A stretch of DNA of 64,000 nucleotides from Candidatus Hydrogenedentota bacterium (GCA_963668025.2 CAXXTH010000010.1:320001-384000), one strand, 5' to 3'; counted from the first letter of the stretch, positions 1-64,000 are shown. Made by a program: numbers and translations. The notes: a model not told the origin generated them from the letters alone.

Positions 1-3000
1 AGCGTGAGCGTCACCGGATCGGCCGTGAGATTCTTCACGCCAATGAACGAGGACGCATTCAACACGGGCGGATATGCGCCATCGGCTGGCGCATTATCGT
101 GGAAATACGGGGCTGCAAGTACGTTTTCACCTGCCGTGCTTTGCAGGGTGTAGGCGCTCATAGAGCCGTTCGAGGAGATCGTGAGCAGGCGACCAGCAAT
201 AGAGCCTGTTGCCGTAATAACCGCGCTGCCACCGACGCCCAGCGCCATGTCAGGCACATCCGCGTACTCAATCGCCGGGTCACGCCGCGCCGGACGCCAT
301 GACGCCGAGCCTCTCGCCGGGATCGTATACGTGTTCACGGCAGGAGTCGCGTCCACATTTCCGATAGTGGTGTAGGAAATGGTGAGCGTCACGGGCGCAT
401 TCGAGAGGTTCTTCACTCCAATATAACTGGCGGACCCCATGCTTGGGTAGATGCTGCCTTCCACCGGGGCGTTATCCATGAAGTAAGGAACCACTAGGCT
501 CGTAGCACCTTCACCGCTCATGGTGTAGGCATATTGCCCACCCGTTTTCGCCAGGCACAGTACGCGGCCCGCGAGATAGCGCCCGCCGGTGATGAACGCG
601 CTGCCAATGCCGCCGGCCATCATGTTAGGCACGGACACCCCGAGGCCTTCGAGGTTCGGATCATCCTTCGTAGGCCGGTAGGAGAACGACATCCAATTCT
701 GGAGATCAAAGCCGTTCAAGGCCGGGGTTTGGTCGACGCTGGTTATATTTGCATACCACACACGCAGTTGCGCTGCCGCTGTATCCGTGTTCAGTATGCC
801 GAGATAGGTGGACATGCCTTTCGTGGGGAATATCTCACCGCCCACAGGCGATGAATCCATGAAGAAGGGCGCAATCAACTGCTCGGAGCCTTGCATGCCC
901 GGCAGCGTATACGCGCTTTGGGAGCCGTTGGACGCTATGGCAAGCAAGCGCCCGGCAATGGGGCCCGTCGAGCAGATCATGGCGTTGCCCATGAAGCCCG
1001 TGGTCATGTCGGGTATGGCGGCCGCCACGCCTTCGATGGCCGCATCGTTTCGGCAAGGCCGCCACGACAGCCCTTCGTACGCATTCAACACATACGTGTT
1101 GGCGTCCGGCGTACGATCTTCACCATTCAGATTCGTGTAGTAAATGGTGAGCGTATTCGGCGCATCCACAAGGTTCTTCACCCCGATAAAGGCCTGGCTG
1201 CCAGAACTGCCCGGCGTAAGGCCTTCCGCAGGTGCGTTGTCTTGGAAGTACGGCACGGAAAGGCCCAAACTGCGCGAACCTTCAAAATCGACGTCTTCCT
1301 GATCCGCATCCAGCGAGTCGAAAACCTCTTTATCCGGCTGGAACCGGTAGGTCCATAGCTCGACCCGGACTTCATAACGGCCTGCCTCCAGGTCCGCGAA
1401 GGAGTAAGCGCCCGTGGCATCCGGGGATGTTTCCGCATCCGCATCGCCCGACAGAATCACTTTGGCTGCCGTGACGCTTCCCGCATCCTGCAGCGACACA
1501 TGGCCGCTGATCGTGTAGGTGACGCCCGCCAGAACCGTGGCCGAACCGGAAGCGCTCCATTCACTGTATAAACCTTGCTCTTGGACATACAGCGTATGGT
1601 TGCCGCGCGACAGGTCTTCCAAAGGCTGATACTGCAACGCCGTGGTTTCCGTCCAAGGCCCGGCGGCGCTATCGAGCGCGTACCGGTATTGTCCGACGCC
1701 ATTGCCGCCGGAGACCCATGTCCATGTCGGACGCAGCTCCGGGGTCGATTCCGGAGCGGATACGACAGGCGCTTGAGCTGTCGGCAGGATGGTCAGACGG
1801 AAAATGCCCAGAGCGGGAAGTGCGCCATCGGCTCCGCCATCTGACACCGAGAAGCGGAAGGTGTCCAGCGTTCCCGCAGAGCCATTGTGGGCATATTGCA
1901 CCAGGCCCGCGTTGATATCGGTCTGCGTAAACGTGGAAATCGCCACGCCAGGATTGCTCACAGCCTCCACTTGGCCCTTGACTGGGGCCGTCGTGACCAT
2001 GTACACAAGCCCTTCAACAGCACTATCCGTATCCATGGCTTGCAACATAGCGCCCGTAATCACCACCGACTGGCTGTTCAGCACGCTCGCGCCCGTATTC
2101 ACGCTCACGACCGGCCCATCGTTGGCAGGCGTTACCGTGATGGTAAAGACGCCCGTGGCGGGAACCGCGCCATCTTCACCGCCATCAGCGGCGCTGAAGC
2201 TGAAACTGTCCGCCGTGGTTTCAGTGCCATTATGGGTGTACACAATCGCACCCGCATCCAGTTCGGCCTGGGTGAAACTCTTGATCGACGCTCCAAGCGT
2301 TCCCGCACGGCGCAGCCAGCCATGGGCGGGCGAAGCCGTGATGGTGTACGTGATGCTGGCGGAATCATCATCCGGATCCGCCACACGGAGCATCGAATTA
2401 TTAAGCGTAACCGCCTGGCCCTCCACCACGGCCGCTCCTGTATTCACCGACACCACGGGGCTGTCGTTGACCGGCGTCACCGTGATAAGGAAATCTCCCG
2501 TGGCGGGCGCGGCGTCATCTTCGCCGCCATCAGCCAGCGAGAAGCTGAAGCTGTCGGAGGTGGCTTCATCGCCATTATTGCGGTATAGCACCGTATTGGC
2601 GTCGATGTCCGCCTGGGTGAAGCTCGATACCGGTGCATTTGGCGCAGTAGTGAGTTCCACCTGGCCGTGAAGCGGCCCGCTCGTGATCGTGAAGACTAGC
2701 CCCGCGCCGCTGTCATCGGGATCCAAGCCGCTCAAGCGTGCGCTGGTGATGAGCGCCGCGCCGCCTTCCAACACGGTGGCGACGGTGTTCACGCCGATGG
2801 CGGGCGGATCATTGAGCTGAACAATGGCAAAGCTGCCCGATTCCGACCAGTTACCGGCATCATCGCGCTCTTGCACATACAAGGTGTGCGGCGCTTCGGT
2901 CACGGGTGTGCCGGGTGTATAACTCAAATCCGTGGTTTCAGTCCATCCGGATTCCACATCCATGGCGTAGCGGTATGTGCCGCTGCCATTTCCGCCGCCG

Positions 3001-3590
3001 GATGTCCAGCTCCAAGTGGGCGTCGTGTCATACGTGGGCGTATCGCCTGTCACACTCGGCGCATCTGGCGGCGTGGTATCTATTTCGATGGTGAAACTGC
3101 CGGTATCGGACCAATTCCATGACCCATCGCGTTCCTGCACTTCAAGGATGTAGCTTCCATCCGCGAGGGCGGAAACCGGCGTATAACTCGTTTCCGTGGT
3201 CTCGACCCAGTCGCCGCCATCAAACGAATAGCGGAAAGCGCCCGAGCCGCCTAAGCTGCCTGTCCAAGTCCAGGTGGGCGTGGGATCGTTCGTAAGGGCG
3301 TCACCGGAGACGTCCGGTGCGCCGGGGGGAGCTGTGTCCAGCCAAAGGGGCATGGCCCAGCACAAGGCGTCCGCCGTGGCTAGATCCGCTCCATCTGGCG
3401 ATACGCCGCCCAGCAGCACCTCCGCTTCCGTGGTTTGGAAGGATGCGGAGCACCATTGGGAGGTACCGGCGAGATATAACACTGCACTATCGGCATTTGC
3501 GTTATCTGCACTAGCTAAGCCACTCAAGCTAAAGGCCAGCATAAATATCAACACCATCAGACATCTCGCCGTATCGTCTGTTTGTCGCAT
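1..3590 (-). CDS. Large secreted surface protein, 3'-partial (>1,190 aa): signal peptide, three Ig-like repeats, three cadherin/CSPG-like repeats and at least four ~127-aa C-terminal repeats
   Basis: Absent from the ORF track because no stop lies in the window. Manual translation from ATG 3590 (AAGGAG upstream) gives MRQTDDTARCLMVLIFMLAFSLSGLASA..., and the frame matches the codons read at base 3. Motifs: TPTWTW..YRY..W.ET..QERD.GNWS; FTQADID..V.Y.HNG.E...DSF.FS..DG; VPYF.DNAP..IGVKNL. Confidence 0.85.
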   Translation of the reverse strand, partial: MRQTDDTARCLMVLIFMLAFSLSGLASADNANADSAVLYLAGTSQWCSASFQTTEAEVLLGGVSPDGADLATADALCWAMPLWLDTAPPGAPDVSGDALTNDPTPTWTWTGSLGGSGAFRYSFDGGDWVETTETSYTPVSALADGSYILEVQERDGSWNWSDTGSFTIEIDTTPPDAPSVTGDTPTYDTTPTWSWTSGGGNGSGTYRYAMDVESGWTETTDLSYTPGTPVTEAPHTLYVQERDDAGNWSESGSFAIVQLNDPPAIGVNTVATVLEGGAALITSARLSGLDPDDSGAGLVFTITSGPLHGQVELTTAPNAPVSSFTQADIDANTVLYRNNGDEATSDSFSFSLADGGEDDAAPATGDFLITVTPVNDSPVVSVNTGAAVVEGQAVTLNNSMLRVADPDDDSASITYTITASPAHGWLRRAGTLGASIKSFTQAELDAGAIVYTHNGTETTADSFSFSAADGGEDGAVPATGVFTITVTPANDGPVVSVNTGASVLNSQSVVITGAMLQAMDTDSAVEGLVYMVTTAPVKGQVEAVSNPGVAISTFTQTDINAGLVQYAHNGSAGTLDTFRFSVSDGGADGALPALGIFRLTILPTAQAPVVSAPESTPELRPTWTWVSGGNGVGQYRYALDSAAGPWTETTALQYQPLEDLSRGNHTLYVQEQGLYSEWSASGSATVLAGVTYTISGHVSLQDAGSVTAAKVILSGDADAETSPDATGAYSFADLEAGRYEVRVELWTYRFQPDKEVFDSLDADQEDVDFEGSRSLGLSVPYFQDNAPAEGLTPGSSGSQAFIGVKNLVDAPNTLTIYYTNLNGEDRTPDANTYVLNAYEGLSWRPCRNDAAIEGVAAAIPDMTTGFMGNAMICSTGPIAGRLLAIASNGSQSAYTLPGMQGSEQLIAPFFMDSSPVGGEIFPTKGMSTYLGILNTDTAAAQLRVWYANITSVDQTPALNGFDLQNWMSFSYRPTKDDPNLEGLGVSVPNMMAGGIGSAFITGGRYLAGRVLCLAKTGGQYAYTMSGEGATSLVVPYFMDNAPVEGSIYPSMGSASYIGVKNLSNAPVTLTISYTTIGNVDATPAVNTYTIPARGSASWRPARRDPAIEYADVPDMALGVGGSAVITATGSIAGRLLTISSNGSMSAYTLQSTAGENVLAAPYFHDNAPADGAYPPVLNASSFIGVKNLTADPVTLT

Positions 3591-3809
3591 CGCTTGCGTG
3601 CTCCTTTTACCCGTTGCTGTTGTGGCAATGGCGTGGATAAATCCACGCCGTGCCGCAAGCAGCCAGCCAGCATCGGCCATATTGCCCGGAAACCCATATA
3701 TTCGGGTTCATTACTTTCTCCTCACCTACCCATGCATTGGCGCGAGAACCCTGAATGCCCCAATGTTCTTCATACACATGGGCACAAAGAGCTTCTATGT
3801 TCTCATAAA

Positions 3810-6800
3810 CTAATGTGTATACTCTACTGTAATTACAGGTATTACGCCACTTTGATTTGATGTTGCGTTGGCATGTATAATAGTAATCACATCGCCCTCC
3901 ATGAAGCTTGTAGTGGCCAAGGTGGCTTCTTCGTTCGAGTCCGACACCAAAGCAAGGGGAGAAGCAAGCACCGACACTCCATTCACCTTCAAATCCAAAG
4001 TGCCGCCGGAAGCGACTCGGCTATAAACCTGGAAACAAATTATTTCACCAGCATATTTTGCTTTTTGCGACCATATGGTCCAGCCATTTTGTAGAGTATT
4101 AAGAGCGTTCCACGAACAGCTCCACGTATCCACATCGACGCTAGTGCCGCCGCCTCCATTCAGCTTTGTGCCGTCCCAATACAGATCACCTCCGTTGTTA
4201 TACAGCCGGTTCGTGGTGGTAGTGGGCGGATTAGTCGTGTCCGCGACCAGCACTGCGCCGTCCACATCGAGCGCTTCAGCGGGCGTGTCCGTGCCGATGC
4301 CCAAATGGCCAGCAAAATCAATGGCGACGTTCTGCCCGCCTTGCACCCGGAACGCAAGGCCATCGCCTACGACCCAGGTCTTGAAGTAGAAATCGTACGT
4401 CGTTCCTTGGTCGGCCCAACTGGAATTCTTGTGCCAGGAATTGCCAGCGGGATAGGTTTCACTGTAATCGGCTCGCGCAGTGACAGCTACCCCACTATGG
4501 TTCTCAATTAGGATATAAATCGATTGTCCTGCGGTCACCGCTGCCGGCGTGCTAAATTCCACGTTCAAATCCGTGAAAGACGCTTGATCAACCGTCACGG
4601 TTTCCACCGAGGAAAGCAGCGAGCCCGAGCCCGGAGTATTCCCGCTATAAATCGAGACATCGAGCGTACCGGCAGTAGCAGTGGGCCTTTTCGCTTGCAG
4701 AAGCACTTTGACTAGGCTACCTGTCAATTGAGGAACAACGACCTGGGCGCTCGATACGCCATTAGGCAGGCCCCAAGTAAACGAAGTCCCGCTGGATGTT
4801 TGCTGGTCTAGCTGAGTTGCCGCTACATCAATAGCCGCGCCGGGCGTGTCCTCGCCAATGCCTATCTGGCTGCCCATATCCATGAGGATATCATCGGTAA
4901 CGGTGACGGAACTGCTACCGAAGGTGCCTGTGTCCGCCGTGATAGAGCCTACGGTTACCGCATTGCTGGTCGTGGCGCCCGCATCGGTCACTTCATCCAG
5001 GGTCGGGGCGTTGGCCGAGCCGTAGAGCTCACTGCCATCCCAATAGAGCGAATCCCCAACACGATACAGGCGGTCATCCGTCGTGCTGAGTGTCGTTGTT
5101 GGCTCCGTGATCGTCATATACCCATCCGCGTTGACCGTCAAGGTATCAAACGACGAGCCGCCTATCGCCGTGCCGCCCCAGTAGAGGCTGCCGCCATTGT
5201 TATATAGCTTGCCCGCAATGGAAGCAGGAGCGCTGGTCGTATCCTGAATGTTTATAGCGCCATTCACATCTATGGCAGCGGAAGGAGTGCTTACGCCAAT
5301 GCCTAATTGCCCAGCGCTGTTGATGATGACATCTTGATCGCCTTGCACACGAAGCCTGGGTATTGCAGATTCAACCCATGTTTTGAAGTAAATATCATAC
5401 ATGGATTTCTCCGAAGCCCAGCTTCCATTATTATACCACATCAATCCTGATGTATACGTATTGGTATACTCTGTCCTTATCGCCAGCTTCACCGTGCTGT
5501 TGTTGGCTATCAGGATGTAAATGGCTCCTCCCGCGGCCACATCCGCCGGCGTGCTGAATTCTATGGATGTATCCGTGAGCGACGACTGGCTTACCTCCAC
5601 GGTTTCCACCGAAGACAGCAGCGAACCCGAACCGGGGGTGCTTCCGCTGTAGATCGAGACATCCAGGGTGGGAGTCGATGTGGGAGGCATGCCGCCCGAC
5701 GTAGGAATCTTTGTTTGCAAGAGCACTTTGGTCAATTGTCCGGTGGCTTGGGGAACAACCACCTGGGCAAACTTATATCCAACATTTATAGTCGATTCCT
5801 CCGACCCAGCTCCCGTGCCCGTCTGCTGGTCAACCGCGGCATCGCCTATGACGGTGCCGGCGACATCAAGGACCGCGCTAGGCGTATTCGTGCCGAGGCC
5901 GACGGAGCCGCCATCCGCGACAATGATGTCATCCGTGATGGTCACCGAACTCGTTCCAAAGGTGCCGGTGTCCGCCGTGATGGAGCCTACAGTCACGGCA
6001 TTATCAGTGGTGGCGCCTGCATCGGTCACTTCATCCAGCGTCGGGGCGTTGGCCGAGCCGTAAAGCTCACTGCCATCCCAATAGAGCGAATCACCGACGC
6101 GGTAGAGCCGGTCATCCGTGGTTCCGAGCGGCGTGGTCGGCTCCGTGATCGTCATATACCCATCCGCATTGACCGTCAAGGTATCGAAGGACGAGCCGCC
6201 TAATATCGTGTCGCCCCAGTAGAGGCTGCCGCCGTTATTATAGAGCCGGTTCGCCGTCGTTGACGGAGAAGTACCGGTGTCTAGGAAATACGCGAATCCT
6301 TTAACGGAAAGCACATCCGAAGACGGTACGACGAACGTCTTGAACCACGCATCAACGCTGCTGTATTCCGCCCATCCGGAGCCGAAATCCGCCCACGACG
6401 TTCCTCCCGAATATTGGTTAGTGGATGCATCCCACTCAATAGACGCTGATGGAGAAACAAGAATATAGTATTGTTGTGCCGCCACGACTGGGGCGGGCGT
6501 GGCAAATACGACCTCATATTCCGTTGAGCTGCCACTGGTCAGCGTGACTGTCTCCACCGAACTCAGCAAGCTTCCACTCGGCGGCGTATTTCCCGAATAA
6601 ATCGAAACGTTCACCGTGCATGTTGAATGCTGGTATCGCATGGCGAGTGTGCATTTAACCAGCGAACCCGAGTGTTCCGGCGTGAACACCTGGGCCACAT
6701 TCATGCCGCTGCCAAAACCAAATGTCGTACTATTGTTCGTATTTTGCTGGTCCGGAGTGTCGCCTGAGCCAAGCGAAGCCGCTCCAAACTGCACCGCATC

Positions 6801-9233
6801 GCTCGTTTGCACATCCTGGTCCATGGCGTACAGTTCGTTCGCGCCTTGGCCCGTATCCACGGTGCCCGATGTAACAGTGTTGAACGTAACGCCATCCGTG
6901 GTCCGCACATTCTGGTTCATCGCGTACAACTCGTTCGCGCCCTGGCCCGTATCGACCGTCGCGGCCGTGATGCCGTTTGTGGTCGTCGCGCCTTCGTCCG
7001 TCACCTGTTGCAACGTGGGGCCATTGGCCGAATCAAAGAGGGCGCTGCCGTTCCAGTAGAGCGAATCGCCAACACGGTAGAGGCGGTCGTCTGTTGTTCC
7101 TAATGGCGTGGTCGGCTCCGTGAGCGTGACATACCCGTCCGCGTTGACCGTCAGATTGTCGAACGATGAGCCGCCTATCGCCGCGCCATTCCAGTATAAG
7201 CTGCCGCCATTGTTATACAAGCGGTCTGTCGTGGTGGCGGGGGGATTAAGCGTGTCCGCGACCAGGACTGCGCCGTTCACATCGAGCGCCTCGGCGGGCG
7301 TTTCCGTGCCGATGCCGACGTTGCCATCGCCGTCAACCACGACCGAGCCTAGCCCTTCCAGTTTCAATATATCTCCATTGCTCCCCATGTAAGTCGCGAA
7401 ATACATATCAAGGGCGTTCAACATCGACCAAGCGCTTATCCAGCGCCACATCGTGCCGCCCTCATACACGCCTTCTCCCCCACCACTTGTGGCCGCCCTA
7501 AAAGTGCCCGAAACCTCCGTGATTACCGCGTGGTATGCCTGCCCCCCCGTGACGGCCGCGGGCGTACTAAACACAATGCTATATACTTCAAATGTAGTTT
7601 CCGTGATGTTCACCGTCTCCAACGATGACAACAAGGAACCCGAGCCAGGCGTGTTCCCGCTGTAAATCCCCACGGTGACTTGCGCCGTTCCGCTTGCTGC
7701 CCGCAGCTTCAGGTCCAATCGCACCATATCCCCCGTTTCACCCGCCGTGAAGGACTGTGCAAGGGGTGTATAATGGGGAAAATCATTGTCATCCAGAGAA
7801 GAAGATTGATCCATCAACAACGTGGACACCTGCAGCGGGGCCGTCGGCGTTTCGGTTCCGATGCCGACCTTGCCGCCCGATGCGACGATGATGTCGTCAT
7901 CAATCGTGACCGTATTCGTGCCAAACGCGCCGGTATCCGCGGTAATTGAACCTACTTCCACCGCGTTTGTGGTCGTCGCTCCGCGCCCTGTCACATTATC
8001 CAGCGTGTCCGCCTCAGTGACAGTGATGTCATCGGGAATATCAGAATCCGTTAAGCTCAACCGGGCCGAGGGCACCGTGCCGCTCTTCAATGCACCAGCA
8101 TCCACAGCACCCGAAGAGCTGATAGAAATCGTATCCGGCACATCCGAATCTCCCAGGCTCAACCGCGCCGAGGGCACCGTGCCGCTCTTCAATGCTCCTG
8201 CATCCACGGAGCCTGAGGAACTTAATGTGATGCTGTCCGGCACCTGGGCGTCCGTCACTGCGCCACCCAAGTTTTGCAGATTGTGGCCATGGGTCGTATC
8301 GGATTTCCCCGCCAGCGACGTATCTACTTCCGTTTTCGTATACGTGTCCGCCACATCCGCTTTATCCGCCAGCGACGTGTCCACTTCCGTCTTCGTATAT
8401 GTGTCCGCCACATCCGCTTTATCTGCCAGCGACGTGTCTACTTCCGTTTTCGTGTATGTATCCGTTACATCCGCTTTATCCGCCAGCGACGTGTCCACTT
8501 CCGTCTTCGTATATGTGTCCGCCACATCCGCTTTATCGCCTAACGACGTGTCCACTTCCGTCTTCGTATATGTGTCCGCTACATCCGCTTTATCCGCCAG
8601 CGATGTATCCACTTCCGTTTTCGTGTATGTATCCGCCACGTCCGCCTTATCCGCCAGCGATGTGTCCACTTCCGTTTTCGTGTATGTATCCGCCACATCG
8701 GCTTTCGCATCAAGCTGCGTCTGGATGCTGGCCGTCACGCCGTCCAGGAAGGCGAATTCATTATTATCGACCACGCCAGCGCCCACGCCCGATGCGTCCA
8801 CATGATCCGCCTCAGTGGAACGCAACGCATACGGCACGGCATTCACTTGCACCCGCTGCGGAAACACATCATCCAACGCATTGCCATCCGCCGGATCATC
8901 GGTATCCACCGCCAATTCATAAAAGAGCGTAGCCGTATCGAGGGCTGCCTCCGGTGGAGTGATGGCAAGAGAGAATACGCCACGCGCCGAGAGTGTGGCG
9001 GTTCCGGTAAGAGCGCTTCCTAGCAAATTGCCGTCCGTGGCGGCGTCAAAAAAACGCACCTGCCATGCCCTGCCACCCGTGAGCGGAGAGCCATCGGCTT
9101 TGGACAATTGGCCCTCGATCGTGATCGAGGAGGGTGTTTCCGCCGAACAGGGGAAAGCCAGCATTGTCATTACGGCGGCAATAAAAACAACCATGCCGCA
9201 CCGCGTGCCTATTGCACCCCAGTTTTTCATCAT
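3810..9233 (-). CDS. Secreted phage-tail-fibre-like adhesin (~1,807 aa)
   Basis: ORF 3810..9290; likely start ATG 9233 behind AAGGAG. Signal peptide ending AFPCSA, N-terminal domain ending VNAVPYALR, 7x19-aa YTKTEVD repeat, HxH motif, GNVGIGTxTP repeats and four homologous ~145-aa modules. Confidence 0.85.
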   Translation of the reverse strand: MMKNWGAIGTRCGMVVFIAAVMTMLAFPCSAETPSSITIEGQLSKADGSPLTGGRAWQVRFFDAATDGNLLGSALTGTATLSARGVFSLAITPPEAALDTATLFYELAVDTDDPADGNALDDVFPQRVQVNAVPYALRSTEADHVDASGVGAGVVDNNEFAFLDGVTASIQTQLDAKADVADTYTKTEVDTSLADKADVADTYTKTEVDTSLADKADVADTYTKTEVDTSLGDKADVADTYTKTEVDTSLADKADVTDTYTKTEVDTSLADKADVADTYTKTEVDTSLADKADVADTYTKTEVDTSLAGKSDTTHGHNLQNLGGAVTDAQVPDSITLSSSGSVDAGALKSGTVPSARLSLGDSDVPDTISISSSGAVDAGALKSGTVPSARLSLTDSDIPDDITVTEADTLDNVTGRGATTTNAVEVGSITADTGAFGTNTVTIDDDIIVASGGKVGIGTETPTAPLQVSTLLMDQSSSLDDNDFPHYTPLAQSFTAGETGDMVRLDLKLRAASGTAQVTVGIYSGNTPGSGSLLSSLETVNITETTFEVYSIVFSTPAAVTGGQAYHAVITEVSGTFRAATSGGGEGVYEGGTMWRWISAWSMLNALDMYFATYMGSNGDILKLEGLGSVVVDGDGNVGIGTETPAEALDVNGAVLVADTLNPPATTTDRLYNNGGSLYWNGAAIGGSSFDNLTVNADGYVTLTEPTTPLGTTDDRLYRVGDSLYWNGSALFDSANGPTLQQVTDEGATTTNGITAATVDTGQGANELYAMNQNVRTTDGVTFNTVTSGTVDTGQGANELYAMDQDVQTSDAVQFGAASLGSGDTPDQQNTNNSTTFGFGSGMNVAQVFTPEHSGSLVKCTLAMRYQHSTCTVNVSIYSGNTPPSGSLLSSVETVTLTSGSSTEYEVVFATPAPVVAAQQYYILVSPSASIEWDASTNQYSGGTSWADFGSGWAEYSSVDAWFKTFVVPSSDVLSVKGFAYFLDTGTSPSTTANRLYNNGGSLYWGDTILGGSSFDTLTVNADGYMTITEPTTPLGTTDDRLYRVGDSLYWDGSELYGSANAPTLDEVTDAGATTDNAVTVGSITADTGTFGTSSVTITDDIIVADGGSVGLGTNTPSAVLDVAGTVIGDAAVDQQTGTGAGSEESTINVGYKFAQVVVPQATGQLTKVLLQTKIPTSGGMPPTSTPTLDVSIYSGSTPGSGSLLSSVETVEVSQSSLTDTSIEFSTPADVAAGGAIYILIANNSTVKLAIRTEYTNTYTSGLMWYNNGSWASEKSMYDIYFKTWVESAIPRLRVQGDQDVIINSAGQLGIGVSTPSAAIDVNGAINIQDTTSAPASIAGKLYNNGGSLYWGGTAIGGSSFDTLTVNADGYMTITEPTTTLSTTDDRLYRVGDSLYWDGSELYGSANAPTLDEVTDAGATTSNAVTVGSITADTGTFGSSSVTVTDDILMDMGSQIGIGEDTPGAAIDVAATQLDQQTSSGTSFTWGLPNGVSSAQVVVPQLTGSLVKVLLQAKRPTATAGTLDVSIYSGNTPGSGSLLSSVETVTVDQASFTDLNVEFSTPAAVTAGQSIYILIENHSGVAVTARADYSETYPAGNSWHKNSSWADQGTTYDFYFKTWVVGDGLAFRVQGGQNVAIDFAGHLGIGTDTPAEALDVDGAVLVADTTNPPTTTTNRLYNNGGDLYWDGTKLNGGGGTSVDVDTWSCSWNALNTLQNGWTIWSQKAKYAGEIICFQVYSRVASGGTLDLKVNGVSVLASPLALVSDSNEEATLATTSFMEGDVITIIHANATSNQSGVIPVITVEYTH
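8316..8714 (-). repeat. 7 x 57-bp coding tandem repeat (LADKADVADTYTKTEVDTS)
   Basis: Visible in DNA and protein; mostly synonymous variation between units. Confidence 0.95.
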
Positions 9234-10129
9234 TCGTCTCCTTACCTGCTTGCGTATCCTTTTAAAATCCCACTTGTCCGTTCGCCACATTCACCAGCGA
9301 AGAGAGAAAAATAATATAATTAGCACTATCCGCAACGATTACATTTCGTAAAAAAAACCGATATGTGCCGAAAGTACAATTATCCAGGAGATGGCGATGA
9401 GGCATGGAAGCGAATGATTCGGGCATGTACTGGCGGGAGAAACGAAATACAGCCCGGCTGCCCTTCTGGGAAAGGCCCCGATTTGGAGGCATAAAAAAAT
9501 GAACTCTTCTTTGCGTGAGACGCCCCAGCCGAAAAAGGGCGACCCCCCTTCCACCATGACGCAATACTTGCATTTACCCACCCCTTGCGCCTGCGTGCTA
9601 TTCCACCCCAAATTACCTGATATCACGAAATCCAATAAAAACTTCGTTAAAAAACAATAATACCCCCTAATACAAATTACGCGAATATCGCAAATTATGC
9701 ATTCCTGCTTATAAAAAACAGTATATACACAACCCCCTCAAAAAGCAAGAGTTTATCAATACAGACAAATAATACACCATGAATTCAAACATTTTGACAA
9801 AAACCGTTTGATTCCATGCCGCTTCATAGATATAAGTGATTTTTAAAAAAAGAGTTAGAGCTAGAATACCGCACGGTATTTTCACCCTGCCGAATGAGGC
9901 GGAAAAGCTAAATCTAAACGCCCACTCATCTTATTTGAACAGAGAAATGCGAATGCATTCTGTTAAATATAGGCTATATGTAAAAATGAACATTATGGTA
10001 TCAGATAGGCCGTATCTGCCCTTGATTTTTCAAAGGCCTGCGGATTATTCACATTCTTATCTCATTCGCATATAATAGCTTCGGCTCGCCAGCTTGGTGG
10101 CGGAGCAATCGGTGGGAGCTCGGTGCGTC

Positions 10130-10471
10130 ATGTTCAGAAGAAAACTTAAGCGCAGACATCTCATTTTTTACTTGCGGGTTTTTGATCTCGATACCAGTAA
10201 ACTCATCGGGAATATCGCCGATATCACCACCGAAGGCGTTATGCTCGTGAGCGAGAGGCCCATGGATATTGGGCGGATGTATCACTTGTCCGTTAAATTC
10301 CCGGACCGTCTCGAAGAGGATACGGAATACACATTCCACGCGCGATGCCTCTGGTGCAAGCGGGACACCAATCCCAGTTTTTTGGTGTCGGGTTTCATGC
10401 TGGAAGACTGCGGGGATGAGCTTCGCGAAGAGATAAAGTATCTCATTCAAGAGATTGGCTTTAATGAATGA
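10130..10471 (+). CDS. Stand-alone PilZ-domain (c-di-GMP-binding) protein
   Basis: RxxxR (RKLKR) and DxxxxG (DITTEG) motifs; ~113 aa from ATG 10130 with GGGAG upstream. Confidence 0.8.
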   Translation: MFRRKLKRRHLIFYLRVFDLDTSKLIGNIADITTEGVMLVSERPMDIGRMYHLSVKFPDRLEEDTEYTFHARCLWCKRDTNPSFLVSGFMLEDCGDELREEIKYLIQEIGFNE

Positions 10472-10553
10472 AGCTGTGGAATATTAGTTAGCCTCAGGCG
10501 TTTCTACTGAAAGACAGCCATAAATAAACATGGCGCGGCATAGCCGCAACTAT

Positions 10554-10580
10554 GTAGGGTGGGGCTTGCCCCACCGCTCA
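10554..10580 (+). repeat. GTAG-family REP (GTAGGGTGGGGCTTGCCCCACCGCTC)
   Basis: Identical copies at 25593-25618 (minus) and 43945-43970; degenerate inverted partner at ~10853-10873. Confidence 0.8.
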
Positions 10581-10620
10581 AAAAATACGCCTAATAATCC
10601 CGGCATAACTATTTGAAATG

Positions 10621-10759
10621 GTAACACTTTAGCCAAGTGGTGCAAAATGACCGGCGAGGGCGCTGGTCGTCAGATGCAAAATGATGTATCAAGGCCGGCG
10701 AAAAGGAATAAACAAGGCCGACAAATACAAGATGCTACTTCAGCCGGCTACAGTCTTAC
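10621..10759. mobile_element. 139-bp MITE with IS66-type ends
   Basis: Begins GTAACACTTTAGCC (same as the IS66 left end), ends CGGCTACAGTCTTAC (IS66 right end CGGCTAAAGTGTTAC); 8-bp TSD TTGAAATG on both sides. Confidence 0.85.
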
Positions 10760-10931
10760 TTGAAATGCAATCATTTCCCAGGAAAACATTCACAAGAAAC
10801 AACACCTAGACAGATAGTAAGGCAAACTTACAGAGGGTATAACGGCAGCCTTTGGCGGGGCAAGCCCGCCCTGCTGGATTGTATAATCCTCGGCATCCGT
10901 GAAATCCGAAATATCGGTAGTATGGAGCATA

Positions 10932-11735
10932 ATGATGAGTGTGGTAAGCGCAGATCCATTTTGGGAAAAGATTCGTGAAGAAGTCGAGCGGGACACGCGG
11001 CAAGAACCGTTGCTGGCCAATTTCTTCTATGGCTGTGTGTTGAATCACCAAACACTCGAGGACACGCTCAGTTTTCTCTTGGCCACGAAGCTCGAGAGTT
11101 CGACCATCACCGCCGTATCGCTTCGCGAATTATTCGATCAGGCATTTCAAGATAGCCTACATATCCGTGAAGCCATCCGCGCCGACATCGAGGCGGTCGT
11201 CACGCGTGATGCGGCTTGCCGGGGCTATTCCCAGCCGCTGCTTTTCTTTAAGGGCTTTCATGCCCTCCAGTCATACCGCGTGGCGCATTATTATTGGGAA
11301 CAAGGGCGCATTCCGCTGGCGCTGTTTTTACAGACGCGCATCTCCCAAGTGCTGGCCGTGGATATTCATCCCGCGGCGCGCATTGGCAAAGGGATACTGA
11401 TGGACCACGCCACCAGCGTGGTGATTGGCGAAACGGCGGTAGTGGATGACGATGTCTCTATCCTGCATGAGGTGACGCTCGGCGGGACGGGCAAAATCTC
11501 GGGAGATCGCCATCCCAAAGTGCGCCGGGGCGTGTTGATCGGCGCGGGCGCTAAAATATTAGGCAATGTCCATATCGGCCAAGGGGCCTGGATCGGCGCG
11601 GGCAGCGTAGTGCTCACTGATGTCCCCGCCCATACCTCCGTCGCGGGCGTTCCCGCGCGTGTCGTCGGGCGTCCCCGGACTCAGCAGCCCGCCCTGGATA
11701 TGGAGCAAGTATTGGATATCGGCGGCGGCATCTAG
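10932..11735 (+). CDS. cysE: Serine O-acetyltransferase
   Basis: [34 protein letters not shown] and [14 protein letters not shown] hexapeptide-repeat motifs. Confidence 0.97.
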
Positions 11736-12706
11736 CCGCGCGCGAGCATCCCAAGGGCCTTGTCGAGGGCTGTTTCCACGGAAATGGTTCCGAGGCAATG
11801 CGCAAGCCCTTTCGGGCAAACGCCTTCCTGTTCCATGCGTGGCGTTTCGGGCCGTGAAACGGGCGCATTCCAGCAACCTTGGCAGGGCCTGCCGTTCAGA
11901 AGCGCCAGGAAGCCGGGGTCATCCCGGATCAGTATGGCCGGAGCCGTCGGGCCAAACAGAGCCATTACGGGCGTTCCGGCGGCGCGGGCGAGGTGCATAA
12001 GGCCCGAATCGCCCGTAATCAGCAGATCCGAGGCATGTAGCACGCACGCGGCCTCGCGCACGGTAGTTTGGCCTACGAGGCATGCGCCCAGGCCCACCCG
12101 TTCATCTTCTCCATGGCCAACTTGCACCACTCCGGCGCCTTCATCCGCCAGTTTCCGGCACAACCCTCGCCAGTTTTCCAACGGCCAGCGTTTCGTGGGC
12201 CAAGTCGCTCCGGTGCAAATGGCCACAAGGGGCCTTTCTACCGGCAGCATGCCCAACTGCGGGGCGTCCCAATCAGGGTAATAAAGCCGGGGCCGGGCGG
12301 CAGGCATGGGAACGCTCGCATTACGGGCATATTGCGCTAAGCGGAAAACCGTGCGCGATGCGCCGCGCAGTAAACGATAGGCATCCACACGCACGGGGCT
12401 TTCATTGACGCTGTCCACGTACGGATGGCCGGTTAACAAGTCGGGATAATTGCACCATACCGTCAGCCTCACGCCCGGGTAGCGCGCCTTAATAGCTTCA
12501 TAAAGAGGAAGGGCCATCACTTCATCGCCCAAGCGCCAGCGGATCTCCGCAAGCATATGCCTCTGCCGCCCAAACCAGGGCAAAATTCGCCACCGCACGG
12601 CCCGGCTCATACGCCGTAAGCGGCGCTCAATGGGGCCGAATGGATCTTCATATGCGGAATAGTCTTGGCCCATGCGGACGATTTCCCTATTCAATGCCTG
12701 CCCCAT
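11732..12706 (-). CDS. Glycosyltransferase family 9 (heptosyltransferase-like)
   Basis: [17 protein letters not shown] and [19 protein letters not shown] motifs. Confidence 0.9.
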
Positions 12707-13053
12707 CGTACAAGAATCCTAAAGCATAAAAAAGGCAATGCGTCTGTTTTGCTTCATCTCCTTGGACTCTGGCTGAAGAAAAACCACCACCGATAGCCAT
12801 AGATGCTTCGTGATGACAATGCGACGCTATGCGTCTGCTTGATGCGTATAGCCATGGCGATTCTTACATACGGATTTGAGTGCGCAAGGCTTCTTTGGAG
12901 CGGGCTCATCTGTTTGCTATAATGCCCCGAACGATCTGGCGAAAGGGCTGGTGCGCCTGTAGGGCGCGGCTGCATGTGAATCCCTGTCTTTATATATTCC
13001 GTGTGTGAGCGGATAGGCGCAACATGCGCCTTGCGAAGGAGATAGCGTCGGAA

Positions 13054-13521
13054 ATGGACAACATCTATGTGTCGGCCGAGGGTTTAGAGAAACTCAAAGC
13101 AGAGCTGGCGGAGTGCAAATCCAAATCACCCGTGATCGCGGCGGAGATTGAGCACGCCCGCAGCTATGGAGATTTGCGCGAGAATTCGGAATACCATGCG
13201 GCGAAAGACGCCCAGGCGAAGAACCATGCCCGCATACGCGATCTCGCGGATAAAGTGGCCAGGGCGGTTGTCGTCGACGAGTCACAGTTGGACAGTTCGA
13301 AGGCGTATATGGGCGCGACGGTGCGCGTGTTGAATAAAAAGACGAAAAAAGAGTTTACGTACATCCTAGTAAGCCCGGTCGAGTCAGATATGTCGGCGGG
13401 TAAAATCTCGATGAAATCGCCGGTAGGCCAGGCCTTGACGGGCAAATCCGTGGGTGATGTAGTGGTCGCCCAAGTGCCCGCGGGCAACATCGAACTCGAG
13501 ATTCTAGAGATCTCGCGATAA
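13054..13521 (+). CDS. greA: Transcription elongation factor GreA
   Basis: ARSYGDLRENSEYHAAK and IS.KSPVGQAL.GK.VGD motifs; alternative start 13024. Confidence 0.97.
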   Translation: MDNIYVSAEGLEKLKAELAECKSKSPVIAAEIEHARSYGDLRENSEYHAAKDAQAKNHARIRDLADKVARAVVVDESQLDSSKAYMGATVRVLNKKTKKEFTYILVSPVESDMSAGKISMKSPVGQALTGKSVGDVVVAQVPAGNIELEILEISR

Positions 13522-13608
13522 AGCGGGCGCCCTAGCGCGGGCATCACATGGTCCAATCAACGCCTAACAGGGCGAAACCGGCAGCAGCAATCAAGGGGTA
13601 TGCACTCG

Positions 13609-16848
<3,240 letters not shown>

Positions 16849-16877
16849 GCCAAAGAAGAATATGGCCAATGGCCAAA

Positions 16878-16912
16878 ATGAAAGCGGCGGCATATGCCGC
16901 CGCTTTCATTTT
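16878..16912 (+). terminator. Palindromic hairpin after carB (related to GCGGC..GCCGC REP family)
   Basis: ATGAAAGCGGCGGCATATGCCGCCGCTTTCAT followed by TTT. Confidence 0.7.
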
Positions 16913-16969
16913 ACAATGCCAACGAGTCGAGTACGAGGTATTTGTGTTCCGGCGGCGCGTAGGCGATGG

Positions 16970-17400
16970 CGTATAATGGCTGACCGCATGACTCGGAGCG
17001 CCAAGAGCGGCGACACGGTATTTGATTACCGAGGCGACGGACTGAGGTGGAAGCGCTCCGTGGACAAAGCCGTTGCGAACGTGTACTATTGAGATAACAA
17101 CTACAGGGTTGTTAATGAACAACAAAACGGAAGTCCGTACCATCAGTTTACATATATAGGTCAAACATTGGCGCATAGGGATCTCAATGTGGGCACCCAA
17201 GCCGTCACATGGAAATACTATTATGGAGACCAACTCGGCTTCCACACGGCGGCTGCGGGATAGCGCAAAGATTTCCGTGGCTCAGTTTGAGTTTAACCCC
17301 CTACGGCCTTTTCTACGCCCAGTCTGGTTCGACTATCGCTACCACCCGTCTTTACACCGGCCTTGATTATGACTCTGTGGCTGCGTTCCACTTGAATTAT
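16970..17400 (+). pseudogene. RHS repeat-associated core fragment
   Basis: Stitched frames read DRMT..GDTVFDYRGDGLRWKR..VYY*DNNYRVVNE..WKYYYGDQLG/STRRLRD..VAQFEFN/PYG..LYTGLDYD: YD-repeat plus RHS core motifs, with a TGA and two frameshifts. Confidence 0.75.
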
Positions 17401-17637
17401 ACGAAAGACTTTGGCGGCGAAAGCACTTTTTATTCTGTGTTCATCAGCGATTTGCGTATGATGAACAGATTTCCCCGAAAAGCCCCGTAAGGCTTGGTGG
17501 CAGATCTAGATACATGCGATTGTGCTAATCGCTGGATGGACGAAATGCCCTTCTTGACCATGCATGAAGGTGCCGTTCGATGATTGGAGGAGATTCTCAT
17601 GTTCATTAGCAAATACGAGTGGATCGACAAGCTAGAC

Positions 17638-19009
17638 GGGTGTTCCCGCAGAATGCTTAAAGAAATCCTCGTGTCGGGTCGATAAGTATGCCGGACCCTT
17701 AACGGAGGAAGACCGATGGCAGCGATGGTGACAAGGCGCGACGGCGACACGTTCGAGGTGAGTTTCTCGCTGAGGCTGCGTGGTTCGATGCTCGATATGG
17801 AGGAGGCGGTCCAGGAGGCCCTGAACGGGGTGGGGCGCGCAGTCATGGCCGAGGCCCTGGCCCGTTTCGACACAGACGGCTCGCCCATCCGCGTCGGCGC
17901 CCACCACCTTCAAAACCAAGGGGCGCTTCGGCCAGACCTACGAGACGCCCCACGGCCCGGTCCGCGTCGAGCGGCACGTCTACCAGAACACCGCCACGGG
18001 CGGGCGCACCTTCTGCCCGCTGGAGCGGGACGCGCGAATGGTCATGAACGCCACGCCGCGCTACGCCCGGATCGTCAGCGGAAAATACTCCCGCATGGGC
18101 GCCGATGTCATGCGCCGCGACCTGCTCGAGTCGACAGGCCGCGCAATCTCGCGCGACTATGTGAAGAAGATCGGCGATTTTGTGGGCGCCCTGGCGCAGG
18201 CCAGGGAGGAGACGTGGGAGTACGAGCTGCCGGAATTGGACAGGCCGGTCGCGTCGGTGGCCGTGGGCCTGGACGGCACCTGCATGCTGCTCAGGGAGGA
18301 CGGCTGGCGTCAGGCGATGTGCGGGTCCATCAGCCTGTACGACAAGGACGGGGAGCGGCTGCACACGATCTACGCGGGCGCATCGCCCGAGTACGGCAAG
18401 CAGACTTTCCTCGAGCGCTTCGGCCGCGAGGTGGAGCGCGTGAGGGCGAGGCACCCGGCGGCGCTGTATATCGGCCTGGCCGACGGCGCGCCGGACAACT
18501 GGAAGTTTTTGACGCCGCGCACGGACCGGCAGATGCTGGATTTCTATCACGCGCGGGAATACGTGGGGAAGGCGGCGGAGGCGATTCACGGTCATGGCGC
18601 GCGCCGCCGGGAGTGGGAGGCGGACTGGAGTCACCGGCTGAAGCACACGAGGGGCGCAGCCGGACGCTTGCTGGAGGAGATGAAGGCGAGCTTGCCAAGC
18701 GTGCGCGCCCAGGCTTGCCGCGAGGAACTCGGCAAGGCGATCACCTACTTCGGCAATCACCGCTCGAAGATGCAATACTGGCGGCACACGGCGGAGCGCC
18801 TTCCCATCGGCAGCGGAGTGACGGAGGCGGCGTGCAAGACGCTGATCAAGCAACGCCTGGCATGCTCCGGGATGCGGTGGAAGGAAGCGGGCGCGAGCGC
18901 GGTGATCGCGCTCAGGTCGCTGGAGATGACCGAGGGCCGTTGGGACCAGTTCTGGCAACACGTGGCCCGCCACGGGGTCAATTGAGGTTATCATATTGAG
19001 GGAGCACCC
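17638..19009 (+). mobile_element. ISKra4-family insertion sequence (1,372 bp)
   Basis: Imperfect IRs GGGTGTTCCCGCA / GGGTGCTCCCTCA; 8-bp TSD AGCTAGAC at 17630-17637 and 19010-19017. Confidence 0.9.
17716..18985 (+). CDS. ISKra4-family DDE transposase with a frame change near 17900
   Basis: First frame RFDTDGSPI, second frame YETPHG.V.VERHVYQ..CPLE..ADGAPDNW..LDFYHA..PIGSGVTEAACK..KQRL..SGMRW. Programmed or mutational shift not resolvable. Confidence 0.85.
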
Positions 19010-19899
19010 AGCTAGACTTATGGGCGTGGCTCATTGCTTATGCTTGTATAATATTTGCCAGCATTAACCGCAAGAATGGGATTTATTGGCTCGTTGGAAT
19101 CCTGCTCGTTGGAATCCTTTTGTGCCATACTTTTTCTTGGTTTTTCTTTCTATTTATATATATTGCACTACAAGGTATCTTGCCAGATGAAGGTACTCCG
19201 GGTATTGGGTTTGGTCTAGTATTAGCTTTTCCAACCTCGTACGCCCTAGTAATTTTAGGGTCACCTTATATTTGTGCCGTGAAAAGACTGTGTAGGTGGA
19301 GCATTTTTCTACTTCTTTCTCAATATACTTTCTTCCTATCTGCCACTATTGTCTTCACAAAAATCTTGACTCCAGGAGGTTTCTATTCCGTCGCAATGCC
19401 GGAAATACTAGAAACACCCGAACTCTATATCGTACCATTGTGTGTATTATTAGTAATGTATTTATTATATTATATGTATAAAAATAAAGTATATAAAGGA
19501 ATTGTTGGAATAGTCGGATCTTATCTTTGTACCGCATTTTTGTTTGCATTATTAGTGGCTACCGATATTATTTATGATTATTGCGGTTATCTTGCATATG
19601 TCGAAGCTATGAGAACGCCTCTTCTTCTGGCGCTACATGTTGTTTTTAGTACAACAGTTGTACTTTTACCATATTTTATATGGGACATCCTTGATATGAA
19701 GTCAGGCAAAGACTTGAAGCTGGGAAAACGCTTATTCGATATTTATACCTAGATCTGGAAAGATATAACAACTGTGTATTTTGGGGTTGACAACTACACA
19801 ATCGTTAATAAACAGCAAGACGTAAGTCCGAGCCAACTGTTTATATATATAGGTCAAACACTAAATTGTGAGTATAACAAACATAAGCGGAGCCATATT

Positions 19900-20364
19900 A
19901 TGAATGAAATAATTGCGAGCGAAGGTATTCGAGCGTTATTATTCCTTGAGTATATTCTGTTTCTTTCAGTAGGACTCTTTAGTAAAAGAAAGAAAATGGC
20001 TGTAATAGTCTTTTTTATTTATAGCATATACATGTTATTGCTGGTAAAATTTTTATTCGTTGGCGAATTGTATCTGTTACTGGAAGTTTTATGGAGCTCA
20101 ATAGGCTTCTATTTCTGCTTTATCGTGTTCTATGCCTTTTTACCTGATCATTCGATGAAAGTGAGGTTTTTTTTATCAGGTGTTTTACCCGTAATGGCCG
20201 TGCTAATGAGTCTATTTTTATTCTCGTTTACTTTATACGTTGTACTTGATCTCGAAAACTTTCCGGATAAGAGATTATGTGTAGCCACTGCTATTCCGCT
20301 AATGCTAGTGTCGACAATTTTTGTGACAAATCTATTATGTGTATGGTTGTTAAAATTTATGTAA
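19900..20364 (+). CDS. Low-GC multi-TM hypothetical protein, 3' end cut by IS66
   Basis: GGAG-ATG at 19900; strongly hydrophobic; the TAA stop lies in the first bases of the IS66 (GTAA). Confidence 0.65.
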   Translation: MNEIIASEGIRALLFLEYILFLSVGLFSKRKKMAVIVFFIYSIYMLLLVKFLFVGELYLLLEVLWSSIGFYFCFIVFYAFLPDHSMKVRFFLSGVLPVMAVLMSLFLFSFTLYVVLDLENFPDKRLCVATAIPLMLVSTIFVTNLLCVWLLKFM

Positions 20365-21888
20365 CACTTTAGCCGTCTGGCGCAACTATAAGTAGCGTTT
20401 CGGTATAATATAGTTACAAGATGTTGTGGTTTTGGGCCAAGACGCCATGGCGACGGCAATAAGTGGCATTCCATTGGGACCGCTGCTCTCGGAGGAGCAA
20501 GCCCGAGCGATCTACGCATTGGGCGAAGATGCCGTGGTGTTTGCCCTGTTGGCGCAATCCAAGCTGCTGTCGGAGCAGCAGGCCGAGGCGGCGTTCACTT
20601 CCCACCAAACGCCCTCCACCCCTTCGGGCATGCAGCCAGTTTACGGGAAACCCCAGACGCCTGTGCGCGGCAAGAAAAAGCCGGGACGCAAGATGGGCCA
20701 CCCCGGCAGCCGGCGCGTGCCGCCCGAACGTATCGACCGGCGTGAAACACACCGCACCAAGGTGTGTCCCGACTGCGGCGGGCCGCTGGACCGCCGCGCG
20801 GAGACCCGCACGCGCTACACCGAAGACATACCCGAAGGCATCCGTCCGGAAATCACCGAGCATACCATTCACCGCGACTGGTGTCCGCGATGCAAGAAGA
20901 AAGTCGAGCCGGTTGTGGCGGCGGCCTTGCCGGGCGCGACCCTGGGCAACCGGGTGCTGGTCCTCAGCGCGTGGCTGCACTATGTGTTGGGCAACACGCT
21001 TTCGCAAATCGTGGAGGTCTTCGATTTCCACCTGCTTTTCCAGGTCACGCCGGGCGGGCTGCTGCACATGTGGCGCAGGCTGGCGGAGATTCTCCTGCCT
21101 TGGTACGAGGCCATTCACCAGGAAGCGCTGGACTCGGCGGTGCTCAACGCCGACGAGACCGGCTGGCGCGTGAATGGCAAGACCCGATGGCTGTGGTGTT
21201 TCGCCACCAAAGGGCTGAGCTTTTTCCTGATCGACCATTCGCGGGGGAGTCCGGCGCTCCAGCAGTTCTTCACGCGGGAATTCGCCGGAACGCTGGTGGC
21301 CGACTTCTGGGCCGCGTACAACGCCGTGGCGTGCGCCGCCCGGCAGAAGTGCCTCGTGCATTTGTTGCGCGAACTCGAGCACGTGGAGAAATACAAATCG
21401 CCCAGCCCGGCCTGGCCCGCCTTCGCCAAAAAGCTGCGCCGCCTGATTGCCGACGCCATCCGGCTGTGGCGGCGGCGCGGCGAGCTCGAACCGGAGGCGT
21501 ACGACTCGCGCCGCGCGCGCTTCGCCCGGCGCTTGCGGGACTTGTGCGATACGCCCTGGGAGGACGCCAACGCCAAGCGCCTCATAAAAAGGCTGCGCCG
21601 ACACCAGGATGAACTCTTCACTTTTCTCGGCCAATCAGATGTTCCCTTCGACAACAACTTGGCGGAACGCTCCATCCGTCCTGCCGTTATCCTGCGCAAA
21701 AACAGTTACTGCAACCGCAGCGACCAAGGAGCCGCCATACAAGCGGTGCTCATGAGCGTCTTCTTTACTTTGAAAAAACGCGGGCAAAACCCCGTCTGCA
21801 CCGTCTGCAACGCCCTGGTCCACTACCTCAACACCGGCCAATTGCCTCCCCTGCCACCGGAAAACACTTCAGTCGGCTAAAGTGTTAC
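20361..21888 (+). mobile_element. IS66-family single-ORF element (ISBst12-like), copy 1
   Basis: 15-bp IR GTAACACTTTAGCCG / CGGCTAAAGTGTTAC; near-identical to 62400-63927; flanks do not form a TSD. Confidence 0.93.
20426..21880 (+). CDS. IS66-family transposase
   Basis: PG...GHPG, CPDCGG..CPRC zinc ribbon, ADETGW, QKCLVHLLR, DNNLAERSIRP.V..RK motifs. Confidence 0.95.
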   Translation: MVLGQDAMATAISGIPLGPLLSEEQARAIYALGEDAVVFALLAQSKLLSEQQAEAAFTSHQTPSTPSGMQPVYGKPQTPVRGKKKPGRKMGHPGSRRVPPERIDRRETHRTKVCPDCGGPLDRRAETRTRYTEDIPEGIRPEITEHTIHRDWCPRCKKKVEPVVAAALPGATLGNRVLVLSAWLHYVLGNTLSQIVEVFDFHLLFQVTPGGLLHMWRRLAEILLPWYEAIHQEALDSAVLNADETGWRVNGKTRWLWCFATKGLSFFLIDHSRGSPALQQFFTREFAGTLVADFWAAYNAVACAARQKCLVHLLRELEHVEKYKSPSPAWPAFAKKLRRLIADAIRLWRRRGELEPEAYDSRRARFARRLRDLCDTPWEDANAKRLIKRLRRHQDELFTFLGQSDVPFDNNLAERSIRPAVILRKNSYCNRSDQGAAIQAVLMSVFFTLKKRGQNPVCTVCNALVHYLNTGQLPPLPPENTSVG

Positions 21889-22102
21889 TAAAATCCGTAT
21901 TGACAAGGGTTTACAAAGCGGCGGAATTGGCGCCTACCCCGGAGAATGCGGGGAAAGGGGCTTGGCGGGGGCATGAATAAGGATTTTTTGTGAAAAATCA
22001 CCCCAAATGCCCTCGGCGAGCGGGAAAAGGCGTAACGTCTCCCGTGTGTGATTGTAGTATAGTTGACCACATAACCACGCACACACCAAGGAGACGTTTG
22101 CG

Positions 22103-23485
22103 ATGGCCATTATACACCAAATGGGGTTGTTCTCGTGGAACCAGGTCGACGCGGCGTCGGATCTGGATCGGCTGAACCTGTTGCTGGCGGCGCTGCCGGA
22201 TGAAGATTTGATGCGGGCGATGGAAGCCGAACGCAAGGGGCGGCGCGACGATTATCCTATCCGCGCGATGTGGAACAGCATACTGGCGGGGATCGTCTTC
22301 CAGCACGACGGCGTCGAAAGCCTGCGCCGCGAACTAGCCCGAAACGGGCAATTGCGCCAGTTGTGCGGATTCGACGTGTTGCGGGGCGCCAAGGCGGTCC
22401 CGCCCGAATGGGTGTACACGCGGTTCTTCGCCAGATTACTGCGCCACTGGAAAGAAGTGGACCGGATGTTCGACGCGCTCATCGTCCGGCTGATGGAACG
22501 CTTGCCGGATCTCGGGGTGCGTCTGGCCGTAGACTCGAAAGCCATCCAAACCCACGCCAAGCCTCCGCGCAAAGACGCGGTCCTGGAAAACGAAGAGCCG
22601 GACGGGCGGCGCGACCGCGACGCAGACTGGGGCACGAAAACCTACAAGGGCGTTCACAAGGACGGCACGCCCTGGGAGAAGGTCAAACGGTGGTTCGGCT
22701 ACAAGCTGCACCTCATCGTGGACACGAAATATGAATTGCCGCTGGGCTACGCGGTCACGAAAGCCAGCGCCAACGACTCGCCCTTTCTGCTGCCCCTCGT
22801 GGCGGCTCTCGACGCGCGCCACCCCGAACTCGTCCAACGCGCCGAGTACCTCAGCGCCGACAAGGGCTATGATTCCGAAGCCAACAACAAGGGCCTCTTC
22901 GAGGAACATGAAATCCGGCCCATCGTGGACATCCGGGCGACCTGGAAAGAAGAACCGGAACGGCCCCGCCCTTTATATCCCGAACGGGTAGACACGATCT
23001 TCCATACCGAACGAGGTGAAGTCCTCTGCCGGTGTCGTAACGGCGCCCCAAACGAACGCGACAACTATGATTCCATGGCCTACCAAGGATTCGAGCAAGA
23101 TCGGGGAACCTTGAAATACCGTTGCCCAGCCAAGGCACGCGGGAGCGCCTGTACCCAGCAAGACCTCTGCAACCAAGGATGCCAGCCCGAACACGGACGG
23201 ATTGTCCGCGTGCCCATCGCTATCGACCGGCGCATCTTTACCCCCCTGCCCCGCAGCGCCAAATCCTGGCGCCGCGAATACAAACACCGCACCGCCATCG
23301 AGCGAGTCAACAGCCGACTCGACGGCGCATACGGATTCGAGCGCCACTACATCCGCGGTATGAAAAAGATGCGCGCCCGCACCGGATTAGCCCTCCTCGT
23401 CATGCTCGGCATGGCCCTGGGATGGCTCGAAGCCGGCCAGGCAGAACGCATGCGCTCGCTCCTCGGACAGCCCCGCGCCGCATAG
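22103..23485 (+). CDS. IS1182/IS5-like DDE transposase (DUF772-type N terminus)
   Basis: GRRDDYP, LRRELARN..LRQLCGF, AVDSK, DRDADWG, WFGYKLHL.VD, ADKGYD, YKHRTAIERVNSRL; AAGGAG RBS; probable right end ATTTCGCAAATGCCTC at ~23691. Confidence 0.88.
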   Translation: MAIIHQMGLFSWNQVDAASDLDRLNLLLAALPDEDLMRAMEAERKGRRDDYPIRAMWNSILAGIVFQHDGVESLRRELARNGQLRQLCGFDVLRGAKAVPPEWVYTRFFARLLRHWKEVDRMFDALIVRLMERLPDLGVRLAVDSKAIQTHAKPPRKDAVLENEEPDGRRDRDADWGTKTYKGVHKDGTPWEKVKRWFGYKLHLIVDTKYELPLGYAVTKASANDSPFLLPLVAALDARHPELVQRAEYLSADKGYDSEANNKGLFEEHEIRPIVDIRATWKEEPERPRPLYPERVDTIFHTERGEVLCRCRNGAPNERDNYDSMAYQGFEQDRGTLKYRCPAKARGSACTQQDLCNQGCQPEHGRIVRVPIAIDRRIFTPLPRSAKSWRREYKHRTAIERVNSRLDGAYGFERHYIRGMKKMRARTGLALLVMLGMALGWLEAGQAERMRSLLGQPRAA

Positions 23486-23949
23486 ATCACATCGAATCCG
23501 CACAAGCAATGATGGCCCGAATCAAGGGCAAACCATGCCCATTCGGGCCGCAAGGGTCCTACACGCGAACCTCCTGCATGATTTATTGCACCCGTAGCGG
23601 AGGCGTAATCCCATTGCCACAGGCGAAAACCGCTCCGCGTGTGCCCGCACCGTCCGCGCGTTCGCAAACCACGCTATTTCGCAAATGCCTCACAGTCGTC
23701 CATGGTTTCATTCGCGGCTATTTTGGCTTCTTCCTTCATCATGTTGTCGATAAATGAATCAGGAAACGGCGGAAGATCGCCAGCAGCACAGGAAAGAAGC
23801 AAAGAGTAGAATACGCTGAAGCAACAGATGATCCGTTTCATGGCCAGCCCTCAGGGATTATCAAATGCAAGTACTACACACAATAAACTAACTCTTATGT
23901 TTATACGCAACAAAGCTTATGTGGATACAACTGAAAACAGATACAAACA

Positions 23950-25233
23950 TCATATACTCTGGAATACCTCCCGCGCCGCTTCTAGGGTTTGATCGAGTTC
24001 GATGTCGGTGTGAGCAGCGCTCATGAAGCAGGCCTCGAATTGGGAGGGGGCAAAATAAGCACCCCGTTCGAGCATGCTGTGAAAGAACCGGGCATAGCGC
24101 TCCGTATCCGATTGGGCGGCGTCCGCGTAGTTGCGGACTGGGCCGGAATGGAAGAACAGGCAGCCCATCGAGCCTGCCTGCGCCTGGTATACGGGAATGC
24201 CCGCTTCGCGGGCGATCACGCCCAGGCCTTCGCTAAGGAGTTCGAGCTTGCCCTCGATATCTTCGAATACCCCGGGCTGTTCGAGGATATCGAGCGTGGC
24301 CAGCCCAGCGGCCGTGGCCAAGGGATTGCCCGACAGCGTGCCTGCCTGGTAGACCGGCCCGAGGGGGGCGAGGTGGTCCATAATCCCGGCGCGTCCGCCG
24401 TACGCGCCCACGGGCAGCCCGCCGCCGATGACTTTCCCGAGGATAGTCAGGTCGGGCGTCACGCCATACCGCTGTTGCGCCCCGCCCATGGCCACGCGGA
24501 AACCGGTCATCACCTCATCGAAGATGAGCAGTGCGCCGTGGCGCGTGGCCAGCCTGCGCAGTTCCTCCAGGTAGCCTGGTTCGGGCAGTATGACTCCGGC
24601 GTTGCCCGCCACGGGCTCGATGATCACGCAGGCGATGTCTTCGCCACGGGCCTCGAACAGCGTGCGTGCGGCCTCGCGGTCGTTGAACGGCATGGTGAGG
24701 GTGCATTGCGCGAAGGCGGCGGGGACGCCCGGCGTCGAGGGGATCCCGAGCGTGGCGAGGCCGCTGCCTGACTTCACCAGCAAACTGTCCACGTGGCCGT
24801 GGTAGCAGCCTTCGGCTTTCACGGTGAGCGCGCGGCCCGTGTAGCCCCGCGCCAGCCGGATGGCGCTCATCGAGGCCTCCGTGCCGCTGTTCACGAGGCG
24901 CACTTTCTCGATGGAAGGGATATGCCGGATGATTCGTTCCGCCAGCCGGACCTCGGCCTCGGTGGGAATGCCGAAACTGGAGCCCCGTTCGAGGGCTTTG
25001 CGGACCGCCTCGACGACGTGGGGATGGGCATGGCCCAGCACCAGCGGCCCCCACGACAATACGTAATCGATAAGTGCGTTGCCGTCGGCGTCGGTGACGA
25101 TGGGGCCGCTGCCGGAGGCCGCGAAAAACGGCTCGCCGCCCACGCCCTTGAACGCCCGCACGGGGCTGTTCACGCCGCCCACCAACACCTTATTCGCCTG
25201 ACGCCACAACTCCATAGAGCGCTCGGATTTCAT
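23950..25233 (-). CDS. hemL: Glutamate-1-semialdehyde 2,1-aminomutase
   Basis: GGVNSPVRAF, VNSGTEA, FDEVMTGFR, GKVIGGGLPVGAYGG, YQAGTLSGNP. Confidence 0.98.
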   Translation of the reverse strand: MKSERSMELWRQANKVLVGGVNSPVRAFKGVGGEPFFAASGSGPIVTDADGNALIDYVLSWGPLVLGHAHPHVVEAVRKALERGSSFGIPTEAEVRLAERIIRHIPSIEKVRLVNSGTEASMSAIRLARGYTGRALTVKAEGCYHGHVDSLLVKSGSGLATLGIPSTPGVPAAFAQCTLTMPFNDREAARTLFEARGEDIACVIIEPVAGNAGVILPEPGYLEELRRLATRHGALLIFDEVMTGFRVAMGGAQQRYGVTPDLTILGKVIGGGLPVGAYGGRAGIMDHLAPLGPVYQAGTLSGNPLATAAGLATLDILEQPGVFEDIEGKLELLSEGLGVIAREAGIPVYQAQAGSMGCLFFHSGPVRNYADAAQSDTERYARFFHSMLERGAYFAPSQFEACFMSAAHTDIELDQTLEAAREVFQSI

Positions 25234-25254
25234 TTATAAAATTCCTTTTTTTAA

Positions 25255-25649
25255 ACCACTAAATACACGAAACACACGAAAATATATGGACAAAAGACGT
25301 GCTTAAATAGTAATTCTTTTTTAGACATGATTTACATGATGTACAAGATTTACCAAAAGATGCAATACTTGCTTTCGTCTTTTAACGCAAACGATGGCTC
25401 ATCGCTAAAATCAAAAATCTTGTCCATCTTGTAAATCATGTCTAAAAATCCCCTGCCTCATGCTACTAACGTACTGTTGCTTTTCATGTGTTTCGGACTA
25501 CTATTTGGCGGAGTCTTGGTCTCTTGCGATGATTTTGCTTGGAAACCTATGCATATCAAATAGTTATATTCGGTTCTATAGGCATATCCCTTGAGCGGTG
25601 GGGCAAGCCCCACCCTACAATTTTTCGTGTGTTTCGTGTATTTCGTGGT
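25255..25649. repeat. Nested inverted 9-nt-period repeat pairs plus a GTAG REP
   Basis: 25255-25282 pairs with 25622-25649 (1 mismatch); 25318-25351 pairs with 25415-25448 (2 mismatches); REP at 25593-25618. Confidence 0.85.
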
Positions 25650-26934
25650 CTCTCTCGCAAGTGAACTCTTTCAACCCGAAAATACGTTTCACCAGATGCA
25701 GCACCGTATGCGGATCGTGATGCCCTATCTCGTGTTTGATCTCGGCCATCGAACGGCTGAGAATTTTGCGCAAGATCCGCTTGGTGAGATAGGCGATCTC
25801 GGCTTGCTCCTTTTCCGTCAGGTCCGGCAGCGCCGCCAAGGTTTTCCGCAACTCCTCCTCGCGGATGAGATCGAGTTCTTTCGTCATCGAGACCAGCGTC
25901 GGCTCGGCGGCAAGGGCCTGGGTCCACGAGGTGAACTGCTCGACGCCTTGCTCGACCAGGGCCATGCAGCGGTCAAGCTCCTTACGCCGCCCCGAGAGAT
26001 TCTCCGCCACTACCTGTTCGAGATCATCCATATTATACAGATACACATTATCGAGTCCACCTACTTCCGGCTCGACATCGCGCGGAACGGCGATGTCGAT
26101 GACCAGCATCGGCTGCTGCGCCCGCTCTTTCAGGGCTTGCCGGAACTCCGGCGGATGCAGGACCGCATGGGGCGAGGCGGTCGTGCTGATGACGATGTCG
26201 GCGCGATGCAGATGCTTGGGCAGCGCCTCGAATGCGATAGGCTCGCCGCCATAGGGTTCCGCGAGGGCTTGCGCTTTTTCCTCGTTGCGGTTAACGACCA
26301 GGACGCGGCCCGCGCCATGTTCCATGAGATGCTTGAGCGCCAGCCCGCCCATTTCGCCGCTGCCGATGACCATGACGGTCTTGCCCGCCAGTTCTTGGAA
26401 TACGGAGACGGCCAAATCGACGGCGACGGACACCACCGACACTTTCCCCTCGCCGATGGAGGTCCGGCTGCGGATGTTTTTCGCTACGGCGAACGCCTTT
26501 TGAAATAGGGCATGGATCACCTTGTCGGCGGCCTGTTCGGATTGGGACAGGAGATAGGCGTCATGCGCCTGGCCCAGGATCTGCGCTTCTCCCACCACCA
26601 GGCTATCGATACTCGACATCACACGAAACAAATGTCCCGCCGCGTTCCGCCCGGAATGGACATATAGCGCGTCACGGAACTCGGCCTCGGGCACGCCGCG
26701 CGAATCGCACAAGAACGCCCGGATCTCGTCGGCGATCTCTTCGGCGCTGGCGGGGGCGTAGTTGGCGTACACCTCCACGCGGTTGCAGGTGTTCAAGATC
26801 ACCACGCCCGCGCCATCCAGCCGTTCGCGGAAACTCCGGAGCGCGGCGGGAATCGATGCGGCTGGAAACGCCAGTTTTTCGCGCAATTCCACCGAACTGC
26901 TGTGATGGCTTAACCCTACTACAACAAGGCTCAC
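25615..26934 (-). CDS. hemA: Glutamyl-tRNA reductase
   Basis: GLSHH, NTCNRVE, DSLVVGEAQILGQ, IGSGEMG, DIAVPRD; GTG 26934 with GGAGG RBS overlaps the upstream TGA. Confidence 0.97.
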   Translation of the reverse strand: MSLVVVGLSHHSSSVELREKLAFPAASIPAALRSFRERLDGAGVVILNTCNRVEVYANYAPASAEEIADEIRAFLCDSRGVPEAEFRDALYVHSGRNAAGHLFRVMSSIDSLVVGEAQILGQAHDAYLLSQSEQAADKVIHALFQKAFAVAKNIRSRTSIGEGKVSVVSVAVDLAVSVFQELAGKTVMVIGSGEMGGLALKHLMEHGAGRVLVVNRNEEKAQALAEPYGGEPIAFEALPKHLHRADIVISTTASPHAVLHPPEFRQALKERAQQPMLVIDIAVPRDVEPEVGGLDNVYLYNMDDLEQVVAENLSGRRKELDRCMALVEQGVEQFTSWTQALAAEPTLVSMTKELDLIREEELRKTLAALPDLTEKEQAEIAYLTKRILRKILSRSMAEIKHEIGHHDPHTVLHLVKRIFGLKEFTCERDHEIHETHEKL

Positions 26935-27779
26935 GGGGCGCCTCCCCAGAAATGGTATTCTCTTACATGCAGCAGCGACAGCACGACGTACAGGGCCAAT
27001 AAAGTAAGGAATCCTGTCATCACATGGTAGGCCAGTTTCGAACCTCGGAGCCGCCCGGCCCGGCGCAGATGAAAAGTCGCCGCATAAAAAAACGCCATAA
27101 AAACGGATAATACGACTTTCGGCGCGAGCCACCACCGTGGACCCAGCAATTCCTGGCCCAGCCATGCCCAGGACAAGCCCAGCGCCAACGCCAGCACAAA
27201 AAGGGGATAGCCGCATACCATCAGCCGGTGCAGGAGTGTGTCCAGTTCTTCGAGTGAAGGCAAGCTGCGCGCTAGCCAGGTGCTGCGGTGGCGTTTGAGA
27301 TGAAAGGCTAGGCACAAGTAGGCCGCGCTGGTCATGCTGGCAATGAAGAAAAACGCATAGGCCACGAAGGCCATTCCCACATGCAAGACAAGCAGTGCGC
27401 CAGGCAGTTCACGAGGCGCTTGAGCGAAGCTGTGATGCGCCGTGAAGGCGTTCACGAAGACGATCAGCGCCAACGGCGGAATATAGAACGGCAGCAGGGC
27501 GGGCGCGTGGCGTGTTTTCACGATACATATTGCAATGCACGAGCATAGGATGGTGAAGAGCAGGAGCGAGTCGGCCATGGACGTAAGCGGAACTTGGCCC
27601 CATGCCGCCCCGCGCAGGATGAGGCATACGGTGAAACACACGAGCGCCGCGCCTAATGCGTGTATGGATAGCCGCATAGGGCGCGGTTCGGCGCTTCGGG
27701 CGTAATGCAATGTAAGCGCCGCCGACGCCACGAAGCATGCGCTTCCCGCGTAGAACAGGATATAAAGGGCAGGATTCAT
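26931..27779 (-). CDS. CcsA/HemX-like heme-handling membrane protein
   Basis: Multi-TM; LHV..AFVAY, LPSLEELD, degenerate Trp-rich G.SWA...W..PK segment; directly upstream of hemA. Confidence 0.8.
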   Translation of the reverse strand: MNPALYILFYAGSACFVASAALTLHYARSAEPRPMRLSIHALGAALVCFTVCLILRGAAWGQVPLTSMADSLLLFTILCSCIAICIVKTRHAPALLPFYIPPLALIVFVNAFTAHHSFAQAPRELPGALLVLHVGMAFVAYAFFFIASMTSAAYLCLAFHLKRHRSTWLARSLPSLEELDTLLHRLMVCGYPLFVLALALGLSWAWLGQELLGPRWWLAPKVVLSVFMAFFYAATFHLRRAGRLRGSKLAYHVMTGFLTLLALYVVLSLLHVREYHFWGGAP

Positions 27780-28843
27780 GGTTTGGCTCCCGGCGGCGTA
27801 TAGCTGCATGCTGGTTCCTCGCCGAATGCGTCGCCGGTCAACGCAAAGGCGCGGGCACGGCAGCCGCCGCACCAGCGCCGGTAGCCGCAATAGCCGCATT
27901 TTCCGGTGTAGTGGCTGAAATCGCGCATCTTCCGAAACAGCGGCGATTCCTCCCATATCCGCGCGAAGTCGTAGCCGCTCGCACGCAGGCCGCCCGCCTC
28001 TTCTTCGAGAAAGCCACAGATCTGCACTTTGCCCACGTGGCTGATGAATGCGAATCCCGAGCCGCCCATGCATCCCTTGCTCATCGCATCGAGGCCATGC
28101 GTCTCGCGCGACACCTGCCGCCCTTCGGCGGACTCGCGCTGCCGCAGTACGCGGTAATAATGGGGCGCGCACGTGGGCTTGAAGGGAATCGGGCTGTTCC
28201 GGCTCATATCGTAAATCTGGTTCAACACGTGCTCGTACTCGTCCGCATCGAGCACCTCTTCCTTGATTCCCTCGCCGCGCCCGACGGGCACGAGGAGGAA
28301 GGGATGGAACGCTGCCGCACCCAGCGACACCGCGAGTTCGAGGATTTGCGGCAGTTGCGCCAGGTTTCCGCGCGTGACAGTGGTGTTGATCTGAAAGCCG
28401 AGTCCCGCGTTCGTCGCGGCGGCAATGCCGTTCATGGAGGATTGAAACGCTCCTGGCACGCCGCGAAAGGCGTCGTGGCTCTCGGCGGTGGCTCCATCAA
28501 TGCTGATGCTGATGCGCTGCACGCCCGCGTCTTTCAACGCCCGCGCCGAGGCTTCCGTCAACAACGCGCCGCAGGTCGCCATCACCGGCCTCAGGCCCGC
28601 TTGCCCGACATAGCGGACGATATCAAGCAGATCGGGGCGCAGCATAGGTTCACCGCCGGTGAGGATCATGATCGGCTGGAAATGGGCGGCGATGCTGTCC
28701 ACAACCTGTTTGATCTCGTCCAAGGAAAACTCGCCGGCGTATCCGCCCGCATGGGACGCCGCGCGGCAATGGCGGCAATGTAAATTGCAGCTCCGTGTCA
28801 GCTCCCACGCGATCAAGCGGGGCGTATGCGCCACATGCTCCAT
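27776..28843 (-). CDS. ahbD: Radical SAM/SPASM AdoMet-dependent heme b synthase
   Basis: PRLIAWELTRSCNLHCRHC, KPTCAPHYYR, SPASM cysteines; operon context. Confidence 0.88.
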   Translation of the reverse strand: MEHVAHTPRLIAWELTRSCNLHCRHCRAASHAGGYAGEFSLDEIKQVVDSIAAHFQPIMILTGGEPMLRPDLLDIVRYVGQAGLRPVMATCGALLTEASARALKDAGVQRISISIDGATAESHDAFRGVPGAFQSSMNGIAAATNAGLGFQINTTVTRGNLAQLPQILELAVSLGAAAFHPFLLVPVGRGEGIKEEVLDADEYEHVLNQIYDMSRNSPIPFKPTCAPHYYRVLRQRESAEGRQVSRETHGLDAMSKGCMGGSGFAFISHVGKVQICGFLEEEAGGLRASGYDFARIWEESPLFRKMRDFSHYTGKCGYCGYRRWCGGCRARAFALTGDAFGEEPACSYTPPGAKP

Positions 28844-28845
28844 AC

Positions 28846-29835
28846 TTATTCGCCTTCAGCGTCCACGAAATACCGTGGCGCGGTTTTCTTGAATTCGCGC
28901 GTGCTGAAGAGAACCTCGTACGCATCGAGCCGCACCGCCTGGCTGATGCGCCGCGCCGTATTGCGCACTTCCTCCTCTTTCGCGCCGTGAATCATGGCGT
29001 AGAGATTGTAGGGCCAAGCGGGATGAGATGCACGGGAATAGCAATGGCTTACTTCGGGAAACTGGGCCATCAATTGGCCCGTGTCCTCGATGCGCTCTTC
29101 GGGAGCCAGCCAAACGCTCATGCCGTTTGCGGCGAATCCAGCGGCGCGGTGAGCCACCCGCGCCCCGAACCGGCGCATGGTTCCATCCTCAAGCCATTCC
29201 CGTATCAACGCCAATACCTGCGCCTCGGCGATTCCCGCCTTGCGGGCGATCTCTTCGAACGGATGCAGCGCCAGAGGCATAGGCTCGCTCAACATCCGGA
29301 TCACGCGCCTCTCTTCCGGCGTGAATGCGCGCGATGTGCGGGCGCACCGTTCTGGGGCTGCCATCACTGGCGTATTCACGTCCGATGTTTGAAAAAACAC
29401 GCGAATCTTAAACACCCGCTTCGATGGAAATGATAGCGCTTGAATGACGCCGTCCATCGCGCGGATCGCTTCGAGGATGCCCTCGGCACGTTCCTGCGTG
29501 CGTGCGATCAGCGTGAACCATATATTGAACGTATGGCTGCGTAGATAATTGTGCGTTACTTCACTAAAGCCATTGATACGCGAGGCCACGCTCTCGACGG
29601 CATCCGTCGATACCTGGGCGGCGCACAGCGTCGTGGCGTACCCCAAGCGAACGGCGTCGAACACGGCTCCATACTCGCGCACCACGCCATCCAGCACCAA
29701 CCGCCGCATGCGTTCGAAGGCTTCCGCTTCCGCCACACCCATTTGCTTCGCCAGCGCGGCGAAAGGCGCGGCATCGAGCGGAAAGCGCTCCTGCGCAATA
29801 TCGAGCAGTTGGCGGTCTAGTGCATCGAGGTTCAT
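28846..29835 (-). CDS. Siroheme decarboxylase, fused AhbA-AhbB (NirDL/GH-like)
   Basis: Two Lrp/AsnC-like halves: VTHNYLR..NIWFT and VSHCY.R..WPYNLYAMIH. Confidence 0.9.
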   Translation of the reverse strand: MNLDALDRQLLDIAQERFPLDAAPFAALAKQMGVAEAEAFERMRRLVLDGVVREYGAVFDAVRLGYATTLCAAQVSTDAVESVASRINGFSEVTHNYLRSHTFNIWFTLIARTQERAEGILEAIRAMDGVIQALSFPSKRVFKIRVFFQTSDVNTPVMAAPERCARTSRAFTPEERRVIRMLSEPMPLALHPFEEIARKAGIAEAQVLALIREWLEDGTMRRFGARVAHRAAGFAANGMSVWLAPEERIEDTGQLMAQFPEVSHCYSRASHPAWPYNLYAMIHGAKEEEVRNTARRISQAVRLDAYEVLFSTREFKKTAPRYFVDAEGE

Positions 29836-31016
29836 GCGAGGCCGATCTCCTCATCGGTGAGATAGCACGCCGGATCGGGCGCCCAGACATCCCCCGTGAC
29901 GGCCTCGGCCCGCACGCGAAAATTGCCGCCGCAGATGCCCAGCCATTTGCACTCCGCGCACCGGCCCTTCACATGCGCCTTCTTGTTCTTGAGCTGCATC
30001 AGGAACTCGTTGCCCGTATCCATCCAGATATCGCCGAAATCGCGCTCGCGCACATTGCCCAGCGCCAGGTGCCGCCAAAATTGATCCGGGTGGACCGTCC
30101 CATCCCAGGACACACAGGCGATGCCCCGGCCCGACGAGTTGCCCTCGTTGAATTGGAGCAATTGCAGCACCTGGGCCGCACGCTCGGGATTCTCGCGGAG
30201 GAGGCGCAGATATACATACACGCCGTCCGCATGGTTGTCCACGGTCAACACTTCTTTCGGATCGCCGCGCCGGTGGGCCTCAGCGGTGAGGTCGATGATC
30301 TGGTCCACTGTGCGGCGCGCCTCGGCGTAGCCGAGGTCTTCTTCCACCAGCGCGCTCCCGCGCCCCGAATACACCAGATGATAGAAGCAGACGCGGGGAA
30401 TGCCTTCCTCGCGGATCAAGTCGAACATGGCCGGGATCTCGGAGGTGTTCCGCCGGTTGATGGTGAAGCGCAAGCCTACTTTCAGCCCGACGTCCTGGCA
30501 GGCGCGGATGCCCGACAACGCACGGGCGTAGGCCCCCTCGACGCCACGGAATTGATCGTTCACCAGTTCCGTACCGTCAAGGCTCACGCCGACATACGAG
30601 AGATTGAAGTCTTTGAGGCGGGCTGCGGCGTCCGGCGTGATCAACGTGCCGTTCGTGCTGATGACCGCACGCAATCCGCGCGCCGTAGCGTACTCGATGA
30701 GTTCAAACAAATCCTTCCGGATGAGCGGTTCGCCGCCGCTGAACAAAAGCACCGGTGCGCCGAAGTCCGCCAGCATGTCAATAAGACGCATGCCTTCAGC
30801 GGTTGAGAGTTCGCCCTCATACGACTGGCATTGCGACTGCGAGTAGCAATGGACGCATTTTAGGTTGCAGCTCCGGGTGCAATTCCACACGACGACAGGC
30901 TTTTTGTCTTCCGAAAATTGCAGGAGATGGCTCGGAAGCGAGCCTGACTTGCGCCCGTAGCGCAGGGCGTCCGAAGGCTCGACCGTGCCACAATAAAGTT
31001 TGCTGATGCCGATCAT
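29832..31016 (-). CDS. ahbC: Radical SAM Fe-coproporphyrin synthase
   Basis: MIGISKLYCG N terminus, CNLKCVHC, CFYHLVYSGRG, VLTVDNHADG, DPACYLT. Confidence 0.92.
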   Translation of the reverse strand: MIGISKLYCGTVEPSDALRYGRKSGSLPSHLLQFSEDKKPVVVWNCTRSCNLKCVHCYSQSQCQSYEGELSTAEGMRLIDMLADFGAPVLLFSGGEPLIRKDLFELIEYATARGLRAVISTNGTLITPDAAARLKDFNLSYVGVSLDGTELVNDQFRGVEGAYARALSGIRACQDVGLKVGLRFTINRRNTSEIPAMFDLIREEGIPRVCFYHLVYSGRGSALVEEDLGYAEARRTVDQIIDLTAEAHRRGDPKEVLTVDNHADGVYVYLRLLRENPERAAQVLQLLQFNEGNSSGRGIACVSWDGTVHPDQFWRHLALGNVRERDFGDIWMDTGNEFLMQLKNKKAHVKGRCAECKWLGICGGNFRVRAEAVTGDVWAPDPACYLTDEEIGLA

Positions 31017-31131
31017 TTGTTTTCCTTAGTGATATAGGCCTAGGGAATCGCATTAAAGGGCCTTATTTTTTTACCACTATCGTCTGAGTATTATAATGTG
31101 CTTGCCAACTCCTCGCATTGCCGAAGAATTG

Positions 31132-31194
31132 GCCACAAGAAGCGCAAGAGACACAAAAGGTAAATCTGTTTTGTGTTTTTGTGCTTCTTGTGGC
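31132..31194. repeat. Inverted 9-nt-period repeat pair
   Basis: GCCACAAGAAGCGCAAGAGACACAAAA / TTTTGTGTTTTTGTGCTTCTTGTGGC. Confidence 0.75.
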
Positions 31195-31214
31195 TATTCG
31201 TTACTTTCTCCATT

Positions 31215-32759
31215 TCAATGAGATCGCCCTGCTATATAAGCCCGTATCGCCACCGCCAAGCCCGGTATGGTGGATACCTTCGCCACTGTGGCGATGGCGA
31301 TGCCCGTTTCCGTGAGGGTGTGCGACGTGATGGGGCCGATGCTGGCGGCACGTACATGGGGCAAAATGGCCTCCCGCCGCTCCATCGGGATCAGCTCCAC
31401 AAAATTCGTGACGGTCGAGGAACTGGTGAATGTCACCAGGTCGATATCGTCCATTTCTAGCCGTTCAAGCAAACTTTCCGGCAAGGCGTCCGCTTGCAGC
31501 GTCTTATACGCGGCGGCCTCGCACACTTCCGCGCCGCGCGCGCGCAGGCCGTCCGCTAGGTCGATGCGCGCCAATTCTGAACGCGGCAGCAAATAGCGCT
31601 GTCCCTGAAACGCCTCGGTCTTGTCCAATTCCTCCAGTATCGCTTCCGCGATGTAACGCTGGGGCGTCAAATCTGGCCGTATGCCTTTCGCCATCAGGCG
31701 CATGGCGGTTGCCGGGCCGATGGAGGCGATCTTCACGCCCGCCAGCGCACGCGCGTCTTTGCCTTCCAATTCCAGGGCCTCGAAGAAAGCATCCACGCCA
31801 TTCACGCTCGTAAATACGAGCCAGTCAAACACGCTGGGAATCGCCGCCGCTTCGCGCATCGCAGGCGTATCGGCAAGACTTTCCGTGCGAATGCTCGGCG
31901 CGGTAATGACCTCCGCGCCCATGGATTCCAGAAGTTCGGCGAGGTCCGACGCCTGCGCGCGGGCGCGTGTCACCACGATGGCGCGGCCGAAAAGGGAGCG
32001 TCTTTCGAACCAGTTGAGGCGTTCCCGCAAGGCCGCCACCTCGCCCACCACCAACAGGCCCGGTGGGGCGATGTTCGCTGTTTCCGCGCGTTGGGCTATA
32101 TCGGCCAGCGTGCCCGCCACGGTGCGCTGCGTGGGCAGCGTGCCGTTCGTGATCACCGCCGCAGGCGTCGAGGCGGGCCGCCCGCCTGTTATGAGGTGTT
32201 CAGCGATCTGGGAGATATTGCGGATTCCCATCAGGAACACGAGCGTTCCCGATGTAGCGGCGATCTCGCGCCAATCCAGGCTGCTTTCCGGTTTTGTGGG
32301 GTCTTCATGGCCCGTGATGATACGCACGGATGACGCGCATTCGCGGTGCGTCACGGGAATGCCCGCATAGGCCGGGGCGGCAATGGCGGAGCTTACGCCC
32401 GGAACCACCTCGAATGGAACGCCGCGTTCCACCAGATACAGCGCCTCCTCGCCGCCGCGCCCGAAGACGAAGGGATCGCCTCCCTTGAGGCGGCAGATGC
32501 GTTTGCCTTCGAGGGCTTTCTCGCACAGCAGGGCATTGATCTCGTCTTGTTCCATCGCGTGCCGGGCGGCCTGCTTGCCCGCGTAGATGATCTCGGCGTC
32601 CGCACGGGCATGGGCCAGCAAGGCTGGATTGCTGAGGTAGTCGTATACGATAACGTCCGCCTCCGCGATACAATGCCGCCCCTTGAGCGTGAGCAAGCCG
32701 GGATCGCCCGGCCCCGCGCCCACGAGCCACACCACGCCTCTGTCCGCCGGATTATCCAT
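31215..32759 (-). CDS. cobA: Uroporphyrinogen-III C-methyltransferase / uroporphyrinogen-III synthase fusion (CobA-HemD)
   Basis: LVGAGPGDPGLLT, RLKGGDPFVFGRGGEE, then FTSVNGV, IGPAT, FTSSSTV. Confidence 0.95.
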   Translation of the reverse strand: MDNPADRGVVWLVGAGPGDPGLLTLKGRHCIAEADVIVYDYLSNPALLAHARADAEIIYAGKQAARHAMEQDEINALLCEKALEGKRICRLKGGDPFVFGRGGEEALYLVERGVPFEVVPGVSSAIAAPAYAGIPVTHRECASSVRIITGHEDPTKPESSLDWREIAATSGTLVFLMGIRNISQIAEHLITGGRPASTPAAVITNGTLPTQRTVAGTLADIAQRAETANIAPPGLLVVGEVAALRERLNWFERRSLFGRAIVVTRARAQASDLAELLESMGAEVITAPSIRTESLADTPAMREAAAIPSVFDWLVFTSVNGVDAFFEALELEGKDARALAGVKIASIGPATAMRLMAKGIRPDLTPQRYIAEAILEELDKTEAFQGQRYLLPRSELARIDLADGLRARGAEVCEAAAYKTLQADALPESLLERLEMDDIDLVTFTSSSTVTNFVELIPMERREAILPHVRAASIGPITSHTLTETGIAIATVAKVSTIPGLAVAIRAYIAGRSH

Positions 32760-33690
32760 GCTGGCCTCGATTCAGTTCATCTAGTATTTCCCGGCCACCT
32801 TCCCGGAGCATCCGCTCCGCGAGCTGCTCACCCACGTGCGCCGCCTCGTGCGCTGGGCCTTCCGCATGCAAACGGACCATGCGCCCGCCGGTAGGCGATG
32901 CGACAAAGGCATTCAGCAACAAGCTCGCACCCGACACACGCCCATACGCGCCCACAGGCGCATGGCATCCACTTTCGACACGTGCGAGCAACGCCCGTTC
33001 CGCCGTCACCGCCATGCGTGTGGGGGGATGCTCCAGCACGCCCACCACTTCGCAGGCCCTTGCGTCACCGTTTCGCGCCGCCACGGCGAGCGCGCCTTGT
33101 CCCGGCGCGGGCAGCCACGCGTCCACATCCAGCCATTCGGTGATCACGACTGACATGCCGGTCCTGCGCACACCGGCTGCGGCGAGAATGATGCCTTCCA
33201 TCACGTCCGATTCCTGCAGCTTGCGCAGCCGTGTGTCGATGTTGCCCCGGAGTTCTACCGCTTGGAGGTCGGGCCGTATCGCGGCTAATAACGCGCGACG
33301 CCGTAGGCTGCCCGTACCCACCGAAGCTCCAGAGGGGAGTTCCTCGATGCGCGGCGCGCACCGGCCCACGAACACGTCGCGGGGGTCTTCCCGCTCGGGA
33401 ATGGCGGCCAGTGCGATGCCTTCGGCGGGCGATGTGGGCACATCCTTCAGACTATGTACGGCTATGTCAATACGGCCCTCCAGCAAGGCCTGGTCCAATT
33501 CACGCGTGAATACGCCCACGGAACCCAGTTTCGCCAGGGGCGCGTCCTGAACGCGGTCGCCAGTTGTCTTGAGGATCTCGATGGCCAACTGGATATCCGG
33601 GCAATGCTCGGAGAGGCGGTCCGCCACCCATTGGGCCTGCCGCATGGCCAGCATGCTGCCCCGCGTGCCGATGCGCAGCATGTCACTCAC
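32752..33690 (-). CDS. hemC: Hydroxymethylbilane synthase
   Basis: IGTRGS.LA, AVHSLKD, GTGSLRR, RGNIDTRL, PAPGQGAL; GTG 33690 with GGAGG RBS. Confidence 0.96.
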   Translation of the reverse strand: MSDMLRIGTRGSMLAMRQAQWVADRLSEHCPDIQLAIEILKTTGDRVQDAPLAKLGSVGVFTRELDQALLEGRIDIAVHSLKDVPTSPAEGIALAAIPEREDPRDVFVGRCAPRIEELPSGASVGTGSLRRRALLAAIRPDLQAVELRGNIDTRLRKLQESDVMEGIILAAAGVRRTGMSVVITEWLDVDAWLPAPGQGALAVAARNGDARACEVVGVLEHPPTRMAVTAERALLARVESGCHAPVGAYGRVSGASLLLNAFVASPTGGRMVRLHAEGPAHEAAHVGEQLAERMLREGGREILDELNRGQHG

Positions 33691-33726
33691 ACGGCATCCC
33701 TCCATGGGGCCACGAAAGGCGGCTTC

Positions 33727-33792
33727 CGTCATTCCCACGAAAGCGGGAATCCAAGGCGCGGCGCTCTGGATCCCCGCTTTCGCGGAGATGAC
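33727..33792. repeat. CGTC-type REP doublet
   Basis: CGTCATTCCCACGAAAGCGGGAATCC ... GGATCCCCGCTTTCGCGGAGATGAC inverted pair. Confidence 0.75.
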
Positions 33793-33888
33793 CCAAGGCG
33801 TGTATTCTCATCCTATCGCACCCAGCCAAGAGCTCCATCATTGCTACTCCATAAACAACCACTCGGGCTGCGGACTGCGGTCATCTGG

Positions 33889-34551
33889 TTAGTCTGGTGT
33901 GGGACCGGCGCCCTCGCCGGTCATTCGCCGCACGCATTCCCGTAATAAGCGCTCCGCCTCGGCATGCCGGCCTTCGGCCAACAGCAGAAGCGCCGGAACA
34001 TCCAGCAGCGCTTCTTCGATCTGGTTGCGCAAAGGCCTGCTTTCCGCCTGCGCCTTTATTTCGCTTCGGATTTCTTCCAACAACGCCAGGTACAGCCCAT
34101 ATTCCGGCCCGAACTGGCGTTCCAGCGCCATGCGCATCCGCTTGGCCAGCGCGGGAAACGCACCGCCGGTGCTCACGGTGACTTCGAGATCCCCATGGTG
34201 AATGGATGCCGGAACGAAGAAATCACATAGATCCGGCACATCGACGACATTAAGCAGGACGCCCTTAGCCCGCGCTTCCGCCGCAATGGCTTCGTTCACG
34301 GCGCGGTTGTTGGTGGCGGCGATGGCCACAAGCGCCCCATCAAGATCGCCCGGCTGGAAGGCCCGGCGCTCGGCGCTGATCTCGCTTCGGGCGGCGCGTT
34401 CCTCCAAGATTGGGCATAATTCGGGGCTGATGACCGATACGTGCGCCCCGGCGTCCAATAACGAAGCCGCCTTGCGTGCGGCAATGGCCCCGCCGCCGAT
34501 CACCACGCAGCGGCGGCCCGCCACTTTCAACGCCATGGGATACATCCGCAT
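33889..34551 (-). CDS. Precorrin-2 dehydrogenase / sirohydrochlorin ferrochelatase (SirC/CysG N-terminal type)
   Basis: YPMAL...VIGGGAIA.RK, NVVD.P.LCDF..P, VSTGG..PALA. Confidence 0.92.
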   Translation of the reverse strand: MRMYPMALKVAGRRCVVIGGGAIAARKAASLLDAGAHVSVISPELCPILEERAARSEISAERRAFQPGDLDGALVAIAATNNRAVNEAIAAEARAKGVLLNVVDVPDLCDFFVPASIHHGDLEVTVSTGGAFPALAKRMRMALERQFGPEYGLYLALLEEIRSEIKAQAESRPLRNQIEEALLDVPALLLLAEGRHAEAERLLRECVRRMTGEGAGPTPD

Positions 34552-34828
34552 TTTGCTGTTTACTCCTGCTCCACGGACTATTCTATGCAAGGCGGCATTT
34601 TTTTAATCGCTTCAAACATCATCATAGCATAGCAATGAGACAGTTCCGAGCTTGCGCAGAAACGGCAGCCTTCAGATCAAAAATGGAAAGAACGGTGAAA
34701 AATGAATAGAATACCTCGATTCTGGATAACACGGATAAAGGCATATGGATTATCTGAATCCCTAGTAATTTATATGAAGTCTGCTGTTCAAACACGCGGC
34801 GCATGCTTATAGAAAGAGGTGGCCATTT

Positions 34829-35887
34829 ATGACTGCTCGAAGCAATGGGGTGGATGCCGCGAAAGGGTTTGCAATTTTACTTGTATGCATTTATCACATA
34901 TGGAGATATTTGGATAGGCCATCATTTGAATGGCTAGGGTTTGATTTTTTTGCCATGTTCCGCCGTGGCGATATTGGTGTGGAATTTTTCTTCGTGATCT
35001 CTGGCTATCTGTCTGCCCTGTCGTTATCTAAGAAAGATGCGGCGTCCCAGACTCTTGCTGTTTTTTTCCCATCACGGCTGTTTCGCTTGATTGTGCCCTA
35101 TTATACCGCCCTGCTTTTCTGGGTGATTGTCTTGCATTTTGAACTGATACGGCCTTGCCCGCATAGCTTTTTTGACATCATTGCCCATATGACATTTATG
35201 CATACGTTATGCCCGAGCACGTTTTTCAGCATATCTGGCGTTTTTTGGTTTCTAGGCTCGATGATGCAACTGTATTTGCTTACTCCATTGATCTATAAAC
35301 TGGCAAAGAAAAGCCCTTGGCTTGTGTTTGCTCTTACCACCGCCATCAGTTATTTCGCCAATTACTATGCGAAAACTATCGCTGGCGACAATTTCATGGT
35401 TCTGACCTATAGCGCGATAAGCTATTTGCCCTTGATAGTGATGGGTTTCATCCTGTTTGACAAGGAGCAGGCGTTCCGCAAGTTTTTTTCTTCGCCATTC
35501 GTACTGCCGGTATATTTGCTTGTGGTGTTTCTCTTGCTGTTCAGAGCGACATACCGCTTTGGCTACTTTGAATTCACCGATGTGGTGGCTGGGCTAGTCC
35601 TTGGGCTTTCCATGCCGTTGCTTAATCATGAGCGTTGTAACAAGCTCATATCATTTTGCCCACTGCTTCCTTTGATCGGCAGGGCGTCATTTTCCATATT
35701 TGCGTATAATTATATTTACTTGATCACTGGGGAACCGGTTTATAGCGGTTTGGCGGGATGGCTATACACGCTCACCCAAGTGCTTTCTTTTGGGCTGTTG
35801 ATGTATTGGCTTGTTGAAAAAGGTGCGCTTCCCTATATTATTCAGCATTGGACAGGCGCATTCAGCGCAAAAAAACAGGACAACTAA
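34829..35887 (+). CDS. Acyltransferase family 3 (OafA-like O-acyltransferase), low GC
   Basis: D..KG.AIL.V..YH, GV.FFFVISGY, R..RL..PY, WFL...QLY motifs; multi-TM. Confidence 0.9.
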   Translation: MTARSNGVDAAKGFAILLVCIYHIWRYLDRPSFEWLGFDFFAMFRRGDIGVEFFFVISGYLSALSLSKKDAASQTLAVFFPSRLFRLIVPYYTALLFWVIVLHFELIRPCPHSFFDIIAHMTFMHTLCPSTFFSISGVFWFLGSMMQLYLLTPLIYKLAKKSPWLVFALTTAISYFANYYAKTIAGDNFMVLTYSAISYLPLIVMGFILFDKEQAFRKFFSSPFVLPVYLLVVFLLLFRATYRFGYFEFTDVVAGLVLGLSMPLLNHERCNKLISFCPLLPLIGRASFSIFAYNYIYLITGEPVYSGLAGWLYTLTQVLSFGLLMYWLVEKGALPYIIQHWTGAFSAKKQDN

Positions 35888-35966
35888 TGTATAGGATGAG
35901 TTGTTCACTTGAAGCAGGGCCTTTTCCTGCTGTATTTCCCATCCTTTAAGGAGGCGCGATTACCTG

Positions 35967-37136
35967 TTGAGGCTTGCTCTTGAAAAGTTGTACCGCGTAA
36001 TCGCCTCGACGAGGACTTCCTGCGTCCTGTTTCTTCTTTTGTTGCTGCTCACGTTTTACGGAACCTTATACCAGGTCGAGTACGGGCTGTATCCCGCCCA
36101 GCAGAAATATTTCGCTTCCTTCTTTCTTGTCCATTGGGCCTTTGGCGCTATCCCAATCCCGCTGCCAGGCGCTTACCTCATTCTTGTGGTCTTGTTCGCC
36201 AATCTCTTGTGCGGTGCGATTTTTCGAGCGCGCAAAGGATGGGCAAAAATGGGCACTCTGATCACCCATGTGGGCATACTGCTCTTGCTTTTGGGCGCAT
36301 TTGTCGCGCATGAATGCTCGGATTCGGGGTATATGCTGCTCCACGAAGGGGATCGCGCGGCCTATTTTGAACAGTACCGAAGCTGGGAAATTGTAGCGGG
36401 TGAGGAAATAGACGGCCAATATACGGACGCGTATGTCCTTGCAGGCAAACGCTTTGACTCTATCGAGCCAGGCGAAATCCAGGCATTCTCCATCCCGAAT
36501 CTGCCCTTTGATCTCTCGGTGGACCGCTATATCGAGAATTGCGACCGGGTTCCCGGCGCACCCAACGCCTCCCCGGACACCAAAACGGTGGGCGGATACC
36601 GCCTGCTACCGCTCGCGTCTTACGCGGATGCGGAACGCAACACGCCGGGGGCGTATATTACGCTTCAACCAAAATATACCGGAGAACCACGCGAAGCCTT
36701 GTTATGGGGCGGGCCGTCTGCCCCGGTTCAGTTCATTGACGGTGGCAAATCGTATTCCATCACGCTCCGCCGCCAGCGCTCGGAGCTTCCTTTCCGCCTT
36801 ACGCTGGATTCGTTCACGCATGAGATGCATCCCCGGTCTAATATGCCCAAGGAATTCAAAAGCAGCATCACTAAGGAAGAAGGGGGCGTCCGCCAAGCCT
36901 TTTCCGTCACCATGAATGAGCCTTTCCGGCATCAAGGCTATACCTTTTACCAATCCTCCTGGGGCATGTCGGGCGAGGGGAAAACAGCAAAGCCATATAC
37001 CATTCTGGCTGTCGTGCGGAATCCCGCCGAACAATGGCCTCAATACGCCTGCCTCATCATCACACTCGGCATGGCGCTCCATTTTGTATACAAATTGTCG
37101 TCGTATTTGAAAATGGAGGCCCGGCAGCGCCCATGA
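35967..37136 (+). CDS. ResB/CcsB-like cytochrome c biogenesis protein
   Basis: GTLYQ, TH.G....G, LPF...L..F, MNEPFR..GYTFYQSS; coupled to the next gene. Confidence 0.85.
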   Translation: MRLALEKLYRVIASTRTSCVLFLLLLLLTFYGTLYQVEYGLYPAQQKYFASFFLVHWAFGAIPIPLPGAYLILVVLFANLLCGAIFRARKGWAKMGTLITHVGILLLLLGAFVAHECSDSGYMLLHEGDRAAYFEQYRSWEIVAGEEIDGQYTDAYVLAGKRFDSIEPGEIQAFSIPNLPFDLSVDRYIENCDRVPGAPNASPDTKTVGGYRLLPLASYADAERNTPGAYITLQPKYTGEPREALLWGGPSAPVQFIDGGKSYSITLRRQRSELPFRLTLDSFTHEMHPRSNMPKEFKSSITKEEGGVRQAFSVTMNEPFRHQGYTFYQSSWGMSGEGKTAKPYTILAVVRNPAEQWPQYACLIITLGMALHFVYKLSSYLKMEARQRP

Positions 37137-39094
37137 CGCCTTCCATGCTGCGATATGCGGCCTTTTCATTGGCCATTATGGTGTTGGCGGCCCATCCCGT
37201 ACCTGCACAGGATATGCCTGCCTGGACGCCGCAAACCTTGCGCATGCTGGCCACACTGCCCGTGCAGGATGAAGGCCGGATCAAGCCGCTCGACACGGTG
37301 GCGGCGTTTAAACTCCTGCGCTTTAATGGCAAACGCTCCTGCCGGAATCTGGAAGGAGAAACCATCCCGCCCATCGCATGGCTTGCCGATTGCCTGTTTC
37401 ATCCCGAACTGGCTCGCCAATACAAGATCTTCCGCATCGACAACGCTGAAGTCTTGGAGTCCCTTGGCCTGCCATTCACCAAAAAACGCGACCGGTATGC
37501 GTATGATGATCTTGCCCCAGCTTCTCAGAAGCTCTTCGCGCTGGCCCAGTTATATGCGCAAAAGGAAGCAAAAAAACGTACACCCTTGGAGAACCAAATC
37601 GTGTATCTCGGCGGCAATGTGCGTGAATTCGAGGCCCTTATGGCCTACGCCGATTTTACCCGAGCTCCACTTAACGTAGGTGAGAGCCGCACCTTGGCCG
37701 CGTTATTTCCCGGCCAAACCCATGTCTCGCTGAGTGTGGCGCTTCAAAAGACGCCCGATATCGTGCAAGCCTATCTTTCCATGAAAGGGCATGCCGGCTC
37801 CTCGGTGCCAGATTTTCTTACAGAAATGGCCGCGATGGAGTCTTTCATGGACTCCGTCGAGCATGCCGCAGCCCCAGCACAGGCATTCGCCCTTTTTCCT
37901 CCGTCTGGTGATCCCAAGGAAACGGAATGGCTGGCTCCCTCCGATATGCTCGAATATATGGTATCGGGAAAGACGCTTGACCCATCCGTCATCGAATTGC
38001 TGGCGGCCTTCGAGACACTGGATAGCCTCAGAGATAATCCTTCCGGCTTTGAAGGGCAACTCGCGGTCTTTCACGCCGCGTTGGTGCGGTTAGCGGAGAA
38101 CCGGGGCGAATATGGCAAGATTCCACTGGAGGTGTGCTTTTACCGTCTCAAGCTTTTTTATTACAGCCTGGTGCTATATATCGCCAGTTTTTTGCTTATC
38201 GCCTGTTCCTGGCTGCGACCGCAAGGCCGTATGCTCGCCCGGCTTGGAATGCCTGCTGTCCTGCTTCCCACGGCGCTGCTGGCCGCCGGGATTGCATTGC
38301 GCTGTATCATCCGTGGCCGCCCGCCCGTGACCACCCTCTACGAAACCATCCTGTTCACCACCGCCGTGGCGGTATCCGCATCATTATGTATTGAAAAAGT
38401 AAACCGCCAGCGGGTGGCGTTGTCATTGGCCTCGATTCTCGGCGTACTTGGAGTTTTTCTTGCGAACAAATATGAATTGAGCGATGGAACTGACACGATG
38501 CCAAGCATGGCCGCCGTGCTCGACACCAATTTCTGGCTGGCCACCCATGTCACTACCATCACCATCGGCTACGCCGCGGGCCTACTGGCTGGCGCACTCG
38601 GACATGCCTATGTCTTCGGCAGGCTGTTGCGCTGGCGGAGCCATGAGCCGGATTTCTATCCATCCGTGGCCCGGATGATTTATGGCGTATTTTGTTTCGG
38701 ACTGCTTTTTTCCGTGCTGGGCACTATATTAGGCGGCATTTGGGCCGCTGAAAGCTGGGGCCGGTTTTGGGGCTGGGATCCAAAAGAAAATGGCGCATTG
38801 ATGATTGTGTTATGGCAATTGGCCGTCTTGCATGCCCGGGCGGATGGCCTTATTCGCGATGCGGGCATCGCATTAGGCGCGATTCTGGGCGGAGTCATCG
38901 TCACGTTTTCCTGGTTCGGCGTCAACTTGCTTGGCGTTGGATTGCACAGCTACGGATTCACCAGCGGCACGTTTCATCTTCTAATGGCCTTTTATGCCGT
39001 TGAACTGCTGATAGTCCTACTGGGTTGCGTGGCCTGGTTCCGCGATAGGCGTTTACCGGGAACCTCTTCTAATACGCCAACAGACAAGGCTTGA
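37133..39094 (+). CDS. ccsA: Cytochrome c biogenesis protein CcsA/ResC (System II)
   Basis: GRIKPLDT, GRPPVTTLYE, WLATHV, GGIWAAESWGRFWGWDPKEN (WWD domain), GLHSYG. Confidence 0.92.
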   Translation: MTPSMLRYAAFSLAIMVLAAHPVPAQDMPAWTPQTLRMLATLPVQDEGRIKPLDTVAAFKLLRFNGKRSCRNLEGETIPPIAWLADCLFHPELARQYKIFRIDNAEVLESLGLPFTKKRDRYAYDDLAPASQKLFALAQLYAQKEAKKRTPLENQIVYLGGNVREFEALMAYADFTRAPLNVGESRTLAALFPGQTHVSLSVALQKTPDIVQAYLSMKGHAGSSVPDFLTEMAAMESFMDSVEHAAAPAQAFALFPPSGDPKETEWLAPSDMLEYMVSGKTLDPSVIELLAAFETLDSLRDNPSGFEGQLAVFHAALVRLAENRGEYGKIPLEVCFYRLKLFYYSLVLYIASFLLIACSWLRPQGRMLARLGMPAVLLPTALLAAGIALRCIIRGRPPVTTLYETILFTTAVAVSASLCIEKVNRQRVALSLASILGVLGVFLANKYELSDGTDTMPSMAAVLDTNFWLATHVTTITIGYAAGLLAGALGHAYVFGRLLRWRSHEPDFYPSVARMIYGVFCFGLLFSVLGTILGGIWAAESWGRFWGWDPKENGALMIVLWQLAVLHARADGLIRDAGIALGAILGGVIVTFSWFGVNLLGVGLHSYGFTSGTFHLLMAFYAVELLIVLLGCVAWFRDRRLPGTSSNTPTDKA

Positions 39095-39151
39095 GGCAAT
39101 CGCCGTCTGTTGGTATGATTCCATCCATGTATAACCATAGAGGATGCCATA

Positions 39152-40483
39152 TTGGATAATGTAGCACCATTGGTTTCAGATTGTTCCGCCCGGCGCGTCT
39201 TGATCGCGGATGACGAATCCCTTGTCCTCAATGTGCTTCAACGTTTTATCGAGCAATCGTTTCATTGTGAAGTCGTGGCGTGTGGAAGTGGCGATGAAGC
39301 GCTCCAGTTACTGGATGCATCCATTTTCGACCTATTCATCTCCGATATGCTAATGCCGGGGCTCCATGGACTCGAATTGGTGAAACTGGCCAAACAACAG
39401 CGCCCCGACTGCGACATCATTGTTATGACCGCATATCCGTATGAATTTCCGTATGTTGAAGTCGTCCAGGCTGGGGCTTCGGATTTCATTGAAAAGCCGC
39501 ACCCTTCCCAAGAAATGTGCGCTAAAATGCTCCGTATTTTCGGCGAACGCGAAATGCGGGAAGAGCTGAGGCGGGAACGGCAGCGCGCCGTGGACGATAT
39601 GGAGGCCATCCGCGCCCTTCAAGCCGCCCGGGCAATTGCCGAAGAGAAATATGGCCGCCTGTTTGAACTGAGCATGAATGGCATGCTGGTTATCGAGCCC
39701 AATACATTTATCGTTGATGATGTCAATCAGGCGTTCTGTGAATTATGCGGCCGCCCGCAAAGCGAATTGCTGGGCCACCCTATGTCCGAATTTATCGTTC
39801 CCCTGGACGCCGAACGGTTCCTCCTGGGCTGTGAGGCCATGTCCATGGCAGGCAAAGGAGCCATGGCGGACATCCGCCTGCTCCGTCCAAACGGCGAAGA
39901 GGTTTGGCTCGATATCAGCGTGACCTTCATACAAAGCCGCCTCGAATGCTCCGTTTTGCTCGTATGCAAGGATGTGACGGAACAACATGCCATCGAAGAC
40001 CAATTGGTCCGCATGGCGAGCCGGGATGAATTGACCGGCTTGCTCAACCAGCGCGCCTTCTACTCGAGGCTGGATGGCGCTATTGCCACTGCCTTGTGGC
40101 AAGGCAGCCCCCTCTCGCTGGTATTTATTGACCTGGATAACTTCAAGCAATGCAATGACACCTTGGGCCACCAGACCGGCGACGCGGTCTTGAACCTGGT
40201 TGGACGCCTGATCCGGCAACATTTGCGGGGCGCGGATGAAGGTTTCCGGTATGGCGGCGATGAATTCGCATTGCTGATGTCAGGGGCAAACAGAAATTCC
40301 GCCGTATCTGCTGCCCAGCGTTTGCGCGCGGCATTTCTAGAAACCAACAGCCATGGCGTTTCCATGAGCTGTGGCGTGGCCGAGTTTCGCCCGGGAATCG
40401 ACGCCAAGCATCTCGTGAAAGCCGCAGATGACGCGCTATATCACGCCAAATCTTCCGGTAAAGACACCGTACGGACGGCGTGA
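39152..40483 (+). CDS. REC-PAS-GGDEF diguanylate cyclase
   Basis: ADDE..D.LMPG.HG receiver, PAS ending KDVTE, DELTGLLN, DLDNFK..ND..GH..GD, intact GGDEF. Confidence 0.93.
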   Translation: MDNVAPLVSDCSARRVLIADDESLVLNVLQRFIEQSFHCEVVACGSGDEALQLLDASIFDLFISDMLMPGLHGLELVKLAKQQRPDCDIIVMTAYPYEFPYVEVVQAGASDFIEKPHPSQEMCAKMLRIFGEREMREELRRERQRAVDDMEAIRALQAARAIAEEKYGRLFELSMNGMLVIEPNTFIVDDVNQAFCELCGRPQSELLGHPMSEFIVPLDAERFLLGCEAMSMAGKGAMADIRLLRPNGEEVWLDISVTFIQSRLECSVLLVCKDVTEQHAIEDQLVRMASRDELTGLLNQRAFYSRLDGAIATALWQGSPLSLVFIDLDNFKQCNDTLGHQTGDAVLNLVGRLIRQHLRGADEGFRYGGDEFALLMSGANRNSAVSAAQRLRAAFLETNSHGVSMSCGVAEFRPGIDAKHLVKAADDALYHAKSSGKDTVRTA

Positions 40484-40490
40484 GCATATC

Positions 40491-41447
40491 ATGGGAGCCG
40501 TCATCAGCGCCGTATTTCCTGTATTTGGAGTAGTGGGCATCGCCTATCTCCTGCGTCGGCTGTTTGACCTGCACGCCAGAACCCTCGCCACGCTGAATAT
40601 TTACTTCTTTCTGCCTTCCCTTGTGTTTACAAGCCTGGTCCAGCGGACCATCGAATGGCCTGTATTTGGCCGTGTCGCCGCCGCTACCGTATTGCTCACC
40701 ACCGCCTTGTCCTTACTAGCCATTGGCGTGGCCCGCTTGCGCCACATGAATTCCGAACAAGAGAGCGCCTTTCTGTTAAGCATATTCCCCAATTTGGGAA
40801 ATTTCGGCCTCCCTGTGGCCACATTCGCCTTCGGAGCGGCGGAAGGCTTGCCGCTGGCGGTGGTGGTCATGGTGTGCGGAAGCCTGGTGCAAAACAGCCT
40901 GGGCGTCTACTATGCACAGCGCAGCCACCACGGCGCGCTGCGTTCGTTAAGCCACGTGTTCCGATTCCCCGCAGTCTACGCATTTGCGTTCGCCTTGCTT
41001 TTTCAGCATCTAGGCTGGCGCGCGCCTGAATCCGTTCCCACATGGGAAGGCGGTTTTCTGCCAGCCCTTGGGCTTGCCGCATCTTGCACCTTGTTTCGCG
41101 CCATCGAGATCGCCGCGGCAGGAACTATTCCCATACAACTGGTCATTCTCGGCCTGCAACTGGCCGAGACCCGCCTGGAACGGGGAGCAGACATGGTGTT
41201 AGCCGTGCTCTTGCGGCTCTGCGCCGCACCGGCCGCCGCCTTTGCCATGGCTTGCGTGGTCGGCCTGGCCGATCTGCCCGCCAAAGTCTTTATTCTGCAA
41301 CATGCGGGGCCTGTAGCCGTAGGCATGGCGGTGTATGGCGTTCAATTCAATGTGAAACCCGGATTCCTGGCAAGCGTGGTCTCGTGGACCTTTCTATTCA
41401 GCATCCTAAGCGTGAGCGTTGTCCTGGCGCTGCTGTTTCGTATGTGA
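40491..41447 (+). CDS. AEC (auxin efflux carrier) family transporter
   Basis: FLPSLVF, PNLGNFGLP, IPIQLVILG.QL; about 10 TM. Confidence 0.88.
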   Translation: MGAVISAVFPVFGVVGIAYLLRRLFDLHARTLATLNIYFFLPSLVFTSLVQRTIEWPVFGRVAAATVLLTTALSLLAIGVARLRHMNSEQESAFLLSIFPNLGNFGLPVATFAFGAAEGLPLAVVVMVCGSLVQNSLGVYYAQRSHHGALRSLSHVFRFPAVYAFAFALLFQHLGWRAPESVPTWEGGFLPALGLAASCTLFRAIEIAAAGTIPIQLVILGLQLAETRLERGADMVLAVLLRLCAAPAAAFAMACVVGLADLPAKVFILQHAGPVAVGMAVYGVQFNVKPGFLASVVSWTFLFSILSVSVVLALLFRM

Positions 41448-41665
41448 GCGCCATCGCTGGAACGGGCGAAATTATTCCGCTCTGTTCATTGTTGACATAC
41501 AGGATTTCAATGACGCAAGCACACTTTGCTCCCTTTGGAATGCTTCGTTATAATCCTCGTGGAATGAGCCGGGTGCTGTTTTGGGGATGGGGGCTCACTG
41601 CGCTGAAACGCGAAAGATCCGTTAAGGATAACATATGCGGTATAAACCGATGGAGGTTCGTTAAA

Positions 41666-41983
41666 ATGAGTAATGCGCGTGAATTGACGAGTGCGGATTT
41701 TGATGCGACCGTGAAATCCGGGGTGACGTTAGTGGATTTCTGGGCGGAGTGGTGCGGCCCCTGCCGTATGATGGCTCCGGTATTGGATGAATTGGCGAAC
41801 GAATATAAAGATAAGGTTACGGTCGCTAAGATCAATGTCGATAACGAGAACGATCTGGCGGGCCGGTTCAACGTCATGAGCATCCCCACACTCCTCGTGT
41901 TTAAAGACGGGGAAGTGCAGAAGCGGTTTGTCGGCGTGACCTCGAAATCGGACCTTTCCGAAGCATTTGACGCCTGCTTGTAA
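41666..41983 (+). CDS. trxA: Thioredoxin
   Basis: VDFWAEWCGPC, SIPTL; GGAGG RBS. Confidence 0.97.
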   Translation: MSNARELTSADFDATVKSGVTLVDFWAEWCGPCRMMAPVLDELANEYKDKVTVAKINVDNENDLAGRFNVMSIPTLLVFKDGEVQKRFVGVTSKSDLSEAFDACL

Positions 41984-42028
41984 AAACCCTTAACACCATA
42001 TAAAGAAACAAGATAGCTCATGTGGACC

Positions 42029-42053
42029 GCGGCAGCTTGCTGCCGCTTTTTTT
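42029..42053 (+). terminator. REP-derived hairpin plus T-tract after trxA
   Basis: GCGGCAGCTTGCTGCCGC-TTTTTTT; same core at 58508-58533 and 60585-60610, variant at 60645-60667. Confidence 0.75.
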
Positions 42054-42106
42054 ATTCTGTTTCGATTTTGTAGTTTGTTTCCTCTTTTAAATGAAGTAAA
42101 AAGCAG

Positions 42107-42532
42107 CTACTCGTTATCCGCCTGCACGGCGCGGCGATTCCGCTTAAGGACGCTGCGCTGCTGTTTCTGTTCGGCATGGCGCACTTTGGATGCGCGGGTG
42201 GGCCGTGTCGGATGGCGGGGTTTGGGCGGTTCTGCGGCGGCCCGTATTAAGACCGATAAACGCTCGATAGCGTCCACGCGGTTCTGCTCCTGTGTGCGGT
42301 AACGCCGGGCGTCAATGATCAATACGCCTTCAACTGAAAGACGCTTGCCCGCAAGGCGCATCAGGCGCGCCCGCACTTCTTCCGGCAGCGCTGGCGATTG
42401 GCCGGCATCAAAACGGAGCTGCGCCGCCGTGGCCACTTTATTCACATTTTGCCCGCCCGGACCCGACGCGCGCACGAAATCGAATTGAATCTCGTTTTCA
42501 TCAATGCAGATAGTGTCCGTTACGTGTATCAT
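42107..42532 (-). CDS. arfB: Alternative ribosome rescue peptidyl-tRNA hydrolase
   Basis: RASGPGGQNVNKV, RTQEQNR, basic C-terminal tail. Confidence 0.95.
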   Translation of the reverse strand: MIHVTDTICIDENEIQFDFVRASGPGGQNVNKVATAAQLRFDAGQSPALPEEVRARLMRLAGKRLSVEGVLIIDARRYRTQEQNRVDAIERLSVLIRAAAEPPKPRHPTRPTRASKVRHAEQKQQRSVLKRNRRAVQADNE

Positions 42533-42640
42533 AAGAAGAGGATACGCTTTGGCGGTGGAGAGGCTCAAGTGTGGCTCGAGGGCTTCCTGCCGCCGATAAG
42601 CGCATGGGAAAAGATTGCCGTAACGATAGGTGATGCGCAC

Positions 42641-43597
42641 ATGGAAGACATGCTCCTGGGTGTGGAAATCGGCGGCGCGAAATTACAGCTTGTATTGGCC
42701 CGTCCGCCGTGTGAGATCATCGCGTCGCGTCGCGGCTCCGTTCCTGTGGGCGCTGAGGCGCTGGATATCCTCGAGTGGATCGCGGAGGAAGCGCCCACGC
42801 TCATCCACGCCGCCCGCGAACATGGCGGCCATGTAGGGCGTATCGGCGTGGGCTTCGGCGGCCCGGTCGATACCGCCATGGGCCGCTCGATGATGTCGCA
42901 CCAAGTGGGCGGATGGCAGGATGTAGGGCTGAAAAGCTGGTTTGAACAAACCTTTGGCCTGCCCACGCTTGTCGCCAACGACAGCAATGCCGCAGGCTGG
43001 GCCGAATTCCGCATCGGCGCGGGCAAGGGAACACGGCATTTCTTTTACACCAATATCGGCAGCGGCATTGGCGGAGCATTGATTATCAGCGGACACCTGC
43101 ACAATGGCCAGGGATTCGGCGCGGGCGAGTTGGGCCATATGCGCGTGCCAGACTGGACCTCTCCCGAATCAGGCGCTTCGGACATACTCGAACACCTTTG
43201 CTCGGGATGGGCCATCGAACGGCGCATCCGCAAAATCCCTATCGAACCCGGCTCGCCCCTGGCGCGCCTTAGCGGCGGGGAGCCGGAAAACCGCACCTGC
43301 GCCATGCTTAGCGCGGCGGCGCTCGAGGGCGACGCCTATGCCTGCGCCGAGATCGGGCATATCGCCCACACCATGGGACTCGCCATCGCGAATGTCATCA
43401 CGCTGGCCCATCCCGAGCGCGTGGCGGTGGGCGGGGGCGTCAGCCTCATGGGCGAAACGTTGTTCGAGCCCCTGCGCCGGGCGGTCCATGAACATGTATT
43501 CAAGCCCTATCGCGGCCATTACGCCATCGTGCCCTGCGGGCTGGGCGAGCAGGCCGTCCCAATAGGGGCGATCTTGCTGGCGCAAGAGCCTGCGTAG
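42641..43597 (+). CDS. ROK-family sugar kinase
   Basis: GVEIGG, GVGFGGP, NDSNAA, GSGIGG, GELGH. Confidence 0.9.
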   Translation: MEDMLLGVEIGGAKLQLVLARPPCEIIASRRGSVPVGAEALDILEWIAEEAPTLIHAAREHGGHVGRIGVGFGGPVDTAMGRSMMSHQVGGWQDVGLKSWFEQTFGLPTLVANDSNAAGWAEFRIGAGKGTRHFFYTNIGSGIGGALIISGHLHNGQGFGAGELGHMRVPDWTSPESGASDILEHLCSGWAIERRIRKIPIEPGSPLARLSGGEPENRTCAMLSAAALEGDAYACAEIGHIAHTMGLAIANVITLAHPERVAVGGGVSLMGETLFEPLRRAVHEHVFKPYRGHYAIVPCGLGEQAVPIGAILLAQEPA

Positions 43598-43666
43598 ATA
43601 TTATTTTGCATCATAAGGCATAAGCGGCACCGCGCGGCGGAGCCGCAACCAAAGCTCCGGATTTTG

Positions 43667-43970
43667 CACCACGAAGAAACGAAGAACACGAAGATTTTCC
43701 ACAGATGGCGCAGATGCCACAGATGAAAATCTAGAATGGATAGTTTTACTTCGTGTTCTTCGTGGTGGAAATCTGGTCTCTAACGAGTGGATGTATATTA
43801 ATTTACACAGAAAATCCATACAAGGAAACAAGATCTCGACAAATAGTAGTATTAAAATATTAAGTGAAACACTTTGTGACTCTGGCCACACGGTTGTCAA
43901 TCGCTCATCAGTGCCATCTGTGGGTCAATTTTTTTTTAATGGTTGTAGGGTGGGGCTTGCCCCACCGCTC
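43667..43970. repeat. Interleaved inverted short-period repeat pairs plus a GTAG REP
   Basis: 43667-43693 pairs with 43749-43767; 43699-43725 pairs with 43906-43923; REP at 43945-43970. Confidence 0.75.
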
Positions 43971-44131
43971 GACGGGCTAAGAAGACGGCGGAAAACTCCT
44001 TGTCCCTGACATGCCATCATGAACTGCCTTAGTAGCCACGCGACGCCGCTCGTGATATGATGGCGTCGTTCCCCCAAACGCCCACATCCACATTCAGACT
44101 CCACGGGGAAACGCGGGAAAGGAGCGGCATC

Positions 44132-47100
44132 GTGACGGATTTCAATGCGAGCTACAGAGAACTGCTTTCACGGACAAACGGTGAAAGTGTGGAGTTCCTG
44201 GATGGCGTTCGCAACCTGCGCAAAAAGGCACAAGAAGAAAACGCATATCTCTGGGCCAAGTTTTTTGAAGCACGAACAGAGCGGATTGAAAATCATCTTG
44301 AAGAAGCCTTGGCCAAATATGATGAAATTCTGCGAGAGACAACGAGCGAGTCTTCCGAAGAGTTAAGTCTTGACACTAGACTACTTGTTGCGAATGCGAT
44401 GAATGCTAAAGGTACAACTTTTGAGCTATCAAGAAAATCAGTTGAAGCCATTACCACCTACGACGATGTAGTGAAACGGTTTGGAGAATCCCAAGAGGTA
44501 TCTTTGCAAGAGCAGGTAGCAAAAGCCCTTTTCAACAAAGGATTTACTCTCGGGCGTCTGGAAAGACCACTTGAAGCGATAACCGCTTACGACAAAGTCG
44601 TGAAACGATTCGGAGAATCCCAAGAGGTTTCTTTGCAAGTGCAAATAGCTGGAGCCCTTCTCCTCAAAGGAATCATTCTTGGGCGACTGGAAAGACCACT
44701 TGAAGCGATAATCGCCTACGACGAAGTAGTGAGACGATTTGGGGAATCCCAAGAGGTATCTTTGCTAGAGCGGGTAGCAAAAGCCCTCGTCAACAAAGGA
44801 AACATTCTTGGGCAACTGGAAAGAACGCTTGAAGCGATAATCGCCTACGACGAAGTAGTGAGACGATTTGGGGAATCTCAAGAGGTTTCTCTGCAAGAGC
44901 GGGTAGCTAAAGCCCTTTTCAACAAAGGAATCACTCTCGGGCAACTAGAAAGAACGCTTGAAGAGATTGCCGCCTACGACGAAGTAGTGAGACGATTTAG
45001 AAAGTCCAAAGAGGTATCTCTGCAAGAGCAGGTAGCTAAAGCCCTTTTCAACAAAGGAATCACTCTCGGGCGACGGGAAAAAGCGCTTGAAGAGATCGCC
45101 ACCTACGACGAAATAGTGAAACGATTTGGGGAATCACAAGAGATATCTCTGCAAGAACAAGTAGCTAAAGCCCTCCTCAACAAAGGAATCACTCTCAAGC
45201 AACTGGAAAGAACACTTGAAGCGATAACCGCCTATGACGAAGTAGTGAGACGCTTTGGGGAATCCCAAAAGGCATCTCAGCAAGAACAAGTAGCTAAAGC
45301 CCTCGTCAAAAAGGGAGTTACTCTTGGACAACTTGGAAGACCACAAGAAGAGATTGCCGCCTACGACGAAGTAGTGAGACGGTTTTGGGAATCCCAAGAG
45401 GTATCTCTGCAAGTGCAGGTAGCTAAAGCCCTTTTCTACAAAGGAATCATTCTCGGGCAGTTTAAAGAGTTACTTGCATCGATAACAACCTACGACGAAG
45501 TAGTGAGACGATTTGGTGAATCAAAAGAGGTATCTCTGCAAGAGCAGGTAGCTAAAGCCCTTTTCATCAAAGGAGCTACTCTTGTGCAACTTGGAGAGTT
45601 ACTTGAAACGATTACCGCCTACGACGAATTAGTTAGACGATTTGGGGAATCAAAAGAGGTATCTCTGCAAGAGCAGGTAGCTAAAACCCTTTTCAACAAA
45701 GGAGCTACTCTTGGACAACTTGGAAGACCACTAGAAGAGATTGCCGCCTATGACGAATTAGTTAGACGATTTGGAGAATCCCAAGAAGCATCTCTGCAAG
45801 AGCAACTAGCTAAAGCCCTCGTCAAAAAAGGAGTTACTCTTGGACAACTTGGAAGACCACTAGAAGAGATTGCCGCCTACAACGAAGTAGTGAGACGGTT
45901 TTGGGAATCACAAGAGGTATCTTTGCAGGGGCAGGTAGCTAATGCCCTTTTCAACAAAGCAATCACTCTTGGAAATATTGGGGAATCAGTTGAAGCCATT
46001 GCCGCTTGCGACGAAGTAGTGAGACGGTTTGATGAAACGACAGAGCCTTCCGCACAGGGACGGGTGGCAATGGCGCTTTTCCTCAAAGGACGCGCCCAGA
46101 AGGAAATGTCAAAAGAAGATGACGCACGTAAAACATATAGAAGCGCCAGCGAGATTAGTGAAAAAATCTTGAATCAAGCACCTGTAGAGCCACTAAATGG
46201 ACAAGCATATGGACTTTTGCGAATAATCTTGTCTGTGCTTCAGGAAACAACTGGAAAAGACCTAGAAGATGCCAGTGTTCCATATTACCTTTGGGAAAAG
46301 TTTTCTCGAATCACCCTAATGGACGAGTCTGTATATAAATGGACAGCGGATATAAATATAAAGCTCGCAGAAACTAAAGTACTAGATAATACAATGCGTG
46401 GGAAGTGTCATTTTTCTCTCTTTGCTCTGGCATCCGCCATTAATGCAATTGACTTATCTGAGTTGTTGAAAGAATCGAAGAATGATGTACCAGAGCAACC
46501 CCCAAAAGAGCCGGATCATTATTGCCATTATACTACTTTGAATGTGCTTCGCTCCATATTGCCGATTCAACCTAAGAGTTTGAAACAAGAGGATCATAAG
46601 AAAACCGACACATTTATACTGCGTTTTGGCAACCTGGAATACGTGAATGACCCTACCGAAGGAATGGCATTTGCTAAACACTGCGAAGTGTGCAAACGTG
46701 ACTGTAAAAAGAACAGATTGCTCAGCAATTTTGTACAAAACGACGAACTCGATCCTCGCATTGCTCGAAAGATGTATGCACTATGTTTCACAGGAAACTA
46801 TGATCGCCTTGATCAGTGGCGATTGTATGGTAATGATGGCGACGGCATTTCGTTGTGTATTCCCGCCAGAGTTTTCAAGGAAAATGAAGAAAAGCTGACT
46901 CCATATCAAAAGCTGGATCTCAAATCTGAGAAGATATTATATGATAGTACGATAACTGGAATAGACAAGAACACTGAAGCAGAGTTCCCGGTTTCCTCTA
47001 AAAAAAGACCTTCTATACCTCTGACAAAGCCACAACGCGTGATGTATATGGCTGATGAAAAAATAGCGTTATGTGAAAAAATAAGGTGGGAACTGTCTCA

Positions 47101-47521
47101 TGCTGCCGATGTCATGACTGAAATTGAGAATAAGATGAACAAAGAGACTGATGAGGATCGAAAGAAGTCATGGGCAGATGCCGCAGAGCAATTTCGCTTA
47201 GGGGTCCAAGGGCTTCTACTCGAGGTGTTTTACTTGTTCAAATCCGAGGAATACCGAACAGAAGAGGAATATCGAATCATCGTTTTTGAATCCGATCTCG
47301 AGAACGCCGATATTGATGAAGAACCCACTAAACTAGGGAAGCCGCCACGAATCTTTCTGAAGTCGGAGCCGATCCTGTTCCAAGAGAAAGGATATGAGCT
47401 TTACATCGGCCCTAAAATTCCGAATCAACGGCTCGTGCAACTCGAACTGGAATACCGCCTCGCTCAACATGGATTAAGCGACAACGTAACCGTCAACATC
47501 TCGAAACTCAAATACCGCTGA
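44132..47521 (+). CDS. TPR-like repeat protein with C-terminal DUF2971-like domain, low GC
   Basis: 13x43-aa repeats, then HYT..L, NDPTEG, D.L.QWRLYG.DGDG, K..EY..EEEYR, IGPK, S.LKYR. Probable GTG start 44132 with AAGGAG. Confidence 0.85.
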   Translation: MTDFNASYRELLSRTNGESVEFLDGVRNLRKKAQEENAYLWAKFFEARTERIENHLEEALAKYDEILRETTSESSEELSLDTRLLVANAMNAKGTTFELSRKSVEAITTYDDVVKRFGESQEVSLQEQVAKALFNKGFTLGRLERPLEAITAYDKVVKRFGESQEVSLQVQIAGALLLKGIILGRLERPLEAIIAYDEVVRRFGESQEVSLLERVAKALVNKGNILGQLERTLEAIIAYDEVVRRFGESQEVSLQERVAKALFNKGITLGQLERTLEEIAAYDEVVRRFRKSKEVSLQEQVAKALFNKGITLGRREKALEEIATYDEIVKRFGESQEISLQEQVAKALLNKGITLKQLERTLEAITAYDEVVRRFGESQKASQQEQVAKALVKKGVTLGQLGRPQEEIAAYDEVVRRFWESQEVSLQVQVAKALFYKGIILGQFKELLASITTYDEVVRRFGESKEVSLQEQVAKALFIKGATLVQLGELLETITAYDELVRRFGESKEVSLQEQVAKTLFNKGATLGQLGRPLEEIAAYDELVRRFGESQEASLQEQLAKALVKKGVTLGQLGRPLEEIAAYNEVVRRFWESQEVSLQGQVANALFNKAITLGNIGESVEAIAACDEVVRRFDETTEPSAQGRVAMALFLKGRAQKEMSKEDDARKTYRSASEISEKILNQAPVEPLNGQAYGLLRIILSVLQETTGKDLEDASVPYYLWEKFSRITLMDESVYKWTADINIKLAETKVLDNTMRGKCHFSLFALASAINAIDLSELLKESKNDVPEQPPKEPDHYCHYTTLNVLRSILPIQPKSLKQEDHKKTDTFILRFGNLEYVNDPTEGMAFAKHCEVCKRDCKKNRLLSNFVQNDELDPRIARKMYALCFTGNYDRLDQWRLYGNDGDGISLCIPARVFKENEEKLTPYQKLDLKSEKILYDSTITGIDKNTEAEFPVSSKKRPSIPLTKPQRVMYMADEKIALCEKIRWELSHAADVMTEIENKMNKETDEDRKKSWADAAEQFRLGVQGLLLEVFYLFKSEEYRTEEEYRIIVFESDLENADIDEEPTKLGKPPRIFLKSEPILFQEKGYELYIGPKIPNQRLVQLELEYRLAQHGLSDNVTVNISKLKYR
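44441..46117 (+). repeat. 13 x 129-bp coding tandem repeat
   Basis: First unit at 44441, last at 45989, exactly 12 x 129 bp apart. Confidence 0.92.
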
Positions 47522-47656
47522 CAAATAACCGCTGAACCACCACGCCATCCGCACACGAGCGAAAGCGCTCCAATCCCTGTCAATACACATGAGTAACCAA
47601 AGTGAGCGTTGCCCACAACCCAATGTAACGGCATAACATTCTTTATTATCGTTTAC

Positions 47657-47771
47657 CTTTGCGTTCTTGGCGGCTTTGCGTGCGTATCAATCGAATGGGA
47701 TTCCTATAGTACACTGCACCAGCCTTACTCAATCTATTTCACGCAAAGCCGCGAAGCCGCCAAGAATGCAA
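47657..47771. repeat. Inverted short-period repeat pair
   Basis: CTTTGCGTTCTTGGCGGCTTTGCGTG / CACGCAAAGCCGCGAAGCCGCCAAGAATGCAA. Confidence 0.7.
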
Positions 47772-47900
47772 CCATATAAAGCGCGACATACCTACAATAA
47801 AAAAACTTCGTCACGCTTGAGTAACTGAAGCAGATTTGGCTAATTCGCAAGTGCTTCGCTCCCGCTTGCGCTTGCGCGTGCGATTGCCTATGCTAAGGCC

Positions 47901-50900
47901 ATGCACGAAACACTGAAATTATTTCACCCCTTGATCCAGCGATGGTTCATCGAGCGCATCGGGACGCCCACGGAGGTGCAAGCGGCGGCGTGGCCGCGCA
48001 TCGCCGAGGGGCGGCATGTCCTTGCCACGGCCCCCACGGGCAGCGGAAAAACGCTCACGGCATTTTTATGGGGCCTCAACCAGCTCTTGAGCGGGGCGTG
48101 GACGCCGGGCGGTTTGCGCATGCTGTATGTGTCGCCGCTCAAGGCCCTCAACAACGACATCCAGCGCAACCTACTCAGTCCGCTCGCGGAACTGCGCGCC
48201 GTGTTCGCCCAGGCGGGTGTGGCGGTCCCGGCCATCGAGGCGCTCGTGCGCAGCGGCGACACCGAGCAATCCGAGCGTAGGCGCATGTTGCGGCGTCCGC
48301 CCGAGATCCTCATCACTACGCCGGAGAGCCTTAATCTCCTGTTGAGCACCCATTCCGCCCAGCCGATTCTGCGTGGCGTCGAGACGGTCATCCTCGATGA
48401 GATCCACGCCATCGCTCCCACGAAACGCGGCACGCACCTCATGAGCGCCATCGAGCGACTGGCGCGCCTCTCGGGCGAATTCCAGCGCGTGGCGCTCTCG
48501 GCCACGGTGAAGCCGCTGGATGTGGTGGCGGATTTTGTCGGCGGATATATCCAGCGCGGCGAGGCCTACGAGAAACGGCCCGTGTCCATCATCGAGGCGA
48601 AAGGCGCGAAACAATACGAAATCGCCGTGCGCTTTCCCGAGGGCGGCTTTGGCGAGGAACAGCCCAGCCCCGTGATGCCGCGCCTGGCGGCGCAGCTTAA
48701 AGAGCGCATCCTGCGCAATCACTCGACGCTCATCTTTACGACCAACCGGCGGCACTGCGAACGCTTGAGCCTCCTGATCAATGAAGACGAGGAGGAAATC
48801 ATCGCCTATTCGCATCACGGCTCGCTGTCGCGCGAGATGCGCATGGTGGTCGAGCAGCGCCTCAAGAATGGCGAACTGCGCGCCATTGTGGCCACCAGCA
48901 GCCTCGAACTGGGCATCGACATCGGCGCGCTGGATGAAGTCCTCCTGGTGCAAACGCCCTTCACCGTGGCGTCCGCCGTGCAACGCGTGGGGCGTGCGGG
49001 GCATACCGTAGGCGCGGTGAGCCGGGGGACCCTGTTCCCGATCCACGGGCGCGACATCCTCGATGCCGCCGTCATGGCCCGCGCCGTTGCCACGCAAGAC
49101 ATCGAGACGCTGGCCCCCGTGGCGGCCCCGCTCGATGTGCTCGCCCAGGTGCTCGTGTCCATGGCCTGCATGGAGCCATGGCGCTTGGACGCGCTCTACG
49201 CCTTCATCCGCACCTGCTGGTCGTTCAACACCCTTTCCCGTGCGCAATTCGACTTGGTGATCGACATGCTGGGCGGGCGCTACGAGGACAGCCGCCTGCG
49301 CATCCTCCAACCCTTGTTGTCGATTGATCGCATCAGCGGCATCGCCAGCGCCAAACCCGCGTCGCTCCGCATCCTATACGGTTCCGGCGGCACCATCCCC
49401 GACCGGGGCAGCTTCACCCTGCGCCACGCGGGCACGCACGCGAAAATCGGCGAACTCGACGAGGAGTTCGTCTGGGAGCGCCGCATCGGCGACTCGTTCA
49501 CGCTGGGCATGCAGTCGTGGACGATCCGCAATATCACCCATAACGATGTGCTCGTCGAATCCGCGCCTCCCCGGATGAAATACGTACCGTTCTGGCGCGC
49601 CGAGGATCAGGACCGGAATTTCGCATTCGCCGAGGCGGTGTCGCGTTTTTGCGAAGCGGCGGACAAGCGGCTCGATGATTACGATTTCGCGGAAGAACTG
49701 CGCGCGAGGTATTTCCTGGACACGCCCGCATCGGAGGCCCTCGTGCATTTCTTGAAGCGGCAGCGCGCCGCCACGGGCAAGCCCCTTCCGCACCGCCATC
49801 ATATCTTGATCGAGTATTGCTCCGAGCGCGCCGTCGAGGAAGGGCTTACGCTGGCCATCCTGCACACGCAGTGGGGTGGCTGCGTGAACCGGCCTTTCGC
49901 CGTGGCGCTGGCGCAGGCATGGGAAGACCGCACCGGTGAAACACTGGACATCATGGCCATGAACGAATGCGTCGTGCTGAGCATGTCCAGCGATGCGCCT
50001 GCCGTGGATTTTTTTGCCATCGTCGAGTCCGGCGAAGTCGAGGCGCTGCTGCGCAAGCGGCTCGAACGCACGGGATTTTTCGGCGCTCGGTTCCGCGAGA
50101 ATGCCGCGCGCGCCCTGCTGCTGCCGCGCCAATCCTTCTCGCGCCGCATGCCGCTTTGGCTCACGAAGCTGCGCTCGAAAAACCTGCTCGATGCGGTTTC
50201 GGGCTACCCCGATTTCCCCATCCTCATCGAGACCTGGCGCACCTGTCTGCGCGATGAATTCGATCTGCCTAACTTGAAGCTTCTGCTCGATGAAATTCAT
50301 CGCGGTGAAACGCAGATTTCGGTAGTGAACACCACCGTGCAGTCGCCTTTCGCCGAAGGCGCATTGTGGCGGAAGACGAACCAGCTCGTGTATGCCACCG
50401 ATGAGCGGCCCGGCGCGGGCGCGTCGCGGTTGAACGATGATTTATTACAGGAGGCCGTTTTCTCCGCCGCGCTGCGCCCCCAGATCGCACGCGAACTGGC
50501 GGCTACATTCGAGCGCAAGGCCCAGCGTACCTTCGAGGGGTACGCGCCGTCTTCACCCGAGGAACTGCTCGATTGGGTGAAAGAACGCCTGTTGATTCCT
50601 CTTCCCGAATGGAAGGCCCTCCTCGAAGCCATGGAGCGCGACCACGGCCTGAAGCCCGCCGCCGCTCTCAAAACGGTGGCGGACCGGCTCGCACGCATAA
50701 CTTTCCTTGGCCGCGCCGCGCCCGCCGTGGCGGCCCTCGAATGCCTGCCGCGCCTCCTCCGGTCGCTGCATCTTGATGTGGCGCGCCTCAAACTCGAGCC
50801 TATCCTGGGCCGGGGCGAAGCGCCCACCGTGCCGGATATCGAATCGCGCCGCGAAACGGATGACGAGAATGGCGCGGCGGATTGGCTGGGCGAATGGCTC

Positions 50901-52340
50901 CGCTATTATGGCCCGATGCCGCAAGACGCCCTATGCGCCGCCTTGCCGCTTCCCGTGGACGCCATCGAGGAAGCCCTGGATGTGTTGATCGACATGCGGG
51001 CCATCGTGGCGGGAAACCTCACCATCCCCGGCGACCGGGTCGAGGTGTGCGACGCGGAGAACCTCGAAATCCTGTTGCGCCTCACGCGCGCCCAGGCGCG
51101 GCCCGCCTTCGAGCCATTGCCCATCGAGGCCCTCACGCCTTTCCTCGCACGACAGCAAGGCATCCTCGCCGGAGAAGACGCCACCGTGCAGGACGCCATC
51201 GAACCGTTGTTTGGCTTCCCGGTTCCACCGCACTTGCTGGAGGCCGAATACCTTCCCGCGCGGCTTCATGAGTATGCCCCCTCCATGCTCGATATCGTGA
51301 ACAACGAGAGCGAGCTGATGTGGTGCGGCTGCGAGGGCAAACGCATCTTCATGTGCTTCCAGGATGATCGCGGCCTGTTCGTGGATGCGGAAACGCGGGA
51401 CGCCGAAAAAGACCGTATGTGGGAGCAAATCGCCCCGAAACTATTCGCAGATCCGCGCGGGCAATACTATTTCCAGTCCTTGCTCGACGCCACCCAGCTC
51501 ACCACGGCGGAATTGACGGATTCCCTGTGGGAATTCGTATGGGAGGGCCGCGTGTCGAACGAATCCTTCGCGGCCTTGCGCAAGGGCGTCGAGACGCAGT
51601 TCAAGACCGTGGACGCCGCCGCGCCCACGCGGCGGGGCATGGCCTCCCGCCGTTCCGCATGGCAGAGCGCCCGCGCGTATCCCGGGGCATGGCGCATGCT
51701 GCCCGCCATCGAGCCGCCCGCCGATCTGGTCGAACAGGACGAGATGAACCGCGAACGGGTCCGCGTGCTGCTCGAACGTTACGGCGTACTGTTCCGCGAA
51801 TTGCTCGCGAAAGAGCTGCCCCATATGCGCTGGCCGGTCCTATTCCGCACGCTGCGCCGCATGGAATTGTCGGGCGAGATTATCGCGGGATGCTTCTTTC
51901 ACGGCGTGCCGGGCCTGCAATTCACCTCGGCGGAGGCCTTTCGCGCTTTGCAGCATTTGCCCGATGAGGATCTGATTTATTGGATGAACGCCACGGATCC
52001 GGCATCGTTATGCGGCGTGGCGCTGCCCGCGTTGAAGGGCCAATTGCCGCCGCGCGTGGCGGGCACGCATTTGGTTTTTCACGGCCAGCGGCTCGTGCTG
52101 GTGTCGAAACGGAACGGCAAAGAACTCGATATCCGCGTGCCTGCGGATGATCCGTGCCTGGGGGCGTATTTCGGCGTGTTGCGGCATCTGCTCGCGCGCG
52201 CCGTCCAGCCGGTTGCCGCGATTCCCCTCGAAGTGATTAATGGCGAGCTCGCGCCGAAAAGCCCATACGCCACCTGGATTCGCGAGTTTTTTGACACCTG
52301 TACGGATGCGAAGGCCATCACGCTGTGGCGGCTGACATAA
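47901..52340 (+). CDS. lhr: Full-length Lhr-family ATP-dependent helicase
   Basis: APTGSGKT, YVSPLKALNND, TTPESL, DEIH, HHGSLS, TSSLELGIDIG, QRVGRAGH, GELDEEF, C-terminal LL.RYG...E..G...G.F domain. Confidence 0.95.
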   Translation: MHETLKLFHPLIQRWFIERIGTPTEVQAAAWPRIAEGRHVLATAPTGSGKTLTAFLWGLNQLLSGAWTPGGLRMLYVSPLKALNNDIQRNLLSPLAELRAVFAQAGVAVPAIEALVRSGDTEQSERRRMLRRPPEILITTPESLNLLLSTHSAQPILRGVETVILDEIHAIAPTKRGTHLMSAIERLARLSGEFQRVALSATVKPLDVVADFVGGYIQRGEAYEKRPVSIIEAKGAKQYEIAVRFPEGGFGEEQPSPVMPRLAAQLKERILRNHSTLIFTTNRRHCERLSLLINEDEEEIIAYSHHGSLSREMRMVVEQRLKNGELRAIVATSSLELGIDIGALDEVLLVQTPFTVASAVQRVGRAGHTVGAVSRGTLFPIHGRDILDAAVMARAVATQDIETLAPVAAPLDVLAQVLVSMACMEPWRLDALYAFIRTCWSFNTLSRAQFDLVIDMLGGRYEDSRLRILQPLLSIDRISGIASAKPASLRILYGSGGTIPDRGSFTLRHAGTHAKIGELDEEFVWERRIGDSFTLGMQSWTIRNITHNDVLVESAPPRMKYVPFWRAEDQDRNFAFAEAVSRFCEAADKRLDDYDFAEELRARYFLDTPASEALVHFLKRQRAATGKPLPHRHHILIEYCSERAVEEGLTLAILHTQWGGCVNRPFAVALAQAWEDRTGETLDIMAMNECVVLSMSSDAPAVDFFAIVESGEVEALLRKRLERTGFFGARFRENAARALLLPRQSFSRRMPLWLTKLRSKNLLDAVSGYPDFPILIETWRTCLRDEFDLPNLKLLLDEIHRGETQISVVNTTVQSPFAEGALWRKTNQLVYATDERPGAGASRLNDDLLQEAVFSAALRPQIARELAATFERKAQRTFEGYAPSSPEELLDWVKERLLIPLPEWKALLEAMERDHGLKPAAALKTVADRLARITFLGRAAPAVAALECLPRLLRSLHLDVARLKLEPILGRGEAPTVPDIESRRETDDENGAADWLGEWLRYYGPMPQDALCAALPLPVDAIEEALDVLIDMRAIVAGNLTIPGDRVEVCDAENLEILLRLTRAQARPAFEPLPIEALTPFLARQQGILAGEDATVQDAIEPLFGFPVPPHLLEAEYLPARLHEYAPSMLDIVNNESELMWCGCEGKRIFMCFQDDRGLFVDAETRDAEKDRMWEQIAPKLFADPRGQYYFQSLLDATQLTTAELTDSLWEFVWEGRVSNESFAALRKGVETQFKTVDAAAPTRRGMASRRSAWQSARAYPGAWRMLPAIEPPADLVEQDEMNRERVRVLLERYGVLFRELLAKELPHMRWPVLFRTLRRMELSGEIIAGCFFHGVPGLQFTSAEAFRALQHLPDEDLIYWMNATDPASLCGVALPALKGQLPPRVAGTHLVFHGQRLVLVSKRNGKELDIRVPADDPCLGAYFGVLRHLLARAVQPVAAIPLEVINGELAPKSPYATWIREFFDTCTDAKAITLWRLT

Positions 52341-52347
52341 AGCGGAA

Positions 52348-53190
52348 CTAGAAGAGGCCAGTGAGGGTGGAAGCGCCTCGAAAGTTCTGCGCCAAGTAGA
52401 GAACGGCCCCTGCGGCGAAACTCGCAAGGCCGAAACACAGCGCAAGCGCGTAGAGCGCCAGCGCGGCATGCACCACCTTGCGCAAGGTGCCCGCCCAGGC
52501 GTCCTTTACGGGCATGGCCGACAAAGCCGTTAAGGGCAGCAGCAGATACAACGCCCAGAAGAATAAGCGACCCTGCTCAATTTCGAGCCAGCCCCATTTA
52601 GGCTCGAGCACAATGCTCTGCTCGAGGAAACGCCAAATCAGGCGTTGCGCTAAAATCATGGTATAGCCTGTCCCAAGATAGAGCGCCAGCGAAATGCCGA
52701 AGGTGATGGCAAGCCCTTTGACTAATGCCACCCAGCGGATGGGCCGCAGGCCCTTCTGGTCCGCGATATAACGCATCCAGAAATACGCGCCCATATAGGC
52801 GGTAAGCAGCAAGGGAAGCAGCGGGAACACCAGGCCCAGGACCACCAAAATCACGCGCAGGATCAGCGGGTCCGCATCCATGCCGCGCGCCAGCCTCGCG
52901 CATACGCCAAGCCACACTTGCCCGCCCGTCTGGCCCGCCACCGGCGCATAGCCGCCGTGTTCCACCAGCAAGGCCGCCTGATCCGCCGGAGCGCCGCAAC
53001 TGGCCAGCAGCGCGTCGATGTCGCTGTCGTGCAGCTCCCCATCGCCAGACTGTTGCAGGCCTTGCTCGAGCTGGGCGCGCAACCTCCCCACGGCCCCGCG
53101 CCGTTCCGCTTCGGGCAAATCGCTCAAATGAGCGCTCACTTCGCGCATGTACCGCTGCAAGCGATGCTTCTGTTTTTCGGTGATTTCCAT
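52348..53190 (-). CDS. PspC-domain membrane protein
   Basis: N-terminal Y..EV...L.DLP..ER, WLGVCA.LA..MDADP..LRV motif, several TM helices; start ATG 53190. Confidence 0.7.
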   Translation of the reverse strand: MEITEKQKHRLQRYMREVSAHLSDLPEAERRGAVGRLRAQLEQGLQQSGDGELHDSDIDALLASCGAPADQAALLVEHGGYAPVAGQTGGQVWLGVCARLARGMDADPLILRVILVVLGLVFPLLPLLLTAYMGAYFWMRYIADQKGLRPIRWVALVKGLAITFGISLALYLGTGYTMILAQRLIWRFLEQSIVLEPKWGWLEIEQGRLFFWALYLLLPLTALSAMPVKDAWAGTLRKVVHAALALYALALCFGLASFAAGAVLYLAQNFRGASTLTGLF

Positions 53191-53274
53191 GGCCCCTTCC
53201 AAAATCAACGGGAGTATACCGTATCCAGAAAGGCAGTTCCAGAGAAAGGAAGGGGGAGTAAAAAAAACGTATGC

Positions 53275-53710
53275 TTCTCTCTGTGTCCCTCTGTGACCTC
53301 TGTGGTGAATGTTCCGGAATTTTACCACAGAGGCACAGAGGAGCACAGAGAAATAAGCCCAAACAAATGATACGCCCTTACTCTTTGGGTCTTCGTGAGA
53401 ATTTGTGGGCGTTTGAGCAGCAGGAATAACATGCAGGCCGTGGCAATCTTTTTCAAAGAAGCTTTTCTTAACCACGGAGACACGGGGAGCCACGGGGAAC
53501 GAAAGACGTTCACGAAACAAATGCCCAATAAACAGGGCTTAACATTCTGAGTAAACTACAACGACTACAATGCTGAATTCCATTTGACACGGTATCCTTT
53601 CTCGGTGCTCCTCTGTGTCCTCTGTGGTGGATGTTCCGGAATTTTACCACAGAGGCACGGAGGAGCACAGAGAATCAGCGCAAACAGAATGATACTCCCT
53701 TACTCTTGGC
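53275..53710. repeat. Two direct copies of a ~110-bp unit, each with an ~80-bp CTCTGTG/CACAGAG palindrome
   Basis: 53275-53388 vs 53598-53710, shared loop ATGTTCCGGAATTTT; related arm CCACGGAGACACGGGGAGCCACGG near 53472. Confidence 0.85.
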
Positions 53711-54743
53711 CCACTGCTTTCGTGGCTTCATTAGTCTCGCGAAGCCGCTTCGACTCGATGCGCTCCGCGAGCAACGCCTCCACATTCGGGATTTCGACGC
53801 TGTACGGATATTTTTGCTTCAGCGTATCCAGCAGCGATTGGAGATTCTCGATAGAGCTAAACTTGGCGATTTCTCCCATTAGCTTGTCCGCCAGCGGGAA
53901 ATCGGGGTATTTCTGGAGAAAGGCGTTGTATCCAGCTACCGGTTGGAGGAAAAATTCGTATTCAGGCGTGCCCGGTTCGGGAGGGGCGGGAAGATTGGCG
54001 GGAGTGGGCGTCCGTTGAATGGTGCAATTTCTATACTGAACATACTGTCCATAGATCGTATCCGCATACGTCGTCATGAGTGCTTCGGCGTCGGGCCCAC
54101 TGTCCGGGATGCCCTGGAAACCCACTTCTTTCAGTGCATTCTTCCATGCATTGAACGCTTCCAGATTCCGGCCCGCAGGCTCCACCACATCAAGTTCCAA
54201 AGATGCATACGCTACGGAGTAATGAATGGAACCATTGCTGTCTGGTTCAGGAGCAGGCACTGAATGTAAAGGCCACTTGAGTTGAATTGAGTAATGGCCT
54301 GTTTTGTTCAGTGGTACAAATTCTCCCTCATTTATTGCTGAATTTAGCTTACCCAATATGCAAGTATCAATAAATATACGTCCATAACAAACTTTACCGG
54401 GTTCTAGTTTTTCTCGATGCAGAACCTCACGCTGTGTATTAATTGAATTGCAAACAAATTGTTCATTTCTGTTAGGCGGAGTAATATACACCATACATCC
54501 TTTGAGAAAATCTACCTGCGGTATGATCTCATACGAATTGGCAGAATTATTCTCTAACCTGAGATAGATTACCAATGGCTGCCACTGTAGCAACATATTC
54601 TGATTTATCCGTGCAGTGAGAGTAACTCTATCTGCTTCCTCTTGAACATGATGAGTTTCGGCAGCAATTGCATGAAAAGCACCTGATAACAATAGAATCA
54701 TAACATATACTGACTTTTTCAATTGCAGCATTTTCGTTGCCAT
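53700..54743 (-). CDS. Secreted hypothetical protein, low GC
   Basis: 347-aa ORF, signal peptide ending FHAIAA; RBS upstream; directly downstream of the metzincin-like ORF. Confidence 0.75.
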   Translation of the reverse strand: MATKMLQLKKSVYVMILLLSGAFHAIAAETHHVQEEADRVTLTARINQNMLLQWQPLVIYLRLENNSANSYEIIPQVDFLKGCMVYITPPNRNEQFVCNSINTQREVLHREKLEPGKVCYGRIFIDTCILGKLNSAINEGEFVPLNKTGHYSIQLKWPLHSVPAPEPDSNGSIHYSVAYASLELDVVEPAGRNLEAFNAWKNALKEVGFQGIPDSGPDAEALMTTYADTIYGQYVQYRNCTIQRTPTPANLPAPPEPGTPEYEFFLQPVAGYNAFLQKYPDFPLADKLMGEIAKFSSIENLQSLLDTLKQKYPYSVEIPNVEALLAERIESKRLRETNEATKAVGQE

Positions 54744-54814
54744 GATCTATCCCTTTCTTTTCATAGCCAAATTGACTAAATAGTCAATGGCATATATCTT
54801 TTGGTAAATACAAT

Positions 54815-56362
54815 TCACCAAGGCTCCATTTCACTTCGTATTTCAACTACACTTTCTGGAGAAAAAATTGTCGCAGGTGATGTAATATCAGCATACTCAT
54901 ACATGATGTAGCCAGCATCTTCGTCATCTGTACTCGGTGTGAGTCCGAATGAGTGACCGACTTCATGTGCAAGTGTTTCTGGCCATACTTGTGCAGAATA
55001 CTCCCTGATAGATTCTTGATATATTGCTGCGAAACTTGGCTTTTCTCTCAGTACATTTCGAACTGTGTTACCCAAAACATGAATCTCTCCATTCGGATCA
55101 TTGTCTTGTGTTATATCACCTTCATAAGCAGCAACAACATAGGTACACCAATATAAATAATTAACTGGACTATCACGAAATTGTCTAATGTATTTGGTTA
55201 CGTTATCACGTGTTTCGGGTAATCTAGATTGATCAAGAAGCAGATTTCTTCGAAAAGGTATTTGTTCATTGCTCCATTCGGGAGGTAATTCATTAAGCAC
55301 CACTCTTACATACGCCCTAGAAAATGCGTATGCCAGTACGTTTATGCTTGGTAATACCGTTGATGAACCAGGGTCTACGTCGTCGGTATTGATTTGATAG
55401 GGATCTCCATATACCATGTCGGTTAAGCCTGGTTCGAGGGCAAGATAAGCCGTTCCATTAAAGATAACCGGCTTATTCGTAACGGTTGGACGATTGGTGT
55501 CGGTGAATAAAGCTCCCGCCAGTTGATCATTGGGCAGCCAATCGGAATGTGTCGGCCGCCAATCCACGCCTATATCAGCAACATATGTATAGTAACCTAC
55601 CTGTTCAGCTAATCTGACCGTTCCATTTAGTGTCCCAAAATATTCCATGGGGGCTGGCACCCGGTCAGGTTCGCCCATCACATCGTGCTCGACATGAATT
55701 TTGCGCCAAACAACGAGGTATTGGGGAGTCGTTTTGATATAGAAGTCATCAAACAAGGCTGGATCAATTGCCTCTGCTGGATTCATCGCTTCTAGTTTGT
55801 CTGAAAAAAGAGAAGCGGACGCGCGGTAATTGTCACCGGGGCGCATGCTCACCGTAAGGCAAGCACGAGCATACCCCTCGCTATTTGTGTACACTACTTC
55901 TTCTAGCGTGCATCCCCCCCAATTATCACCGCCCGCGCTGCCATTTGGATCGATGATGCTATTGCTTGAAGGATCGTCAATGTCCCAAATACGGAAATAG
56001 ACCGGAACACCCTCGACAGCGGGTGTAATGAGTGCTTCAACCCATATTGTTCTTCTATCAACTGAATACTGGTCATCGTACGAAATCTTTTCCGGAAATA
56101 TTCTGCGACCAACCGCTTGGCCGCCGCTATATATAGTTTCTGGTATCAAGTTCAGCGGTGGAGTCATTCCTTCTGGGCGATATGCGGCCCAATCAATGCT
56201 GAAAAGCTGCACAACGTCAATGGTCCTTGATGGGGCCGAAACGGTTTCATCATCCGCGGAAGGTCCGGCAAGCGCCTGGTCATCCGCATCGCAGCCAATA
56301 GTGTACCGGCCTGCGGAGGTGGGAGTCCATTCCGCTTCATTATTGGTAGGATATCCTGGCAC
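54815..56362 (-). CDS. Hypothetical protein with C-terminal zinc metallopeptidase motif; 5' end out of frame at (AG)20
   Basis: TLAHEVGHSFGL followed by a Met-turn-like YIMY; frame open upstream to 56470 with no earlier start codon. Confidence 0.7.
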   Translation of the reverse strand: MPGYPTNNEAEWTPTSAGRYTIGCDADDQALAGPSADDETVSAPSRTIDVVQLFSIDWAAYRPEGMTPPLNLIPETIYSGGQAVGRRIFPEKISYDDQYSVDRRTIWVEALITPAVEGVPVYFRIWDIDDPSSNSIIDPNGSAGGDNWGGCTLEEVVYTNSEGYARACLTVSMRPGDNYRASASLFSDKLEAMNPAEAIDPALFDDFYIKTTPQYLVVWRKIHVEHDVMGEPDRVPAPMEYFGTLNGTVRLAEQVGYYTYVADIGVDWRPTHSDWLPNDQLAGALFTDTNRPTVTNKPVIFNGTAYLALEPGLTDMVYGDPYQINTDDVDPGSSTVLPSINVLAYAFSRAYVRVVLNELPPEWSNEQIPFRRNLLLDQSRLPETRDNVTKYIRQFRDSPVNYLYWCTYVVAAYEGDITQDNDPNGEIHVLGNTVRNVLREKPSFAAIYQESIREYSAQVWPETLAHEVGHSFGLTPSTDDEDAGYIMYEYADITSPATIFSPESVVEIRSEMEPW

Positions 56363-56395
56363 AATAGGTTCGGGTTCATTATCGCCAGGATTCGC

Positions 56396-56439
<44 letters not shown>

Positions 56440-56603
56440 AAATAGACGGATAGTTGCCGCTACGATGGGCCTAAGGGTGAGATGGACATTTGGTTTCTTT
56501 TCATGCCAGCCCTTTTTGATTTGCGCCGCCGCCGTGGCGCACACTATGCCTCCGTGGGAAGAAGCGTTCTACCCGTATCCGCAAAACAAGCAAAGGGATT
56601 TCC

Positions 56604-57809
56604 ATGAGCAAGCGCATCCTTATCGTGGGCGCTGGCGGCAACCAGGTCGAGATGATCAAGAAGGCCCGCCAGCTTGGTTTTTACACCATCGCCATGGACG
56701 GCAGCAGCCATGCGCCGGGCTTCGCCGTGGCCGACGCGTTCGAGTCGGCGAACATCACCGATCCGGACGAGGTCACGCGTGTGGCGCGGGCGCACCAGGC
56801 GGACGGGTGTTATCCGGCGGCGGAGTGGTCCGTCGAGGCCACGGCCCATGCCACGACCCGCCTGGGCCTTCCAGGATGCCGCCCCGAGATCGCCGAGCGC
56901 GTGCGCAACAAGCGCGTCATGCGTGAAGCCCTCGCGGCGAAGGGCGTGCCGTGTCCCGCGTTCAAAGGCGTGCGTACGCTCGAAGAGGCCTATGCCGCCG
57001 TCGAGGCCATCGGGCTGCCGGTCATCGTGAAGCCCGCCGATGGCAATGCGAGCCGGGGTGTGAAGCGCGTGGACCGCATCGAAGAGCTGCCCGCCGCATT
57101 CCAGTTGGCCCTCGGCAAAGCCCGCGTGGGCGAGGCGCTCATCGAGTCCTTCATGGAAGGCGAGGAGTTCGGCGTGGATGGGCTGGTCTACGAAGGGCGC
57201 TATATCCTCGGCGGCATCACCGGTAAACATCGCTCACAACCGCCCGACCGTTTTGACTTGGGCCTTTGCATGCCGCCTTTGATCTCTGATGCGGACGCGC
57301 AAGCGCTGGAAGATACCGTGTCGGCGGCCCTCGAGGCCATCGAGTTCCGCAATGGAACGACGCATATCGAGGTGATCCTGCACAAAGACGGCCCGCGCAT
57401 CGTCGAGATGGCGGGACGCCCCGGCGGCGCGCGCATCCCGACGGACCTCGTGCCCATGGCGTACGGCATGGACTATATCGCGGACAGCCTGCGCATCGCC
57501 CTTGGCGAAGCGCCCATCGAAGCCAGGCGCTTCCTGCGCGGTTCCGCCATCTACTGGATCCCTGCGCCGCCGGGACGCGTCCTGTCCATCAGCGGTGTCG
57601 AGGCGGCGCGCGCGCTGCCCGGCGTGAAGGAAGTCGTTGTGGCCGCGAAGCCGGGCGATGTCCTCGAACCGATTATCGACTGCGTCACGCGCGACAAGGT
57701 GGGCTATGTCCTCACCGAAGGCGATACGCCCCAGGCGGCCATCGACGCGGCCACACGGGCCTGCGGCGCATTATGCATCGAAACAGAACCATCGGGAGCG
57801 CCCGAGTGA
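56604..57809 (+). CDS. ATP-grasp domain protein (amino-acid ligase-like)
   Basis: ILIVGAG..Q, NK..MR, IVKP.DG.ASRGV, ESFMEG.E, HIEVI, IVEMAGRPGG. Confidence 0.88.
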   Translation: MSKRILIVGAGGNQVEMIKKARQLGFYTIAMDGSSHAPGFAVADAFESANITDPDEVTRVARAHQADGCYPAAEWSVEATAHATTRLGLPGCRPEIAERVRNKRVMREALAAKGVPCPAFKGVRTLEEAYAAVEAIGLPVIVKPADGNASRGVKRVDRIEELPAAFQLALGKARVGEALIESFMEGEEFGVDGLVYEGRYILGGITGKHRSQPPDRFDLGLCMPPLISDADAQALEDTVSAALEAIEFRNGTTHIEVILHKDGPRIVEMAGRPGGARIPTDLVPMAYGMDYIADSLRIALGEAPIEARRFLRGSAIYWIPAPPGRVLSISGVEAARALPGVKEVVVAAKPGDVLEPIIDCVTRDKVGYVLTEGDTPQAAIDAATRACGALCIETEPSGAPE

Positions 57810-58438
57810 ACATACGCTGGAAAGACGTGAGCATTCCTTTGCGGGAAGGCATGGCGGCATGGCCCGGGCACGTCCCTTTTAGCATACAGCCCGGCGGGCG
57901 CATCGCCCAAGGCGCCGGCTCGAACACCTCCGTGCTCACCATCTGCACGCACACGGGCACGCATATGGACGCACCCTGGCATTTCGAGGAAGGCGGGCGC
58001 ACGCTCGAGCAAGTGGATGCCAGCCTTTTCTTTGGCGGCGCGCTGGTCATTGAAGCGTCTGGCGCACCCCATATCACCGCCGACGCCCTCGGCCCTGGCC
58101 CGCTGCCGCCCCGGGTGCTCATCAAGACCATCAACTCGGACGTGCCGTTTGAAGGCCCTTTCCGGAAGGACTTCGTTGCTCTAGAGCCTGACGCCGCCCA
58201 ACGCCTCGTGGACGAAGGCGTCCGCCTCGTGGGCGTCGATTACCTCTCCGTGGCCCCGTACCAGCAGCCGGGCCAGTACACCCACCATATTTTATTGCGC
58301 AACAACGTGCTTATCGTAGAAGGGCTGCGCCTCGCGGGCGTCCCTGCGGGCGTTCATCCCTTTGTCGTGCTGCCCTTGTCCATTGACGGCGCCGACGGCT
58401 CGCCCTGCCGGGCGTTTGTGGGAATGAAACCTGAATAA
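57806..58438 (+). CDS. Cyclase-family metal hydrolase (KynB-like)
   Basis: HTGTHMDAP.H, GVDYLSV, H..LL...IVEGL, DGSPCRA. Confidence 0.9.
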   Translation: MNIRWKDVSIPLREGMAAWPGHVPFSIQPGGRIAQGAGSNTSVLTICTHTGTHMDAPWHFEEGGRTLEQVDASLFFGGALVIEASGAPHITADALGPGPLPPRVLIKTINSDVPFEGPFRKDFVALEPDAAQRLVDEGVRLVGVDYLSVAPYQQPGQYTHHILLRNNVLIVEGLRLAGVPAGVHPFVVLPLSIDGADGSPCRAFVGMKPE

Positions 58439-58593
58439 GATAAAGAAGCCGCAAACGACAGTGAGCTATCATATTCTGGAATAGAATGTTATTACTGCCA
58501 ACTATATGGAGTGCGGCAGCTTGCTGCCGCTTTTAATAGTACAATTCGTTAATTGTATTGCTTTTGAAGACGCTCAAGGAGAAAACCACAGAT

Positions 58594-59577
58594 ATGCCCG
58601 AAAAAGCTGTTACTGGCCGCCAGCGTATTTCCACGCGAATACGCCGTATAGGACTTGTCTGCCTGGCCGTGGCGGTCTATGGCGGCGTGCTGTGGTATGT
58701 GGGCTGGGAGCGTATTGGTACGGCGCTGTCCGAGGTGGACTTGCGCTGGCTCGCACCCATGGTCTTTCTTGAAATAAGCGGATTGTGGCTGCGTGCTGGG
58801 AAATGGCGGTACGCCCTCGGCCCGGGCATGGGCTCGATGAATCTGTTTTTCCTGAGCAAGGCCGCCGGGATGTGGACGCCGGGGCGTTTGGGCGAATTGT
58901 CTCCCTTGTTCCTGCCGCGCTACCGGAGCCATAAGGTGGCGTCGTGGATCATCGTGGACCGTGGCACGGAGGCGGCTTGCACCATGGGCTTAGGATTGGC
59001 GGGCGTGGCGTTGCTGGGCCTCGTGCCCCTGCGCTGGCTCATAGGCCTCACAGCCGGTTTCTGTATATGGGCAAGCTTCGGTTATTACATGGTATTCATA
59101 CGGAAGCTTGCGCATAAAGATTCGGTGAGCACGCATGCGCCCACCACGCTAATGCAGCGCTTACGCCGGCTCGATTTGTTAATGCGCACCGAGATCCGCG
59201 CCTTGCATGGCAAATTGCCGGTAGTCATTTTCGCCACCCTCGGATTGACGTTCACCGACATGCTGGCCGCCACTTTCCTGTTTCGCGGATTCGGGTATCC
59301 GATTGAATGGCCGCTCATGGCCGCCGCCCGGTGCGCCCATGCCATCGTCGCCGCCCTGCCCTTCGCACCCGACGCATCAGGCCTGCCGTACCTCACCCAA
59401 GCCGCCTTGCTGCACCGCGAGGCCAGCGTGCCCCCGGCCACGCTGGCGGCTGCACTCGCATTAGAGATGGCCATTCTCTATGGCATCTTCTGGGTGTCAT
59501 TCGGACTAGGCGCGGGCGTCTTGTTGCGTCATGGCGGGAAAGCCGCTCCGGCTGCCGAGCCTCAAGCGGACAGATAG
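58594..59577 (+). CDS. Lysylphosphatidylglycerol synthase TM-domain / flippase-like protein
   Basis: LRA.KW, TPGRLGE, DR.TE motifs; multi-TM. Confidence 0.78.
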   Translation: MPEKAVTGRQRISTRIRRIGLVCLAVAVYGGVLWYVGWERIGTALSEVDLRWLAPMVFLEISGLWLRAGKWRYALGPGMGSMNLFFLSKAAGMWTPGRLGELSPLFLPRYRSHKVASWIIVDRGTEAACTMGLGLAGVALLGLVPLRWLIGLTAGFCIWASFGYYMVFIRKLAHKDSVSTHAPTTLMQRLRRLDLLMRTEIRALHGKLPVVIFATLGLTFTDMLAATFLFRGFGYPIEWPLMAAARCAHAIVAALPFAPDASGLPYLTQAALLHREASVPPATLAAALALEMAILYGIFWVSFGLGAGVLLRHGGKAAPAAEPQADR

Positions 59578-59700
59578 GCAGCGGCCTTGGTGGTTATTCC
59601 GGCGGCAGGCCGCCACCGGCGTTTTACTTCGGGTGTTGCGGCGATACAACAGCATAAAACAGACACCGCGCATAACGATAGCGTAGATCCGCCCCTCTCG

Positions 59701-60477
59701 ATAGGGGTAGGGAAGACCGTTGGCCGGTCTCCCCTCCCTCCGAACCGTACGTGCAGATCTCCCGCATACGGCTCTCCAGTTGGTGGTCTTACCTCTTGGA
59801 GGATTGGCGAGCGGTTTCATAGGCTTTTGTAAGCTGAAAAGACCTATGGCCGCCAAAGTAAGCATTAGCTCAGTATTGATGGTCTGCTTATCCATCAAGC
59901 TGAACCATCGCCTTCCTTTCACCCCTTGTTTCAGGGCCGCCAACATGGGTTCCGTCCAGACGCAAGGACCGCTCGCTTCCAGTAGGGGCGGTTATCTCCG
60001 GCATGTTTAGAACTGCTTGCGCGGTTCACTGGTGACGGTTGTATTTCCTCGCATTCCGTACTCACCCATCCACCTTCCTACCGCCCTTCGCTCCACGCCC
60101 ATTACGGCGTTTCCTCGCTACTATGGCGGCTCTGACTGCCGTTGGGTGGCTTCTCGCCTGCTTACTCCCAGCGGCTCTCACTGCTTCATGTACCCTGCCT
60201 TCCTGACCATTCCGTCTCCAACCACCCCATGTTCCCCCGCCATCGCTTTTGCACACGACCCCTCAGCGTGACCGGTTATTTCTAGGCTTCGCCATTTCCC
60301 AGCAGGCTCGCCGGAGCATCAGGCCGAATCGAGTTCGTTATCCTACGGACTAGTCATTCGCCTTCCGTTGCTCTCCACCCCGCCTCGCGGCGACGCAGTT
60401 ACGGTCGGCTACAGGCCGGAGCGTGCATGCCTGAAGAGGACTCACACCTCTCGGACAGCGTACACTCGCAGTCGCAC
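59701..60477 (-). ncRNA. Group II intron, ORF-less (777 nt)
   Basis: 5' GTGCG at 60477; domain V GAGCCGTATGCGGGAGATCTGCACGTACGGTTC; domain VI ending CCCCTAT at 59701; only N- and C-terminal RT remnants. Confidence 0.9.
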
Positions 60478-60764
60478 TAGCATGGGCGTCTCGCCCATGC
60501 GCATGGCCTACCAAAAACTCTCAGCGTATGATTCTATATTGCCGCAATGTAGTATAAGCGCATTCAAGCGAGATCCGCACGTCCAAAGCGGCAGCAAGCT
60601 GCCGCACTCCAAATAGTTTCATAAAAAAGACTTAGCGTGCATATGCGGTAGCTTGCTACCGCTTTTTTTGTTCTCTTCTATTCATCTTGCCTGCATTTCC
60701 TTGTTTTGGCTTGCCAACACAGTTTTTGGAGAGCTCCGCGCATGGCCGGGACGGCCATGCTACG
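60478..60764. repeat. GTAG REP inverted pair enclosing GCGGCAGC..GCTGCCGC REPs
   Basis: (CG|)TAGCATGGGCGTCTCGCCCATGC at 60478 and CATGGCCGGGACGGCCATGCTACG at 60740-60763. Confidence 0.7.
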
Positions 60765-60781
60765 GAACCCGAACCCCGAAC

Positions 60782-61156
60782 TCACTGCGCCGCAGGCTCC
60801 GGTGGCGGAACTGGCTCGGAGAACACGTAGAACGCGGGCCGAAGGTTTGCGGAGCCATCTAGCCCTACGATGGCCATAGCCGGGAGCTGGGTAGAGACGA
60901 ATCGGTAGCCGCCGTTATCCTTGCTTTCCATCGCAACCGCAAGTGTTTCAATGGATTTTCCCGAACCTGCCGTGGACAGCATATCCGTCAGATCAAAGAC
61001 ATACCAACCGGAGTAATGATAGGGAAGTGTGGCCATGGGCCGTACAGCGGCGGTGGCGTCGACATTGTAACCTTCCGTGAGGTTCACGACATAGCTTTGG
61101 TCTTCAGACTTAGCAAAGGAGTCCCATGGCGTGTTCAGTGGTAACACTATGGGCGC
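60782..61156 (-). pseudogene. 3' remnant of a gene cut by ISAs1 (DNRLRE-like WYVFDLTD motif)
   Basis: Open frame abuts the IS end with no convincing start; domain call tentative. Confidence 0.5.
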
Positions 61157-62340
61157 CAGGGCTTACGCATCTAAATTCCCAGTAAACGTAGGAGGTATTC
61201 GGGGTCGAGTGCAGCAGCGAAGCGCTTGCCCCTGAGGAAATCTTTGTTGGTCTTGTCTTTCTTGAGGAGGTTGAGTGTAATTCTCCTCAAGGAGGCGAGA
61301 TTCTGGGCGGCGTTTCTTGTTCGGGCGCGGTTGTCGTCTTCGCGAAAGATAATGTCTAGGCACCAGTGCAAATTGTTTTCCACGCCCCAGTGTCCACGCA
61401 CGGCGTGGGCGAATCGTCGTGCGTCGAGGGGCAGGCTGCTCAAGTAGTAGCGCCGCTCGATGGTGTTCTTCCCTTTTTCCTTGCGGATGGACTCGACCAT
61501 GCCGAAACTCTTGAGGCCCTTCCAAAGTCCTTTGTCCTCGAACCAGCCCAAGTCGGTGGATTGCCAGTATCGGCGGGTTTCGATGCGGCCATGCCCCTTG
61601 TCGATGGTCTGGTGGAAATCCATCCGTGTGGCGTCGGCTGTTGGCGCGCACTGGGTGGCGCAAGGGGGAACGGCGTCCTTGAAAAAGGCCTTCACTTCTT
61701 CTAGGGCGGTGGCGTGGTTGCCTTTGAGGGCCAGCACGTAGTCGGCCTGCCGTTGGATAATGTGGGAGGCGATATCCTTCTGGCAGCCCATGGCGTCCAG
61801 GGTGACGATGGCTCCCTTGAGCTTTAAGGCGTTGAGGAGTTTGGGGACGGCGGTGATTTCGTTGGATTTCTCGTCCACCTTGACCTGCCCCAGCGCCAGG
61901 CCGTGCTCGCAAGCCCATGCGCTGACGATGTAGGGGATGGCCTCCCCCTGATTCAAGGCGCGCCGCAGGGCTTTGCCGTCAATGGCGACGACCTCATCGC
62001 TTAGATTGGGGCAAATGCCCTGCACCCATTGGCCGAAGCATTCCAGAAAGGCATGGGGGTCGAGGGCGGAAAAGACCCGGTTGAAGGTGTCGTGCGAGGG
62101 GATGCCGCCGGGCAATTCCAGGAAGCCCTTCAGCCAATCCTCCCGGAGCCAGCCGAAGCGCTCCATATCCGAAAAGCTCTCTCCGCCCACGAGGGCTGAG
62201 CATAGCCCAATCACCAAGATGTCAATGAAGTTGTGCCTGCGGGTCCGGTCCATGCGGGGATCAGGCAGGCCCGCGAAACACTCGATAATAGGCTTGGGCT
62301 TGGGCAGGGATTTCTTTTCAGCGGTCATGGGGTGCTCCTT
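61157..62340 (-). mobile_element. ISAs1-family element; upstream end not visible
   Basis: Terminal ATGCGTAAGCCCTG after the transposase stop ends at 61157. Confidence 0.75.
61171..62328 (-). CDS. ISAs1-family (H-repeat) transposase
   Basis: PDPR, GIPSHDTF.RV, AIDGK.LR, KSNEITA.P, DAMGCQ, LKGN, HGRIETR, HWGVEN.LHW.LD..F.ED. Confidence 0.96.
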   Translation of the reverse strand: MTAEKKSLPKPKPIIECFAGLPDPRMDRTRRHNFIDILVIGLCSALVGGESFSDMERFGWLREDWLKGFLELPGGIPSHDTFNRVFSALDPHAFLECFGQWVQGICPNLSDEVVAIDGKALRRALNQGEAIPYIVSAWACEHGLALGQVKVDEKSNEITAVPKLLNALKLKGAIVTLDAMGCQKDIASHIIQRQADYVLALKGNHATALEEVKAFFKDAVPPCATQCAPTADATRMDFHQTIDKGHGRIETRRYWQSTDLGWFEDKGLWKGLKSFGMVESIRKEKGKNTIERRYYLSSLPLDARRFAHAVRGHWGVENNLHWCLDIIFREDDNRARTRNAAQNLASLRRITLNLLKKDKTNKDFLRGKRFAAALDPEYLLRLLGI

Positions 62341-62399
62341 TCATTCATGCGCCGAAGCACTGTTGACTCTAGTATATAGAATTCTATATATTAAAATCC

Positions 62400-63927
62400 G
62401 TAACACTTTAGCCGTCTGACGCAACCATAAGTAGCGTTTCGGTATAATATAGTTACAAGATGTTGTGGTTTTGGGCCAAGACGCCATGGCGACGGCAATA
62501 AGTGGCATTCCATTGGGACCGCTGCTCTCGGAGGAGCAAGCCCGAGCGATCTACGCATTGGGCGAAGATGCCGTGGTGTTTGCCCTGTTGGCGCAATCCA
62601 AGCTGCTGTCGGAGCAGCAGGCCGAGGCGGCGTTCACTTCCCACCAAACGCCCTCCACCCCTTCGGGCATGCAGCCAGTTTACGGGAAACCCCAGACGCC
62701 TGTGCGCGGCAAGAAAAAGCCGGGACGCAAGATGGGCCACCCCGGCAGCCGGCGCGTGCCGCCCGAACGTATCGACCGGCGTGAAACACACCGCACCAAG
62801 GTGTGTCCCGACTGCGGCGGGCCGCTGGACCGCCGCGCGGAGACCCGCACGCGCTACACCGAAGACATACCCGAAGGCATCCGTCCGGAAATCACCGAGC
62901 ATACCATTCACCGCGACTGGTGTCCGCGATGCAAGAAGAAAGTCGAGCCGGTTGTGGCGGCGGCCTTGCCGGGCGCGACCCTGGGCAACCGGGTGCTGGT
63001 CCTCAGCGCGTGGCTGCACTATGTGTTGGGCAACACGCTTTCGCAAATCGTGGAGGTCTTCGATTTCCACCTGCTTTTCCAGGTCACGCCGGGCGGGCTG
63101 CTGCACATGTGGCGCAGGCTGGCGGAGATTCTCCTGCCTTGGTACGAGGCCATTCACCAGGAAGCGCTGGACTCGGCGGTGCTCAACGCCGACGAGACCG
63201 GCTGGCGCGTGAATGGCAAGACCCGATGGCTGTGGTGTTTCGCCACCAAAGGGCTGAGCTTTTTCCTGATCGACCATTCGCGGGGGAGTCCGGCGCTCCA
63301 GCAGTTCTTCACGCGGGAATTCGCCGGAACGCTGGTGGCCGACTTCTGGGCCGCGTACAACGCCGTGGCGTGCGCCGCCCGGCAGAAGTGCCTCGTGCAT
63401 TTGTTGCGCGAACTCGAGCACGTGGAGAAATACAAATCGCCCAGCCCGGCCTGGCCCGCCTTCGCCAAAAAGCTGCGCCGCCTGATTGCCGACGCCATCC
63501 GGCTGTGGCGGCGGCGCGGCGAGCTCGAACCGGAGGCGTACGACTCGCGCCGCGCGCGCTTCGCCCGGCGCTTGCGGGACTTGTGCGATACGCCCTGGGA
63601 GGACGCCAACGCCAAGCGCCTCATAAAAAGGCTGCGCCGACACCAGGATGAACTCTTCACTTTTCTCGGCCAATCAGATGTTCCCTTCGACAACAACTTG
63701 GCGGAACGCTCCATCCGTCCTGCCGTTATCCTGCGCAAAAACAGTTACTGCAACCGCAGCGACCAAGGAGCCGCCATACAAGCGGTGCTCATGAGCGTCT
63801 TCTTTACTTTGAAAAAACGCGGGCAAAACCCCGTCTGCACCGTCTGCAACGCCCTGGTCCACTACCTCAACACCGGCCAATTGCCTCCCCTGCCACCGGA
63901 AAACACTTCAGTCGGCTAAAGTGTTAC
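62400..63927 (+). mobile_element. IS66-family element, copy 2
   Basis: Same IRs as copy 1; perfect 8-bp TSD TAAAATCC at 62392-62399 and 63928-63935. Confidence 0.95.
62465..63919 (+). CDS. IS66-family transposase, identical protein to copy 1
   Basis: ORF-track translation identical to 20426..21880. Confidence 0.95.
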   Translation: MVLGQDAMATAISGIPLGPLLSEEQARAIYALGEDAVVFALLAQSKLLSEQQAEAAFTSHQTPSTPSGMQPVYGKPQTPVRGKKKPGRKMGHPGSRRVPPERIDRRETHRTKVCPDCGGPLDRRAETRTRYTEDIPEGIRPEITEHTIHRDWCPRCKKKVEPVVAAALPGATLGNRVLVLSAWLHYVLGNTLSQIVEVFDFHLLFQVTPGGLLHMWRRLAEILLPWYEAIHQEALDSAVLNADETGWRVNGKTRWLWCFATKGLSFFLIDHSRGSPALQQFFTREFAGTLVADFWAAYNAVACAARQKCLVHLLRELEHVEKYKSPSPAWPAFAKKLRRLIADAIRLWRRRGELEPEAYDSRRARFARRLRDLCDTPWEDANAKRLIKRLRRHQDELFTFLGQSDVPFDNNLAERSIRPAVILRKNSYCNRSDQGAAIQAVLMSVFFTLKKRGQNPVCTVCNALVHYLNTGQLPPLPPENTSVG

Positions 63928-63935
63928 TAAAATCC

Positions 63936-64000
63936 ATGAAGCACACCAAAAAGATGCAAGCGTTGCTGGAGCGCATGGCGCAGATTAAGCGGATGGAGCG
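63936..64000 (+). CDS. 5' start of a small IS-accessory-like ORF (DUF6788-like), partial
   Basis: MKHTKKMQALLERMAQIKRME... resembles the LL..IA.I..MERG start of small ORFs preceding some transposases; only 21 codons visible. Confidence 0.35.
   Translation, partial: MKHTKKMQALLERMAQIKRME

Follow-up and report, generated by a model that had tools for sequence, protein, structure and literature searches.

The DNA analysed here, a 64,000-nt window of contig C10 from a Candidatus Hydrogenedentota bacterium genome (G000:C10:320001-384000), carries an ORF-less group II intron of 777 nt, which is very probably a non-autonomous, hairpin- and REP-homing deletion derivative of an endonuclease-less lineage outside class C. 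This derivative would have lost the RT and then spread, guided by its EBS1, into REP feet. The sequences show its anatomy, where EBS1 lies, that it multiplied once the deletion had occurred and that it prefers REPs, and no cognate RT gene was found in the assembly. The positions of all features, including the four copies of the element (M1-M4) and the other group II introns of the genome, are collected in Table 1.

Table 1. Features of the intron locus and group II intron copies elsewhere in the genome (positions given without a contig are those of the window)
Feature	Position	Strand	Details
ORF-less group II intron, copy M1	59701..60477	-	777 nt; 5' GTGCG, 3' CCCCTAT; RF00029
Domain I	60179..60472	-	intron nt 6-299; RNAalifold consensus
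Domain II hairpin	60138..60174	-	nt 304-340; basal pairs in consensus structure
J2/3 and domain III	60081..60130	-	nt 348-397; weak RF01998 match, kept sequence block
Domain IV with RT remnants	59778..60080	-	tblastn; blastn breakpoints against the full-length intron of G009
Domain V	59742..59774	-	nt 704-736; 5-nt terminal loop GAGAU; RF00029 alignment
Domain VI, bulged branch A at 59708	59704..59741	-	consensus fold
EBS1	60297..60301	-	nt 177-181; UGGGA (UGGCA in M3, M4); covarying hairpin loop
IBS1 UGCUA, last 5 nt of 5' exon	60478..60482	-	overlaps base of REP stem
Candidate IBS3, first 3' exon nt C	59700..59700	-	C at +1 in 4/4 copies and most relatives
UAGGAU, earlier candidate EBS1	60340..60345	-	rejected; intron nt 133-138
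REP-like hairpin GCATGGGCG-TCT-CGCCCATGC	60480..60500	.	strict pattern search
Uninterrupted inverted partner REP, CTACG foot	60740..60764	.	inverted repeat I2
285-bp REP-flanked MITE-like unit	60478..60762	.	inverted repeat I2; intron at outer edge
Copy M2	C10:250475-251251	-	99.9% identical to M1
Copy M3	C14:101912-102687	+	98.8% identical to M1
Copy M4	C19:180741-181517	+	97.6% identical to M1
Class C family A copies	G000:C10:216973, 486186, 694486, 723431, 764543; C17:853576, 883609, 956627, 981278; and 7 more		
Class C family B ORF-less copies	G000:C10:11855-12468, C10:708441-709044, C18:555013-555623, C17:956067-956626		

Read 5' to 3', the M1 intron runs from window position 60477 (GTGCGACTGCGA...) to 59701 (...CCCTACCCCTAT). 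Its terminal part (59701-59776, minus strand) matched the Rfam DV/DVI model RF00029 (56.6 bits at a gathering score of 40; E 2e-9) and included the catalytic AGC, and in the consensus fold DVI had an unpaired, bulged branch A 7 nt before the 3' end. The termini GTGCG...CTAT conformed to the group II boundaries 5' GUGYG and 3' AY, and the six-domain fold was backed by covariation: the RNAalifold consensus of M1 with 24 diverse relatives included 83 pairs, 61 of them with compensatory changes, over DI and the basal part of DII. The terminal loop of DV was 5 nt long in all 25 sequences, and the block spanning J2/3 and DIII (AGUCAGA...CAUAGUAGC...GCGAAGG) was kept among the relatives in the consensus alignment. 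The Rfam models of D1-D4 left the intron class undecided, since RF01998 (60083-60165, 25 bits, under the gathering score) and RF02003 (21.3 bits) gave sub-threshold matches only. From its sequence and predicted fold, the mini-intron appears to retain the complete ribozyme (DI-DIII, DV and DVI) together with both ends of DIV, amounting to about 480 nt outside DIV.

The closest full-length relative, obtained in a search of 61 related genomes, was an intron of 1844 nt (78% identical) on contig C34 of genome G009, encoding a 447-codon RT/maturase (P0001) with the Pfam domains RVT_1 and GIIM and no endonuclease domain. In blastn, nt 1-591 of M1 aligned with nt 1-592 of this intron and nt 591-777 with its last 187 nt, i.e. 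the final 96 nt of the ORF plus DV/DVI; 1065 nt of the RT gene are missing in M1. What is left of the gene are an N-terminal remnant of about 60 codons (59887-60066, minus strand) and a C-terminal remnant of about 32 codons around GLFSL (59788-59886, minus strand). Residues 33-59 of P0001 were matched in tblastn at 81% (VWTEPMLAALKQGVKGRRWFSLMDK, window 59887-59967), as were residues 2-23.

When the 777 nt were searched with blastn against the assembly, which totals 6.15 Mb in 24 contigs and is 93.75% complete, there were exactly four full-length copies, 97.6-100% identical, and none that was partial or longer. All four have identical ends and one common internal deletion, while their flanks are unrelated beyond the hairpin and no segmental duplication extends past the REP; the element has therefore multiplied after the loss of its ORF. 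M1 and M2 differ at a single position out of 777 nt and lie at unrelated loci. An initial interpretation of the locus made from the DNA alone (hereafter the sequence-only reading) had described a 777-nt intron with intact ends and DV/DVI, its RT reduced to VWTEPMLAALKQGVKGRRWFSLMDK joined to the GLFSL end, and had taken it for an ORF-less, non-autonomous element. The RF00029 match together with the termini, the tblastn and blastn alignments and the four copies with their common deletion are all in agreement with this, and the survey of copies proposed with it returned the four minis and no copy with a full-length RT gene in the whole assembly.

Altogether, 20 positions vary among M1-M4. All four variable DI pairs (75/112, 122/275, 126/270 and 124/272) remain paired in every copy, the last of them switching from A-U to G-C, and the DII changes of M4 are compensatory at 309/334 and 310/333 (pairing judged by eye). 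No variable site fell into nt 338-761 (424 nt, window 59717-60140; p = 1.4e-7 under uniform expectation), and the differences clustered in nt 75-284, separating M1/M2 from M3/M4, and in nt 309-336, specific to M4. Such clustering suggests patchy recombination, possibly with relatives now lost, and not uniform drift.

The hairpin next to M1 is a short, imperfect, high-copy palindrome with a kept GTAG head, as is typical of REPs. A strict pattern, CATGG[GC]CG-NNN-CG[GC]CCATG, matched 442 times over both strands of the genome, corresponding to 221 palindromic loci, and doublets of the type CGTAG-hairpin-CG-hairpin-CTACG were common. The tails were CTACG (head CGTAG) in 135 cases and CCACG (head CGTGG) in 41, with 3 more interrupted by the intron. 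In M1, M2 and M4, thus in three of the four copies, the insertion is 1-2 nt past a REP-like hairpin, and the tail is split exactly between CTA (or CCA) and CG; the REP of M4 is a different variant from that of M1/M2, with a TCC loop and a CCA tail. Excision of M1 gives CG/TAG-CATGGGCGTCTCGCCCATG (the slash marks the insertion point), a 21-mer that is found without interruption at 32 places in the genome. The predicted ligated-exon junction is ...CCCAUGCUA-CGAGAG. In Logan contigs (X1, X3, X4 and X5), which break at repeats, no joint skipping 59701-60477 was found; those of X1, X3 and X4 span the 3' junction in the filled state.

The uninterrupted partner of the M1 REP forms with it the inverted repeat I2, with 42-nt arms that are 79% complementary and consist of the REP plus CGC...CCAAAAACT. 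The inner 232 bp of the enclosed unit gave 42 blastn match rows in the genome, its own locus included, and the unit therefore looks like a member of a REP-flanked MITE or REPIN-like family. With TGCTAC present 1250 times in the genome and TGCCAC 2172 times, REP tails make up 176 of the 3422 TGC[TC]AC sites (5%), yet they account for three of the three matches, so pairing with EBS1 alone is an insufficient explanation for the choice of sites. The REP environment postulated by the sequence-only reading was thus found as described, both in the restoration of the repeat by removal of the intron and in the intact inverted partner, and REP feet proved to be the main target. The same reading had counted any copies outside REPs against itself: three copies conform to it and M3 does not.

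M3 follows ...CCCTTAATTAAGGGCTGACAAGGTACTA, the end of a 160-nt flank (C14:101752-101911); five copies of this flank have that very base as their last common position and differ beyond it. It lies 14 nt past a palindrome other than REP. The ORFs upstream look, as judged by eye, like an IS630-type transposase, which would put M3 at the very end of that element. Two other copies of the element, on contigs C8 and C6, are interrupted at this end by the insertion of a Y1 transposase of IS200/IS605 type.

The search for EBS1 started from 80 loci encoding relatives of P0001, of which 44 had both ends placed and enough flank; 43 were kept after one duplicate flank was dropped, and together with M1, M3 and M4 they made up a sample of 46, M2 being omitted as a duplicate of M1. 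EBS1 was located at window positions 60297-60301 (minus strand) on account of its covariation with the exon ends: these 5 nt, directly after a kept GCCUGC, pair with the last 5 nt of the exon. Among 34 distinct EBS1/IBS1 combinations, 21 were paired at 5/5 positions, 10 at 4/5, 2 at 3/5 and 1 at 1/5, compared to 2.7% with 5/5 in cross-controls combining EBS1 and exons of different introns (binomial p 8e-25, for kin that are not independent). The UGGGA of M1/M2 pairs with its own IBS1 at four of five positions, leaving a G-G mismatch at exon position -4, while the UGGCA of M3/M4 pairs fully with the REP tails UGCCA and UGCUA, the latter including one G-U. EBS2 was sought in the variable loop nt 154-167 only and gave no signal there, the mean longest pairing being 4.76 with own and 4.90 with other exons.

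The hexamer UAGGAU, from which the covarying EBS1 lies 39 nt further 3' in the RNA, had been the candidate EBS1 of the sequence-only reading. It does pair with AUGCUA at five of six positions, as stated there, but it had to be rejected as EBS1: among relatives with exon ends as different as CACUC, CGGUA and CCCUC it is nearly invariant (UAGGAU, UAGGAA or CAGGAU), and its U133 and G135 sit in kept pairs of the DI junction.

The association with hairpins extended to the lineage as a whole. When any perfect stem with 6 bp or more and its end no more than 10 nt from the site was counted as a hairpin, 30 of 41 distinct 5' exons of the relatives had one, mostly at a distance of 0-6 nt. For random 45-nt windows drawn from these loci the figure was 320 of 1720 (Fisher p 1e-13, the relatives being kin and not independent). 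Many of these targets look like REPs of the respective genomes. An independent mini of 577 nt from another genus (L134, G134:C146:13084-13660) sits after the REP-like hairpin CATGCGCA-CGA-TGCGCATG-CCA and has the EBS1 UGGGA opposite UGCCA, with a G-G mismatch at -4.

Against solved class C RTs (7uim and 6ar1) P0001 scored 196 and 195 bits, and against the IIB RT (6me0, T.el4h) 171.5 bits, while the family B RT of the same genome reached 495 (against GsI-IIC) and 359 bits with the same IIC chains and 138 bits with the IIB RT. This contrast in bit scores assigns families A and B to class C and the mini's lineage not. By the bit scores against PDB chains and one DV trait, and not by a phylogeny with reference IEPs, the lineage of the mini would thus fall outside class C; the IIC identity implied by the sequence-only reading was abandoned in view of the 196 bits and the 5-nt DV loop. 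The best matches to the RT in plasmid records were unlabelled 'ltrA' genes with no more than 53% identity.

Class C introns (B.h.I1, GsI-IIC, E.r. IIC) insert after terminator or attC hairpins. The lineage resembles them in having no RT endonuclease domain, in its insertion directly after, or a few nt past, a stem-loop, in the short EBS1-IBS1 pairing without a detectable EBS2 and in the compact ribozyme. In contrast to them, its RT gave 196 bits against the 359-495 bits of the IIC RT from the same genome, its DV is IIB-like with the 5-nt loop, and the class C terminator target (a hairpin with a T-run and an IBS1 of 3-4 nt) was not found, there being no T-run and an IBS1 of 5 nt that overlaps the foot of the stem. 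A 5-nt DV loop and 450-700 nt without the IEP are given as traits of IIE/IIF in the relevant part of Nagy et al. (2013, PMC3753933), and the lineage shares with these classes the DV loop, the length of about 480 nt minus DIV, an En-minus IEP and the EBS1 in a DId hairpin loop. Unlike them, going by their descriptions, it had no detectable covarying EBS2-IBS2, which is located in their second DId loop (one loop, nt 154-167, was tested here); hairpin-linked sites, not among the IIE/IIF descriptions compared, are present in the mini's lineage. The IEP types g6, U1 and U2 are described in Miura et al. (2022, PMC8919778) as near class C and located directly after terminators. By this description they are similar as a non-C lineage behind stem-loops, the RT studied here being somewhat nearer to IIC than to IIB, but differ in that the present lineage targets hairpins of REP type, which no T-run follows. 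Toro and Martinez-Abarca (2013) is a source without target-site data.

The 16 copies of class C family A have a common 5' end, and each is located after a hairpin and T-run. Two of them lie directly past DVI, the 3' terminus of a family B intron, and in three cases the hairpin is of the REP type CATGGGC...GCCCATG, with Ts following it by chance. Class C family B has one RT-encoding copy near C10:692600-694485; its ORF-less copies, of which there are at least four (560-614 nt), match this full-length intron at about 86% identity in DI and at 100% in DV/DVI. Together with the 777-nt minis, the genome thus contains two unrelated sets of ORF-less introns.

The RVT_1 profile matched 17 family A RTs (one in a shorter, 393-aa frame), 1 of family B and 2 weak non-intron RTs. 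Against P0001 these were 37-39% identical, and the best tblastn identities in the assembly were 36-39%. A cognate RT for the mini was not found in the assembly (93.75% complete) with blastn, tblastn or the RVT_1 profile, so the maturase in trans invoked by the sequence-only reading was not recovered there, only the IIC RTs. On the scale of the phylum, 32 of 135 genomes had a match at E<=1e-10, and ORF-less derivatives were present in eight (G000, G002, G032, G073, G074, G112, G125 and G134). Their breakpoints differ while the architecture is the same, with 55-65 N-terminal and 20-45 C-terminal codons kept; the minis of G032 and G134 are also devoid of some ribozyme parts. The search for a helper in the mini-carrying genomes with P0001 at E<=1e-20 gave no RT match in G002 and G134, one broken match in G125 (33% identity), one match in G112 (40%), two in G073 (38% and 31%), only the own remnants in G032 and two contig-end fragments with 60-65% identity in G074. 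A cognate RT was therefore not found in seven of the eight genomes, which, for fragmented assemblies that are 82-100% complete, does not prove its absence.

In the mechanism that we favor, members of the lineage would enter the DNA at a distance of 0-6 nt on the downstream side of GC-rich hairpins, with the 5-nt EBS1-IBS1 pairing at the hairpin foot guiding the insertion in the absence of a detectable EBS2-IBS2. After the loss of the RT, reverse splicing followed by reverse transcription would have carried the mini into further REPs, at their CTA/CG (or CCA/CG) foot, splitting G/TAG. The hairpin itself, and not the sequence only, would probably be recognised, and the RT may have been supplied in trans by a full-length relative now lost or unassembled, a resident IIC RT being the less likely source. 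Against this reading stand the recent mobility evident from M1 and M2 with no RT source found in the assembly, the EBS1-IBS1 mismatch of M1/M2 and the location of M3 outside REPs.

In one alternative, the mini would still be mobile and mobilised by the resident, unrelated class C RTs of family A, a SINE/LINE-like parasitism across classes. In favor of it, M1 and M2 differ by a single nt at unrelated loci, and families A and B encode the only group II RTs of the assembly. The activity of family A is clear from its 16 copies of equal bit score, each of them at a hairpin and three at hairpins of REP type. However, these RTs are only 37-39% identical to the cognate type, and a group II IEP as a rule binds the DIVa of its own intron; the minis of G002 and G134, without any RT match at E<=1e-20, show that persistence of a mini needs no RT, and a cognate copy could be missing from an assembly that is 93.75% complete. 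We consider this helper unlikely. Still less probable is a role for the host or as a ribozyme that would maintain the copies with no RT involved, for example as splicing-only elements or through a HYER-like cleavage of REP single strands. It would fit the structure-preserving substitutions among the copies and the recurrent deletions with the same retained parts in eight genomes, seven of them without a cognate RT, and HYERs, ORF-less IIC ribozymes reported to cut ssDNA, are mentioned in 10.1101/2024.08.31.610620. On the other hand, most orphan minis are single-copy and could be relics, those of G032 and G134 are without parts of the ribozyme, and the structure-preserving changes, clustered as the variable sites are, may stem from recombination with lost relatives.

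That REP and intron moved together as DNA, for example with a REP-associated Y1 transposase, instead of by reverse splicing, is highly improbable, albeit three copies have the upstream hairpin in common and the genome has 20 Y1_Tnp matches. No REP hairpin was found within 600 bp of the Y1_Tnp genes at the 5 of these 20 matches that were checked, so a link of the REPs to RAYT was not shown; moreover, M3 has identical intron ends but no REP, M4 has another REP variant than M1/M2, the 3' flank completes the REP consensus CTA/CG, and the EBS1-IBS1 covariation is lineage-wide. The model of the sequence-only reading in its original form, a IIC-type mini-intron with UAGGAU as EBS1, drew on the 5/6 pairing with AUGCUA and on the insertion after a hairpin as in IIC. 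It retains hardly any credibility: the hexamer is kept within DI pairs despite differing exons and is refuted by the EBS1 covariation, the RT and DV are not those of IIC, and the T-run that follows the hairpin in the true IIC copies of the genome is missing. A broader possibility, to which we give a small chance, is that the orphan minis of Hydrogenedentota arise by recurrent deletions of the same type, with their fold under selection, and are, at least in this genome, still mobile without a cognate RT, be it by hijacking a class C RT or independently of RT, with the REP GTAG foot as a multi-copy homing site. If true, this would be a SINE-like cross-class parasitism, undescribed for group II introns in the literature searched.

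In the sections of Zimmerly and Semper (PMC4424553) dealing with these points, bacterial ORF-less introns are stated to be rare and nearly always to share the genome with a related IEP-encoding intron, and all lineages except class C to home to sequence-defined sites; likewise, upstream stem-loops are reported for IIC only in the part concerned of PMC7923331. The present case departs from these statements on both points, with a non-C lineage behind hairpins having a 5-nt EBS1 only and with repeated loss of the RT: a mini is found without a cognate RT in seven of eight genomes, yet two copies here differ by one base. The ORF-less introns of T. elongatus, as presented in the portion of Mohr et al. 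(2010, PMC2882425) compared, similarly proliferated within one genome, but with related RT-encoding introns co-resident, none of which was found in our assembly. The HYERs (as mentioned in 10.1101/2024.08.31.610620) are also multi-copy RT-less group II ribozymes, albeit of a different lineage. REPs have been recorded as targets of mobile elements in P. putida KT2440, where 2 of 9 copies of a group II intron are REP-associated according to the relevant passage of Tobes and Pareja (2006, PMC1525189). In both cases mobile elements land in REPs; here, in contrast, three of four copies are involved, at one defined phosphodiester bond of the GTAG/CTAC foot that is explained by EBS1 pairing. The attraction to REPs is thereby given a molecular reason, IBS1 being the kept CTAC/GTAG foot itself. 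A literature search outside subscription journals and supplements yielded neither an intron homing into a REP foot nor orphan minis of this lineage. For mobility experiments, the element offers a compact ribozyme with a core of about 480 nt and a defined structured DNA target.

Mobile elements are clustered in the region around the intron. Inverted copies of a second hairpin repeat, GCGGCAGCAAGCTGCCGCACTCCAAA, lie at window positions 58500-58533 and 60585-60618, both unoccupied. Full-length relatives have inserted into hairpins of this type, cut at ACTC/CAAAG, both in G009 (L044) and in MAGs of Acidobacteriota (L060 and L122). Two long ORFs, at 61171-62328 (minus strand, 385 aa) and 62465-63919 (plus strand, 484 aa), resemble IS transposases by eye. 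The GC skew, looked at for assignment of the leading and lagging strands, was too weak for this over 0-600 kb of contig C10.
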